Source of the DNA: Leucoraja ocellata
Taxonomy: Eukaryota
Direction of reading: 5' to 3'
Assembly (NCBI GenBank): GCA_036785375.1
Contig: JAWMAR010000415.1
Span: forward strand, 186,001 to 250,000
Length of the DNA stretch: 64,000 nucleotides
Shown: positions 1 through 64,000 of the stretch, piece by piece
Numbering within the stretch: the stretch's first letter is position 1
How the letters are laid out: each line of letters opens with the position of its first letter
Made by a program: the position numbers and the translations under genes
The notes under the pieces: model-generated
What the model saw: only the letters and a program-made list of their open reading frames with translations
Told to the model about the DNA's origin: nothing
Database searches by the model: none

Positions 1-374
1 CTTTCACATTACTGCTTCAGAGGTTTGATGTGCGGGGGGGGGGCGGGGGGGAATTTCAGTCAAAGCTGAAACCTTGACGGAGAGTCTGTGATCATCTTTT
101 CTCAAACCCTTTCCCCCGCTCGTGGTGCTTTCACACTGATTATAAAGACTGCAGGACTGTGACTGGGCCACAAGATTTGTTCTACATGAGGTTAATTGTG
201 CCGCAGACCGAAGAATACCTGCCCGATGGCCCAACGGCGTCCTTTAATGAATAAAGATCAGGGGAAATCCAAACGCGGGCGAGAGATCTCAGATCACACC
301 AACAAATAGTATCAAACGAACGGGTAATCGCATTAAATTCAAAGCATTTACAGCTCAGACTATTGGTACAATCG

Positions 375-1363
375 AATTGAATTGAATTGAATTTCCTTTA
401 TTGTCATTCAGACCTTACGGTCTGAACGAAATTTCGTGCCTGCAGTCATACATACAATGATACAATAATAAACAACAATAAACACAAATTAACATCCACC
501 ACAGTGAGTCCTCCAAACACCTCCTCACTGTGGTGGAGGCAAAAATCTTAGGGCTGCAGTCTCTTCCCTCTTCTCCCTCTGCACTGAGGCAATTCCCCAC
601 CGGGCGATGGTACAAACAGTCCCGCAGCTCACCGAACCCCGCGAACGGGCCGGTTCAAACACTGCGGCCTGGGGTGGTCGAAGCCGCCGCACCTCCAGTC
701 CAGCACACGCAGCCGCCGGCCCGCGGCTGAACCCAGGACTCTGGACACCGCCGCCAGAATGTCGTCCCAGCCACCGGAGCACCGTCCCAGCGGATCGCCC
801 TCACGTGAGTACCGTTCCACCCTCGGGCTGGGTCACTCCAGCGGGAGTGCCGTTCCTCCCTCGGGCTGGGCCACTCCAGCGGGAGTGCCGTTCCTCCCTC
901 GGGCTGGGCCACTCCAGCGGGAGTGCCGTTCCTCCCTCGGGTTGGGCCACTCCGACGGGAGTGCCGTTCCTCCCTCGGGCTGGGCCACTCCAGCAGGAGT
1001 GCCGTTCCTCCCTCGGGCTGGGCCACTCCAGCCCCTCACCATGCCGCTCTCACCGGTGCACCGTTCCATCCCGGGCTGGGCCGGGAGCGAGCCCAGGACG
1101 AGTCCTGTCAGCTGCCTCCAGAGTCCCAAGGTCGCCGGCTCCGCTAGGCCTCAGTGTAGACGGAGGCAAAGAAGGGGGATACGACAAAAAGGTCGTATTC
1201 CCCCGAAGGGAGTGACAGCAGCCCCCGTTTCACCCCCCCACCCCCCTCCCCACATAAACACAGCCTAAAAACCAAAAACATAACTAGACAAAACGAAAAA
1301 AAACAACACAAAAAAGTAAAAGACAAACGGACTGCAGGCGAGCCGCAGCCGTTCCCAGCGCCA
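375..1363 (-). mobile_element. Non-autonomous LINE-related retroposon (GC-rich body, (TTCAA)n tail)
   Basis: An (AATTG)n run plus TTTATTGTCAT at 375-408 is a minus-strand 3' tail. The GC-rich body ends at about 1363, and the layout resembles copies at 3275-3925, 57810-58260 and 60400-60695. Confidence 0.5.
803..1030. repeat. 38-bp minisatellite, 6 copies (GCGGGAGTGCCGTTCCTCCCTCGGGCTGGGCCACTCCA)
   Basis: Units start at 803, 841, 879, 917, 955 and 993, head to tail with no spacers. Confidence 0.95.
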
Positions 1364-2235
1364 CCACAATCCTCATAATATTTGTCGAATGGGCCCTCTG
1401 ATATTAATATAAAGCATCTGTAAATAATCTTTAATTTTGAATCAAATAGAATAACCCCCTCTAGAAGTTCCTGATACTCCTCTTCTGCCCAGTTCAAAGT
1501 GACTATGTCCTAAACAAGTCTCGTCCATTGAGTGACTACTTGCAAATCTTGCTTTTGCCACAAGGAAAAAAAAAGGTTCTCTTTTTCTTTCGTTGTGACA
1601 ATCAATGCATAAGATTGAACATCCATTTGTTAATTTAATAAAAAAGATTTGGGCGATGATTCAAATCTAGAATATTAGTTTCCCAGCATCTCTGGAGAAA
1701 GGGAATAGGCGACGTTTCGGGTCTGAACCTTTTTTCAGACTGAAGAGTTCCTACCCGAAAATTCAACCATTCCTTCTCTCCAGAGATGCTGCCTGGTCTG
1801 CTGAGTGACTCCAACATTTTGTGTTTATCTTTGGCATAGTCCAGCCTCTGCAGTTCCTTCCTACACAGTAGTTTCCCAATTTGACGAGGAAGCCGAAGAA
1901 CCAAAACCCTGACTGTAAGAGGCAGGGAGCCATGATGCAGTTCTATGGGACTTTTGTTAGGCCGCATTTGAAGTATTGCATGCAATTCGGGTGAACCTAT
2001 TACAGGAAAAATGTGGAGCATTTTTGAGAGGGCGCAGAGGAGGTTTAGAGGGATTAGAGGGTTTCAGCTACAAGGAGAGGTTGGATAGGCTTGGATTGTT
2101 TTCTCTGGAATGTTGGACGTTGAGGGGAGACTATAAATGTATATAAAAATTATGAGAGGCATAGATAGGGTAAACAGTATGTCCCTATGTTATTAATCAT
2201 TGTGTTCAATAATAGCAACACAAGTGTATGTAGTT

Positions 2236-2463
2236 ACAGCTTCTTTCCGGCGGCTGTCACTCTACTAAACAACGTACCTCGGTGACTGCCAATCACCACC
2301 CCCCCCCCCCCCCCCCCCCCCCCCCCACCCCGGACACTTATTTTTTTTTTATTCAAATCGTCTGCTATGTCGCTCTTCAAGGGAGATGCTAAATGCATTT
2401 CGTTGTCTCTGTACTGTACACTGACAATGACAATTAAAATTGAATCTGAATCTGAATCTGAAT
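2236..2463 (+). mobile_element. 3' end of a Rex1/Babar-type LINE with poly-C tract and (TGAATC)n tail
   Basis: SFFPAAVTLLN-like RT C-terminus, poly-C at about 2297-2331, tail TGAATCTGAATCTGAATC. Confidence 0.55.
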
Positions 2464-3274
2464 TTATTTGAGTAAAAATTCAGTGTTCCTGCTCTTGAAC
2501 ATCCATAAGATTGAAGTTGTTTGGTTCCTCAGGAAACATGGCAGCAAAAACTATTGTTTTCATTGCGGACTTTGACCATTGACCGAGCTGAAATTCTTTG
2601 CACTTGTTGCATAATAAATGGGAGTGCAATTTATTGTAGATAAGAATTATTTCTGAGTTCATTAGTAGTGATCACTGTTAACAAAAATAGCACTATTAAA
2701 TTTGAGGCTTGCCTCCTATTTCCTGAAAAATAATTTTCACTTGTCTGTTATCAGCAATTTATTTTTGTGGTTTGACAAGATTTTCAGTCCCTTGATGGCA
2801 TCATCTGGGTCTGATTGTAGCTTCCACGTTGCATTTCATCCTATAGCTTAATTGTATTTACCTTGTTAACAAACACTTACACATCTGATTTGCAACGTTT
2901 TGAACCAATTAATTCTTCACCTGGGTTTGACTCCCTAGGAGCACTTCTACTTAATCTGTTTTTCCAGGTTTCTCTTTTATTTTAATAACCAGCACAGCTC
3001 ATTGCAGTTCGTGGGATAATTGAAATCCATCCACCCTCATGTAACTTACCCAGAAATGTTGTGCAGTCCAGCACCATAAGTTCATAAGTGACAGGAGAAG
3101 CATTAGGCCATTCGGCCCATCAATTCTACGCCATTCAATCATGACTGATCTATCTCTCCCTCCTAACCCCATTCTCCTGCCTTCTCCCCATAACCCCTGA
3201 CACCATAATCACTTCCCTCCCACTGAGAGAAGCAAAGCTTGCAACTCTGTAAAATATTGTTACTTAACTTAATG

Positions 3275-3925
3275 GTACAAGATACAAGATACATTTATTT
3301 GTCACATGTACCAATTGGTACAGTGAAATATGTGGTCACCATACATCCATCGGATAAAAAAGAACACAACACACGATAGACTCCAACATAAAACATCCCC
3401 ACACAGCAGAATCAAAGTTTCCCACTGTGAGGGAAGGCACCAAAATACAGTCATCTTCCCCTGATGTTCTTTGATGTTGTTCTTTGATGCTCACCCTGGG
3501 GTGGGGCCACCCGAACCCTCCGCAGTCGCCGCTACGGGTGGCCCGATGTTCAGGCCCTCTCGCCGGGATGGTGGAACTCCGACGTTGGGACGGGAGAACA
3601 ACCTCAGCGGCTTGGAGCTCCGAATCGGCCACTTCCTACCGGAGTCCGCGGCTTCCGAAGTCCACAGGCCGCGCTATGCGGAGATTCACGCTGGCGGCCC
3701 TAGGCAAAGGGATCCCAGGACTCCGCGATGTTGAAGTCAGCGCAGCCCGCGCTGGAAGCTCTACGAACCACAGCTCTACGATGTTGAAGCAGCAGGCCCA
3801 ACACTCCTGAGCTGAAAACGGCGATCCAGGTTGGCATCGCCCGCTCCGCGATGAATCCGGCGCTGCGCCGCTGCTGCTGAAGCTTTGGTCCGGGCCCCGC
3901 CAATCCAGTTGGTGGGCCATACATA
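3275..3925 (-). mobile_element. Non-autonomous GC-rich retroposon copy
   Basis: (TACAAGA)n tail plus TTTATTTGTCACAT at the left end, then a CpG-rich body; no real ORF. Confidence 0.45.
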
Positions 3926-4422
3926 CTTCCTCTGGCAGCTTGTTGCATACACCCACCACCCTCTGTGTGAAAAGGTTGCCTATCAGCTTCCTATTCATTT
4001 TTTCACCTTTTCACCTTGAACCAATACACTTTTGTTCTTGGAGACACAAGGCACTGCAGGTAATGGAATCTTGAGCAAAACAAAGTGCTGGAGTAACTCA
4101 GTAAGTCAGGCCTCATCTCTGGAGGATATGGACAGGTGCGATTCGGATCTGAACACTTCTTCAGACTTGGGCAAAGGGCGCCGACCCAAAATCTCACCGA
4201 TCCATGGCTCCCATGGATGTTGCCTGACCTATTGAGTTACTCCAGCACTTTGTGTTTCCTGTTAGTTCTTGATTCTCCTACCCTGGGAAAAAGACTGTGC
4301 ATGAATCTTATTTATTTTTGCTTCATTGTTTTATACACCTCTATAAGATCGCCCCTTATTCTCCCGCACTCGAAGGAATAAAGTTTGAGTCTGCCCAATC
4401 TCTCCCTAAAGCTCAGGTCCTC

Positions 4423-4771
4423 GCACGGCGTCGGGCGGTGACGTAATCGCGCAATGTCACGCTGGGCGGTGACGTCATCACGCAACATCATGCCAGCGGT
4501 GACGTCATCACGCAACGCCATGCGCTAGGCATACGCCATCAAGACGCTGCATACGACCGCAATGCGCCTGCGTGCCGACAGGCCGTTGGCGCGCAAAGAT
4601 TTTGGCCACTGGCAGAATTTCGGCGCCCCAAGCGATGTCGGGACCAGCCCCGCACAACTCCACGCTTCTAAGTGGGACCGGCCCCGAGCGGCCATATGGT
4701 GCCCATACACCTCAAGCGACCACGAGGTTGCGTAATTTGCGAGCCAAGGTCGCGTAAGTGGGACAGGCCCT
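4423..4771. mobile_element. Harbinger-type MITE, truncated at its left end
   Basis: Ends in TAAGTGGGACAGGCCCT followed by TAA, the same terminus as other copies in the window. Confidence 0.7.
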
Positions 4772-5939
4772 TAATAGTCCACCAGTACTTGAGAAATGCA
4801 GATTTAAAAGTAGTTTGTGTGATTAAGATGTACAGAGAAACCTGGTATCAAGGGTCAGACATTTGTGTGATTACTCTTTGGACTTACAGTAAATCAAGAG
4901 TATACTCCACACCTGGTTTGCTACATTAAAGAATTGCCAGAGACTTTATTTTTGCATGACCTCTCACTGCCTTTTGCATAATTACTAGCAGGGATGAGCT
5001 CTTTAGCCAAACTAGTACTTGCATTCCAGGCAGCCCATCTTGCTTCTGTGGCACTGCAGTTAATTCACAGTAGTATTGTGCTCATAATAGAGGCACTTTT
5101 GGCCTTTATTTCCACTGCAGCTGCAATGTTTATAAATTAAATGCACGCTGCAAGTTCCACTATCTGATCATGATGGCACATGCAGGTCAAATCTATGAAT
5201 TCATATAGAAATAAATTCAAAATAGAACTCGCTTTTGTCAAAATACAAGGCCTGTGCTCTGGCATTATGATCACCTGCGTCACAAAAGAACTGCATGCAA
5301 AGTCTTCTTGCATATCAAGTAGACAAAACAGCGTAGTATTAACAGACCCAGGTGAACCTTCAATCATCAAAGCCCATTAAAGTGCAGCAACTGTATGATT
5401 GGTGCTGAACAATTAAATACCTATTGGGAGGATGATTCTTAATGAACATTGCGATTCTCAATATCTGCAGTTGAGTGCATCTGAGCAATTGACAATTTTG
5501 AGGCGTTTCATTTCATCTTTAGTTTAAAACGTTGTGATAATTTTTTGACTTCTGAAATACTCCCATCATAAATCCCAAGCTTCAGACAATTTCTAAACCA
5601 TGAGAATTCAATTCAAGAGAGCCATTTATTCTTTGTGTGTGTGCGTTCCATTCCAGAGAATCCTCACATTGCTGCCCTTCCCCTTGATTGCTCATGTTTT
5701 AAATCATCTCCTGGCCTTTACACAGCAAACTGAAATGATGTATTTTGTTTCCATTTAGGTCTGAGTTTCAAAAAAGAAAAAAGAATGTCAGTGTATCTAA
5801 TAACACGGGTATAAAAATTGTAGCAAATTAATAAAACTGCTCAATAGACACAGGAAGCAGTGAAGATATAAGCGGTGCTGGCTCGAAGGGCTGAATGGCC
5901 TACTCCTGCACCTATTGTCTATTGTCTAAGATGTGTAAA

Positions 5940-6290
5940 ATGTGATTAACAACTTTTACAAACATGATACAAATGAATGAAAGATATGCAAAAAGCAACA
6001 ATGATCAAGGAAAGGTGGAGCCCACAATGATCCATTGTTGGCTGAGGAGGAAGGTGATAATGAGTGATATAAACAGTAAAACTCAGCTGCACAATAGTGA
6101 AACTAGTACGATGACTAGGGTGGGGAAGGAACGGAGAGAAAGAGGATACAAGGATTACTTGAAGTTAGAGAAACACATATTCATATCATCGGGTTGTAAT
6201 CTGCCCAAGCAAAATATGAGATGCTGTTCCTCCAATTTGCGTTTTGGCCTTGCTCTGCCAATGAAGGAGGCCTAGGACACAAAGGTCAAT
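5940..6290 (-). mobile_element. Penelope-like element 3' fragment (GIY-YIG C-terminus plus UTR)
   Basis: Minus strand reads RKLEEQHLIFCLGRLQPDDMN..FSNFK*; homologous to 28500-28740. Confidence 0.7.
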
Positions 6291-7076
6291 ATAGACAATA
6301 GGTGCAGGAGTAGGCCATTCGGCCCTTCGAGCCAGCTGATCATCCCCAATCAGTACCCCGTTCCTGCCTTCTCTCCATATCCCCTGACTCTGTGATGTTA
6401 AACATAGTGAAATACTGTAAAAGTTCACTGCGTATAGTGAAGTGTGCATGATTTTAATTGGAGAATTAATTTCTCAAACAGTGCACCATAAAGAAGACAC
6501 TAAAATGCCATTGAATGACCAAGATGAGCCATATTCGGGGATCAGAATTGATCAGATTTGATGGGGTATCTTGCTCATCAAGGTCACCCTCCCGTACTTT
6601 ATGCCTATAAATCAGCCTACACACAATTTTTAAGAATGGAACCCTGGGAACTGCCAGTTCATGTATATACACCGTAACTGAATACATTTTCGGTGACAAA
6701 ATAGCGAGCTAGTTGTGTCCCTTTCTTGCAGAGCTAGAGAAAAGTGTTCAAACCTCACCTCGGATGCGGTCTGTGTGGAGTTTATATGGTTCATTGTGAC
6801 TGTGTGGGTTTCCTCCAAATGCACCGTTTTTTCCCTCATCCCAAAGGCATGTGGACTTATCGGTTGGAGATGTCAGCATCTGGAATCTTGTGCAAAAAAC
6901 AAAAACAAAGTGCTGGCTGAATCCAAAAATAGGCTGCCATAAATTCCCACTTGAATGAGTGATATAATCTGGGGGCGTTTATAAAGATGAGAGGAGAGTA
7001 AAAAATAAATTGGACTCTTGTTGGATAGGGTAAATGGATTCATGACACAATAAACAATAAAGGGCTGAATAGCTTG

Positions 7077-7580
7077 GGGCAGCACAGTGGCGCCACGGTA
7101 GATTTACTACCTTACAGTGCCAGAGAGCCGAGTTCAGTCCTGACCTTGGGTGCTCCCTGTGGCAGCGTGGGTTTCCTCCCATGTTGCAGAGACCTGCAGG
7201 TTTGTGGTTTGGTTGGTTGGCTGCTGTGGGTTGTGGGGGTTCTGTGGCATTGCTGGTTCTATCCTGCACACTGATTTGTCCCTCGTGTGTGGGGTGGAGC
7301 TGATGTTCCAGTGGGGGACACGCGGTCATAGGGCGCCTGGGGTCAGTGTCTGGTCTCTGGTGCTGTGGGGCAGTGGTTTACGGGGTTCATGGCGTTCCGG
7401 AGGCCCGTTGGGCTGCAGGTCTCCACGCCTTTGCGGTGGGGAGGGGGGGGGTGAGAGGAACCATTTTGGTAGTTCTATCCTACACACTGTGAATTGTCCC
7501 TAGGATAGAACGAGTGTGCGGGTGTTCGCAGGTAAGCACGGACTCGGTGTTTCCATGCTGTGTCTCTAAACTAAACTAAG
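7077..7580 (+). mobile_element. HE1/V-SINE (tRNA-derived head, CR1-derived tail), interrupted
   Basis: GGGGCAGCACAGTGGCG head, B-box-like GAGTTCAGTCC, V-domain GCGTGGGTTTCCTCC and (CTAAA)n tail. Confidence 0.65.
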
Positions 7581-8054
7581 CAACAATGCTTCAAAAACAC
7601 TATCCAAATGTGTAGTTCTCAGAATTATTCAAAATGTTTTTAATTGTACAGTAGTAAGGACAGTTGAAGAACCAGAGAAACATCAATGTACAGCACCTGT
7701 ATCTCTAAAACTAAACTAAACCAAGAATTGCGCCATTCACTTAGTAGTCATTCCGCGAAACAACAAATTCGGTCTACAACAGATTCGAACCGTCCGCTAT
7801 GACTGAAATCCGTTATAAAGAGGTCCATTATTGCGAGGGTTTGTTGTATTCTCCTTCCAAGTTTTTGTATGTAAAATAGAAACATAAAACATAGGTGCAG
7901 GGGTAGGCTATTCGGCCCTTCGAGCCTGCACCGCCATTCGATGTATGTTTGTATGTCCTAAAATGTGCAATGTTTTTGAAAGGAATAATAAAATAGTTGC
8001 CATCGTTTCAATTGTAAACAAGTAAATAATTCAGTCTTTTTTTTCTTTTTTCAG

Positions 8055-8109
8055 TCCGGCTCCATGACAGCATATCTGAAGAAGGGTACCATTATCTAGT
8101 GTTTGATCT
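8055..8109 (+). CDS. CAMK2D: CaMKII delta kinase-domain exon 4 (VRLHDSISEEGYHYLVFDL)
   Basis: 55-bp exon between a polypyrimidine-TTTCAG acceptor and a GTAAGT donor. The translation matches CaMKII, and 55 bp is the conserved size of this exon. Confidence 0.96.
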
Positions 8110-9256
8110 GTAAGTACTTTTCCTCATTCAGCAGTTATTATTCTTTCACTCTTTGCAGTCAGGTGAAATCAATTTTACTTCATTACTTGCCCTAGTGATG
8201 AACATTTAGGATTTGTGCTACTATTGTTTTGTAACTTGGGGGGGGTGAACAAGTACACAGCCCATTGTCAGCTACATATAGGTACAGCAAGCAGTTTGGA
8301 AGGCAAATAGTATGCTGCCCACAAGGATTGGTAACATGAGTAAAATTATCTTATTGCAATTTTTTTATGTTTTGGTGAGATAGTACCTGGATTATTTAGC
8401 ATAAAAGTCTATACTCTTTGTAAGAAAAGATATACGCGTGACAAAGGGACTGCAACAGGGATGTGCTGGGTTGATTGGAGATGGCAGGAGCCCATCTTGT
8501 TTTATTTGCGCACAATGTTATGTAGATAACATCAAACAACTTAATTTTTGTTATAGAAATTTCTAGAAACGTGCAGCAAGTTACTCAGCATCTGTGAAAA
8601 GAGAAACGGAGTGAATGGTTCAGGTTGAAGATCCTTCATCACAACTTCAACCTGAAATGTTAATTTTGTGTCTCATTCCACAGAAATTGGATAACGTTTT
8701 TCCTCCCTTGATTACGGAGTTTGGGTGAGCTCCTAAACATAGCAATGAGCAGCAAACTGCATTCCAGGATGCCTGGAGTGATTCTGAAGCTTGGAAGCTG
8801 AGAGAGACGCTAAATATGACCTGCCAGAGAAAAGCAGGCAAAGCACATATGTATGAGGTTGCATTTTAGATTGCAAGAGGCATGTACGTGAGGATGCAGA
8901 ATGGGGATTAAGATTTGTGATTAGTTCAGGTGTCAGAGGTTATGGGGGGAAGGCAGGCGAATGGGGTTAGGAGGCAGAGATAGATCAGTCATAATTGAAT
9001 GGCTGTGTAGACTTGATTAGACTTGATTAGGTCATGCCTAATTCTACTCCTATTTCTTACGACCATATAAGTGTTGTCTCTTTAAATAGTAAAGTTTCAA
9101 GAGAAACAAGATTAATGAAACCTTTTTGTTTCTGTGAGCAGAGTACTGTCATCATTTAGACCAAGTGAGATTGTAAATTTCATGGCAAGTGGACCTTGTG
9201 TGTTTTGCACCACATTTGGGAAATGTTGTGCTGCAGGAAAAAAAACCATGCAACTT

Positions 9257-9494
9257 CCCTGTCCCACTTAGGAAACCTGAACGGAAACCTCTGGAGACTT
9301 TGCGCCCCACCAAGGTTTCCGTGCGGTTCCCGGAGGTTGCAGGTGGTTGCCAGAGGTTACAGGTAGTGGAAGCAGGTAGGGAGACTGACAAAAACCTCCG
9401 GGAACCACACGGAAACCTTGGGTGGGGCGCAAAGTTTCCTTTAAGGCAGAGTCTCCAGACGTTTCCGTTCAGGTTTCCTAAGTGGGACAGGGGC
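9257..9494. mobile_element. Harbinger-type MITE with long (about 80 bp) inverted repeats
   Basis: CCCTGTCCCACTTAGGAAACCTGAACGGAAAC... mirrored by ...GTTTCCGTTCAGGTTTCCTAAGTGGGACAGGG. Confidence 0.75.
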
Positions 9495-12143
9495 CTAAGA
9501 ATGTTGCAGTGATGTCCAGAGTGAGATTTTCTGTTTGGCACAATTGGGTGAAAAAATTGTTGAGCTAATTCTTAAACAGACACATTTTGTTGGGATTTCA
9601 TTAAGGAAATTCTCTATCTGCATCCCAGCAATTTTCATCATACATAGATGTCGAATTTATCATTAAAATGTTTACAAACTGCATGCCGTCATGCTGGTTG
9701 TTACAATCTTTCATTGATGGTATATCAAAACTTATAAGTGCATTGTAACACATATACATATCAGAATACATTGAAGAAGTTAATGTACACATTTAATTAT
9801 CACTTTGAAAAAGGCAGTTCCGTAGACTCCAGCATCTGCAGCCTCTTGTATCTGGATTTTATCATTTGTTTTGTTGAACTGGTTACTTAAATCAAAATGT
9901 TTATGTTTGAAGAAAGAAACAATGAAGGGGTGTGTCTTGGAGGGGGTATATGCATCGTTGATTGTAAAGTTGCATCGTTGGTTTCCAAATATCATTGTCA
10001 GAACAACATAAGCAAAACCTCAAATGAAAACTTGGGAATTTCTAATATAGAAGGATTTGCATGTATAAAGCAAGTTTCATAACTTTACAAAGTGCTGTTG
10101 AACAATTGAAGTAATTTTAATTAAAATAATATATTTGTTGGCAACAAATGTTCACACAGTAAGACTCACAGAAAGCAATGAGGTAATGACCAGAATAATC
10201 CTTTTGTTCATTCTGGATGAGCAGCTCCCCTGGGTTGAGTTGATACAAAGTTAATACATGACAAAACGAGACAATTGGAAGGCAAATGGTGCAGACAAGA
10301 TATGTGCAATAACTCCTCCAGAATTACCGCAGGACTGGTTTATGCTCGATGTAGGTTCAGATTTGTTTATACAAAACTATTTTACAAATTGGCTGGACCA
10401 GACCCGACCTAATTTACAAAATGTCTTCACTGGTGTCCATGCTGGCATTGTACTTTGGTGGCAGCAATTCTACTATTTGAAACATATTGAATCTGCCCAG
10501 GTATTTGTCTTTGTGTTGACCTTTATATTCCTACCACCAGCTTGTTTCCTGGCAATAAATGAACATTGCATAGCAACCCGAGTACATGCTGATTCACTGG
10601 CATCGTGCCACTGAATACAAGTGGCTCTGCTACCATAAAACTTGCTGTGTTCCTTTTATTTACTAACTAAATCAATACTACTAAAGGAAAAATGTCAATT
10701 GGAGAAAGCCCAAAGCTGACAGGACTCCAAGGGATTTGCCATCTGGTATCAAACTGTCTGTCAGTATTGTACAGGACAGTATAACATCATTCAGGCAGTC
10801 CACTAAATTGAGTTCCTGCTGAGGTTTAGTCACTCAGCAGCTGATGAGCTAAAAAGCATCATCTGACAGGCTGTGCTCTACCTTACCTTTAATTCCTGTC
10901 AGGTTAATTTAAAAACATCTCAAATCATTTGAGAGCTGAATTTTATTTCACTGACTAAAGGTTTAGGGAACTAACCCCTCCTGAAATAAAGTGAGTTCAA
11001 TTACAATTACGCAAATCAGCTGTTAACAACTTTCAGAATGTGTGCTTTGATATGGTTATCAAAAATAAAATGTTTACAGTTGGGCATAATTTGTCATTTC
11101 TATACCTCCAAATCAGTTGACAACTTGTAAAGCCACATCTTGATGCTGGAGATGTTGGAAATATTAAATATGTGCACCGTTGTCACCATTTTGAAATCTC
11201 ATAATGAAGACTGAAGAAGTTCATTGCAGAACTCCATGAATTTGATGAGGAGGTTGTATGATGGGATTGATTACACCATACACAAAAATGAAGGGCTTGA
11301 AAACATCAGATCTTGTGTGCTATAACTCCTCTTTATGCTGGGTTCTTACTTTTTTAATGATACTTATGAATATGTGGGTAAAATATTGTAGCACTTTGTA
11401 CCCAAGTTTGCAACCTACCCTAAAACTTGTTTCTAAGATAGCGCTGATGATGACCGAGATTATTTCATTTGATTATTTCCAGAAATTGCTTTAAATAAAT
11501 AATGGATTGTCAATCGAAAAGCGAAGAATACGCCTTAGTTTTCCATAAAATGCTTTATTTTACCTTAAAATCTTCCACGTGGGTTATGTATAAAGCATTT
11601 AACATTCCTAGATAACACGCCGGCCAGAAATGTTCCATCATTACCCATTTAGCTTACTATAAGCTGCCTGGGGCTGAAGGTATGCCTGTGTAATGGTCTT
11701 CTGCTTTATCACTTTTTCCTTTTGAATGTTTGTAGTTAAAAAGCAAAATGAACTGCATCCAAAAGTAAACATGCAAGGTAGTAGGCTTTCATCAATTCCA
11801 ATGATTTGTGTGAACACTCGATTGCCCGTTTTGTTACGCAAGGTGTAAACTGCAACAGTGTATCCGATGGAGGACCTTAAGGAGAAAATATAGGCCAATA
11901 TGACCTTATTTAATTTTAATAATTTGTGGACAAGATTTTCATTTGAACTAATCTGGTACCTGAGGCAAATGAGATTGAGATTGTATTGTAAACATATTTT
12001 ATAGATTTAAGAATAAGAATAATAGATTTTATAGATGTCAGTTAAAGTGCCAGAAACAGTGCATTAACGTGCAAAAATTGCCTCTCCATTAAAATCGGCT
12101 GTTGAATGTCAAATTAATTGAAATCAGCATATCAAACATTAGA

Positions 12144-13510
12144 TGGCCTCATTGTCCCAAGGAATTGTCCCCTCCGCTTTCAAAACGGCTGATGTTACAC
12201 CAATCTTAAAGAAACCTGGTCTTGATCCCTCTCTCTCATTAACTACCACCCAATCTCAAACGTCCCCTTTCTTTCAAAAACCCTGGAGCGTATCGTTGCG
12301 TCGCAACTTCATTCCCACCTCCTTGCATATAACCTACTTGAACCCCTCCAATCTGGCTTTCGCCCCCTCCATAGCACAGAAACTGCTCTCCTCAAAGTCC
12401 TCAACGACCTCCTCACCTCTGCTGACACCGCCACTTCAACCTGGACTTCCACTGTTATGCTGACGACACCCAAATCTACCTCGGCACCAAATCCCCCCAC
12501 AACCCCTCCCTCTCCCATATCAACTCCTGTTTGTCAGCTATAAAAACCTGGATGCAACATAATTTCCTCAAACTCAACAGCGATAAGACAGAATTCCTCC
12601 TCATAGGCTCCAAAGCCACACTCAGCAAAATCAATAACCCCACTCTCACCATCGACGGCACCACTGTCTCCCCATCTCCCTAGGCCCACAAACTTGGCGT
12701 GATCTTTGATTCCACCCTCTCCCTTGAGCCTCACATCCGCCATGTCATTAAAACCTCCTTCTTTCATCTCCGCAACATCGCCAAACTCAGACCCTCTCTC
12801 ACACCTCCCGCTGCTGAAAGACTCATCCATGCCTTCATTTCCTCCCGACTGGACTATTGCAACTCGCTTCTCCTTGGCATCAGCTCCACCTACATCAACC
12901 GACTCCAACTGGTCCAGAACGCAGCCGCCCGACTCATCACCCACACCAAATCCTGGAATCACATCACTCCAGTCCTCAAACAACATCACTGGCTTCCCAT
13001 CCCCCACCGGATCAACTACAAAATCCTGATCCTCACCTCCAAAGCCCTCCACCATCTGCCCCCCCCATATCTCACTGACCTCCTCTCCCCCTACCAACTC
13101 TCACGGTCCCTCAGATCCACATCAGCCGATCTCCTCTCCATCCACAAGTCCAACCTCCGCAGTTTTGGGGACAGAGCCTTCTCCAGGACAGCTCCCAGGC
13201 TCTGGAACTCCCTCCCCCAACTGATCCGCAATTCCGGGTCCCTCACCATCTTCCAGTCCCGCCTCAAGACCCATCTCTTCACCTCTGCCTATCCTTAGCC
13301 CCACGTCCCCCTCCCTTTTCATCTGTGCATTAATTGCCTCATATTGTGTTTTGTATTGAATTCTGTCTTTACTTTGTGTACTAGTCATGTCTCTACTATT
13401 TATTTCATTCCCCTTACATGTTTTTCCTCTACCTGCAAAATGTTTGTAAGGTGTCCTTGAGACTCTTGAAAGGCGCCCATAAATAAAATTTATTATTATT
13501 ATTATTATTG
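12144..13510 (+). mobile_element. L2-clade LINE, 5'-truncated RT region
   Basis: YADDTQIY motif and a 199-aa ORF at 12699-13298 (SRLDYCNSLL, GDRAFS, RLWNSLP, LKTHLF). Ends in AATAAA plus (ATT)n. Confidence 0.9.
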
Positions 13511-15149
13511 TGGTTGCAGCAACAATTTCCATTTATATAGCAACAAAAAACATAAAGTGCTGGAGTTACTCAGCGGACGATACAGCAACTGACAGATGAA
13601 GTTTTGGGACTAAACCTTGCCTCAGAATTTAGCATCTCCAGTCTTTCATGTCTCAATCAGGTGTAGGGAGTTAGGCCACAGATCAATTAGGATTTTGTTA
13701 AATTGCAGAAGAGAATAAGTGGTCTTCCATATTCCTTTGTGCAGTTGAAACCAATTACAGCAAGTTGCTGGGGAAGGCTGATTACAGTTTTCTGGTAAAC
13801 GTGTCATAGTTAAGTTGGAGGTGTTGAAATGACTAGTCCTTGAGCTTCCTTGGTTTGCATTTAGCATATTGGATGAGGGGCTGTGTTCTATTCTCATTGT
13901 TGCAGCTATTTTTGAGATACAAATGTGACTGTCTAAATTATTTTGGACAAAGACATAGTTTTGCACTATATAGATACATGAGATACACTAGAATCTCATG
14001 TATCTATATACAATTGCATTATAGAATTAAAGTTTGAATTCAGCATTATCAATGCATATCCAAGCTCGATATTTGTATATTCCCTCTGTATTTTGAGTGT
14101 ATCTGTATAGTACATTCAATGTTAAGCTTTATGTTAGATGCTGCGTTTCACCTTGAGGGCCAATTTCATCAAACAATAATCTGTGGTTATTGTTACCCTC
14201 ATTCCCACAAGCATAAAATTGCTCTTTATGAGATAAAATGCATAAGGGATGGTTGTCAACATCTAAAATATTTTCATACATTCTTTTTAAAAAATTCCAT
14301 GATAATGTAAATTTTGTGGATATTTAGTCTTCACGTGAGTGAAGCAAGGAGGCATCAGCTGCGTGGAACAAAAGAACCATCTGTTTATGCTAGGCAGATG
14401 CAGTTGAAATGCATGCGTGGGTTCACTTCTTAAAATACATTACTTGACATACGAAATGCTTACTAACCTAATCTTCCTCATTTCACACTACTGTCACTTT
14501 AAAACTGACGAATGAAGTGTGTTTTTCTGATGGGAACACAACTATATTTAGTTTTGAGGCAGAGAATACCTAGCAAAAATGCTCAAGCTCTCTTGATATT
14601 TGAACTAAATAAGAAAAGATAATATGCTTCCACGTTGGAATGCAAGTTTAATATGAAGTTTACAATGTTTTAATATATACCAGTAAAGGTAAACGTGTCA
14701 TAGTTAAGTTGGAATATATGTTATTTATGAGTGCCATAGTAAGACATTAGTTTTTATAGAGTGCTGGAACAAAGAATATTACAACACTGGTCAGTTGAAA
14801 AGACATAAAGATTAATGTTACGGAGATATTAAAGGTGACTAAGAGAGTCAATTTTAGCACTTTATTCAAAATGAGGAAATCTGCAGTCGAGATAAACTCA
14901 AAGACCTAGAACTGAGCCCCACTTTAGCATTTGAATGATGGGTTGCATATTCATGCAGGAAGTTTCACTACTGCTACTCAGGAGAGTTTAAGCTGGAGAG
15001 ACAGGGGGGTTGGACCAGCCTAGTAGGTCAGCGTAGTTGGTCAGGATGATAAAAAGGTGGAGGTTAGGACCAGTAAATCTCAAAGGAAGGACAGACAGGG
15101 AGAGTTGAAGGAATATGTTGAAGCTGATGGGCTGAAGTGTGTTTTTTTC

Positions 15150-16030
15150 AATGTTAGGTCTCGGTAGACTGGAGAATAGCTAATGTTGGTCCTATATTTA
15201 AGAAAGGAAGTAGAGAAAATCCAGAGAATTATAGGCTGGTGAGTTTCACGTCAGTGGTTGGGAAGCTATTGGAGAGGATTCTTGCGGATAGGATTTACTC
15301 CCATTTGGTAAAGAATGTGTTAATTGGGAAGTCGGCATGACTTTGTACACTGCAGGCTGTGTTTTACAAACTTGATGGAGTTTTTTGATAAGATGACAAA
15401 TGATATATGATATGATATGCCATTTATTGTCACTATACATGTACAATGAAATTAAAAGCTGCTCGTACTCAGTGCATACATATAATTTAGTACAAAAAAA
15501 CAAGAAACAGAAAACAAAAACAGAAGGGAGAAGGGGGGGGGGGGGGGGGGATAGGTGCACAATTCTGCGGCACTATATACATATATACAGATGGAAGTCC
15601 AGGTGGTTGATGAGGGTACGGTGGTGGATGTTGTCTACATGATTTTTAGAAAGGCATTTGATAAAGTTCCCCATAGCAGGATGATCCAGAAGATTACAAT
15701 GTACGAAATTAAGAGTGACTTGGTCATATAGATTCAGAACTTACTGATACAAGAGAGGGTTGTGGTGGAAGGACAATATTCAGGTTGCAAGTCTGTGAGC
15801 AGTGGAGTGTGTGCTGGACTGTACTGGGTTCTCTGCTGTGTGATAAACATAAATGACTTGAATGTTACAGTAGATGACTCGTTGGTAAGTTTGCAAATGA
15901 TACCAAGATTGCTGAGCTCACGAACTGTGTGGAAGGCAGTCAAAGTATAGAGCAGGATATTGATCAGGTACAGAAATGGCAGATGGAGTTTAGTCCAAGC
16001 AAATGTAAGTAGTTTCATTTTAGGAGGTCC
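15150..16030 (+). mobile_element. Degenerate CR1 LINE RT fragments
   Basis: DWRIANVGPIFKKG, NYRLVS and KAFDKVPH-like motifs with stops and frameshifts. Confidence 0.75.
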
Positions 16031-17134
16031 ATAGAGGATATGGGGAAAAAGCAGGATATGATTTTGGATGATCAGCCATGATCATATTAAAAGGCGGTGC
16101 TGGCCAAACGGCCTACTCCTGTACCTTTTTTCTATGTTTACATGTTTCAATGAACACAATACTCCAAACACAGCCTCACCAACATTATGTACAACTGCAA
16201 CATAATATGTTAATTTCTATTATTGTGGCCGATGAAAGCTAATGTGCCAAAAGTCTTCTTTACCAGCCTCGCTTTCTGTGATGCCACTTTCAGAGAACTA
16301 TCTACCTGTACTTCTAGATCCCTCTGCTCCAAAACACATCTCGGGGTCCTACGATTCATTGTGAAGGTCCTGCCCAGGTTCGACTTCATAAATGTAATAC
16401 CTTGTACTTATCTCCATTAAACACCTTTAACCATTCAATATTAATTTTTATTTGATAACTTTTCTGTCATGCACCTTGTACCAATTTTATTCATTAAGAT
16501 GTGATCAGTACATCTGCAATGGTAACGTTTATAGGTGTGCCTTCCCCATTTCCCTTGACATCTACTTTCCAAAGCAAGCATAGAACATAGAAAAGTACAG
16601 CACTGCTACAAGCCCTTCAGCCCTCAATGTCTGTCGAATCCAACACTTATCTGCCTGAACATAATTCATATCCCTCTTTATTCCCTGCATATCCATGTAC
16701 CTATTCAAAAGTCTCTTAAATGGCATTATCATACCTGCCACCACCACTCATGGCTGTGTGTTCCAAGGACCCATCATCCTCTGCGTAAAAAAACTTTCCC
16801 TGCACATGTCCTTTAAACTTTATCCCACTCACTTTAAGGCAATGTCCTCTAGTATTTCCAAGTCTGTCCAACCTTTCCCTATATCTAACATCCCCTAATC
16901 TAGGCAGCATTCTGGTAAACCTCCATTGCACTTTCCAAAGCTTCCACATCCTTCCTGTAATGGGGCAACCAAACCTGCATGCAATACTCTAGATGCAGCC
17001 TAACCAAGAGTCATATGTCCCAGATAGAAATTCTTACTTGCTGCAGCACAACAGAACATGTAATATAGTACACTGTAAACAATATGATAAATGAGAGGGA
17101 GAAAAAAATTCAGTGTGTATGTATACACACATAC

Positions 17135-17917
17135 GTGTGTGTGTGTCCGTCCGTCCGTCCGTGTGTCCGTGTCCGTGTCCAAAAGGCTCCTATTTCCAAA
17201 AAGCAGCCCGACTGACGTGACAATGCACTCGCAAGCCTAGACGGGACAAGCACGGAGATGAAGTCCTGCACTCGAGCCCAAGCGGCGGCAGAGCTGACAG
17301 ATGGAGTCTACAGCCAAGGCCAGCCCGAGTACATGAACCAGGCCGAGTTCCAGGCCCTGGCGCTGCTCTACGACCTGGGTGGGTCCCGGGGCAAGGAATG
17401 GGAGTGAGGGGAGGAGGATGGGGAAAATGAGGAGGAGATGGGGTGGGGAGTGGGGTGATAGCAGGGAAGGGGGGTTGTGGAAGAGGGAGATGGGGAGGGT
17501 GGAGAAGGGAGATGCCCCCTCCCTATCTACCCTCAATCCCACCCTCTCTACCCCCCTCCCTCTCTACCCTCCCCCCACTCTACCCCTCTCCCTTTCTCTC
17601 TCTACCCCTCTCCCTTTCTCTCTCTACCCCCTCCCTTTCTCTCTCTACCCCTCTCCCTTTCTCTCTCTGCCCCTCTCCCTCTCTACCCCCTCCTCCTCCC
17701 TCTCTACCATCCCTCCCTCTCTACCCCCTCTCCCTCTCTAGGGATTGAAGAGGGAGGGTGAAGAGGATGAGGAGGGAGTGCTGGGGGATGAGGAGAAATG
17801 AGCCGCACCTGCGCAGTTGGGGGCTATGCGTGAGTGGTGCAATATTGCGTTGGGGAGCGGGTGAGTCGTGGAATCTTGTAATGGGGAGCAGACGCAACAG
17901 GTCTACACTTGGTATAG
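17135..17917 (+). mobile_element. Non-autonomous Helitron copy (5' end unclear)
   Basis: 3' end GACGCAACAGGTCTACACTTGGTATAG|T matches the hairpin+CTAG end of the 40226-41427 element. The two copies share internal sequence and a (CTCTCTACCCC)n tract. Confidence 0.65.
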
Positions 17918-18719
17918 TAACTCCCTGAAAGTGGCATCGCAAGGATAGGGTGGCAAAGAAGGCATAGATAGGATAGGGTAGACAGTCAGAACTTTTTTTA
18001 GAGGATGGAGAAATCAAAGGCTAGAGAGCTGGCTTTAAGATGAGTGGGCCAAAGTATAAAGGAGATTTGCAGGGCAAGGCTTTTTTTACACAAGGGGTGG
18101 TGAGTCCCTGTGATGTGCTGCCGGGGGTATTGGTTAAGGTAGATATAATAGTGGCATTTAAGACATGTTTAGATAGGCACATGGATATGCAGGGAATGGA
18201 TGGATATGGATTATGTGCAGGCAGATATGATTCGGCCTTACATCGTCGACGGCACAGATGTTGTGGGCCGAAGGGCCTGTTCTTGTGTTGTACGGTTCTT
18301 TGAAACAAGACCTAAAAAACCTAAACAATGTTTGTCTTGCAAGTGCACAGTGGGCCAGGACATGCCTAATAACATTCACAGTGTGTAGTTGACACCTGGA
18401 CTTTGCTTCCATTAGTTTGCTTCAAACATGCTTATGTGTCCAGCCCCTACTACAATCAGTCTGAAGAAGATTCCAATCCATAACGCCACCTATCCATGTC
18501 CTCTAAAGATGCTGGCAGACCTACATAGTTACTCCAGTACTTTGTGTTATGCTTATACACTTTACATACAATGTAGGTAACATAAACATAACTTCACAAT
18601 GTAGACGTGGCCTTCGTCATTATTGGAGCCCAGTGTTAGTAACCTGCTTCAGATTGAGCCCTGAGGTTCTCATGTGACCTCTAACCCAAGGTTCTTTAAT
18701 GCAGTTCCATCCTATTCAT

Positions 18720-20935
18720 CAATCAAGTCAAGTGAGTTTATTGTCATGTGTCCCTGATAGGACAATGAAATTCTCGCTTTGCTTCAGCACAACAGAACAT
18801 AGTAGGCGTTGACTACAAAAGTAGATCAGTGTGTCCATATACCATTATACAAATATGTACACACAGGAATAAATAACCTGATAAAGTGCAAATAACAGAT
18901 AATGGGCTATTGATGTTCAGAGTTTTGCCGAGCCAAGTTTAATAGCCTGATGGCTGTGGGGAAGTAGTTATTCGTGAACCTGGTCGTTGCAGTCTTCAGG
19001 CTCTTGTACCTTCTACCTGAAGGTAGCAGGGAGATGAGTGTGTGGCCAGGATGGTGTGGGTCCTTGATGATAGACAGCCTTTTTGAGGCAGCGACTGCGA
19101 TAGTTCCCCTCGATGGAAGGGAGGTCAGAGCCGATGATGGACTGGGCAGTGTTTACTACTCCATGTTTAATCCTGCTACAGTGTTTACTACTAATCCATG
19201 CTTAATCCTGCCTTCAACCAGTCACTAGACCGAGACACCAATCGCGTCCTTCCTCAATGATCTGAATGACCGTTGAAGTTCTGATTTCCCCTTGTAACTG
19301 ATAAGCCAAATCCCGCATCCTTCACAGGCACCAGTGCACATGAACGAAAGGCCTTTTCAACACACATAGGGTGCCAGGGCAAGATATCAAGAAAATCATA
19401 GAAATGAGCTAAAATTGATTTAAACAATGAAATGACTATTAACCTTATTTTATTAAATACTACTATTATTAACATTATAAATAGTTATTAACATTATTTT
19501 ATTAAATACTACTATTAATTAATTAAAAAATATATATACTGATAAAAAATGAACAAAAACCTAAAATTACTTCTTGGTGACCCAATTCAAATGAACACGG
19601 CCACACTAGATATGCCAGTTTTGCATAGCGTATTGCTAAGGGACTGAATATGAAGTGTGTCCAATCCCTTAATCCAATATTAATTGTGAAGTCGGGTGCA
19701 TACACATTTAATTTCCAGTGATTCTGCACTTTCTCGCCTTGACACTGTGACGAGGTATTCCAGACACGCTGACGTATTTACAGCAGCTGGCCAGCTGCTC
19801 TCCATGAAATCATCAACATGCCAACAGTGATATACATTGGATCCCAAAGGGATACTAGGCTGGATGACATCAATACTTACCCTTTCTTTTGTTACTGAGT
19901 GTAAGTGATTAACAACTAGATGCACGAAAGACCAAGACAGCAAAACCATTCTGTGCTCAGAAAGCTAAAGGCAAAGCAATTATTCAGTTTAGTTTATTGT
20001 CACGTGTACCGAGGTACAATCGAGCCATTCATTGTGTACAGATACATGATAAGGGAATAATGTTTAGTGCAAGATAAAGCCAGTAAAGTCCAATCTGAGA
20101 TAGTCCGAGGGTCATCAATGAGTTAGATAGTTGTTCAGCACTGCTCTCTAGTTGTGGTAGGATGGTTCAGTTGCCTGATAAGAGCTGGGAAGAAACTTCC
20201 TGAATCTGGTGGTGTGTGTTTTCATACTTCAATACCGTCCAGAACCCGTCAGTGATGACCTTCATCTGCACCCACTGCCCTCGAGTGTGCGGTCCATGAA
20301 CTGGACTCGTGAGCCATGTCAGAACTCACCAGAATTGAGACTGCACAATCCGCCATCATCGTTACCGACAGGCCATCACCGTACGTTTTGCATGATGGGA
20401 GAGGAGAAGAGGGAATGGCCAAGGTGCGACTCATCCTTGATTATGCTGCTGGCGTTGATGAGGCAGTGTGAGGTATAAATGGAGTCAATAGAAGGGAGGT
20501 TGATTTATGTGATGGTCTGGGCTGTGTCCATAATTCGTTGCAATTTCTTGCAGTCATGGATAGAGCTGTTCCCAAGCCAAACTGATGCATCCTATTAAAA
20601 TGCTTTCCACGGAGCATCTACAGAAGTTGGTGAGAGTTCTTGGGGACATGCCGAACTTCCGAAGCCTTCTAAAGAAGTAGAGACATTAGTGTGCCTTCTT
20701 GGTCGTCGCTTCAATATGGGTCGTCCAGCAGAAGTTGTTGGTGATATTTACTCCTGGGAGTTTTCAGCCATTTCTACTTTGGCACCGTCAATGCTAACTG
20801 GGATATGTGTGCCACTCTGCTTCTTGAAGTCGATCATTATCTCCTTTGTCTTGCTGACATTGAAAGAAAAGTTGTTGTCTCGACAACAGAACGCAAGATT
20901 CTCAATCTCCTTTTTGTACTCCATCTCATCATTAC
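18720..20935 (-). mobile_element. Rex1/Babar-type LINE fragments (at least two), with an RTE 3' fragment nested at about 20240-20380
   Basis: Minus-strand NDEMEYKKEIENL..DNN..NVSKTKEIMIDF; a CTHCPRVC..GLVSH zinc-knuckle-like piece on the + strand. Confidence 0.65.
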
Positions 20936-23347
20936 GAAATCCGGCCCACAAGAATATTACGAATAGAGTCAGGAGAATTATTAAGAATGCTCCATTCCAT
21001 AGAGAGCAACGTGACTTTGTACTTTACAATTCGCCTTTATGTTGTATTTTATTGTCTTATTAAAGTTCTGAACTGACCATTTGTTAAATGGCATGGTGTT
21101 GTCAATTTGGCGTTTCAGTGAGACCTTCTGAATGTTGGGTTCAATAGTTTAATCTATTATCTATAAGACTGGTTAAATTTAGGAGAATAAGATTATAAGT
21201 AGGAATGCAAGTAGGTCATTTGATCCTTTGGACTTGCATCACCAGTTTCACCATGGCTGAAACTTCTAATTGTACTGTACCTTTCACTGCCATTATCTCC
21301 GTATCCCTTCTTAAAATCCAGAATCTCTCAGTCACTGTTTGAATGAACTCATCTCACAGAATGAGCCCCTGTCGGTTTAGAGAATTCATGAATAGTATTA
21401 TATTAAAGAAAAAGAGGTTTTGAAAATAAAAGGGACAATGAAGATAGAAATGGAATGAAATAGGGACACATTAGATACAGAAGTAGGGGAAAAGAGAACT
21501 AGTAGACGGAGATTTGTTTAGTTTAGAGATATAACGTGGAAACAGGCCCTTCTGTCCAGAGAGTCCACACCTACCATATGAGGAGGTGAAAATATGTTAT
21601 GCTTGTCTTTATTGTTAGGGGCATTTAACATAAGAGTAATGATGCAACTCTTTATAGGACTTTGGTTAGGCTGCATTTGGATATTTACATGCAATTCTGG
21701 TCATCCCATCACAGGAGAGATGTGGAGGGGTGCAGAGAAGGTTAACCAGAATGCTGCCTGGATTAGAGGGTTTCAGCTACAGGGAGAGGTTGAACAGACA
21801 GATTGTTTTCAATGGAACGTTGACGATTGAGCGGAGACTTGATAAAAGTATTCAAAATGACGAGAGGTAGACAGATAAGATAGACAGTCAGGACCTTTTC
21901 CCTAGGGTGGACATGTTCAACAAGGAAATTATTTAAAACCATCTTGAAACATTGTGTTCTCTCTCATCGTTCTTTTTCTTTGTACAACTTTGATCAGCGG
22001 CACACCAGAATGATAATTCATGTCTTTAAAATGTCCTTATGACACGTATTGGCAATCCTTGATTGTTGAAACTCATATCAATTTTCATTGCAATTTCTTG
22101 ATTTCAGAGTCCCACGGCATATTTCCCAAGGCTCCACAAAGATGGCACTGATCATCAGCAATATGTGACAAATTGAAAATCGTTGCACATCTCCCCCAAC
22201 CCACCCACCCACACAAATTGTTCTGCATTTTAAAGCATGAACACCTGGTGGTTCCCTGGACTGGGCCAAAGGTCAGCCTTCAGAAGTGATATTTTAATTA
22301 TTTTAGAGTGCATGGGGGACGCTCATTATGTTCACAGCACTAGACATTTAGAAAAGGAATAGTCACCATTGAAAGAAACGCAGGCGATGAGTATGCAGGT
22401 ATGTTGTCGGAAACTCTATTCAGAGTCTGCAGGTGTTGCAAGTTGGGTGTTTAAGCTTGCCACGTAGGCAAAGGAGATGGTGGTTGGAAACAAACATGAT
22501 AAAGTTTAGCCAAGATTGATAAAGCATGGAGGCAGGCTCTTCATGTTAATGTCCAGGCTGACCAAAACGTAGATCTGAGCTAGTCCCATATGCCTACATT
22601 TGGCCATATCCATCTAAACCTTTACTATTCATGTACCAGTCTAAATCTGTTTTAAGCATTATGTCTGAACCCACCTCTACAGCTACCCCAGGTAGCTCAT
22701 TCCATATATTTCCCACCCTCAGAAAAAAATGCACTAAACTCCCTTTTAAATAATTTCCCTCTCACCTTAAACATGTCCTCTTGTTATAAATTCCCCAACG
22801 CTGGGAAAAGGATCATGACCATTCACTTTATCTATGTCTGTTATGATTTTAAATACCTCTACTAGACCACTCCTCAGACCCCTATGGGGTTCTAGTGAAA
22901 AATGTCCCTGCCATCCAGCCCTCCTGATATTTCAAGTCCTTCAATCCCTTTAGCATCCTTCTGATTATTTTCTGTATCCTTTGCGGCTGACTTAATGACA
23001 ACCTTCTGTAGCTGGACAATCAGAACTGCACACAATACTCCAAGTGCTGTCTCACCAATGACGTGCAGTCTTCCCAGAGTTGTATTCATCTTGTATGTGA
23101 TGATGGGCAAACAATTTGATAATGTAAAGGTGACAAAGGGATAAAGGGCATTGGTGAAGTAGAGATGGTGCAATCGATGTGCATGTGAGGTCATAGTACT
23201 TGTTGCACAACGTTGCAGAAATAGACAACGGCTAAGCTTGGATCCTTAGAGGATCTGGAGGAGACTGAGGAATTAAGGAACTGCAACTGGGCAGATAAAA
23301 AGACAGAAACACCCAATGGGTTATTCGGTATCTGTGAAAGAGGAGTA

Positions 23348-25254
23348 CAGGTGCACAACCTTTTATCCGACGATCCAAATAACGAAAACCTCCGAATAGC
23401 GACATTTTTTCGGTCCTTGAAGAAAGGTCCTTGAAAACGTTCACCGAGGGCGGCCCGCAGAGGTGACAGCGGATCCTCCGGTCGGTCCTCGAAGAAAGGG
23501 GAACTAAATCCCCATTCATTCACCCCACCTACACCCCTCTGCTTCCCAGCCATGTGCGTCCCTTCCCTCCCCTCTCCAGCTCCCCGCTCATTGCACCGGC
23601 GCGGGGGCTTTGTACTGTCTTCACGTCGCGATGCTAGCAGCACAGTGCCAGTCACCGGAGACGTCAGGACCAACGGAACACCGACCCCCAGGCCCACTGC
23701 AAGTACGGAGATCCCAGATCAGCAACTCCAGCCCAGCCCCGTTCCAACTCCAGAAGAACACGCTCGCCGTATGGGCAGAAGCTGATGGTGTGCAAGAATA
23801 ACGTCTTGTTCTTGGGGTGGCGCAGCTCGGGCTGTGGGCGAACTACCACTTGTCGCCATAGCGGCCCATCGGGGAGCGGATTCCTCTGGAGTTGGAGGGG
23901 GAGGAGGGTATTGTGCTGTTTAATCGCCCCCTACTATTCCAGGGACAGGGAGACAGGACGTTCACCGAGGGCGGCCCGCAGAGGTGACAGCGGAACCTCT
24001 GGTCGGTCCTCGATGAAAGGGGAACTAAATCCCCATCCATAAAAGAGAAGGTGAGGGTATATTGCGCGGGAGGGTTAATAATTGACAATATGCTGCTATC
24101 TGCCCGCTGAGTTAAAACGTTCCCACGGTAGACTCACGATACACAGTGTAGGCAGCAGCAGATTGTCGCTCCCTTCAGTTTCACCCCACCTACACCCCTC
24201 TGCTTCCCGGCCATGTGTGTGACCCCCTTCCCTCCCCTCTCCAGCTCCCCGCTCATTGCACCGGCGCGGGGGCTTTGTACTGTCTTCACGTCGGCAAAGG
24301 CAGCCAGCAGGCCAGTGCAGTCACCGGAGACGTCAGGTCCAATTGGACGTCGACCACCCGGCGCACCGCAAGCACGGAGATCCCAGAGACCCACAGCCAA
24401 CAGCAGCCCAGCCCCGCTCCAACTACAGAGGAACCTGGGTTGCGGATGACAGGGCGCAGCTCGGGGCGTCGTAGGGGCCCATCGGGGAGCGGGTTCCTGT
24501 TGGTCCTGACGTCTCCGGCCACCTGCTATCCTCCGGGAACTGTACCGCCCTTGCAGGAGAGTGGGGTTGTTTGCAGTTGCAGAGGGAGGGGGCAAGGGCG
24601 GTACAGTTCCCAGTCTCAGCTCCAGTCCAGGGGGGTGGCCGGAGACGTCAGGACCAACGGGACAGCGACCCCCAGGCCCACTGCAAGCACGGAGATCCCA
24701 GAGACCCACAGCCAGCAGCAACTCCAGCCCAGCCCCGCTCCAACTCCAGAGGAACACGTAGGGGCAGAACCTGATTGTGTGCAAGGTACGAATTGTTCTT
24801 GGGGTGGCGCAGCTCGGGCTGTGGGCAAACTGCCACTTGTCGCCGTAGCGGCCCATCGGGGAGCGGATTCCTCTGGAGTTGGAGGGGGAGGGGGGTATTG
24901 TGCTGTTTGATCGCCCCCTGCTATCCCATGGACAGGGAGACACAGCGGCTTTTTAGACTGGAGGGCAATCACTTCCAAAGTTCTGCCCACACAGTCAGTA
25001 CACCTCTCCTACACTGCATTTCATACAAACATTTATTCTGCAAGAAAAAACGACATTGAAGACTCAAACTCGCGACCGAGTAACTGCCTGGATCAAGGCG
25101 CAAACTCGCGACCTTGCGGATATGAGCCGAACACTCTACCACTGAGCCAGCCATTAAAATCTACGCTAAAAAATTTCCATTCCGAAGACCGACAAATTCT
25201 GAATTACGAAAAGTGTCTGGTCCCAAGGCTTTCGGATAAAAGGTTGTGCACCTG
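23348..25254. mobile_element. Non-autonomous Tc1/mariner-superfamily (pogo/Tigger-like) DNA transposon, 1.9 kb
   Basis: Perfect 23-bp TIR CAGGTGCACAACCTTTTATCCGA / TCGGATAAAAGGTTGTGCACCTG flanked by TA on both sides. Internal duplications, no transposase. Confidence 0.9.
25085..25152 (-). pseudogene. tRNA-Met(CAT)-like degenerate sequence inside the DNA transposon
   Basis: Minus strand TGGCTCAGTGGTAGAGTG (A box/D arm), TTCGG-CTCATAT-CCGCA (anticodon arm), AGGTC, GCGAG-TTTGCGC-CTTGA (T arm). The acceptor stem does not pair. Confidence 0.6.
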
Positions 25255-28200
25255 TATCATTAATGTTTTTTATCAAATAGACTTCATCGGAACCCAATCC
25301 TGTTATGTTCTAATTATAAAATATAAACATAACAACGCCAAGTTCTGATGAAGAGGCTTCAATCCAAAACTGTTTTTCCCTCCACAAGTGCTGCCTGGCC
25401 CTTTGAATGGTTCCAGATTTTCTTTTCGTTCATTTCAGATTTCTAGCAGCTTCGGTTTATGGATTTTGGTTAAGAAAGCAATCAAGAACAGTCTCATCCA
25501 ACTGGAAAGCAGAAGCTGGAGAAAGATAGTGTGGCCAACTGTGTCAAAGGCTACAGCAGGTTATGAAGCATGGCACAGATGTACAGAATGTCACTTGTGA
25601 CAATAATGAAGCTATTTGTTTGCAAGCATGTAGGCGTTGCTGGGACAAGGAATTAGCAATGAATGCACATTTAAAGACTGGAATGAATGGAAAGGTTGAA
25701 GTACGAACAGTTCCAAAAAATGAAGGAGTAGAGATGATAAGGGATTTATTCTTTGACGAGGATGGTCAGTGGAGAAGGAAATCACATGATCACTCTGGCA
25801 AGGGTACTGGGATCTGAAATGCACCACACATAAGTTAAACCCATTGTTATCCAGCCCTGTGTAGTTGAACTCTAGTAGTGCTGCTGCATTGCAGCAAGAA
25901 ACAATGTTGCCTTTGCCTATATCCGCTGCCAATCTCATCGTCTGACGCCAATTATATCATCATTGGTATTTCTCTTCAATATCTGCATAGATCCCTCTGT
26001 TCCTCTTTCTCTCACTCTCTCAAACAAATGAACACATCAGGGCTAATTCTACTAAAAATAGCATTCTCTCCAGAATTTATTGGAGGGAGTTCTAGTGGGG
26101 GTTGCATTTGTGAATAATTGGGACAGTGGCAATTATAAATGGAGAATTTGTTAAACAAATTCCAAATGGCCAGTTGACATGCAACATGCACAGACTAGTA
26201 CTAGTATTCACTGACAAATCAATTACTGAAGCGGTTTCTTACTAAAGCCACATATAAAGTGGAATTTGATGGATTTGTTTTGTGGAAAATCATCTGGTAG
26301 GATATATGGTGAAATTCCAGAAAACTCAACCCTTAAGTAGATAACATGATTGAATACAGTTTCATTGCATAAGCTGTAAAGTCTTGGCATGTTCAGTAAC
26401 TTCTATTCATAACAGGGAAATTAAAAATTAGTTGATTGCTTTCAAAATTGAGGCAAATTCTCCTGACCTTTGTCTTTATCTCCAGGGTGCATGCCTGCTC
26501 TCTCTCTTCTATCCTTTAGAGTCCCTGGGGTCTAGTGATTGCTATTTGCATAATGAATAGTGTCAGATAATGTCACATAGGTTCATGCTTAATTGGAAAT
26601 GAATAATTCCATAATTTCTGACATTCAGAATATGGAAGGTGCAGGCTTCAGTTTTTAATAATTTGAGGCTGAAAACAATAGCGGAGAGTAGCTGTGACGG
26701 TTTTCTTTGTATCAACTAGAAATTGCTTTTTACGGAAGCGCTGTTGGAGAATGTGCCATGGACTTTTCACTCTTCAGTGTATGGCAGGTTTTATGTTGCT
26801 GTGAACTGCCTTGAACCACGTTCCCATGTGGCAAGGAATGCCTGCAGCTCCACAGCAGACGGCAAATCCATACTGTCAGTATCCCAAAAGCGCATTCATA
26901 TGTTTGGGCTATGCTTAAGTCGTACGTTCATGAGCTGGGGAGGACCTGTAATTGTCATTTTGGCATCCTGAAGAAACCTGAAAGGATACACTGGGGAGGC
27001 TAATCAATTTGTCAAGCCATGAAACTAAATAGTGTACCAGAATAACATGGCCTTGTTATTAATGTAATCAACAGTTATGTTGCTTGCAAGTAATTATATA
27101 GTGAACTCATTCAGTCACGGTAAGGCTCACAGGGCTATCTTTTTCTTAACCATAACTTTGTTTTTCACTGACTTTGCAAAAGGAAGAAAGTGGAACTGAC
27201 AGAAATCACTTGAGGACTGCAGCATCATAAATAAATTATCACTGCATGGGTTGCAGTTATACTAGTGGTTTATGTAGCTTTTTAATCATTTTTTCCTGAA
27301 ATCTTGTTTCTAGAATCTGCGGAATTCATCACTGTACCAAAACAAAGGCGTAGAAATTGAATTGCTTAATACTGCTTGCTTCAGTGTTACATTATAGAAA
27401 AAGCACCATGGTATGAAACCATATTATTTTAATTCATTCGGGACATTTGAACAAGAATTTCACTGAATATGAAATTTGCATTTATGACATGACCTCTGCA
27501 TAAGCAGCTCATCAAATTGTAATATTTCCAATGCAAAACAAATGGTAGAGCTTTGTGGGAAACATTAGGATATTTATTTTTCTGGGAAAAAGTCTATATG
27601 CATTCATCCTATCTATTTCCCTCATGATTCTATGTTTCTAAGATCTCCCCCAGCCTCCTGTGGTCCAAGGAATAATGTCTGCCCAAATATAAATTTAATA
27701 AGCAGCACTTATTCTAGTAGTTGTATTGACTGCGAATCGTTGGTTTTGGAATCAGAATCATGCAGACAAGTTATCACTCGCAGTCCAGAACAACGCCTGG
27801 TGTTCCCCAATCAATGACAAGCGTCTCCATCCACAGCACGACCTGCAGGTTTCCTTTGGCACCAGCACATCGGATGTTGCATTTTAATTTGTCAACTTCT
27901 TTCTTGGTAGATTCCTTATCAGTAATTAATGATTATGAGCTGGACACGTCTGCACTATGTTTACACAAGGTCGCGACGGAATGTTACTACAGAATGTTTA
28001 CATTGTTATTCCTTGGTGACTGGTCACCCTCTATTTCCCATACCATCTCATTAATTCTTTCCTTTCAAGGAATCACTACTCAGTGTATTTACAACCTAAA
28101 CCTCCTCTTACACCAAACTATAGCTCAAGCCCTTGAGTCCTGACATCACTCTCAGATGGACACAAAATGCTGGAGTAACTCAGCGGGACGGGCAGCATCT

Positions 28201-28360
28201 CCTCATAAATTATTGATCCTCATATATCTTCTCTGCGCTCTGTCCAGCTTGATAACATCCTTCTTATAACAGGGTGTCCAAAATTTAACACAGCATTCCA
28301 AATGCGGGCTCACCAATGTCTTGTACAACTGTAACATAACGTCCCAAATTTTCTACTTAA

Positions 28361-28850
28361 TCTAGACACAAAAAGCTGGAGTAACTCAGTTGTTCAAGCA
28401 GCATCTCATGAGAAAAAGAACAGGTGATGTTTCGGGTCGAGACCCTTCTTAAGACTGAGAGTCGGGAAAGGGAAGCAAAGAGATATCGATGGTGATATAG
28501 CGAGATATAGAACAAATGAATAAAAGATATGCCAAAAAAAAAGTGACGATGATCAAGGAAGGTGGAGCCCACAAGGATCCATTGTTGGCTGTGGGATAGG
28601 TGATCACGAGTTATGCAGACAATGAAACTCAACAGGACGACAGTGAAACTAGTACGATGACTTGGGGGGAGGGGGGGAAACAGAGAGAGAGGGGATGCAA
28701 GGGTTACTTAAAGTGAGAGAAATCACAATTCACACCGCTGGGTCTGAAGAAGGGTCTCGACCCGAAACGTCGCCAATTCCTTCTCTCCGTAGATGCTGCC
28801 TCACCTACTGAGTTACTCCAACATTTTGTTCAACCACCGATGGGTTGTAA
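28361..28850. mobile_element. Penelope-like 3' fragment with inverted pseudo-LTR piece
   Basis: GACACAAAAAGCTGGAGTAACTCAG head, UTR shared with 5940-6290, and an inverted copy at 28742-28829. Confidence 0.7.
28744..28771 (+). ncRNA. Minimal hammerhead-ribozyme-like motif (Penelope type)
   Basis: CTGAAGA-A-GGGTC-TC-GACCC-GAAA-CGTC: CUGANGA core, stem II, GAAA and a GUC triplet. Confidence 0.55.
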
Positions 28851-30500
28851 CCTCTACTTTGTGCTCTGATTAATGAATGCCATCATCCCAAAAGCCTTCT
28901 TTACCACCCTATGTACTGGTGACGCTATTTTCAAGGAACTATGATCTCTCTACTTCCCAGAGACCTGCCATTTATTGTGAAAGTCCATTAAACTCCATTT
29001 GCTATTCCTCAGTGCACTTGCTCTGCTGACCGTGGTTGAGCAGCAACAGCTAGTTCATAAATTCATAGAATTATACATTATAGAATCAGGCCCTTTGACC
29101 CAACTGATCCATGCTAACCAAAGTACCTTGCTGACCTAGTCCCATTTGCTTGCATTTGGCCCATATCCCTCTCGAAAATGATGGAAGTACTCAGCAGGTA
29201 AGGCTGCTATGGGATTCAAAATAGAGTTAACATCTTGTGCCAAAGACGTTTTGTTAAAAATTGGAGTGAGACTAAAGAAGCTTGGTAAGCTGTAGTGATG
29301 GGAGTGGGGGAGTGGCATGCACCTAGCATTCTCTGTGTAACAGGTAACCTTGATTGTTTACCATTACCTTAATGACCCCAAGGAGTGCAAAGTTTGCTGA
29401 TGACATGACAGTAGGTGGGTGGGTGGGTATGTTGCAACTGGGGATATTTTTACTTTTGCACCAGGATATAGTTAGGTTGAACAAGGGGGAACATTCTTGG
29501 CCAACTGTGTTTAATGTATAAGGTTTTAATGAGAAATCTGAAGGCAGGATTGTATCTAAATGGAGAAAGATTGCAGAGCGAATTACAGAGGGATCTAGAT
29601 ATTTTTGTGCCTTATCACCAAATGTTAGTGGGCGGGTGCAGCTAATGTTTTGGAAGGCAAATAACATATTGGCCTTTATTGCCAGAGGGCTGCAATTTAT
29701 AAATAGGAAGTATTGTTACATCTGCACACAGTTGTGGTTCCCTTACTTAAGAAATGATGTACCAGCATTGGAATGAGTCCAAAAGGATTCACTAGGCCAA
29801 TTCCTGGAATGAGAGGGTTATCCTATCGTCATAGAAACATGGAAAAATACCGCACAGCAACAGGACCTTTGACTCATCATTTCTGCTTTGACCATAATGC
29901 CATTTGCCTGTCGATGGTCTGTATCCCTCAATTCCCTGTATTCATGTGCCTGTCTAAATGCTTCTAAAAAACACAAAGAGCTGGTGTAATCCAGCAGTAC
30001 GTTTCTAGTAAAGACCCTTCTTCAGACTAGTCTCGACCTGAAATGACACCCATTTCTTCTCTCCAGAGATGCTGCCTGTCCTGCTGAGTTAGTCCAGCTT
30101 TTTATGTCTTATCTTCGGTTTAAACCAGCCTCTGCAGTTCCTTCCTACACATAAATGTCTCTTAAATCTGAATATCATATCTGCTTATACCACCTCCACT
30201 GGAAGAGCATTCCAGGCCCCTTCCATTCTCTATATAAGAATAATTTGCCTCACAAATCTGCTTTGCACTCTATAATCCAGCAACAACCAGATGACATCTT
30301 CAGCATCTTCTCCAGAGCCTCCACGTCCTTTCTATGGTGTGACAAGCAGAACTGTGCACAATATAACCTAGCAAAGTTTAATGCAGCATTAGCATGACTT
30401 GCCAACTTTTATACTCAGTACCCTGCTTGATGAAGGCAAACACTTGATGCCTTCTATCTACCTGTGTTTCCACTTTCAGGGAGGTATGATCTTATACACA

Positions 30501-30712
30501 AGGGCCTGTCCTACTTGGTGATTTTTTTCGGCGACTGCCGGCAACATTGACTGACGTATCAGGTCACCAAAAAAATTGCGGCATGATTGGTGTTTTTTAA
30601 AGTGTCGCAACATTTTTTTGGCGTCGCTGGGTTTTGAAATGTTCAAAATCCTTTGGCGTCACTGATATAACGCCGGCAGTCGCCGAAAAAATCGCCAAGT
30701 GGGACAGGCCCT
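30501..30712. mobile_element. Harbinger-type MITE
   Basis: AGGGCCTGTCCTACTTGGTGATTTTT ... AAAAATCGCCAAGTGGGACAGGCCCT terminal inverted repeats. Confidence 0.8.
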
Positions 30713-31715
30713 GTAGATGCTGGAATCTCGAAGAGACTGGAGAATCTTTGGAATGATCTACCCCACCAAAGAGTCGCAGGCACAACAGGGGAATTTAAAG
30801 AGGATGCAGTTACATTTCTGAAACATTAGGACATTGAGAGGTGTAGACACCCAGCACTGAAGAGGAGATCAAGCCTGGGGCAAATTAACCAAGATCATGT
30901 TCAAAGGTGAATAGGAAAGAAAATACAGTATATTCTATGACAACAACTTGAATTTATAAAGTACCTTCCATAAAAATTCTCTTTCAGTAACTGTCTCTTA
31001 ATTTTTTTCTTTGATTCCTGTAAACTACTGCTTTATATTTTACTGTACGCCTGGAATTTTGGTATTCACTTTGAGCCGTTTCCATGGACTGCTGGTTTTA
31101 ATTTTGTGATATTTGCACTAAGCCTGCACATTGTTTATTGGAGTGTGTTGTTTCTGGAAGGTAGATAATGGATTACTCTCCACAGTTTCCAATGCCTTCT
31201 AGTCTTTAGTGCTCAAGGTTATTGTCTGAAGGATGTTTCAATCTGCCATCTACAGACTATACCATATGCAATAACATTAGTGAGAAGGAGCTAGAATGAT
31301 GGATAGTCTCTTCGAGTAATTAACCTTCATAGATCCAAGAACATTTGCACAGTATATATTCATTAACAATGTGCATCATTAAACCAAAATATACACTTCA
31401 AAATTTGTACAAAAAATTAACAAAAAATAGCCCTATAGTAGATAAATTCAATTATGGATGCTACTTGCTGACAACTTTAGTCTGTGGTGTTTTTGTACAC
31501 CTAATGTATATTGTGTAAAGAAATGCAATGAATAAGATAAGAGAGGAATGTTTAGAAGAGATTTGTGAGGACATTTTTTGTTAAACACAAAAGCTGGTAG
31601 GTATCTGGAATAGCCAGGGGAGGTGGTGGACGCAGATATGATTGCAATGTTTGAGAGGCATGTGAACAGGCAGGGAGTAGAAGGATACAGAGCATATACA
31701 GGAGGATGGGTTGAG

Positions 31716-34700
31716 ATTTTACTTCGGAGTCACGTGAGTGATTCCGTGAAGACCCCAGCCCAGTGCGCAGGTGCGGCATTATCGCACAGCTGTGCAACAC
31801 GCGGCCAGCGGGAGTCGGGCGCTCCCGCAACCAAGGACGTGATGTAAGTACTTACCTTAATCGGGCCTTGTGGTTTTTTGCTCCAGGGGGAGCAAAGCAG
31901 CAGAGGAAGCGGCCCCCGTTCGACTCCAGCGAAGGAACCGACAGTGGAGGGGGATAGGCGCAAACGGGACCGCACACGCTGCGGTCCCCTGACAGGGAGC
32001 TGCGCTGATGCCGGTCCGCTGAACAGCTGTTTGGTTAACAGCAGCGGACCGGAGGGAAATTAAAAAAACCCGACCGGCAGCCCTGCAGACTCCTGACAAG
32101 GAGAATCGCTGCCCGGGAACCGCTACAATGCCGCCTGAAAAACGGCAGGCAGCCTCTAAATACAGGTAAGGCAAAAACCTTACCAAATTTACAGGTTCTA
32201 TAGGAATCAACTTCCTCCAACACTGGAACAGGCTGGAGACAGCAAAAATAAGTATGTCTGTCTCCCCAAGCCAGAGGAGGTCATGGAGTTCAAAACCTCC
32301 AGGAAAAAAGGGGCACTGGCTGAATGCCAAGGGAGCTGACACTCCTACCCCAGTGCTATTGCACTAGCCATCTCCCTTGTCGAGGGATTGATGCAACAGC
32401 GGAGTTTGAGCTATGCCTCCTCCAATTTATAGCACACCCTTTTGCTCCCTCTTTTGAGGCTAGCTAAGGAGGCCAGGGCTGGGCTGGCTTAAACGCTGGG
32501 CAGGCGGACGAGAACAGCAGTATGCCAGGGGAGCAGGATCAGGAAGAGCTACTGGGTGTCGTGGGCCACTACATGGCTCCTCCACGCGACCATCTTCCCA
32601 AACAAAGGCCTGCAGGAGTAGGCCTTTCTAGAGGCAAATCCGCAGGCAGCTGGGTCAGCAGACTCGCAGACAAGAGCTAAAAGCAGCGAACTTTGAAGCT
32701 CCTAACAGAGGGTCAAGATGTCACCACCTTTGCTCGTTTTTTCCACGGATCATACTCACCTGGCAGGCGAGACGCCATGATCACCAAGGTGGTTCTCCCA
32801 GGATGAGACTATCCCGTTGCACTACGAGTGTGCTGACGCCTAAGATGTTCCCAAATTTGGGATACTCGACTGACATTTGTGCATATAAGACCTGCCTGCA
32901 ACCCCAAATATACGGGGCTATGCAAACCGCTGCTGCGGGAAGAGAGGCAGCTAAACCTGTGCGCCTCATGAGGGCAGGCCATGGAACGAGCAGGACATCG
33001 CATCCAACACCCAGCTGGCAGCACCCCTCGGCATCCACCAGCAATATCGAACAAGGACTGGTGAAAGCCTGGCGACCGCTTCACATTACCCCCAAAGTTC
33101 TTTTTAGACAGGGGCCCAGAGCGGAGCCGTGGGAAAATGCGCCGCCCCACCGACAGCACCAGCATACCAGCAAAACTAAGCCTTCATGAAAAAACAATAA
33201 ACATGGAGGTAGGTAGTCTGGTTCCTCCCAGTTTACACTAAATAAGGGTGTTCTACTAACTGCGGGGGGGGGCATTTACACTTATTGATAAAGCATGGGT
33301 GCTGTCACAAATAACTAAAATATACTCAACAGTATTAGTGGATAAAACTTGAATTCAAATTGGGGGATCATGGGAGTAAACATGAACCATTGGAATTTGT
33401 ATCGAATATATTCACCAAAACTACAAAAGATGGTGGATGTAGCATCATCATTGATCTAATATCACTAAATATATCTGTTGAATATATACACTTTAAGATG
33501 GAGACGGGTTTTTGTCACTGCCAGACATCTGATCTCCAAAGGATACCTATGGCGAGCATTGATATGGAAGATGCTAACTATCTTATACCCATACACTAGG
33601 ATCATTATAGATACCTAAAAAATTTTGCCTGGATAATGGATATCCCGGTTAGGGCAACTATGGGAGTATAGAGCATTCCCAATGGTCTAACCTCAGCCCT
33701 AAACTATTATAAATATTAAAAATGGCCATGAAAATATTAAGAAAACAAGCATAAACATGGCATATATTGGATGATATCCTCATATTAGGGGAAACAAAGG
33801 AATTAGCTGTGGCAGCAGTTCTAGCTACGAAACAGCTCCCTAAAGCTCTGAGGTTCATCCCACGCCCAGATAAACCAGAATTGAAGCCGTTAACTACCAT
33901 GGATTACCTGGGCTTCAATAACAATTCCATCCATATGACTGTTACTTTGCCAAGGTACTTGGGTCACTATAATCAAATCATGAATGTACCCACTGAAGCT
34001 ATATCACAATTACAGTGGTGGGCAGACATATATTTGGCATAGTTTTCAGCCCTATTATCATCACCAATCCCAACTTGGTTATTAAAAACCGATGCCAGTA
34101 CTTTAGGCTGGGGAGCAACTAAACTCCATATCCAGCACAGGTAACAGATGGACCAATTCAGAAACATCGTTACTACACACACCGGGCATCAACTACTTGG
34201 GATTGGTGATCGCCTATTGGGCTAAAAAGCATATGCATTTCAAATGCAGCACGTACATATGTGGTTACGGATTGATAATACTATGGTGGTGGCTTATATC
34301 AACCATATGGGGAGCATAATAATCATTATTGTGCAGCAAATTGGTCAAACAGATCTGGCAATGGTGTGTCAAAAGACATTTTAACTATCAGCTGCCTATT
34401 TCCTAGGAAGCTAGAACACAGTGGGAGACACCACGTCACGGGTAAAAATTTATGATAACATTGAATAGATGTAAAACCCAAAATATCTGCTAAAGGTATT
34501 AAGCAGTTTGAAAGCCAGATATCAATTTGGTTGCACAAGACGGAATCACCAGTAACCTATGTATGTGACTTAGGAACCAGATCAGAGGCAGCAGCGATAG
34601 ATGCCTACACGCTGGAAGGGGGAATTTCTGCTTTGCCTTCCTCCCTTCTGCCTCATCAGTCGGGCACTTCACAATACAGATGGAATCTGTCTCAGAGATA

Positions 34701-36416
34701 TTGAACGTGCCCGACCGGCCTACACAGCCATGGTTCCCAGTTCATCACGACATGGTGGGCAAGTCACCTATGGATTTCCCTAGTGGACCATGGTTGCTGA
34801 CTCAACCCAGTATCAGGCATAAGCCACCCATGCCAGAAAAACATCAAACTCCTGGGTGCAGGTTTTGAATAGACCTTACCAGGGACTGGGATTATCCAAA
34901 GGAACCATTACCACCATGTCGGCATCCCTGCGAACAGTCACCAAGATCTAACATGGGTAAAATACTGCCACGACGCAGGGACAACATACCAAACTATTCA
35001 ACCACTGACGTATTGGAGTTCCTGGAACATCTACACCATGACTAAAAGGTGAGTTACAGTGCCGTAAATACAGCATGGAGCACCTTGTCTGCTTATCTAA
35101 AACAGCAGGACAGCAGAGCATGGGATCCCATCCACTGAAGATAAACTTATGAAGGGCAACTATAATAATAAGCCCCAAAAACCCAGGTATACCCATGTAT
35201 GGGATATCGGTGTGATATTGACATATCTCAGAGAATGGCACCAGCCAGATCCCTCAGTCTTGCTCAATCTATGTTAAAAACGCTCATGCTTATGGCTCTT
35301 GTATACGCTCACAGAGTCCAGTCACTCCATAAAACTAGACTGGATAACATGGTGATTACCCCAGACGCATCACGTTCATCATTCTAGGTCTGGTAAAAAC
35401 CTAACTCGCAGGTATATGGGACTAGGCGAGATTATGAGTTCGGCACGGACTAGTAGGGTCGAGATGGCCTGTGTTTCCGTGCTGCAATTGTTATATGGTT
35501 ATATGGACCAGGAACGTCCTATTCACTGGTGGGATTCCGGGCCTACCCACCAGAGTCCAGGTTGAGTGTGGTGACCCATCTACTACAATATATAGACACA
35601 ACCCACAATCTTAGAGGGAGAGGAAAGCCTATGGGTCAACCACAGAAACCCCAAGACGGGGTACGAGCCAAACCACTCCAAGGTGGCTCAAACAGGTACT
35701 GAAAGCTGCCGGAATAGATAGTAATACATTTTAATCCCATTCCACTAGGGCAGCATTGATATCAGCGGCTGAACGAATGGACATCCCGGTTGACCACATT
35801 CTCAATACGGCAGAATGGTCAAGGGAACGACGTTCAGAACATTTTTTATTGTAAACCGTTGATAAGCCTTATTTAATTGCAGAAAGAATATTACAAACTG
35901 CAATATTAATTTAAGCTCAGGGGAGCTATTTATGTTGTTATTGTTAACAAATACCTTTCTGTTTCTTGTGAAAGCAGATCCATTGGTTGATTACGATAAC
36001 ACTTCCTCCCTCAAAAACTTCGGCAGTGAGTGAAATAAAAACTGTTACACGGTTTGAAATCACAGACCTTTGAAGTCTTCATGGAATCACTCACGTGACT
36101 CCGAAGTAAAATAGTAAGATTAAACGAGTACTTACCAGTATGAAGTTTGATCTGTATTTTATGAGGAGTTACGATGAGGGATTACGTGCCCTCCGCTCCC
36201 ACCCTCAATATATAGATCAAACTAATAAACTGATGTCTCATGATCTTTTACTATCTTACTTCAAATATTGTGTCTATCCTGTGATTTCACACCGCTGCTT
36301 CGAAGTATGCCGCACCTACGCACTGGGCTGGGGTCTTCACGTAATCCCTCATCGTAACTCCTCATAAAATACAGATCAAACTTCATACTGGTAAGTACTC
36401 GTTTAATCTTACTATT
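31716..36416 (+). mobile_element. Full-length, degenerate DIRS1-like tyrosine-recombinase retrotransposon (gag, RT/RNase H, methyltransferase-like, YR)
   Basis: Inverted termini plus an internal complementary region (about 36075-36188) matching both element ends; ATT trinucleotide at both junctions. RT motifs FKMET, SID..DA and LDDILI; RNase H KTDASTLGWGA and IDNTMVVAYINHMG; PPFCLI; YR LKTLMLMAL..RVQSL and HSTRAA. Confidence 0.93.
32752..32881 (+). pseudogene. U1 snRNA-derived fragment (5' end to about the Sm site, stem-loop IV missing)
   Basis: Ungapped match to vertebrate U1 over 121 nt (about 23 mismatches by hand): ATACTCACCTGGCAGG, GATCACCAAG (70K loop), TTGCACT (U1A loop), CCCAAAT..GGGATACTCGACTG, then ATTTGTG. 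Confidence 0.9.
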
Positions 36417-36660
36417 AAATTGGCATTATGGTGTGCGCAGACATGGTGAGCTGATCCAGTGCTCGGTTCCATATTTCTGTGTTTCGCAGACGAAACATCA
36501 TAACATTTATTCATTGAATTTAATTATTGCATTTTATAATATTTGTAAATATTTCTTGAAATCATTTGTTTCATGAAGTTAGATTTCTTCAGGAGTAGTT
36601 TCCTTTGGATAAGGTGAAAAATCCATATATTTTGCTGAGTGAGGAAGCTCTTCATTCAGA

Positions 36661-36965
36661 TTTAGTTTAGTTTAGAGACACGGTGTGGAAACAGGCCCTT
36701 CGCCCACCGAATCCACATCACCCACATACTAGCTCTATGTTATCCCAGTTTCGCATCCTACACACAAGGGACAACTTACAGAAGCCAATTAACCAACAAA
36801 CCTGCACGTCTTTGGAATGTGAGAGGAAACTGGAGCAACTGGAGAAAACCCACTCGGTCACAGGGAGAACATACAAACTCTGTACAGACAGCACCCGTAG
36901 TCAGGATCGAACCTGCATCTCTGGTGCTGTAAGGCAGCAACTCTACCACTGTGCCCCTGTGCCTC
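36661..36965 (-). mobile_element. HE1/V-SINE, near full length
   Basis: (TTTAG)n tail, V-domain CTGCACGTCTTTGGAATGTGAGAGGAAAC and tRNA head CAGGATCGAACC...CTCTACCACTGTGCC. A second partial copy lies at 37420-37612. Confidence 0.8.
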
Positions 36966-38039
36966 CATAAACAAAGAACTTCCTCTCAGATGCTCCAAGA
37001 ATCTCTGTGAATTGATCTGGCAATTTTATCCCCTGATTAATCTAATCTTCTCATGTGATCCACTATTATTACTGCCACTGACTTTGTTGGAGTCCTCGGC
37101 GGTTTTCATAATCATGGAGACAATCTCTTCATTTGTCATCAGTATTTCAATGAATCTATTCCACAAAAACCCATGATCAGTTAACGCCTTTTACATACTA
37201 TAACAATCCTGCTGTTTTTTTAGTTCACATCTGAAATTTAAAGCCATCAAAGTTCTCACACTTGGTAACATCAAGCATCATTCTTGTGGTTGCACCTCAT
37301 GCTACAAGTTATCTCTTGGTTCTTGACTGCATCAATGAAGTACAGGTGGGTGAACAAATATCCGTGGGAAAATCCTGGATGCTAGAGGTGCGTCCGGGCC
37401 GACCAGCGAGGATAGTGGATAGGACAATTTACAATTTTTACATAAGCCAATTAACCTACCAACTTGTATGTCTTTGGAATGTGGGAGGAAACCAGAGCAC
37501 CCAGAGAAAACCCACGTGATGACGGGGAGAACGTACAGACTCCATTCAGACAGCATCCGTAGTCAGGATCCAACCCGGGTCTCTGGCGCTGTTAGGCAGC
37601 AACTCTACAACTGTGTTTGTAAGAGTCACTGGAGACATGCCAAATTTCCTCAGTCCCTTCAGGTGTTGGTGTGCCTTTGTGGCTGTCACATCAACGTGGT
37701 TGTCCACCACAGATCATTGTTAATATTAACGTCAAGGAACTCGAAGCTCACAACCATTTCCACATCTGCATCATTAATGCCAATTAGGGCCATGCACTCC
37801 ACCATGCTTCCTGAAGTCAATAACTAGCTCCTTCATCTTGTTGACATTGAGGGAGATGATTGAGGGGTAATTTTCTCATCCAGGGTTTTCTTACCTTGCC
37901 ATCGTTATCATGGTTGCGAGAGAGACAGGATTAGCAGCTCCCGAGTCTGAAGAAAGGTTTCGGCCCAAAACGTTGCCTATTTCCTTCGCTCCATAGATGC
38001 TGCTGCACCCGCTGAGTTTCTCCAGCTTTTTGTGTACCT

Positions 38040-38935
38040 AGGATTAGCAGCTCGATGTTCTAAGGTTTTGATGTTTCAAACATGACAGAGAAGGACATAA
38101 AAGAGATGAAGGATTTGTTTTACGAATTGGGGAGAATGTCACGGCGGTCCACAAGAGATATTAAGAGAGGACACTGTTTCATTCCACTGAGTCAATATGG
38201 GTAGAGCTCAAGACTACGAAAGATATAATACTATGGATCTCCCAATAGCTAGCGGGAAATAGAGGAACAAATGTGTAGACAGATTACGGAAGATGCTAAA
38301 GTAATAGTGGGTGACTTTAACTTCCTGAAAGAAAGAAGCAAAATGCTGGAGTAACTAGGTGGGTAAGGTGGCATCTCTGGAGACCATGGATAGGTGATGT
38401 TTATGGCCGGGACCCTTCCTTAGACTGGGAACTTCCCCATTATTCCTCTATTTAATTTTCCCAATATTGACTGCGTAAAGGTTTAGATGGAACAGAATTT
38501 GTTAAGTATCTAAGAGGGTTTTCTGAAACAGTATTTGAATAGTTCAACTCTAGAAGGACCATACAGGGCCTTTAATTGGGAAACGAGCCTGGCCAGGTAA
38601 CTATTATGTTAGTGGATGAGTATTTTGGGAACAGTGATCACAACTCTGAAGAAGGGTCCCGAACCGAACCGACCCGACCCGAAATGCCACCTATTCCTGT
38701 TCTCCAGAAACACTGCCTGACCTGCTGAGTTAAATTAGCACAGTGTCTTTTTGTTAATTCATTTTAAGATAGTCATGAATAGGAATAAATCTGGACCTTA
38801 CGGGAACTAAGTTGTGGCAAGGCAGATTGCAGTATTATTAGGCAGGAGCTAGGAAGAGTATTGGAAGCGCTTGTTGTGGTGTAAGTCCACATCTGACATG
38901 TGGGGACAACTTAAAGGCCAGATGATCAGAATGAA
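38040..38935 (+). mobile_element. CR1 LINE ORF2 endonuclease fragments
   Basis: ESIWVEL, VIVGDFNF and GNSDHN AP-endonuclease motifs, interrupted by Penelope-derived repeats. Confidence 0.7.
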
Positions 38936-39395
38936 TGAATTAATACTTTATTGTCACAGTGAAATTTTTTTAGTATGCAAAAAGTCACCACATAAAGGGT
39001 GTCAACAAAGTTTCAAAGTATCCCAAGCCAGGTCCTCCTTTGTTCTGCTCCCCCTTCCCCCTCCCCCCCCCCCCCCCCCCCCCCTTACTAGCAGAGGTGT
39101 AAAGATGGCACACTAAGGGAACCTTGGATGACCAAAATCATTGTAAATTTAGTCAAAAAGAAAAAGGAAGCAATTAGAAAAATGATATGGAGGGATATGT
39201 GGAGAGGGGATTGGATTAGCTTGGCATCATGTTTAGCACAGTCATTATGGGCCAAAGGACCGCTCCTTTGCTGTACTGCTCCACTTACTTTGTCGCAAAA
39301 TCTAAACTGCCAAGTAAGAGATAACTGAATGATTCTAACCCCAGTCTCAGTAACCTCGCAAACATATTCTGCATGATTTACACAGTTTTACAAAT

Positions 39396-40125
39396 CATCA
39401 TCATCGGCAGTCACTCGAAACAAGTATGATTGTCCTCTCCTCTCCATAGGGTCGTCTACTTGTGGGTCTGCAGATGTCTGTAGAGGCCGACCTGCGATCC
39501 ACACACCTTGGTGCAACGTGGGCAGTGGAGACTGGCGGTGGTTGGTAGTCGTCGAGTTCCCTTCTCTCTCTCCTTACGGTGCTGTTGCTTTGTCTCTGCG
39601 ACATGGCGTAGTTTCATTTCATGACGTGCAGCTCCTTCCTGCATGGATTTCCTCAAGGAGCGCCTGTCCTGTGCAATGTGCTCCCAGTTGCTCGATGTGA
39701 TGTGGAATTTCTTCAAGCTGTTCGTGATGTTGTCCCTGAAGCGTTTCTTTGGCCCGCCGGGGGCTCGCCGACCTTCCTTCAATTGAGAGTACAGGATTTG
39801 TTTAGGGAGACGTGTGTTGGACATGCGGATGACATGGCCATTCCATCAAAGTTGGTGCTGCATTATTGTGTTGGTGATGCTGGTCATGTTGGCTTCCTCC
39901 AAAACGCTGATGTTGCTGCGTTTGTCCTCCCAGCTGATCCTCAGAATCTTTTGTAAGGATCTTTGATGGTATTGTTCCAGGGCTCTCAGGTGCCTGCTGT
40001 AGGTGTTCCATGACTCGGCTCCATATAACAGGGTGGAGAGGACAACGGCTCTGTAGACCTTGTTTGAGCCTTTAGGTCTCAGTCTTCAGACTCTTTTCCT
40101 GAGTCTGGCGCAGGCTCCACAAGAG
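39396..40125 (-). mobile_element. RTE-clade LINE 3' portion
   Basis: RLPKQILYSQLKEGRRAPGGPKKRFRD ... CPRCTKVCGSQVGLYRHLQTH; (GAT)n tail. Confidence 0.85.
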
Positions 40126-40225
40126 CAGGAAAACAGTACTCTAAACTCACAACTTTCATGGACGATATAAAATTCCCAGGAGAAGCGGGTATCTCAAAAA
40201 TCACAGATACCATTTTTAGTATATA

Positions 40226-41427
40226 CTAGACCAAATGGGACCCATTGGGTCTCGTCCCCCAACGCGCTCGGGGGGCGCACGGCTTCACAGGGGAGGGCTG
40301 GTCCCCAAACGCAATATTCCACCACTCATCCATAGTTCCCAATACTCACCACACCCTAGAGCAGAAGGGGTTAGAGAGGGAGGGAGGTGCAGAGAGGGAG
40401 GGGGGGTAGAGAGCGAGGGGGGGTAGAGAGCGAGGGGCGACAGAGAGGGAGAGGGAGGGGGTAGAGAGGAAAGGGAGTAGAGAGGGAGGAGGAGAATGGT
40501 AGAGAGGGTGAGGGGCAGAGAGGGAGGGAGAGGCCTTACCCCATCTCCCTCCTCATTTCCCTCATCCTTCTCCCATTCCCTGCCCCAGGATCTACCCAGG
40601 TCATAGAGCAGCGCCAGGGCCTGGTTCTCGTACTCGACCCGGCCCTGGCTGTAGACCCAGGCTCGTCCTTGCTTCTAGCGACAGCCTCCTGCCATCAGCT
40701 CAGCTGCCGCCTGGGCTCCAGTGCTGGTTCCGACTTCACCGTCCCTGACCCTGGACCCAGGCTCGTCCTTGCTTCTAGCGACAGCCTCCAGCCGGGATCT
40801 CGGCCGCCGCCTGGGCTCTAGTCCAGGCCCACGCTCATCCTTAGTTCTAGCGATCAGCCTCCAGCCATCAACTCAGCCGCCGCCTGGGCTCCAGTGCAGG
40901 TTCCAACTTCACCGTTCCTGACCCTGGACCCAGGCTCGTCCTTGGTTCCAGCGGCGGCGGCTTTATTGGCCCCAGTCACGGCCCCATCCTAAGCCCCGGG
41001 CTCGGCTCTCACTGCAGCTCGAGCACCAGGCTCGGCTCCAGCCGGGGCCCGTGGCTCCACCCTCTCCACTAGATGTCGGGCGCCGGCATCCGCCGCACGA
41101 GCGCTGCAGTGCCCCTCCCTCCCGGAGTGTCCCATCCTGCCTTGCGTGTCCATTGTGTCAGGGTTTTTTTTCCGAATTGGCTGAATTTTCGGGCTGTTTT
41201 TAAAACTATAAAGGATTAAAAAGTTCAGAAATATAGGTGGGAATGCAACGGAAAGACGTTTATCGCCTCGAGGGGGGAAATGTGAGTAGAATGTGTGATA
41301 AATTGGGGAGGTTGTAGCGTAGCGTTTGTAAGGAAATGAGAATCAAGCAGATTGTGCCCAGATGACACACACCCACACACCCACATATACATACACACAA
41401 ACAAGATGAGAGTTTTAGTTATATAGA
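40226..41427 (-). mobile_element. Complete non-autonomous Helitron (1.2 kb)
   Basis: Minus strand begins A|TCTATATAACTAAAA and ends with a GACCC-AAT-GGGTC hairpin followed by CCATTTGGTCTAG|T. AT target site with no TSD. Confidence 0.85.
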
Positions 41428-41924
41428 TAGAAGTAAAATAATAGCAATGACAGTATGCATGTAAAATTAATCAAACTACTACATTCAGTTGTAGTGCTGG
41501 TAACTCTGGTGTTTTGTGGCTTCTGTGGTGGCCAAAAGCAACCAAACACCATGGGTGACAAGAAAGATTTTTTCTGTTAAATAGTTTGTTGATTTTGCAT
41601 GGATGAAAGAGGGAACCAGACTTAACCAACAACAATCAGCTTAAGTACAGTAATTGGCATTCTCTGTTTATTTTGTTGAGTTCAGGAATCCCCTGTGGCC
41701 ATTCCACTTGAAAACATATTGAAAACATATATACCCTTTTAGAGAGGGAAAATGTGAGAAGAATGTGTGAAAATTCACTTGAAAAATTGGCTGAGTTTCT
41801 CCGACACTTTTGTATACCCTTTTGGAAACTGTTCAAGGGATGGGGGGGGGGGGGGCAGTGGGGATAGCAGCAGCAACAGCAGTCAGGTCTATGGGTCAGA
41901 GGGGAAGGGTCAAGTCAGGACTGA

Positions 41925-42552
41925 GCGATTGTTATAGAAAACTAATTAATTAAGGGGACAAACAGGAGATTCTGTGGCTGCAAATGGGACTTCAAGTTGG
42001 TGTGTTGCCTCCTGGGCGCCAGGGTCCAGGATGTCTTAGAGCAGCTGCAGAACATCTTCAAGGAGGAGGGTGAGCAACCAGAGGCTGTTGTGCATGTTGG
42101 CACAATTGTCTTGGGTAGGAATAGGGATGAAGTCTTGCAGAACAAATACAGAGAGTGAGGCATGAGGTTAAAATGCAGGACCTCAAGGGTAGTAATCCCT
42201 GGATTATTCCTATAGTCATGTACTGGTGAAGGTTGGGATAAGAAAATAGGACTGCTGAATGATGGCTCAGGAGTGGGTGAAGGGGGTGGGACTTGCATTT
42301 TTGGACCCCTGCTTTTCTGGGGCAGAGGTGACCTGTACAAGAGGGACAAGCTGCACCAGTATCCTTGCAGGGATGTTTGCTAGTCAGCTACTCAGATGTG
42401 TTTAAATTAAAGTGTTGGAGGAGTTGAAATCAGAACAAAATGTCAGCAAATGGACGGAGTGGTGGGAAGGAAGATGTTAAATATGGTGAAACTAATGCGC
42501 TGAAGTGTTCTTAATTCCATACAGGAAGTTTCATAAAAAGAGCAGATGAAGT
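41925..42552 (+). mobile_element. CR1 LINE ORF1 (SGNH esterase-like) to ORF2 start, degenerate
   Basis: VCCLLGARVQDVLEQLQNIFKEEGEQPEAVVHVGT motif typical of CR1 ORF1. Confidence 0.75.
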
Positions 42553-45500
42553 AGGAGACAAGGAACTGAAAATGCTGGTTTATGAAAGAAGACACAAAGT
42601 GCTGGAGTAACTCAGCAGGTCAGGCAGCATCTCTGGAGAACATGGATAGGTGACGTTTTGGATGTGAAGAACAGTCCCAACCGAAAACCTCACCTATCCA
42701 TGTTCTCCAGAGATGCTGCCTGACCCACTGAAGTATCTGTGACCGACCAAGGTTTGTGGCCTCCAGAAGCAGAGCTAGCATCCCAAAGAGCAATGTCCTT
42801 AACTCCAGCAGAGACAGCAAGCTACTATTAATTTTTTTCTGCTGTATGATTGGAGATGTTTTCAGCTTTCTATTTTTTTCGCTGCCTAGGTGATGGTCTT
42901 GTTGGTTGATGAATAGTTATGGAATTTAATTAACAGTGGGCGAATGTCCTCTTTGTAAAATACGTCTGTTTGTTGTAACGGGGTGCTCTTTTAATTGCAG
43001 AGGTTAAATTATTGATGTTGCATGGAACCTAGTTTGTAAATTTGCCATTAATTGAGGACAAGTGCAAGGAAATTGTCAGTGGCTGACACTGAATTAATAA
43101 AATGGATATGCTGATCTGTATTCACCTTTCATGTTAATGCACCCAGTCTAATTATGGTGGGAAATTATTATTTCTTTCCCTGTGGTGAGTCAGCTCAGCT
43201 AACAAAATCCAGTAATGCAAAATTGGAATATGATATTTTCCTGCATAAATTTTGCCTTCGATCCAATTATAATGCCATCAATTATATAAATTACCATGGA
43301 AGCTTTTATATCACAATTTAACCACAACATATTTTATAAACAATAGGCACTGTAGCCTATTTTATGTCACTGAATCTGAAATCCAGAGTTTCTTTTGCTC
43401 CTGTACAAAGGCAGTGTTTGCCTGCAGAAAGGTTTTATTTTGAACCCGTTCATTTGCCCAGACAATGATATGCTATACCGCTAAATTAATCTGAAAATAG
43501 AACACAGCCCAGTACAGTAGATAGTTCCTACATCAATCTGTTTCTTTAACTACTTGAGATGGGTCCACGTTCTGTACATAAGAGAGATAGGGTGGTGGAA
43601 GGCTGCACTTGTGGGTGGAGGAGATGCTGAGGCACAGGCAGTGGGTGAGCCTCCATAGATGTGTGTGGGAAGTGGGGTTGTCTCTGTGTGGCTGGCAGTA
43701 CATCTGATGGGGTAAACTTCACACCAAAATGCCCCTATTTTCAGCCAATGGCTCCCTTTAGTGCAGAGTTGGTGAAGAGAAAGACCACCACGATGGCAGG
43801 AATGTACGAGGCCTTTGCTGACTTGATACCAAGGAGTAAGAGTTGAGCTGAAGATGATCTGTCAAGGACTAGAAGATGTAGCTTTACGCTCGGAGGAGCA
43901 AAGTTTAAAGGAGATGTGCGGGACAATTCTTTTCACACAGAAAGTGTTGGGTGCCAGGGGTGGCGGTGGAAACAAACAAATCCGATAGTGGCGTTTAAGA
44001 GGCTTTTAGATAGACAGACAGATATGTAGGGTATGGAGGTATATGGGTGACCTGCACGCAGATGAGATTAGTTCAGCACAGACATGATGGGCCTAAGGGT
44101 CTGTTCCTGTTTTGTAGCATCCTGTGAAAGCACTAACAGGTAAAACAGGTCAGGTCAAAATCTAGGCAGTATGAATTTAGTAGAAGACATGCAAGAAACA
44201 AATAATTACATAGTTAGATTAAGAAATAACAGTTTATTCACCTTTGCTCACATTAAATTATGGCTCAAAGACAAATAAAATGGCTGGATATTATTTATTT
44301 TTGCTCTGAGTCATGGATGAATCAAACAATCGCAGCAAGCACTGTCATTCAATTTTGTCACAGTGGCTTGGACAGGCGTTTGGAGGAAATGTATTATGTT
44401 GATGGATCTATATCAAAAGAAGGGACACGTATAGTGCCACATATGTCCATTCCTAAATCTTAAATTTAGCACGGTTTCACTGATCAACCATTCCTATTAT
44501 CAAATCCCTGATGAGAGAGACTCTGCAGCTATTGTTATACGTTGCCTCAATCATTCAGATAGTTTCATTCTAATGAGATTGTGCTTTCAAGTGAGATAAA
44601 CAAAGGGAAATAATCCCTATCTGGAGAGAAATGTAATGCCTTCACAATGTAAATGGTTTCAGATGGGACTACAACCATCTGTGTGTTCTTAAACTGAAAA
44701 AATAAAATAAAATGCAGAGGGCCGGGCTATTTGCCTAGCTTCTGAGATGTTTATAACGAAAATGATAGCTTCTGTTTAAATGAATAAAATAGATGATTAA
44801 ATTAAAATTATAATCTAGGAATTTTAATTTGAAAGAGAAATAATTCCAAGCTGGTTTACACGCCGTCGGACCGACAGCAACTTCGAGTTGTAATCTAATA
44901 AAATGTAATATGTAAGGAGCAGACCTTTCATTCAATTGGGCTGACTCCACCACACATGGAACACTACAGCACAAGAATAGGCCCTTCGGCCCACATTGTC
45001 TATGCCATCACTTATCTACCTGCTCGTAACCCATATCCTTCCTGTCCCTGCATTCCAGATGCCTATCCAAAAGTCTTTTAAATCCCTCTAGTGTATGTAC
45101 CACCACCACCACCACTTCAATCACCACCCCCGACAGCCCATTCCAGGCACTCTCCACTCTCGGTATAAAAAAAGACTTGTCCCACGCATCTCCTTTAAAC
45201 TTTCACCTCAAAGCAATGCCCTCTGGTATTTGATTTTTCCACCCTGGGAAAAGAGTCTGACTGTCTACCTTATCTATGCCTCTCATAATTTTATATACTT
45301 ATGTCAGGTCTCCCCGCAATCTCCAGCCTTCCAGAGAAAACAATCCAAGTTTGTCCAATCACTCCCGGTAGCTAATACTCCTTAATCCAGCCATCGTTCT
45401 GGTAAACCTCCTCTGCACCTTTTCCAAAGCCTCCACATCCTTCCTGTAATTGGCGACCAGAAATGCATACAATACTCCAAAAACATCTGAACCAAAATCC

Positions 45501-45976
45501 TACAAATAGCCATTTAAATCATGGTTGATCCTCCATCTCCTTACCATTTCTCCTGCAATATTTCCTTTGATTCTCTTAATGTCTAGAAACCTATGAACCT
45601 TATTTTTGAATGAACTTAATGACAGACTCCATGGCACTTTAGACTAGAGGATTCTAAATATTCAGCAATAAATGTTTGCTCATTCTCAGTCCAAATGCCT
45701 ACCATTTACTGTGAGACTGTGATCACCCAGCTTGATTACTTTCATTACATCCACAATGTCTGTTCTCTATCATGGAGCCAAATGCATATGAAATGCAGGA
45801 TTTTATCATTCTATTGCATCCTTAAGATAATTTATTATTTAGTCTCCTTGCACCTCAGGAAGATGATTTGAGAGAGATGTCAACTACCCTTGGTTATAAT
45901 TACAATCCAGTAGATAAAGTAACCCACTGTAAGCTATACCATGTCAGCATTTTCATCTTTTGGAATAAATTTTTAA

Positions 45977-46066
<90 letters not shown>

Positions 46067-46769
46067 TAAGTCTGTTCTTTCCACTGTAGGACTTCTAGGT
46101 CTGGAAATTCCTCAGAATAACCTCTAGGAATTTTCTGGCCTTGGATATTCTTTCACATTTTCTCAGTTGTGTATAGTTTTTTTTTCTCCAGGACACTCCT
46201 TAATTTAGTTCAAACATGTTTCAAACATTCATGAAAAGCTGAATTGATACAATTTTTTTAATTTATCTTTTATCAAATCTAATATTTTTTAAATTTACTG
46301 AATGGACCTGCAATTATGAGACAGCAACCAGCCTATTTTCAATTATCTATTTTACAGTTTTCTGGTGTAAAATGAAGCAAACAACTATTTTCTGAAAATT
46401 TGAAATGGATATTCGTGTGATTTCAATGTAATTTAAAACAAGCTTTCCATTTAGACAATAGACAATAGGTGCAGGAGTAGGCCATTCAGCCCTTCGAGCC
46501 AGAACGTTCAATGTCATCATGGCTGAAACATTTCTGAAACATTTTTGCAGACTTAAGTAGGATGAAGAAAATGGTAAAAGAAAGTAGAGGCAAACCAAGG
46601 TGTTTTAATAAATGAACAAGTATCAATAATTTAAATGTTCAAGAAGGAACTGCAGATGCTGGAAAATCGAAGGTAGACAAAATTGCTGGAGAAACTCAGC
46701 GGGTGCAGCAGCATCTATGGAGCGAAGGAAATAGGCAACGTTTCTGGCCGAAACCCTTCTTCAGACCCT

Positions 46770-46976
46770 CTCTACTACACACGACCATACACGACATGTA
46801 TTACCCGCGACATGTCGCCAGGGGTCACCTGTATGGTCGTGAGACGTCTCCTAGTCACCCAAAGAGTCGTAGCGTCTTTCTGGTCGCCGCTGAATTTTCA
46901 ACATGTTGAAAAATTTCGGCGACCTATGACGGGTGCCGGCAGTCGCCAAAAAAGTCTCGTAAGTGGGACAGGCCCT
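46770..46976. mobile_element. Harbinger-type MITE, truncated
   Basis: Ends TAAGTGGGACAGGCCCT|TAA; subterminal GGCAGTCGCC shared with 30501-30712. Confidence 0.7.
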
Positions 46977-47178
46977 TAACTGTCATATGTTCTATGATCG
47001 GAACAATTAAAACCCTACATGCTCCGGCTTTGCATGTGCATTAATGCAATAACACAACAAATAAATATATAACAATCAATGAGCCAATGAATAATCAGTT
47101 ACCAGGCCCTAATAGTTAAAAAAAAAACCATTGTGCAACCTGAAGAAAGTCCATAATAGATAGTTGCTGCGATAGGGT

Positions 47179-48570
47179 TATCACATTTACATAAGTATTC
47201 AGACCCTTTGCTATGACACTCAAAATTGAGCTTAGGTTTATCCTTTTTCCATTGATTATCCTTGAGATGTTTCTACAACTTGATTGGAGTCCACCAGTGG
47301 TCAATCAAATTGATTGGACATGATTTGGAAAGGCACACACCTGTCTATCACAGTTGACAGTGCATCTCAGAGCAAAAACCAAGCTATGAAGATGAAGGAA
47401 TTGTCCGTAGACCTCCGAGACACAGATCTGGGTAAGGGTATAAAACAATTTCTGCAGCATTGCAGGTCCCGAAGAGCACAGTGGTCCCCGTCATTCTTAA
47501 ATGGAAGAACTTTGGAACCACCAGAACTCTTCATAGAGCTGGCTGCCCGGCCAAACTGAGCAATTAGGGGAGAAGGGCCTTGGTGAGGGAGGTGACAAAG
47601 AACCCGATGGTCACTCTGACAGAGCTCCAGAGTTCCTCTGTGGAGATGGGAGAACCTTCCAGAAGGACAACTATATCTGCAGCACTCCTCCAATCAGGCC
47701 TTTATGGTCAGACAGAAGCCACTCCTCAGTAAAAGGCACATGACGGCCCGCTTGGAGTTTGCCAAAAGGCACCTAAAGGATTCTCAGACCATGATAAACA
47801 CGATTCTCTGGTCTGATGAAATGAAGATTGAACTCTTTGGCCTGAATACCAAGCGTCACGTCTGGAGGAAACCAGGCACTGCTCATCACGGTGAAGCATG
47901 GTGGTGGCAGCATCATGCTGTGGGGATGTTTTTCAGCGGCAGGAACTGGGAGACTAGCCAGGATCGAGGGAAAGATGAACGGAACAAAGTACAGAGAGAT
48001 TCTTGATGAAAACCTGCTCCAGAGCATTCTGGACCTCAGACTGGGACGGAAGTTCACCTTCCAACAGGACAACGACCCTAAGCACACAGCCATGCCAACA
48101 CAGGAGTGGCTTTGTGACAAGTCTGTGAATGTCCTTGAGTGGTTCAACCAGATCCCAGATTTGAACCCGATCGAACATCATTGGACAGACCTGAAAATAG
48201 CATTGACGCTCCCCATCCATCCTGACAGAGCTAGAGGATCTGCAGAGAAGAATGGGAGAAATCACCCAAATACAGATGTGCCAAGCTTGTAGCGTCTTAC
48301 CCAAGAAGACACAAGGCTGTAATCGCGGCCAAAGGTGCCTCAACAAAGTACTGAGTAATGGGTCTGAATACTTATGTAAATGTAATATTTCAGTTATTTC
48401 TTTGTAATTACTTTGCAAAAATTTCTTAACACCTGTTTTCACTTTTGTATTATGGGGTACTGTGTGTAGATTGATGATAAAAAAAATAATTTAATCAATT
48501 TTAGAATAAGGCTGTAATGTAACAAAATGTGGAAAAAGTGAAGGGGTCTGAATACTTTCTGAATGCACTG
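47179..48570 (+). mobile_element. Tc1 (DD34E) transposon of IR/DR type, left TIR truncated, transposase frameshifted
   Basis: [26 protein letters not shown] and QQDNDPKH..(34 aa)..PDLNPIE motifs. Right TIR ends GAATGCACTG|TA with internal GGGTCTGAATACTT direct repeats. Confidence 0.93.
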
Positions 48571-49558
48571 TATTTCAGACCATAAACCAGTAAAATATTC
48601 AACAGAAACATTAAAAAAGGGAAAGCTGGATGTTTTTTTAATGTCTGTGCATATGGGCGACACATCCAGTAATTCAGAGTGTGTAGGAAAGAACTGCAGA
48701 TGCTGGTTTAAATCAAAGGTAGACACAAAATACTGGAGTAACTGAGCGGGACAGGCAGCATCTCTGGAGAGTAGGAATGGATGAAGTTTCGGGTCGAGAC
48801 CCTTCTTCAGACTAATGCAGAGCGCTCTTGAGATATGATAGATTTCAGCTAGCGTAAAAGAACATAGAGGGACAATGATTCAAAGACAATGATTCGTCAG
48901 CTTCCAGTACCTTAAGTATGATGGTATTTTTAATTTTTACATCGATTATATTTTCACTTTGGTCTAAAGTGAGCCTGGTAGTTAATCTCACATTCTTCTC
49001 TAAAATAAAAAGCTGGAAAAAAATACTTTGCCTCTTTGCAATTAATTTATTTAGTTATCATTTTATCTGTGGTAAAAGGCACTTTTCTCACACCTGCTGA
49101 TCATAGAATGAAACTGTTAATTCTATTTTTGTGGGTAGTGGGATCTTTACAGATTTTAAACAAATGCCTGAAAAGACTGGTGACAGAATTTGCACTGACA
49201 TTTACCTTTATCTTACATAGAACTATTCAGATGTGGCTTTATTATCTTGTTGAATGCAACTTGCTATGTTTTGTCTGTCTGGAACATTTAAACTAGTTAC
49301 CTGTAATGTTTTTACCTATCTATAAAAGCTTATTTTTCCTTTCAAGCTGATTAGATGTTTTTTTAGAAATTATTCTCTTTGACGACTGTGTTTCTGTATT
49401 TTAAACTTGTGTGGCCTTTGTTCACTGTCGCTGTTTTTATTATTTTCTCAATTTCAATGGAAGAAATTCTATTCAGTACTGTGAACTTTCTATGTGTGTG
49501 CTGTGAAAATGTACCCTAAATTTCTTCTCCCTTCCATTCTGCCCTTGTTTCTTCACAG

Positions 49559-49631
49559 TCATTGTATACAGCAGATTCTAGAAAGTGTAAATCATTGTCA
49601 CCTTAATGGCATAGTTCACAGGGACCTGAAG
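49559..49631 (+). CDS. CAMK2D: CaMKII delta exon 6, variant a ([24 protein letters not shown])
   Basis: 73 bp, CTTCACAG acceptor, GTCAGT donor. Contains the catalytic HRDLK motif; [12 protein letters not shown] is the delta-type sequence. Confidence 0.96.
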
Positions 49632-50472
49632 GTCAGTATTTACCCATGAACTGCAAGCAGAATACCTTAAGAGGGGTGGGAAAACTATCTTAAAGATCTC
49701 TCTCACCTCAGTGCAATCTGCATGGTGCCTCTTACCAATTTGCAAGTCCACATGTCTGCTATGCATCATGGCTGAAACCTTTGGAATGCATTTGGGAAAG
49801 TCGTTTACATTTTAACATTCTGGGTGCACTATATTTCTGCAAAGCCTGACTTTGAACTTTTATGGTGAATTTCCAATATGTCACAATACTTATTGGAAAA
49901 CTGGTTATGATGCATTGCCATGTGTGAAATAAAACACCACTTCTGTTCTGAGACTTAGGCTGTGATAGCAAGTATTTACACAACTGGTCACACGTTACTT
50001 CATTAGAATATGTATAGGCAAAAGGTGAAAATGAGTGGAATTATTAATATCTGTCGACACTCATTTAAACCTAAATTAGCAACTTCATGCTGACTACTAC
50101 TTAAATGACGAAACATATTAATGAAAAATGCAAAACAATGTTTATAACATGTTCTTGAAAAGCACTTGCTTTCCAAAGGAGGTTATGGCAATTGTTAAAA
50201 TAATACAAATTGTTGAAGTTCTGTTACTATTTTTCCATGGGCTAATCATAATGTTATGATTGAGGATCCAGCCAATAATTTCTCCCTCTTGAATAAATTT
50301 GCCCATATACAGAGTTAAAGAAAATGAACTACTGATTAATAAGCCAAAGGTTATTCTGCTGGAGCACGTGTGTTTAGATCCATTAAGGATGACTTGTGAA
50401 AATACCCGTTGTTTGCTATTAACCATAAAGCCAGTCTCTCCAGCAGTACACAGAGAGTGAGTGTCAGCTTGG

Positions 50473-50504
50473 TACTAACACACACCCCTGGTGTTTGCAT
50501 GCAG
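50473..50504 (+). promoter_or_regulatory. Branch point and 3' splice-site region of exon 6b, with QKI/SF1 (TACTAAC) and RBFOX (TGCATG, 50496-50501) motifs
   Basis: Perfect TACTAAC about 26 nt before the AG; TGCATG occupies the polypyrimidine-tract position. Confidence 0.7.
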
Positions 50505-50577
50505 TCATTGCATTCAGCAGATCCTGGAAGCTGTGCTACACTGCCATCAGATGGGTGTGGTCCATCGAGACCTGAAG
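50505..50577 (+). CDS. CAMK2D: CaMKII delta exon 6, variant b ([24 protein letters not shown]), mutually exclusive alternative
   Basis: Second 73-bp exon with the same phases and an open frame. TACTAAC branch point at 50473-50479, GCAG acceptor, GTGAGT donor; alpha/beta-type peptide. Confidence 0.93.
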
Positions 50578-52817
50578 GTGAGTGATTTAAACAAGATGAT
50601 AACGTGAACAGTTCAAATAGTTCTGCAGTCATCCATGGAGTAGAATCAAAGCTCTATCCAATTGGCACACTCATTTTATTTAAGATACCATTGGGCTATT
50701 TCTTCCAAGAAAATCACCTCCCAAATGTCACTGCCCACAGCACGGAAGGATATATAATCTGAAAATTATAACTGAGCAACTCTTGTTCTCCCTTCTTAGT
50801 CTTTTTGGTTGTTCTTCACTGTTGTCTAGAAGGAGGAGATTAATGCTACAGTATGATTGAATAAGTGCAGGCAGTCATATGCTTTCCCTAAGTGGTCATT
50901 TGTCACTTGCAATCACAGTGAGTTTCAGTGGGCAATTTGATCTTGGAAACAAAAGTGTTCAAGATACAGAGGAAGGCATGCTCAAGCATAGACGGTAATA
51001 CTTTTAATGCTAAGTAATCTCAATTGTTTATTCTAGTTTTGAAAAAATAATGGTTTGGTTGATTTGAAAGATTCCTACCAACCTCAGTATAACGGTACCT
51101 CTGCCAGACCTGATGGCTTGATTGGGAAGCAAGCAATGAAGTGCATATCATTCTGTGTGCATGATTCTCTTGCCTATTCAAATTAATGTGTGGGCAGTGG
51201 TGAAAATGATATGTTAATAAATTTCCCTGATTTAACTTCTTGCCCTTAAGCAAAACGCTTGAAATTGCTCATCATTTGGCATTTTATTCTAAGTCCAAAA
51301 GATGGCAAGATATGAGAAAAATAAATCAGTGTGTGTGTGTGTTATATATTTACCAGAAAATACTGTGAGACTTTTTGGGTCTTTTGCCAGGAGCAAGTGA
51401 TAGAAAGGGGGACATTCTTAATATCTTAAAAATGTATGTACATAAATATCCATTGGGTATATTGTGCTCAATACATCTGGGTCAAAGTCTCTCTAGTTAT
51501 GGGTCCTAATACTCCTAGACTTCCAGTTGGCTGGGTTTTGCTGGGCAATGTAACATTTCTTTTTACCAATATTCACATCATACAATCGATTATTTCTATA
51601 CACTTGAGCATAAAATCCTATTTTTAAAATGTGTTGTTTTTGCAGTGAAATGGTTGCAAATATTGTTTGGAGAAAGGTTGTTTCATTATTTATATCAATG
51701 GGAAAACAAGGAAATTAGCCTGACATATGTGTTTCACATCACAGGAAAGTACTTTGACTTCTAAAGTGCATGAGCACAGAGAGTGACATTTATTGGCGTC
51801 ATGGAGTCGTACAGCACAGAGCGGGCTTCCTCACCCATCACGTCAAGGCCAATCGTGTTGCCCAGCTACAGTAATCCCAGGTGCATTAGGTCCCTATTCC
51901 TCTGTGCTTTTCCTATCCAAGTGCCAGTCAGGCACTGGTCAGGAAAAGGTAGGAGGCATGGGACAGGTATAGGAAGCCGGGATCAATTGTATCCCTGGAG
52001 GAGTTTCAAGCACTGAGCATATTTAAGAAGGAAATCAGAAGGGAAAAAAAGGGGGCAGGGGATAGCTCAAGCAGATAATATTAAGGGAAACCCTTTAGAA
52101 ACAAAAATGGATATCTCTGTGTGAAGCTGAAGGAGATTGGCCAGGTCCATAATGAGTAGGAAAGAATTGCAGATGCTGGTTAAAATCGAAGATAGCCACA
52201 AAATACTGGAGTAAGTGAGCGAGACAGGCAGCATCTCTGGAGAGAAGGTGATGTTTCGGGTTGAGATCTGAAACGTCACCCATTCCTTCTCTCCAAAGAT
52301 GCTGCCTGTCCCACTCAATACTCCAGCATTTTGTGTCCATAATGAGTATTTCTCCTCTGTGTTTACTGTAAAAACGATGTAAAGACTGGGGAATTTAGGG
52401 TAGTTGATGGAAGTGTTTGAGGACAGTCAGTATTACAGTCTAGGAGGTGCTGAACATCTAAGGGTGGATAAATCTCCCAGAATCTTCTCACCTATCTCAT
52501 GAGTTTTTTGAGGAGATAACTAAAAAACGTGAAGACGGCAAAGCCATGAACGTTGTCCAAATGGACTTCAGCAAGGCATTTGATTCCGCATGATAGGTTG
52601 CTCTGAAAGATTAGGTGGCATGGGATCCATGGACAGCTGGCCGACTAGATTGAGAATTGGCTTCATGGAAGGAAGCAGTCAAAGAGGGATACAGCATGGA
52701 AACAGGCCCTCGGCCCAACTTACCCACACCGGCCAACATGTCCCAGCTACACTAGTCCCACCTGCCCGCCTTTGGTCCATATCCCTCCAAACCTGTCCAA
52801 TCCATGTACCTGTCTAA

Positions 52818-53211
52818 AGGGCCTGTCCCACGGGCATGCTACCTGCAGGCGGCAAGCGCGACCTAAAGGGCCGGTCCCACCAGCATGCGCCTGCATGCGG
52901 CAAGCGCGACCTAACGTGGTCGCTTGAGCGTGGTCTCCCGGGGCCGGTCCCACTTTGATCGCTGGAGCCATATGGAGTTGTGCGGAGCTGGTCCCAACAT
53001 CGCGCGGGGCTCCGAAAAACTGACCGTGTGTAAAAATATCGCGCTGCAACGGCCTGCTGGCCCGCAGCTGCCTCGACATCGTGTCACTCACTCGACCTCC
53101 GTGCGGCTCCCGCTTCTGGTTTGGTCGCGCTTGCCGCATGCCGTACGGCTCAAGCGGCCACGTTAGGTTGCACTTGCCGCATGTAGGTCGCAGGCACGTG
53201 GGACAGGCCCT
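52818..53211. mobile_element. Harbinger-type MITE inserted in a CR1 3' end
   Basis: TAA|AGGGCCTGTCCCAC ... GTGGGACAGGCCCT|TTA; the flanks rejoin into a CR1 tail sequence. Confidence 0.8.
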
Positions 53212-53569
53212 TTACTGTTTTTTAAATGTTGGGATAGTCCCAGCCTCAACTACCTCCTCTGACAGCTTGTTCCATACACCCAGATTCCTATTAAATCTTT
53301 TCCCCTTCAACTTAAACCTATGTCCTCTGGTCCTCGATTCACATACTCTGGGCAAGAGAATCTGTGCATCTACCCGATCTATTCCTCTCATGATTTTATA
53401 CATCTCTATAAGATCCTCCTGCGCTCCAAGGAATAGAGTCCCAGCCTGCCCAACCTCTCCCTACACCTCAGACCCTCTAGTCCTGGCAACATCCTCGTCC
53501 CGTTTCCAGCTTGACAACATATTTCCTATAACAAATACCCAGAACTGAACACAATACTCGAAATGCGAG

Positions 53570-54490
53570 GGTGATGATGGATGGTTGTTTTACGGACTGG
53601 AGGCCTGTGACGTGTGGTGTGCCTCGGGGATAAGTGCTGGCCCCATTGTTGTTAATGGTTTATATCAACGAGTCAGATGAAAATGTGCAAGGCATGATTT
53701 GCAAGTTTGTAGATTACACAAAAGTAGGTAGTCTTAAGTGCGAGGTATTGCATTTGGGAAGTCAAACCAGAGCAAGGCCTTCACAGTGAATGGCAGAGCT
53801 CTACGGAGTGTTGTTGAACAGAGGGATCTAGGAGTACAGGTACAAATTTCCTTCAAAGTGTCATCACAGGTAGATAGACTGGTCAAGAAGGCTTTTGGCA
53901 CATTGGCCTTCATTGGTCAAAGTATTGAGTATAGAAGTTGGGAGGTTATGTTACAGTTGTACAAGACATCGGTGAGGCCACATTTGGATCATTGTGTTCA
54001 GTTATGGTCACCCTGTTATAGGAAATATATTGTAAAGCTGGAAAGGGTACAGTAAAGACTTACAAGAATGTTGCCAGGACTCGAGGGTCTGAGCTATAGA
54101 AAGAGGTTGATCAGACTAGGACTTTATTCCTTGGTGTGCGGGAGGATGAGGGGTGATCTTACAGAGGTCTATAAGATCATGAGGGGTAAATGCACAGAGT
54201 CTTTTACGCAGAGTCAGACGACATAGGTTTAAGGTGAGGGAGGAAAGATTTAGTAGGAACCTGAGGGGCAACTTTTTTAAACAAAGGGTGGCGTGTGTAT
54301 GGAACGTGCTGCCAGAGGAAGTAGTTGAGGCTGGTACTATCAAAACGTTTAAAATAAATTTGAACATGTACATGGATTGGATAGGAGGAATATGGGCCAA
54401 ATACAGCCCAATGGGACTAGTGTAGATAGGGCATGTTGATCGGCGTGGGCAAGTTGGGCTGATGGGGCTGTTTCCATGCTATATGACTCT
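53570..54490 (+). mobile_element. CR1 LINE RT 3' fragment (upstream pieces at about 52340-52680)
   Basis: QRDLGV, KKAFGTLAFI, LYKTSVRPHLDHCVQLWSP and WNVLPEEVVEA motifs. Confidence 0.85.
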
Positions 54491-54864
54491 GACTTTAAAT
54501 GTCTTTTCAATGTTTTATCTCAACAATTAATATACATGAACATGCCTTGGGAAGAGTTGGAATGAGGCCATAAAAGATAGCAATGATCCAAAGCTAGTAA
54601 TGAATTATACCCCAAGTATTTTAACAGTATGTAATCACCATTAAAGATCTCATGCAGATTTTATTATCCAAAATAATTTGATAAATAGAGTTGTACAGCA
54701 GAGAAACAGGCACTATGCCGAGCATTATGCCAAAATATACTAATCCCTCTTACCTGCATTAATTATTAATTCCATGAGCCTCACCACGACAGTGCTCATT
54801 CAAGTATATGAAGATGCTTCTTGAATATTTTTACTGTTCCTGCCTTCACCACCTCTGGCAAGTC

Positions 54865-57660
54865 ATAGAAACGTAGAACATAGGTGCAGGAGGAGGCCAT
54901 TCAGCCCTTCAAGCCAGCACCACCATTCATTGTGATCATGGCTGATCATCCACAATCAGTAACCCGTGCCTGTCTTCTCCCCATATCCCTTCATTCCACT
55001 AGCCCCAAGAGCTCTATCTAACTATTTTAAATTCATCCTGTGAATTGGGCTCCACTGCCTGCTGTGGCAGAGAATTCCACAAATTCACAACTCTGGTTGA
55101 AATGTTTTTTCTCATCTCAGTTTTAAATGGCCTCCCCTTTATTCTAAGACTGTGGCCCCTGGTTCTAGACTCCCCCGACATAGGGAACATTTTTCCTGCA
55201 TCTAGCTTGTCCAGTCCTTTTATAATTTTCTTTGCTTCTATAAGAGATCCTCTCATCCTTCTAAATGCCAGTGAATACAAGCCCAGCCTTTCCAATCTAT
55301 ACTCATATTACAGTCCCGCCATCTTGGGGATTAACCTCATGAACCTTCTCTGCACTTCCTCAATAGCAAAAATGTCCTTCCTCAAATTAGGAGACCAAAA
55401 CTGCACACAATAGCACAGATGTGGTCTCACCAGGGCCCTGTACAACTGTACTTTACTCCTATACTCAAATCATTATGAAGGCCAACATGCCATTAGCTTT
55501 CTTCACTGCCTGCTGTACCTGCATGTTTACTTTTAGTGACTGGTGTACAAGGACACCCAGGTCTCGTTGTACTTCCCTTATTCCTAATCTTACACCATTA
55601 GAGATAATAATCTGCCTCCTTGTTCTTGCCGCCAAAGTGGATAACCCCACATTTATCTACATTATACTGCATCTGCCATGCATCTGCCCACTCACTCAAC
55701 CTGTCCAAGTCACCCTGCAACCTCCTAGCATCCTCTTTGCAGTTCACACTGCCACCCAGCTTTGTGTCATCTGCAAATTTGCTAGTTACTTTTAATTCCA
55801 TCATCTAAATCATTAATATATATTGTAAATAGTTGCGGCCCCAGCACCAAGCCTTGCGGCACTCCACTCTTTGTTTCTTGACTGTCAACCAATTCTCTAC
55901 CCATGTCAATACCCTACCCCCAATACCTTGTGCTCTAATTATGTCCACTAATCTCCTGTTTGGGACCTAATGAAAGACTTTCTGAAAGTCCAGATACACT
56001 ACATCCACTGGCTCTCCTTCATCCATTTTACTTGTCACACCCTCAAAAAAATCCAGAAGATTAGCCAAGCATCATTTCCCCTTCATAAATCCTTGCTGAC
56101 TTGGACCAATCCTTTTACTGCTATCCAAATGCGCCGCTATTACTTCTTTAATAATTGACTCCAGCTTCTTCCCCACCACCGATGTCAGGCTATAATTCCC
56201 CATTTTCTCTCTCACTCCTTTCTTGAAAAGTGGGATAACATTAGCTACCATCCAATCAACAGGAACTGATCCTGAATCTATAAAACATTGGAAAATGATC
56301 ACCAATGTGTCCACAATTTCTAGAGCCACCTCCTTGAGTACCTTGGAATGCAGACCATCAGACCCTGGGGATTTATCAACCTTCAGTCCCATCAGTCTAT
56401 CCAAAACTATTTCTAGCCTAATGCAAATTTCTTTCAGTTCCTATGTCTCCCTAGATCATCTGTCCTCTAGTACATCTGGGAGATTGTTTATGTCTTCATT
56501 AGTGAATGCAGAACCAAAGTACCTGTTCAACTCTTCTGCCATTTACTTGTTCCCCATAATAATTCCACTTGTTTCTGCCTTCAAGGGACCCACATTTATC
56601 TACTAATGTTTTTCTCTTAACATACCTCAAGAAGCTTTTACTATCTTTCTTTACATTCTTGGCCAGCTTACCTTCGCACTTCATCCTTTCACCCAGTATT
56701 GCCCTTTTTGTTACCTTCTGATGTCCTTTGAACGTTTCCCAATCCTCTGGCTTCCCTCTGCTCTTAGCTATGTTATACATCTTCTCTTTTATTTTTATAC
56801 TGTCCCTAACTTCCCTTGTCAGCCACAGTTGCCTCCTACTCCCCTTAGAATCTTTCTTCCTCTATCGAATGAAATGACCCTGCATCTTCTGGATTATGCC
56901 CAGAAATTCTGCCATTGCTGTTCCACCGTCATTCCTGCTAGTATCCTTTTCCAGTTGACCTTGGCCAGCTCACCTCTCATGCCTTCATAGTTCCCTTTGT
57001 TCAACTGCAACACTGACATTTCTGATTTAACCTTCTTCCTCTCAAATTGTAGATGAAAACTTATCATATTATGGTCACTACCTCCTAGCGGTTCCTTTAC
57101 TTTGAATAAATACTCTTATTAAATCTGGTTCATTGGATAACACTAAATCCAGAACTGCCTTCTCTCTGGTCGGCTCCAATACAAGTTGTGCAAGAATTCA
57201 TCTGTGAGGCACTCTACAAACTCCCTTTCTTGGGGTCCAGAACCAACCTGGTTTTCCCAGTCTACCTGCATGTTGAAATCTCCCATAACCACAGTGGCAG
57301 TATCATTTGTTACATGCCAATTTTAACTCCTGCTGCAACTTGCACCCTATAACCAGGCTACTGTTTGGGGGCCTGTAGATAACTCCCATTAGTGTCTTCT
57401 TACCTTTACAATTCCTCAATTCTATCCACAGCGACTCTACATCGTCAGTCCCTATGTCACCTCTCGCAAGGGACTGAATTTTATCCCTCACCAACAGAGC
57501 TACCCCACCTCCTCTGCCCACCTACCTGTCCTTTCTATAGGACGTATAATCCTGAATATTCAGTTCCCAGCCCCGATCCTCCTGCAACCATATCTCTGTA
57601 ATCCCCACAATGTCATATCTACCAATCTCTAACTGAGCCTCAAGCTCATCCACTTTACTT
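54865..57660 (-). mobile_element. CR1 LINE ORF2 (endonuclease + RT), about 2.8 kb, degenerate
   Basis: GRGGGVALLV, GVIYRPPNS, KSPGSDGLH, FADDTKLGG and LWNSLP motifs; (TAGAA)-type 3' tail at the left end. Confidence 0.9.
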
Positions 57661-59924
57661 TTCATTCCAGATATCTATTGTCTTTTGTGAGAAATTTACC
57701 CCTCTTACCTTAAACATATGCCCACTAGTTTTAGACACCCCCTGCCACCCCCCTGCTCTAGCTATCTATGCCTTCTTTGCCATCTGGTACATTATTTTCA
57801 AATGATTCAATGATACTTTACTGTCACTTGTGAAATGCTTTGTTTTGCATCCAACGTGGTTAAATCATACAGCAGAACTCACCTTAGCAGTACACAGGAG
57901 TCGCAACATTTCTGGCGCTGACAAAGTTACATCAAGTTAGTCAAACACATGACAGCAGGCGACCCAGGGCTGCATCCCCCCACTTCATTCTTGACGGTCT
58001 TATGCCGTGTCTCCCCCTGCACTGTCAGTGACCCCTCGGCTTTCAGAGGTTGCTCGCGCGTCCTCGGTCCTCGACGGGCCTCAAGTGTGTCGGGCCCACT
58101 GGCGGCCACTCTAACCTCGGTCCTTGGCGATCCTTGGTCCCCAGTCTGCAGCAAGCGGGTTCAGTGGCAGGCGAGCTGGGCCTGCTGGTGTGCTTGGCCA
58201 CAGCTCGCTGGGATGCTGCCAGCACCTGGTTCAAGTCCTCAACTCATGTCCCCCAATGGCAATTTCATTATTTCACAACATTTAGTGCAAGATTAAGTCC
58301 GACTAAAGATAGTTCAAAGTTCTCTACTAAGATAGATGGGAGGTCAGGACTGCTTTCAAATCGGTTCAGTTGCCTGATAACAGCTGGGAAGAAACTCCCT
58401 GAATCTGCTGCTGTGCATTTTCAGACTTTAATACCTCTTGCCTGATAGGAGAGAGGAGAAGAGGGAATGACCAGGTTGAGACTGGTCCTTGGTTATGTTG
58501 GCGGCTTTGCAGAGGCTGCGTGAAGTGTAGATGGAGTTAATGGAAGGCATATTTAGCCAACACTGTCCCTTCAATGAGATTGTATATTAACAGGGCTTAT
58601 TTAATTTGGATAAGGAAGAAATATGCAGAAAATATTTGGGGAATTCTTCTAAACCAAATTAATTATGTGTATACAAATTAGCTTTGTAGTGGACCATGTA
58701 TGACTGTAGATACTAGATTCTTCAACCTGAGATTGACATTAACCATGCTGCTAAACAAGTGAAGTATTGGCAGTGATGTGCATAACACTGTGTTAAATCA
58801 TTTTATTCTTGTGCAATTATGATTTCATACACAATTAACTTTTACCAGCTTCTATGTTCTTAATTGCAATTGTTTAATTTCTTGTAACAGGTTACTTTTT
58901 TATGTGATTTGGGCAATCAAAAATGGATTCTTGAAAAGTCAGAATTTGAAGTTTACAAAATCCTTTTGCACTAATTTTCCCAATCTTGATATTTTTTAGG
59001 GTTTCCCGAGTTGTGAAAGATCTATTCTACAGCATAATATCCATGATCCTCTGAGTCAGAGAATTGCAAGGATTTTCAATCCCTGTCATGTCATGTGTTT
59101 AATTTTTAGAATAACTATGACATGAATAAATTCAAAGGTAGACACAAAATGCTGGAGTAACTCAGCGGGTCAGGCAGCATCTCTGCAGGGAAGGAATGGG
59201 TGACTTTTCGCTTCGAGACCCTTCTTCATGAATAAGTTTAATGGAAACCAAATTTTGGAATTTCAAGAAAACTAGAGTATTGATCCAGATAAAATGTTAA
59301 CTTCTAAGTAACTTTGAATTTATATAAAGAATCGCAGAATTCAATTAGGAATCAATTAGGAATCCTGACATACTGATACACTCCTTTATATTTAGCAAAC
59401 TGTTGATTAACATTCATTTGAACATTTTGTTACATATAAACCAATGGTTCTTCTGCTGTTTTACCAGATTTGTTCCAGTAATCACCAATTAACTATAAAA
59501 ATTTGAATGCAGAATACATTTTTTTCTTTCTGAACATAAGACAAGCACTTGAGACGCCTTTAAAAGTGCTCTAATGTTTTAAAGTTGGAATATTGCGGTT
59601 GAGACACAAACTAAATAAATTTGCGATAACATCATGATTGGATTGACTGCTGGCAAATATTCACAGAGTTTTTCAATATTTATTTTTAAGCTCTCCATTT
59701 TACATGCTGTTGATATAATATTGCAATAACAACAAAAGTTGATTAAGGAAAGTGGTTTATCGGGTAGATTACCTGCTTAGAAAATCAAGTGGAACTTCTG
59801 ATCAGTGACCATTTAGTGGAGAATTATTATCACTATTTTGCTTGGTGATAAGAGTTTATTATGTATTGATTAAGATTGATTATAATTTAAAGAATTTCTA
59901 AATCATATTCTTTCCCCTTTTTAA

Positions 59925-61512
<1,588 letters not shown>

Positions 61513-62129
61513 CAGACATTATTCAGTGATAGACACAAAATGCTGGAGTAAACATTTATCAATTGCAGATTTATACCAGTTAACAGTTCACATCTGTGCA
61601 CCTTCCACGTATTCGGTAAGCTATCGATCAGTGAATTTACACATGGGATTTAAAAAAAATTCTGTGGTAACTGTTCTCATCATTGTAATTCTCAAGACCC
61701 AACGCATTGAACATAGAACAGTACAGAACAGGACCAGACCCTTTAGTCCACAATGTCTACACTGTTCACGTTGTCTTCTATAGCTAATCCCATGTGCCCG
61801 AGTATTGTTCATGTTCATGCGTCTATTTAAATATCTCTTAAATTAAACTATTATATCTGCTTCCACCAGCTCCCCAGCAGCTAATTTCAGGCTCCTTCTA
61901 CTCTGTCTTTTGACGACCTTCCTCACTATTCCACATTCCGTAATTCCTTATGTAAATCAAATGTTATGCAAGTTGCAATCACCTTAAAACTAGGCAGAAA
62001 CAAAGAACTGCAGATGTGGGTTAATACACAAAACAATGTGAAGTGCTGGAGTAACTCACTGGGTCAGGCAGTATCTCTGAAGGACATGAATAGGTCAGGA
62101 CCCTTCATCAGTCTGCCGAGTTACTCTAA

Positions 62130-62653
62130 AGGGCCTGTTCCACGAGCATGCGACTGCATGCGGCTAGCGTGACCTAACGTCGCTTGAGCCGTACGGCCTC
62201 GCGGGGCCGGTCCCACTTCAATCGGCGGAGGCGTATGGAGTTGTGCGGGGATGGTCCCGACATCGCGCGGGGCTCCGAAAAACTGACACTGTCCAAATAT
62301 TCCGCGCGATAACAGTCTATTGGCCCCCAACCGCATTGAGGCCGTACGCACCGTCTCGACGCCGTACGCAGCGTCTTGACAGCGTACACCTAGCGCGTGC
62401 CATTGCGCGATGACGTCACCGCCCAGCGTGCCGTTGCATGATGGCGTAACCGCCCGATGCCGTGCGATGTCCAAATTCAGTCGGCCCGCCTCCTGCCCAG
62501 CTGATTGGTGAGTATGATGTCGGGACCAACCCCGCACAACTCCAGATGGCTCCGCGGGTGGAAGTGGGACCGGCCCCGCGAGGCCGTACGCCTCAAGCCA
62601 CCACGTTTGGTAGCACTAGCCGCATGCAGTCGCATGCTGGTGGGACAGGCCCT
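62130..62653. mobile_element. Harbinger-type MITE, complete, TAA TSD
   Basis: TAA|AGGGCCTGTTCCAC ... GTGGGACAGGCCCT|TAA with about 140-bp imperfect inverted arms. Confidence 0.85.
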
Positions 62654-63231
62654 TAACACTTTGTGTCATTTCACCTTAAAACTAGACACCGATGCCGCTG
62701 GTGTGTACCAGCGAGCCATTCTTCACCAGCTGCCACGCTGTCCTGTTGACACGGTTGTTGTTGCAGCTCATGTTGTAGCCCCTGGCCAATAGCGCTTTCT
62801 TCAGGCCGCTGCCACCGATAGGACCAGCTCGGTCACCGTGGGGCTCCTTCCCCTCCCACCAGCTACCGCCTCTTCCTGTTGGCTGTCACTTTATCCACCA
62901 CTGTCACCACTGCCTCCTCCTTCCTCCCCGCAGTCATGACCTTTTCCACCCGTGTCTATTGAAATGGGCAAGTAATCACTTCTGTTGACACACATGCAAT
63001 GATATCCTATGTAACGTATAGACTTTAGTATTTTTAGCAGTGACACAAAAACTTAAAGCTATTAAGCTGGCCATTATTTATGAAAATTACTGGAATATCA
63101 TAAATTCACATAAAGATTGGATTAATAATTTGTATGCCACCCACAAATGAAGTGGAAAATGCAGTGATACGTGCATTAACAGTTTACCAAGGTGAATAGT
63201 TTACTGATATTAAATTCTGTACTCATAATAA

Positions 63232-63327
<96 letters not shown>

Positions 63328-63471
63328 TAAAATGCATTGCTTCAATCATTACATCAACTACAAAAAGCAGTTTCGCCAATTGTTTTTACCCGTATCAATA
63401 CAAGGATATATAGAAAGAGCCACAATAACGTAGCAGGAATAAGCCTTTTGATCCCTTTTGACGGCTCTGGA

Positions 63472-64000
63472 GTAAGATGTTGGTAGTGGGGAAGATGCTT
63501 GAGTCGATTGTTAAAGATGTAATAACAGCGCATTTGGAAAGTAGTGACAGAATCGGTCAAAGTCAGCATGGATTTATGAAGGGGAAATTATGCTTGACTA
63601 ATCTTCTGGAATTTTTTGAGGATGTAACAAGTAGAATGGATAAGTGGGAGCCAGTGAATGTGGTGTATCTAGACTTTCAAAAAGCCTTTGACAAGGTCCC
63701 ACACAAGAGATTAGTGTGCAAAATTAGAGCACATGTTATTGGTGATAGGATAGGATATTGACATGGATAGAGAACTGGTTAGCAGACAGGAAGCAAAGAG
63801 TCAGACTTAACGCGTCCTTTTCAGAATGGCAGGCAGTGACTATTGGGGTGCTGCAAGGCTTGGGTATTTACAATATATTAACGATTTAGACAAAGGAATT
63901 ATATGTAACGTCGCCAAGTTTGCAGATGACAAAAAGCTGGGTGGCAGTGTGAGCTGCGGGGGGGGGGGATACTATGAGGCTGCAGGGTGACTTGGATAGG
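63472..64000 (+). mobile_element. CR1 LINE RT fragment
   Basis: QHGFMKGKLCLTNLLEFFEDVT, YLDFQKAFDKVPH and FADD motifs. Confidence 0.9.

Follow-up and report, generated by a model that had tools for sequence, protein, structure and literature searches.

The element at about 17181-17917 of the window (the whole stretch of 64,000 nucleotides from Leucoraja ocellata analyzed here) belongs, with high probability, to a non-autonomous Helitron family whose cargo is part of the host gene SAC3D1, and it is a decayed copy truncated at its 5' end; the SAC3D1 piece was likely acquired by a single genomic capture in skates and then spread passively by related RepHel elements. SAC3D1 has been described as a PCID2-SEM1 partner in a TREX-2-like complex that releases RNA from UAP56 (PMC13391367). 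In the history that we propose, the SAC3D1 piece would have come from the genomic DNA of the skate lineage in a single event, by a composite (end-bypass) transposition reaching from a Helitron 5' end inside exon 1 to the 3' end of a second Helitron in intron 1; internal deletions would have produced medium and short forms, the short form would then have taken a second pair of ends, and RepHel enzymes of related Helitrons would have copied the family passively.

The window copy belongs to the short forms and shows an additional deletion; it has lost the 5' TC terminus as well as about 250 bp that follow the TC, its remaining 5' part adjoining a TG/TCCG microsatellite (Table 1). Its terminal hairpin is weak (−1.1 kcal/mol), and its GTGGGT is a decayed variant of the family donor G/GTAGGT in which the A at +3 is lost. 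The window copy is most likely a dead relic.

Table 1. Features of the Helitron copy and of the surrounding CAMK2D region (window positions).
Feature	Position	Strand	Remarks
CAMK2D exon upstream of the element	8055..8109	+	ends in phase 2
Helitron 5' subterminal remnant, short-subfamily type	17181..17241	+	alignment with 18 sister copies; blastn
Captured SAC3D1 exon 1, rest of the skate-specific repeat region	17242..17307	+	matches L034 1371-1429 and L069
Captured 3' end of SAC3D1 exon 1 (YSQG...LYDL-G)	17308..17378	+	family-wide deletion of ~290 bp before
Splice-donor-type site GTGGGT (family form GTAGGT), putative SAC3D1 intron 1 donor	17379..17384	+	
Purine-rich stretch, common to all subfamilies	17385..17514	+	first ~30 nt travel with the cargo
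CT-rich minisatellite within the element	17515..17740	+	families D7, D9
Helitron 3' subterminal region with decayed hairpin 17888-17906, end ATAG/T (family CTAG/T)	17741..17917	+	
Second cargo-bearing Helitron, complete	40226..41431	-	TC start, hairpin and CTAG/T end
CAMK2D exon downstream of the element	46000..46065	+	
Further CaMKII exons	49559-49631, 50505-50577, 59934, 63239	+	

The captured exon end can be read in an unbroken open frame in the window (YSQGQPEYMNQAEFQALALLYDLG, translated from 17309-17380 on the + strand), and its last G, at 17378, is directly followed by GTGGGT. A sequence-only reading of the same DNA had pointed to a strong GC3 codon bias, to a donor-like site right after the fragment and to a resemblance to SAC3D1, and all three observations stand: 22 of the 23 codons end in G or C, the junction lies at 17378/17379, and longer copies match SAC3D1, the window peptide itself being identical to the SAC3D1 of the skate Amblyraja at 19 of 23 positions (pairwise comparison, E 3e-10). 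Searched alone, the peptide matched neither Pfam nor PDB, and the SAC3D1 identification therefore rests on the longer copies together with the pairwise match; an Rfam search over 16900-18100 gave no match either. What had to be revised is the beginning of the cargo. The prefix S*QME had been counted to the SAC3D1 reading by a shift of one base, with a cargo start at 17292, but this is wrong, as 17242-17307 represents another, more upstream part of the same exon that was joined to 17308 by a deletion of about 290 bp (positions 1440 to 1734 of copy L034 are missing between window positions 17307 and 17308). The cargo start therefore lies near 17242, and the repeat region that 17242-17307 matches was found only in skate proteins among the SAC3D1 proteins compared.

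The longer copies identify the cargo. When the genome was searched for the Pfam domain SAC3_GANP (PF03399), eight matches were obtained, of which four were GANP-like exons on contig C35 that do not match the window sequence, and the other four were longer-insert copies of the element that scored above the cut-off. A protein translated from one such copy (P0001, with an X at the stop) had skate SAC3D1 as its best matches (65% and 62% identity, E 2e-39 and 3e-36), and these were the sole matches among the candidates (2/588); in PDB, it aligned to residues 143-238 of human SAC3D1, with the alignment ending at the same motif. The best match of the cargo is thus SAC3D1 rather than GANP, LENG8, or a transposon protein. 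Pooled, the longer copies cover residues ~26-286 of the 446-residue skate SAC3D1, and they contain a repeat insert and a two-residue insert that are both restricted to skates among the SAC3D1 proteins compared. With the skate proteins as a guide, a majority peptide was built from 19 selected copies of the long and medium forms; it is identical to Rhinoraja SAC3D1 at 100 of 105 positions and to the Amblyraja and Leucoraja proteins at 97, while three other rays share 74-79 positions with it, and sharks and chimaera 45-57. At sites where skates differ, the majority peptide mostly agrees with the other lineage, and in the tree it falls among batoids and outside the Amblyraja-Leucoraja pair, with deeper forks open. 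On the basis of these identities and of the shared insertions, we infer that SAC3D1 was captured in the skate lineage, possibly before the split of the two skate families.

Some further observations concern the SAC3D1 proteins and individual copies. The repeat insert in exon 1 of the skate proteins (P0002-P0009) is lineage-specific and of variable length, and skates and other batoids have lost a loop before the AVKE motif that is present in sharks. Two element copies, L069 and L042, were considered as the parent SAC3D1 locus and rejected, as they contain stops and shifts and have no exon 2 nearby. L042 and L044, both on contig C8, are end-less relics that keep the host residues just before YSQG, which most copies have lost, and their repeat region resembles that of Amblyraja; they could be the earliest form or a second capture.

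In the copies, the homology of the cargo stops at one and the same codon, mostly before G/GTAGGT, and none of the scored genome matches goes past the LYDLG motif (0/95 scored beyond residue 287 of P0003, and 0/150 beyond residue 96 of P0010). After the Leu, every skate protein has Gly or Asp, whose codons start with G, as an intron in phase 1 would demand, and a Mobula SAC3D1 isoform omits a stretch of 45 residues that spans the boundary point; both fit an intron at the LYDL-G point. A 20-nt motif just 3' of the donor has 344 matches in the genome, and the cargo lies upstream of it in 28 of the first 30, which indicates that this motif came with the cargo; the first ~30 nt of the purine-rich stretch are likely the start of SAC3D1 intron 1. 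The cargo would hence end at the donor of SAC3D1 exon 1 and appears to continue into intron 1. The parent gene was not found in the assembly with an exon-2 protein query (0/9 candidates), with P0010, or with a degenerate pattern, a result that applies to these queries and does not mean absence, and it was also not found in 88 kb beside five long copies. Since the parent gene was not found, the position of the SAC3D1 intron has been deduced from the points above. In run X3, one loose end (agreement 0.7, two contigs), when read in frame and compared by eye, resembles the SAC3D1 residues that directly precede the cargo (6/9), which hints weakly at the existence of the parent gene.

That the carrier is a Helitron, as had been proposed, is borne out by its ends. 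Among 18 aligned sister copies, which were read by eye, the 5' TC terminus is visible in 12, with an A before the TC in 11 of these 12; the second copy in the window has the TC, and the copy at 17181 lacks it. The 3' end of the family has a hairpin and a terminal CTAG, in agreement with the canonical Helitron terminus CTRR that has a GC-rich hairpin about 11 nt upstream, and the CTAG is followed by a T in 31 of 34 ends (of the three exceptions, two do not represent ends of the element) and in 14 of 14 ends of another set. The family is thus inserted between A and T, as is typical of Helitrons, and copies also occur head-to-tail (L049, L052, and L174). No empty target site was found, and L002, the only allelic copy detected, carries the insertion too. 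RepHel-encoding Helitrons are present in the genome, with 120 matches among 150 candidates and frames of up to 1,851 residues, and a domain check of the frame of one element gave Helitron_like_N and PIF1. The last ~37 nt of the window subfamily, and with them the 3' end of the window copy, are the same as in the RepHel elements on contigs C2153 and C175, and those on C168 and C94 are nearly so (six fetched); a RepHel element on C51 ends like the long and medium cargo subfamilies, and the 5' ends of the family resemble RepHel elements on C21 and C51. Ends are therefore common to the family and to RepHel-coding partners in the same genome, and between such ends the cargo is found in many copies dispersed through the genome, which the sequence-only reading had named as support. 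The RepHel Helitrons on C2153, C175, C168, and C94 (L099-L106) are 93-98% identical, have long open frames, and form head-to-tail arrays of multiple ends; they have probably been active recently. The second cargo-bearing Helitron of the window, which lies antisense in the same CAMK2D intron, has internal duplications of the cargo and combines a 3' end of the long-class type with a short-class 5' end.

Among 68 copies that were classified by rough regular expressions, with many ends unscored, the short form accounted for 30, the medium form for 29, and the long form for 9. Most long and medium copies share a pair of ends that differs from the pair mostly found in short copies, and as the three nested cargo lengths are thus associated with two pairs of ends, the cargo was shortened stepwise and the ends changed. 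In the 3.44-Gb assembly, a first look with a 101-bp stretch from the window gave 1,154 candidates, and the 40 that were scored were 88-100% identical; the copy with 98.8% identity, L002, shares the flanks and is therefore a duplicate of the window locus and not an independent insertion. An 18-nt motif from the exon end has 648 exact matches (control 0), which is a floor for the copy number, and 4 of 30 copies that were chosen via the other, post-donor motif contain it. Scaling with these two motifs gives a total of about 4,900 copies (binomial range 2,100-17,000), so that the family has at least several hundred and likely a few thousand copies; in similarity-chosen copies, the 18-nt motif is found in 21 of 29 and 13 of 37, which would give 900-1,900 copies. 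The cargo occurred in none of forty arbitrary 10-kb stretches, which fits ~5,000 copies and sets an upper limit near 26,000. Many loci come in near-identical pairs, and the CAMK2D region itself is present twice (C415 and C88) at ~99% identity; as duplicated haplotypes inflate the counts, the haploid number may be lower by up to half. Local clusters were seen at C18:4772722-4794741, with five copies within 22 kb, and at C22:5.78-5.93 Mb.

From the pooled majority, the 68 copies differ by a median non-CpG distance of 5.9%, the window copy having 6 changes in 101 positions, and judged by this sequence divergence the family is likely tens of millions of years old. Every long copy contains stops or shifts. 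Over the last 23 codons, decay proceeded without a codon-position bias (6.4, 6.1, and 4.2% non-CpG changes at positions 1, 2, and 3). Mid-exon changes (6.1, 4.9, and 9.3%) lean to third positions, and this lean may be due to GC3 decay or to subfamily structure.

As to the way in which the SAC3D1 piece entered the element, we consider composite capture by end bypass slightly more probable than all other routes together, with the copying of the cargo into an existing, broken Helitron during double-strand gap repair, as filler DNA or by template switch, being a less probable but serious competitor. Gap repair would account for the fact that copy L069 has neither a hairpin nor a CTAG between the Helitron 5' region and the cargo, and that the outer ends are both ordinary Helitron ends; moreover, the cargo starts in the middle of an exon, and end bypass would thus demand an insertion into coding sequence. 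However, composite capture between two Helitrons has been recorded in bats (PMC4224331), read-through upon a missed hairpin has been reported from experiments (PMC4778049), and a cargo of a 5' exon with part of the first intron is the usual product of end bypass. In addition, L069 and L070 continue in purine-rich sequence without any Helitron 3' end in 20 and 10 kb, respectively, as a relic of read-through might.

Two other origins can be set against the end-bypass reading. The cargo could derive from SAC3D1 mRNA, as a retrocopy or cDNA piece, with the following GT being due to chance or belonging to the Helitron, and it is true that the host intron was not seen and that all recognizable cargo is coding. 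Yet, the homology stops at one codon, directly before a near-consensus donor, no trace of exon 2 was detected in the 245 scored matches or by direct search, and the association of the post-donor motif with the cargo argues against its being general Helitron backbone, which together make an mRNA origin very improbable. A reverse flow, in which transposon sequence entered the skate SAC3D1 gene, would explain why the odd repeat insert of skate SAC3D1 is also found in the element, but the shared stretch includes SAC3-domain sequence that is conserved in sharks, teleosts, and human; for the domain part, this idea is already refuted, and as a whole it has a negligible probability.

The sequence-only reading had placed the element in sense orientation in CAMK2D, and this holds, as + strand exons flank it; the assignment to CAMK2D is based on the exon at 49560, which best matches CaMKII delta. 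We take the flanking upstream exon to be the fourth by the usual numbering, so that the element would lie in intron 4, which extends over 37.9 kb. The exons at 49559-49631 and 50505-50577 are tandem homologous kinase-domain exons and likely mutually exclusive alternatives. It had further been suggested that the window copy could act as a cryptic exon. The sense orientation and the retained GT would permit this, as would 7 of the 32 AGs upstream of the donor that would give an open in-frame insert, and the donors of the bat element HelibatN3 are reported to splice (PMC4778049). Nevertheless, the acceptor anatomy speaks against it: the seven AGs have only 6-10 pyrimidines among 18 positions, compared with 11-16 at five real CAMK2D acceptors, and the best upstream AG (12 of 18) shifts the frame. 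An in-frame insert would, moreover, sit in the kinase domain and be read in a frame other than that of SAC3D1, the donor lacks the A at +3, and the cargo has no promoter like the one that drives the HelibatN3 traps. Among 29 copies chosen independently and read by eye, 22 still have the GT, a proportion that fits neutral decay. Since no good acceptor precedes the window copy, and no usable promoter was found upstream of the donor, we regard a role of this copy as a cryptic exon or an exon trap of CAMK2D as very unlikely and predict that the copy is spliced out with the CAMK2D intron.

On the level of the whole family, it is conceivable, though unlikely, that thousands of intronic copies of the SAC3D1 exon end, with its donor, seed new exons in the genomes of skates, or RNA that could pair with the mRNA of a factor for RNA export. 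Among 15 candidate proteins of 62-198 residues, none came from element copies, and among fusions of 199-2000 residues only two SAC3D1 clusters were found. The two small, possibly RNA, runs yielded 1 and 0 contigs, too few to be informative. The Logan protein P0010 starts with the junction of the medium deletion and runs through SAC3D1 exon 2; it could be an assembly join or a real chimera, and it hints at an occurrence of the family in another skate data set. If such seeding occurred, P0010 would be a real chimera of element and host and not an assembly join. Two DNA-type runs contain copy L069 letter for letter and may be the source of the DNA analyzed here. In a third run, which has another organism label, 29 of 30 bins of L069 were covered, which may indicate that more than one species has the family.

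Capture of a first exon together with its donor by Helitrons is known from bats and Xenopus, and what appears to be new is the SAC3D1 cargo and the lineage of cartilaginous fishes. The sequence-only reading knew of no chondrichthyan case, and our literature search likewise found none in the papers covered, neither for SAC3D1 in combination with Helitrons nor for gene capture by Helitrons in cartilaginous fishes, while an unremarked repeat-library consensus may exist. In Myotis bats, HelibatN3 is described as having captured the first exon of NUBPL with the donor and the start of intron 1, and as having about a thousand copies (PMC4224331, PMC4778049). The skate family resembles it as a non-autonomous Helitron with a host first exon, a donor, and the putative start of intron 1, and it is likely as numerous or more so, with a different gene in a different lineage. 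Whereas HelibatN3 contains a promoter, a 5' UTR, and six codons and gives rise to chimeric transcripts, the skate cargo extends over as many as ~260 codons and should not code for protein; because neither a promoter nor an ATG was taken, exon-trap activity like that of HelibatN3 is not expected. Heli1Xen1 of Xenopus laevis, for which 19 fragments in 64 insertions with at most 17 copies each are reported (PMC12001565), is likewise a vertebrate Helitron with 5'-biased coding fragments between ends that are shared with an autonomous element, but it has many fragments in few copies, whereas the skate family has one fragment in hundreds to thousands of copies. In comparison with the SAC3D1 gene, the cargo is orthologous to the N-terminal two thirds, without start and exon 2 and with stops or frameshifts in all copies examined, and it is not a gene.

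For skate genomes, this means that hundreds to thousands of SAC3D1-like false matches and donor sites can mislead annotation, and the copies of the family may be the reason why the parent gene is hard to assemble. Helitron gene capture is hereby extended to cartilaginous fishes, with a coding cargo of unusually high copy number and a readable history of long, medium, and short forms and of an end swap, and this makes the family suitable for tests of capture models as soon as the parent locus is available.

Follow-up and report, generated by a model that had tools for sequence, protein, structure and literature searches.

A DIRS1-type retrotransposon subfamily of at least 1,588 copies carries a piece of U1 snRNA in place of part of its gag region

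A DIRS1-type retrotransposon that has lost its coding capacity carries, in at least 1,588 genomic copies, a piece of U1 snRNA in place of 78 nt of its gag region. The account that we favour, and hold to be probably correct as a whole, is that the U1 piece was likely acquired by a double template switch of the DIRS reverse transcriptase (RT), that the chimera was likely spread by the proteins of intact DIRS elements and that the U1 piece is likely functionless. We read directly from the DNA the replacement and its junctions, the copy numbers, the dead open reading frames (ORFs), the order of changes and the independent sites flanked by ATT. The element described here lies in the window, by which we mean the whole stretch of 64,000 nucleotides that was analysed, and is made up as follows:

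31716..36416, + strand: non-autonomous DIRS1-type (tyrosine recombinase) retrotransposon of 4,701 bp with ATT at both ends (repeats, alignments)
31716..31779, + strand: left terminus and left inverted terminal repeat (45 nt, 93 % complementary to 36307-36351)
32435..33197, + strand: gag remnant with stops, frameshifts and deletions (open ORF1 of relative L153 as tblastn query)
32708..32720, + strand: short patch, missing from sisters and from the oldest U1 copies (element comparison)
32751..32756, + strand: 5′ junction, five bases common to U1 nt 1-5 and to the gag of U1-less sisters (alignment)
32752..32881, + strand: captured U1 snRNA, replacing 78 nt of gag (Rfam match, alignment to host U1 and to sisters)
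33065..34866, + strand: pol remnant (RT, RNase H-like, methyltransferase-like) with many stops and frameshifts (alignment to L153)
34862..35908, + strand: tyrosine recombinase (YR) remnant (alignment to L153)
35407..35506, + strand: piece of a CR1-like LINE (its 3′-terminal 100 nt) within the YR remnant (tree and element comparison)
36075..36188, + strand: internal complementary region (ICR), 97 % to the left end and, over 79 nt, 100 % to the right end
36307..36416, + strand: right inverted terminal repeat and right extension (inverted-repeat match)

The architecture is that of a DIRS1-type element, with inverted terminal repeats (ITRs), an ICR complementary to both ends, whose halves overlap at a 3-nt circle junction (36110-36112), and NTT at both ends without a target site duplication (TSD). 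The gag, pol and YR frames of the window element are full of stops and frameshifts; all three ORFs are dead and the element lacks coding capacity. These broken frames yield no Pfam family, and the pol and YR remnants were recognized by alignment to L153, which matches RVT_1 (E=2e-19) and Phage_integrase (E=5e-8), with sub-cutoff matches to RVT_3 (E=0.03) and PCIF1_WW (E=0.08). Further motifs in the pol alignment are presumably those of RNase H and of a methyltransferase-like domain. The available text on DIRS1-like elements (PMC3266345, PMC7192593) describes the same organization of ITRs, two-part ICR with a 3-nt circle junction, ATT ends and gag, pol and YR genes within about 4.8 kb; the window element differs in that all its ORFs are dead and a host snRNA lies inside it.

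Dead and open-ORF elements alike measure about 4.7-4.8 kb despite many deletions and gains, and their length may be constrained. The kinds of repeat present would fit a cartilaginous fish. Short GT-AG intron-like segments are seen in the window (31843-31858) and in the leaders of L262, L266 and L268. Within each of these segments lies a motif that could pair with the segment's own donor, much as the U1 5′ end does; in the U2 lineage described below there are several duplications of this kind. Away from U1, frames at 39456-40085 on the minus strand are, by their likeness, taken to come from an RTE-type LINE protein, towards its C terminus.

The U1 piece (+ strand) matches the Rfam U1 model RF00003 from model position 1 with 64.5 bits (E=1e-15). 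This score is slightly below the RF00003 gathering score of 69.5, and a gathering-threshold Rfam scan of the window is blank, the U1 match appearing by E-value only. Host U1 genes of the L047 type share 88 % identity with the piece over 133 nt, and it lies 1,036 nt inside the DIRS element on the same strand. Pairwise alignment indicates that it originally comprised U1 nt 1-139 and is 130 nt long today, having undergone 15 substitutions and lost 8 bases; compared with the oldest copies, which keep the full Sm region, the window copy has a deletion there.

A first-pass annotation, made from the letters alone, had described 130 nt of U1-like sequence starting at the U1 5′ end, in sense orientation between named gag remnants, and both points are borne out by the Rfam match and the gag alignment. 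It had also seen no poly-A, no TSD and no snRNA promoter; around the window piece we likewise find no poly(A), no TSD and no upstream sequence common to host U1 genes. The features of a functional U1 gene are missing too, as the flanks are gag, stem-loop 4 (SL4) was never captured and the Sm site is shortened or lost.

U1 nt 1-139 replaced 78 nt of gag, as the earlier reading had allowed for. Gag flanks spaced 80-110 nt apart give 156 pattern matches genome-wide, and among the 30 that we examined 29 are U1-less sisters and one is a decayed U1 copy. The stretch that measures 135 nt in the oldest chimera is represented by 78-79 nt of gag in the U1-less sisters, and the capture junctions show no TSD, 78 nt of target being missing. 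We rejected a pure insertion of U1 into gag, since flanks 5-35 nt apart have 0 matches genome-wide. A role of U1 as in-frame gag coding sequence was also rejected, given that the sister gag is already frameshifted and that a stop interrupts host U1 when read in this frame.

The two junctions differ in kind. At the 5′ junction gag reads the same as the first five U1 bases, which amounts to a 5-nt microhomology at U1 nt 1, or six bases if the preceding gag C is counted; the pentamer is found at 7 of the 4,755 sites (0.15 %) of a sister element. At the 3′ junction, U1 nt 139 is followed by one extra C and then by gag, with a microhomology of 0-2 nt, none clear. The chimera has the form expected of a template switch, with a host RNA in place of internal element sequence, in the same sense and without a TSD.

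The U1-bearing subfamily is large. An internal 23-mer with derived U1 letters has 1,588 copies genome-wide, a lower bound for U1-bearing copies, and a 21-mer at the 5′ junction has 917 exact copies, which supports the suggestion that a DIRS subfamily carries U1. The host-type U1 5′ 17-mer is present 71 times in the genome, and U1-derived DIRS copies thus exceed host-type U1 copies more than 20-fold. The DIRS end motif has 32,838 exact matches genome-wide, equivalent to about 16,000 elements at two matches per element, which belong to many lineages alike in little besides their ends; U1-bearing copies account for about a tenth of them. We inspected the ends of those 36 of 61 stretches, U1-less ones included, that match both end motifs exactly, and found that 35 of the 36 left ends and 33 of the 36 right ends read ATT and that the flanks are unrelated. 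Copies were therefore placed one by one via the DIRS route.

The same data bear on the idea that a single-copy U1 pseudogene landed in gag by chance, or that the chimera is an artefact of assembly. Nothing beyond the sub-threshold Rfam score speaks for it and we give it practically no credence, because hundreds of identical junctions lie at unrelated sites and a contig from another sequencing run bridges both U1 junctions. Other runs carry the derived alleles. A single-copy insertion with a TSD and intact gag on both sides, the case that the first-pass annotation had named as the counterexample to its own reading, is not what we observe: the junctions number in the hundreds, there is no TSD and gag is broken. 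In the contigs of four runs presumed to be RNA, which cover all 30 bins, we found neither element ends nor GT-AG joints, and we give them no weight in the argument.

Nested insertions and flanks aside, the longest frame in 40 U1-bearing stretches measures 205 aa. Some near-identical copies with the same end motifs as the dead ones keep three open frames (L261 and L264, with 453, 693 and 338 aa), and we infer that elements such as these are likely the helpers that mobilise the dead copies. Coding-dead DIRS lineages in thousands of copies imply full mobilisation in trans. For Dictyostelium, the available text of PMC7192593 shows the DIRS RT acting in trans and stops short of the full trans cycle.

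We ordered the events with a tree of 47 elements out of 61, 14 having been dropped as truncated or with large insertions. The U1 and CR1 columns were masked, leaving 3,728 columns, and L187, L196 and L171 were scored as U1-minus though they carry U1 remains. The tree is a ladder, with a support of 0.94 for the U1 clade. It starts with open-ORF elements, passes to dead U1-less sisters and then to U1 copies with a canonical 5′ end and a full Sm region; the loss of 6 nt, the change to C at U1 position 6 (C6), the CR1 piece and the upstream patch follow in this order. On this reconstruction the U1 copies of the subfamily derive from a single origin. Gag is already broken in the U1-less sisters, and the capture thus occurred in a non-autonomous lineage.

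In sequence, the oldest copies differ from the sisters by 2.7 % and from the young copies by 6.5 %, while young copies differ among themselves by 2.3 % on average and by 0.6 % at the minimum. The copy burst came after U1 decay: only four copies keep the original full U1 3′ end, and the canonical T6 is found in 12 copies, ten of ancestral type and two being back-changes in young copies. The CR1 piece at 35407-35506 has no TSD; it was gained after U1 and passed down to younger copies. In some copies the patch at 32708..32720 is a 14-nt exact match to this CR1 piece 2.7 kb downstream, and its copying from there fits further RT jumps in the U1 lineage.

The tree also addresses where the unusual U1 letters come from. 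The first-pass annotation had noted a changed splice-site recognition end, and C at U1 position 6 is real. From this and from three pair-preserving changes it had suggested a structured variant-U1 source; one of the three, A23G (A-U to G.U), is derived as proposed, while G20-C44 and G96.U112 are the host's own pairs. The presence of C at position 6 in 917 copies is what favours an insert from an expressed variant U1 gene reading GTGAGT donors. Against it, the basal copies are canonical at the 5′ end and match host gene type L047: L142, L144 and L147 have 1-2 substitutions relative to host U1 and score 112-116 bits (RF00003), the oldest copies carry host U1 with as few as one change and a normal 5′ end. 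The PSE-driven variant gene that had been envisaged is not seen either, as a C6 5′ end combined with the host-type G17 has 0 matches, an exact pattern that misses genes with further changes. We consider a variant-gene source highly improbable; the placement of the copies on the ladder indicates that the 'variant' letters are later gains, made step by step as the DIRS lineage evolved.

The U1 piece is likely a passive passenger without function, judging from how its sequence has changed. Within the lineage, 14 of 128 U1 columns changed compared to 54 of 654 in the gag flanks (p=0.31), two of the 14 being alignment noise at the Sm deletion, and the branch that leads to the earliest C6 copies shows 9 of 118 and 35 of 616, respectively (p=0.40). 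U1 did change faster than the rest of the element (14/128 versus 229/4,425, p=0.009), which may be accounted for by its higher CpG density (5.8 per 100 nt in U1, 3.2 in gag and 1.7 in pol). In the window copy 5 of the 33 host pairs are broken, against 4.65 +/- 1.6 expected from 20,000 random draws; one change preserves a pair and there are no double compensatory changes. Folding compared to shuffled sequences, a weak test, gives z values of -1.0 for the window copy, -0.4 for the oldest copy and -1.8 for host U1 nt 1-139. Of 30 copies sampled in contig order, 12 retain the Sm core, 12 have it mutated and 6 have it deleted, and a branch of 497 copies without the U1 5′ end and SL1 was still amplified. 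Random breakage of pairs and the amplification of branches without Sm site, SL1 or 5′ end also make the idea of a variant U1 gene fail.

One could suppose that the snRNA pieces were kept for a benefit to the non-autonomous RNA, for example the binding of snRNP proteins or the masking of splice sites. The first 100 of 1,033 matches divide into about 85 U1-bearing copies and 15 of their closest U1-less sisters, U1 or U2 remains are present in 6 of 30 sampled full-length DIRS stretches, and U2 was renewed at an identical site (see below), all of which would agree with a benefit. On the other hand, the original U1 3′ end persists in only 4 copies and the original 5′ end in 10, with the burst following decay; branches that had lost the 5′ end, SL1 or Sm site reached hundreds of copies; pairs break at random and the window copy shows no folding advantage over shuffled sequences (z=-1.0); and only about one in ten of the roughly 16,000 elements with the shared end motif has U1. 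We therefore regard a benefit as improbable and continue to treat the U1 piece as cargo. As a separate observation, the reverse of the captured U1 5′ end (window 32749-32766, minus strand) reads like a consensus splice donor in about 900 copies, and this antisense donor could affect introns hosting a copy.

A second snRNA turned up in other DIRS elements. From the first 100 end-motif matches we formed 30 pairs 3-6 kb apart, which gave 28 new stretches; L256 consists of two opposed ends and is not one element. U2 from nt 1, in sense orientation, is present in two of the 28 stretches (L254 and L268; Rfam, 110 bits) and is the only captured RNA that Rfam reports in them. BLAST finds decayed U1 in L251, L257 and L269, which Rfam also missed, and together with L091 this makes 6 of 30 stretches with U1 or U2. 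Older captures may thus escape Rfam detection. The U2-carrying pieces are:

L254:1658-1825, L268:1772-1939 and also L347-L406, sense: U2 snRNA (Rfam, BLAST)

These elements form a separate non-autonomous lineage, whose gag has 40-43 % amino-acid identity to L153 and which shares 52 % identity with the U1 lineage over the 3′ part and sits on a separate branch of the tree. One form of the U2 5′ junction has 194 copies and the downstream flank has 667, of which 30 of 30 examined carry U2, so the lineage numbers at least several hundred copies. In the older form (30 copies) a single U2 piece spans nt 1-90 and is 84-90 % like host U2; five bases at its 3′ junction also occur in the DIRS sequence that follows. 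L360 and L373 carry U2 nt 1-96, identical to the host at 96 of 96 positions, in place of about the first 30 bases of the old piece and beginning at the same site. These sequences suggest that the lineage likely took up U2 twice. Three genome-wide patterns for a U2-less ancestor gave 0 matches. In the leader of these elements, a short GT...AG stretch precedes the U2 site.

Each of the three captures has the sense orientation, starts at nt 1, ends in the single strand adjoining the Sm site and has no TSD. We propose that an RT copying DIRS RNA from 3′ to 5′ would leave its template in gag and resume on U1 between the Sm site and stem-loop 4. On reaching the U1 5′ end it would return to the DIRS template by pairing the last five cDNA bases with the identical pentamer 78 nt upstream. 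Intact termini and ICR would then allow the RT and recombinase of a helper to keep mobilising the chimera, and U1 would decay like the dead gag around it. In the unrelated U2 lineage a similar process would have happened twice, the second return taking place at the 5′ end of the older U2. Strand transfer by an LTR-type RT, described for LTR elements and mRNAs in the available text of PMC5131818, predicts a return of this kind, to the pentamer in the case of U1 and to the 5′ end of the old piece in that of U2. The template-switch chimera raised in the first-pass annotation is the best mechanism at hand, one that we infer from the junctions rather than see directly.

The rival mechanism is that a LINE enzyme put a tailless U1 or U2 pseudogene, with a deletion of the target, into a genomic DIRS copy that later became the source element. 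LINE activity on snRNAs is visible in this genome, in three poly(A) U1 copies with TSDs, in U1 heads on CR1- and SINE-like sequence and in a LINE with U1 or U2 heads whose insertion site is U2 nt 37/38. Non-DIRS truncated U1 copies also lack a detectable TSD, and the absence of a TSD therefore discriminates weakly. The U1 lineage itself fixed a CR1 3′ end resembling an ordinary LINE insertion, and the U1 and old-U2 3′ junctions share an AT-rich 7-mer, a possible endonuclease site that we noticed after the fact. Truncation in single-stranded snRNA and 3′ microhomology are LINE hallmarks in the available text of PMC4476161, and the old U2 3′ junction does share five bases.

Several points weigh against the LINE explanation. 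Young U1 retrocopies are rare: the U1-headed LINE family aside, about ten of some 70 host-type loci examined lack the upstream sequence of host genes. Three captures in propagating lineages, all in sense orientation and two of them within one 100-nt stretch, are unlikely by chance, and the U2-targeting LINE does not insert at the second U2 junction, which is some 7 nt upstream of its site. Human truncated snRNA copies have TSDs in 70-100 % of cases according to the available text of PMC4476161, and the DIRS captures have none. We judge a LINE origin unlikely, and keep the double template switch by the DIRS RT as the preferred mechanism.

It is conceivable that the phenomenon is broader, namely that DIRS RNPs routinely take up U1 and U2 snRNPs, that the RT jumps recurrently and even overwrites an old capture by homology, and that DIRS elements join LINEs and LTR elements as a third means by which RNA gives rise to duplicated sequence and are, in this genome, the chief origin of DNA derived from U1. 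We put this extension forward tentatively, at slightly less than even chances. If true, about a thousand strong antisense splice donors would have been spread as a by-product.

Comparable captures are known from other element classes. In the available text on LTR-mediated retroposition (PMC5131818, Tan et al. 2016) a host RNA is likewise copied into the interior of the element in place of some of its sequence, with a median microsimilarity of 6 bp where the template is switched, and non-autonomous spread occurs there as well; here the carrier is a YR element, the cargo is an snRNA instead of an mRNA and there are more than 1,000 copies. The words 'snrna' and 'dirs' have 0 occurrences in the PMC5131818 text. 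In the available text on U6/L1 and snRNA/LINE chimeras (PMC4476161, Doucet et al. 2015), the RT copies the snRNA from an internal single-stranded point to its 5′ end, as here; those chimeras are one-off insertions with a TSD that begin with the snRNA, mostly U6, whereas here it is internal and shared by a whole subfamily. That text lists no U1/L1 template-switch chimera among 33 human U1 copies. Packaging and copying of snRNA by retroviruses (Giles et al. 2004, as cited in the available text of PMC4476161) also involves an RT of the LTR/retroviral type, with few and ancient copies that form no amplified subfamily and are not DIRS. The SINEU families of crocodilians, as far as described in the available text of PMC4494074 (Kojima 2015), similarly have U1 and U2 pieces added recurrently to amplified retroposons; they are short, have an snRNA head and are moved by Tx1 LINEs, whereas here the piece lies 1.0-1.3 kb inside a 4.7-kb DIRS element with DIRS ends.

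The word 'snrna' has 0 occurrences in PMC3266345 and PMC9210276, and in the literature searched (subscription journals, Repbase and supplements excluded) we found no snRNA capture by DIRS or other tyrosine-recombinase retrotransposons. Recurrent high-copy capture of snRNA by DIRS elements appears unreported, though capture itself is known for LINEs and LTR elements. The replication cycle of YR retrotransposons is known mostly from one Dictyostelium element, and the captures provide fossil evidence on the RNAs that the DIRS RT meets and on its template switching and return. The series from empty sister through fresh capture to stepwise decay is complete and unusually clean. For annotation, more than 1,500 U1-like and several hundred U2-like matches in this genome represent transposon cargo and not snRNA genes.

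Other snRNA-derived copies were seen outside DIRS elements. The LINE-like family inserted at U2 nt 37/38 (L208, L228, L229-L245, L042, L046) begins with U1 nt 1-56/60 or with U2 heads and includes at least 16 near-identical U1-headed loci. We take this family to be Keno-like. Its U1-headed form resembles the starting point proposed for SINEU. Six U1 genes with normal upstream sequence (L204, L215, L219, L223, L227, L246) are cut at nt 32-52 and joined to mostly LINE-like sequence. Among further truncated U1 copies, L218 is joined to a CR1 body and L199, L205 and L206 to SINE-like heads.
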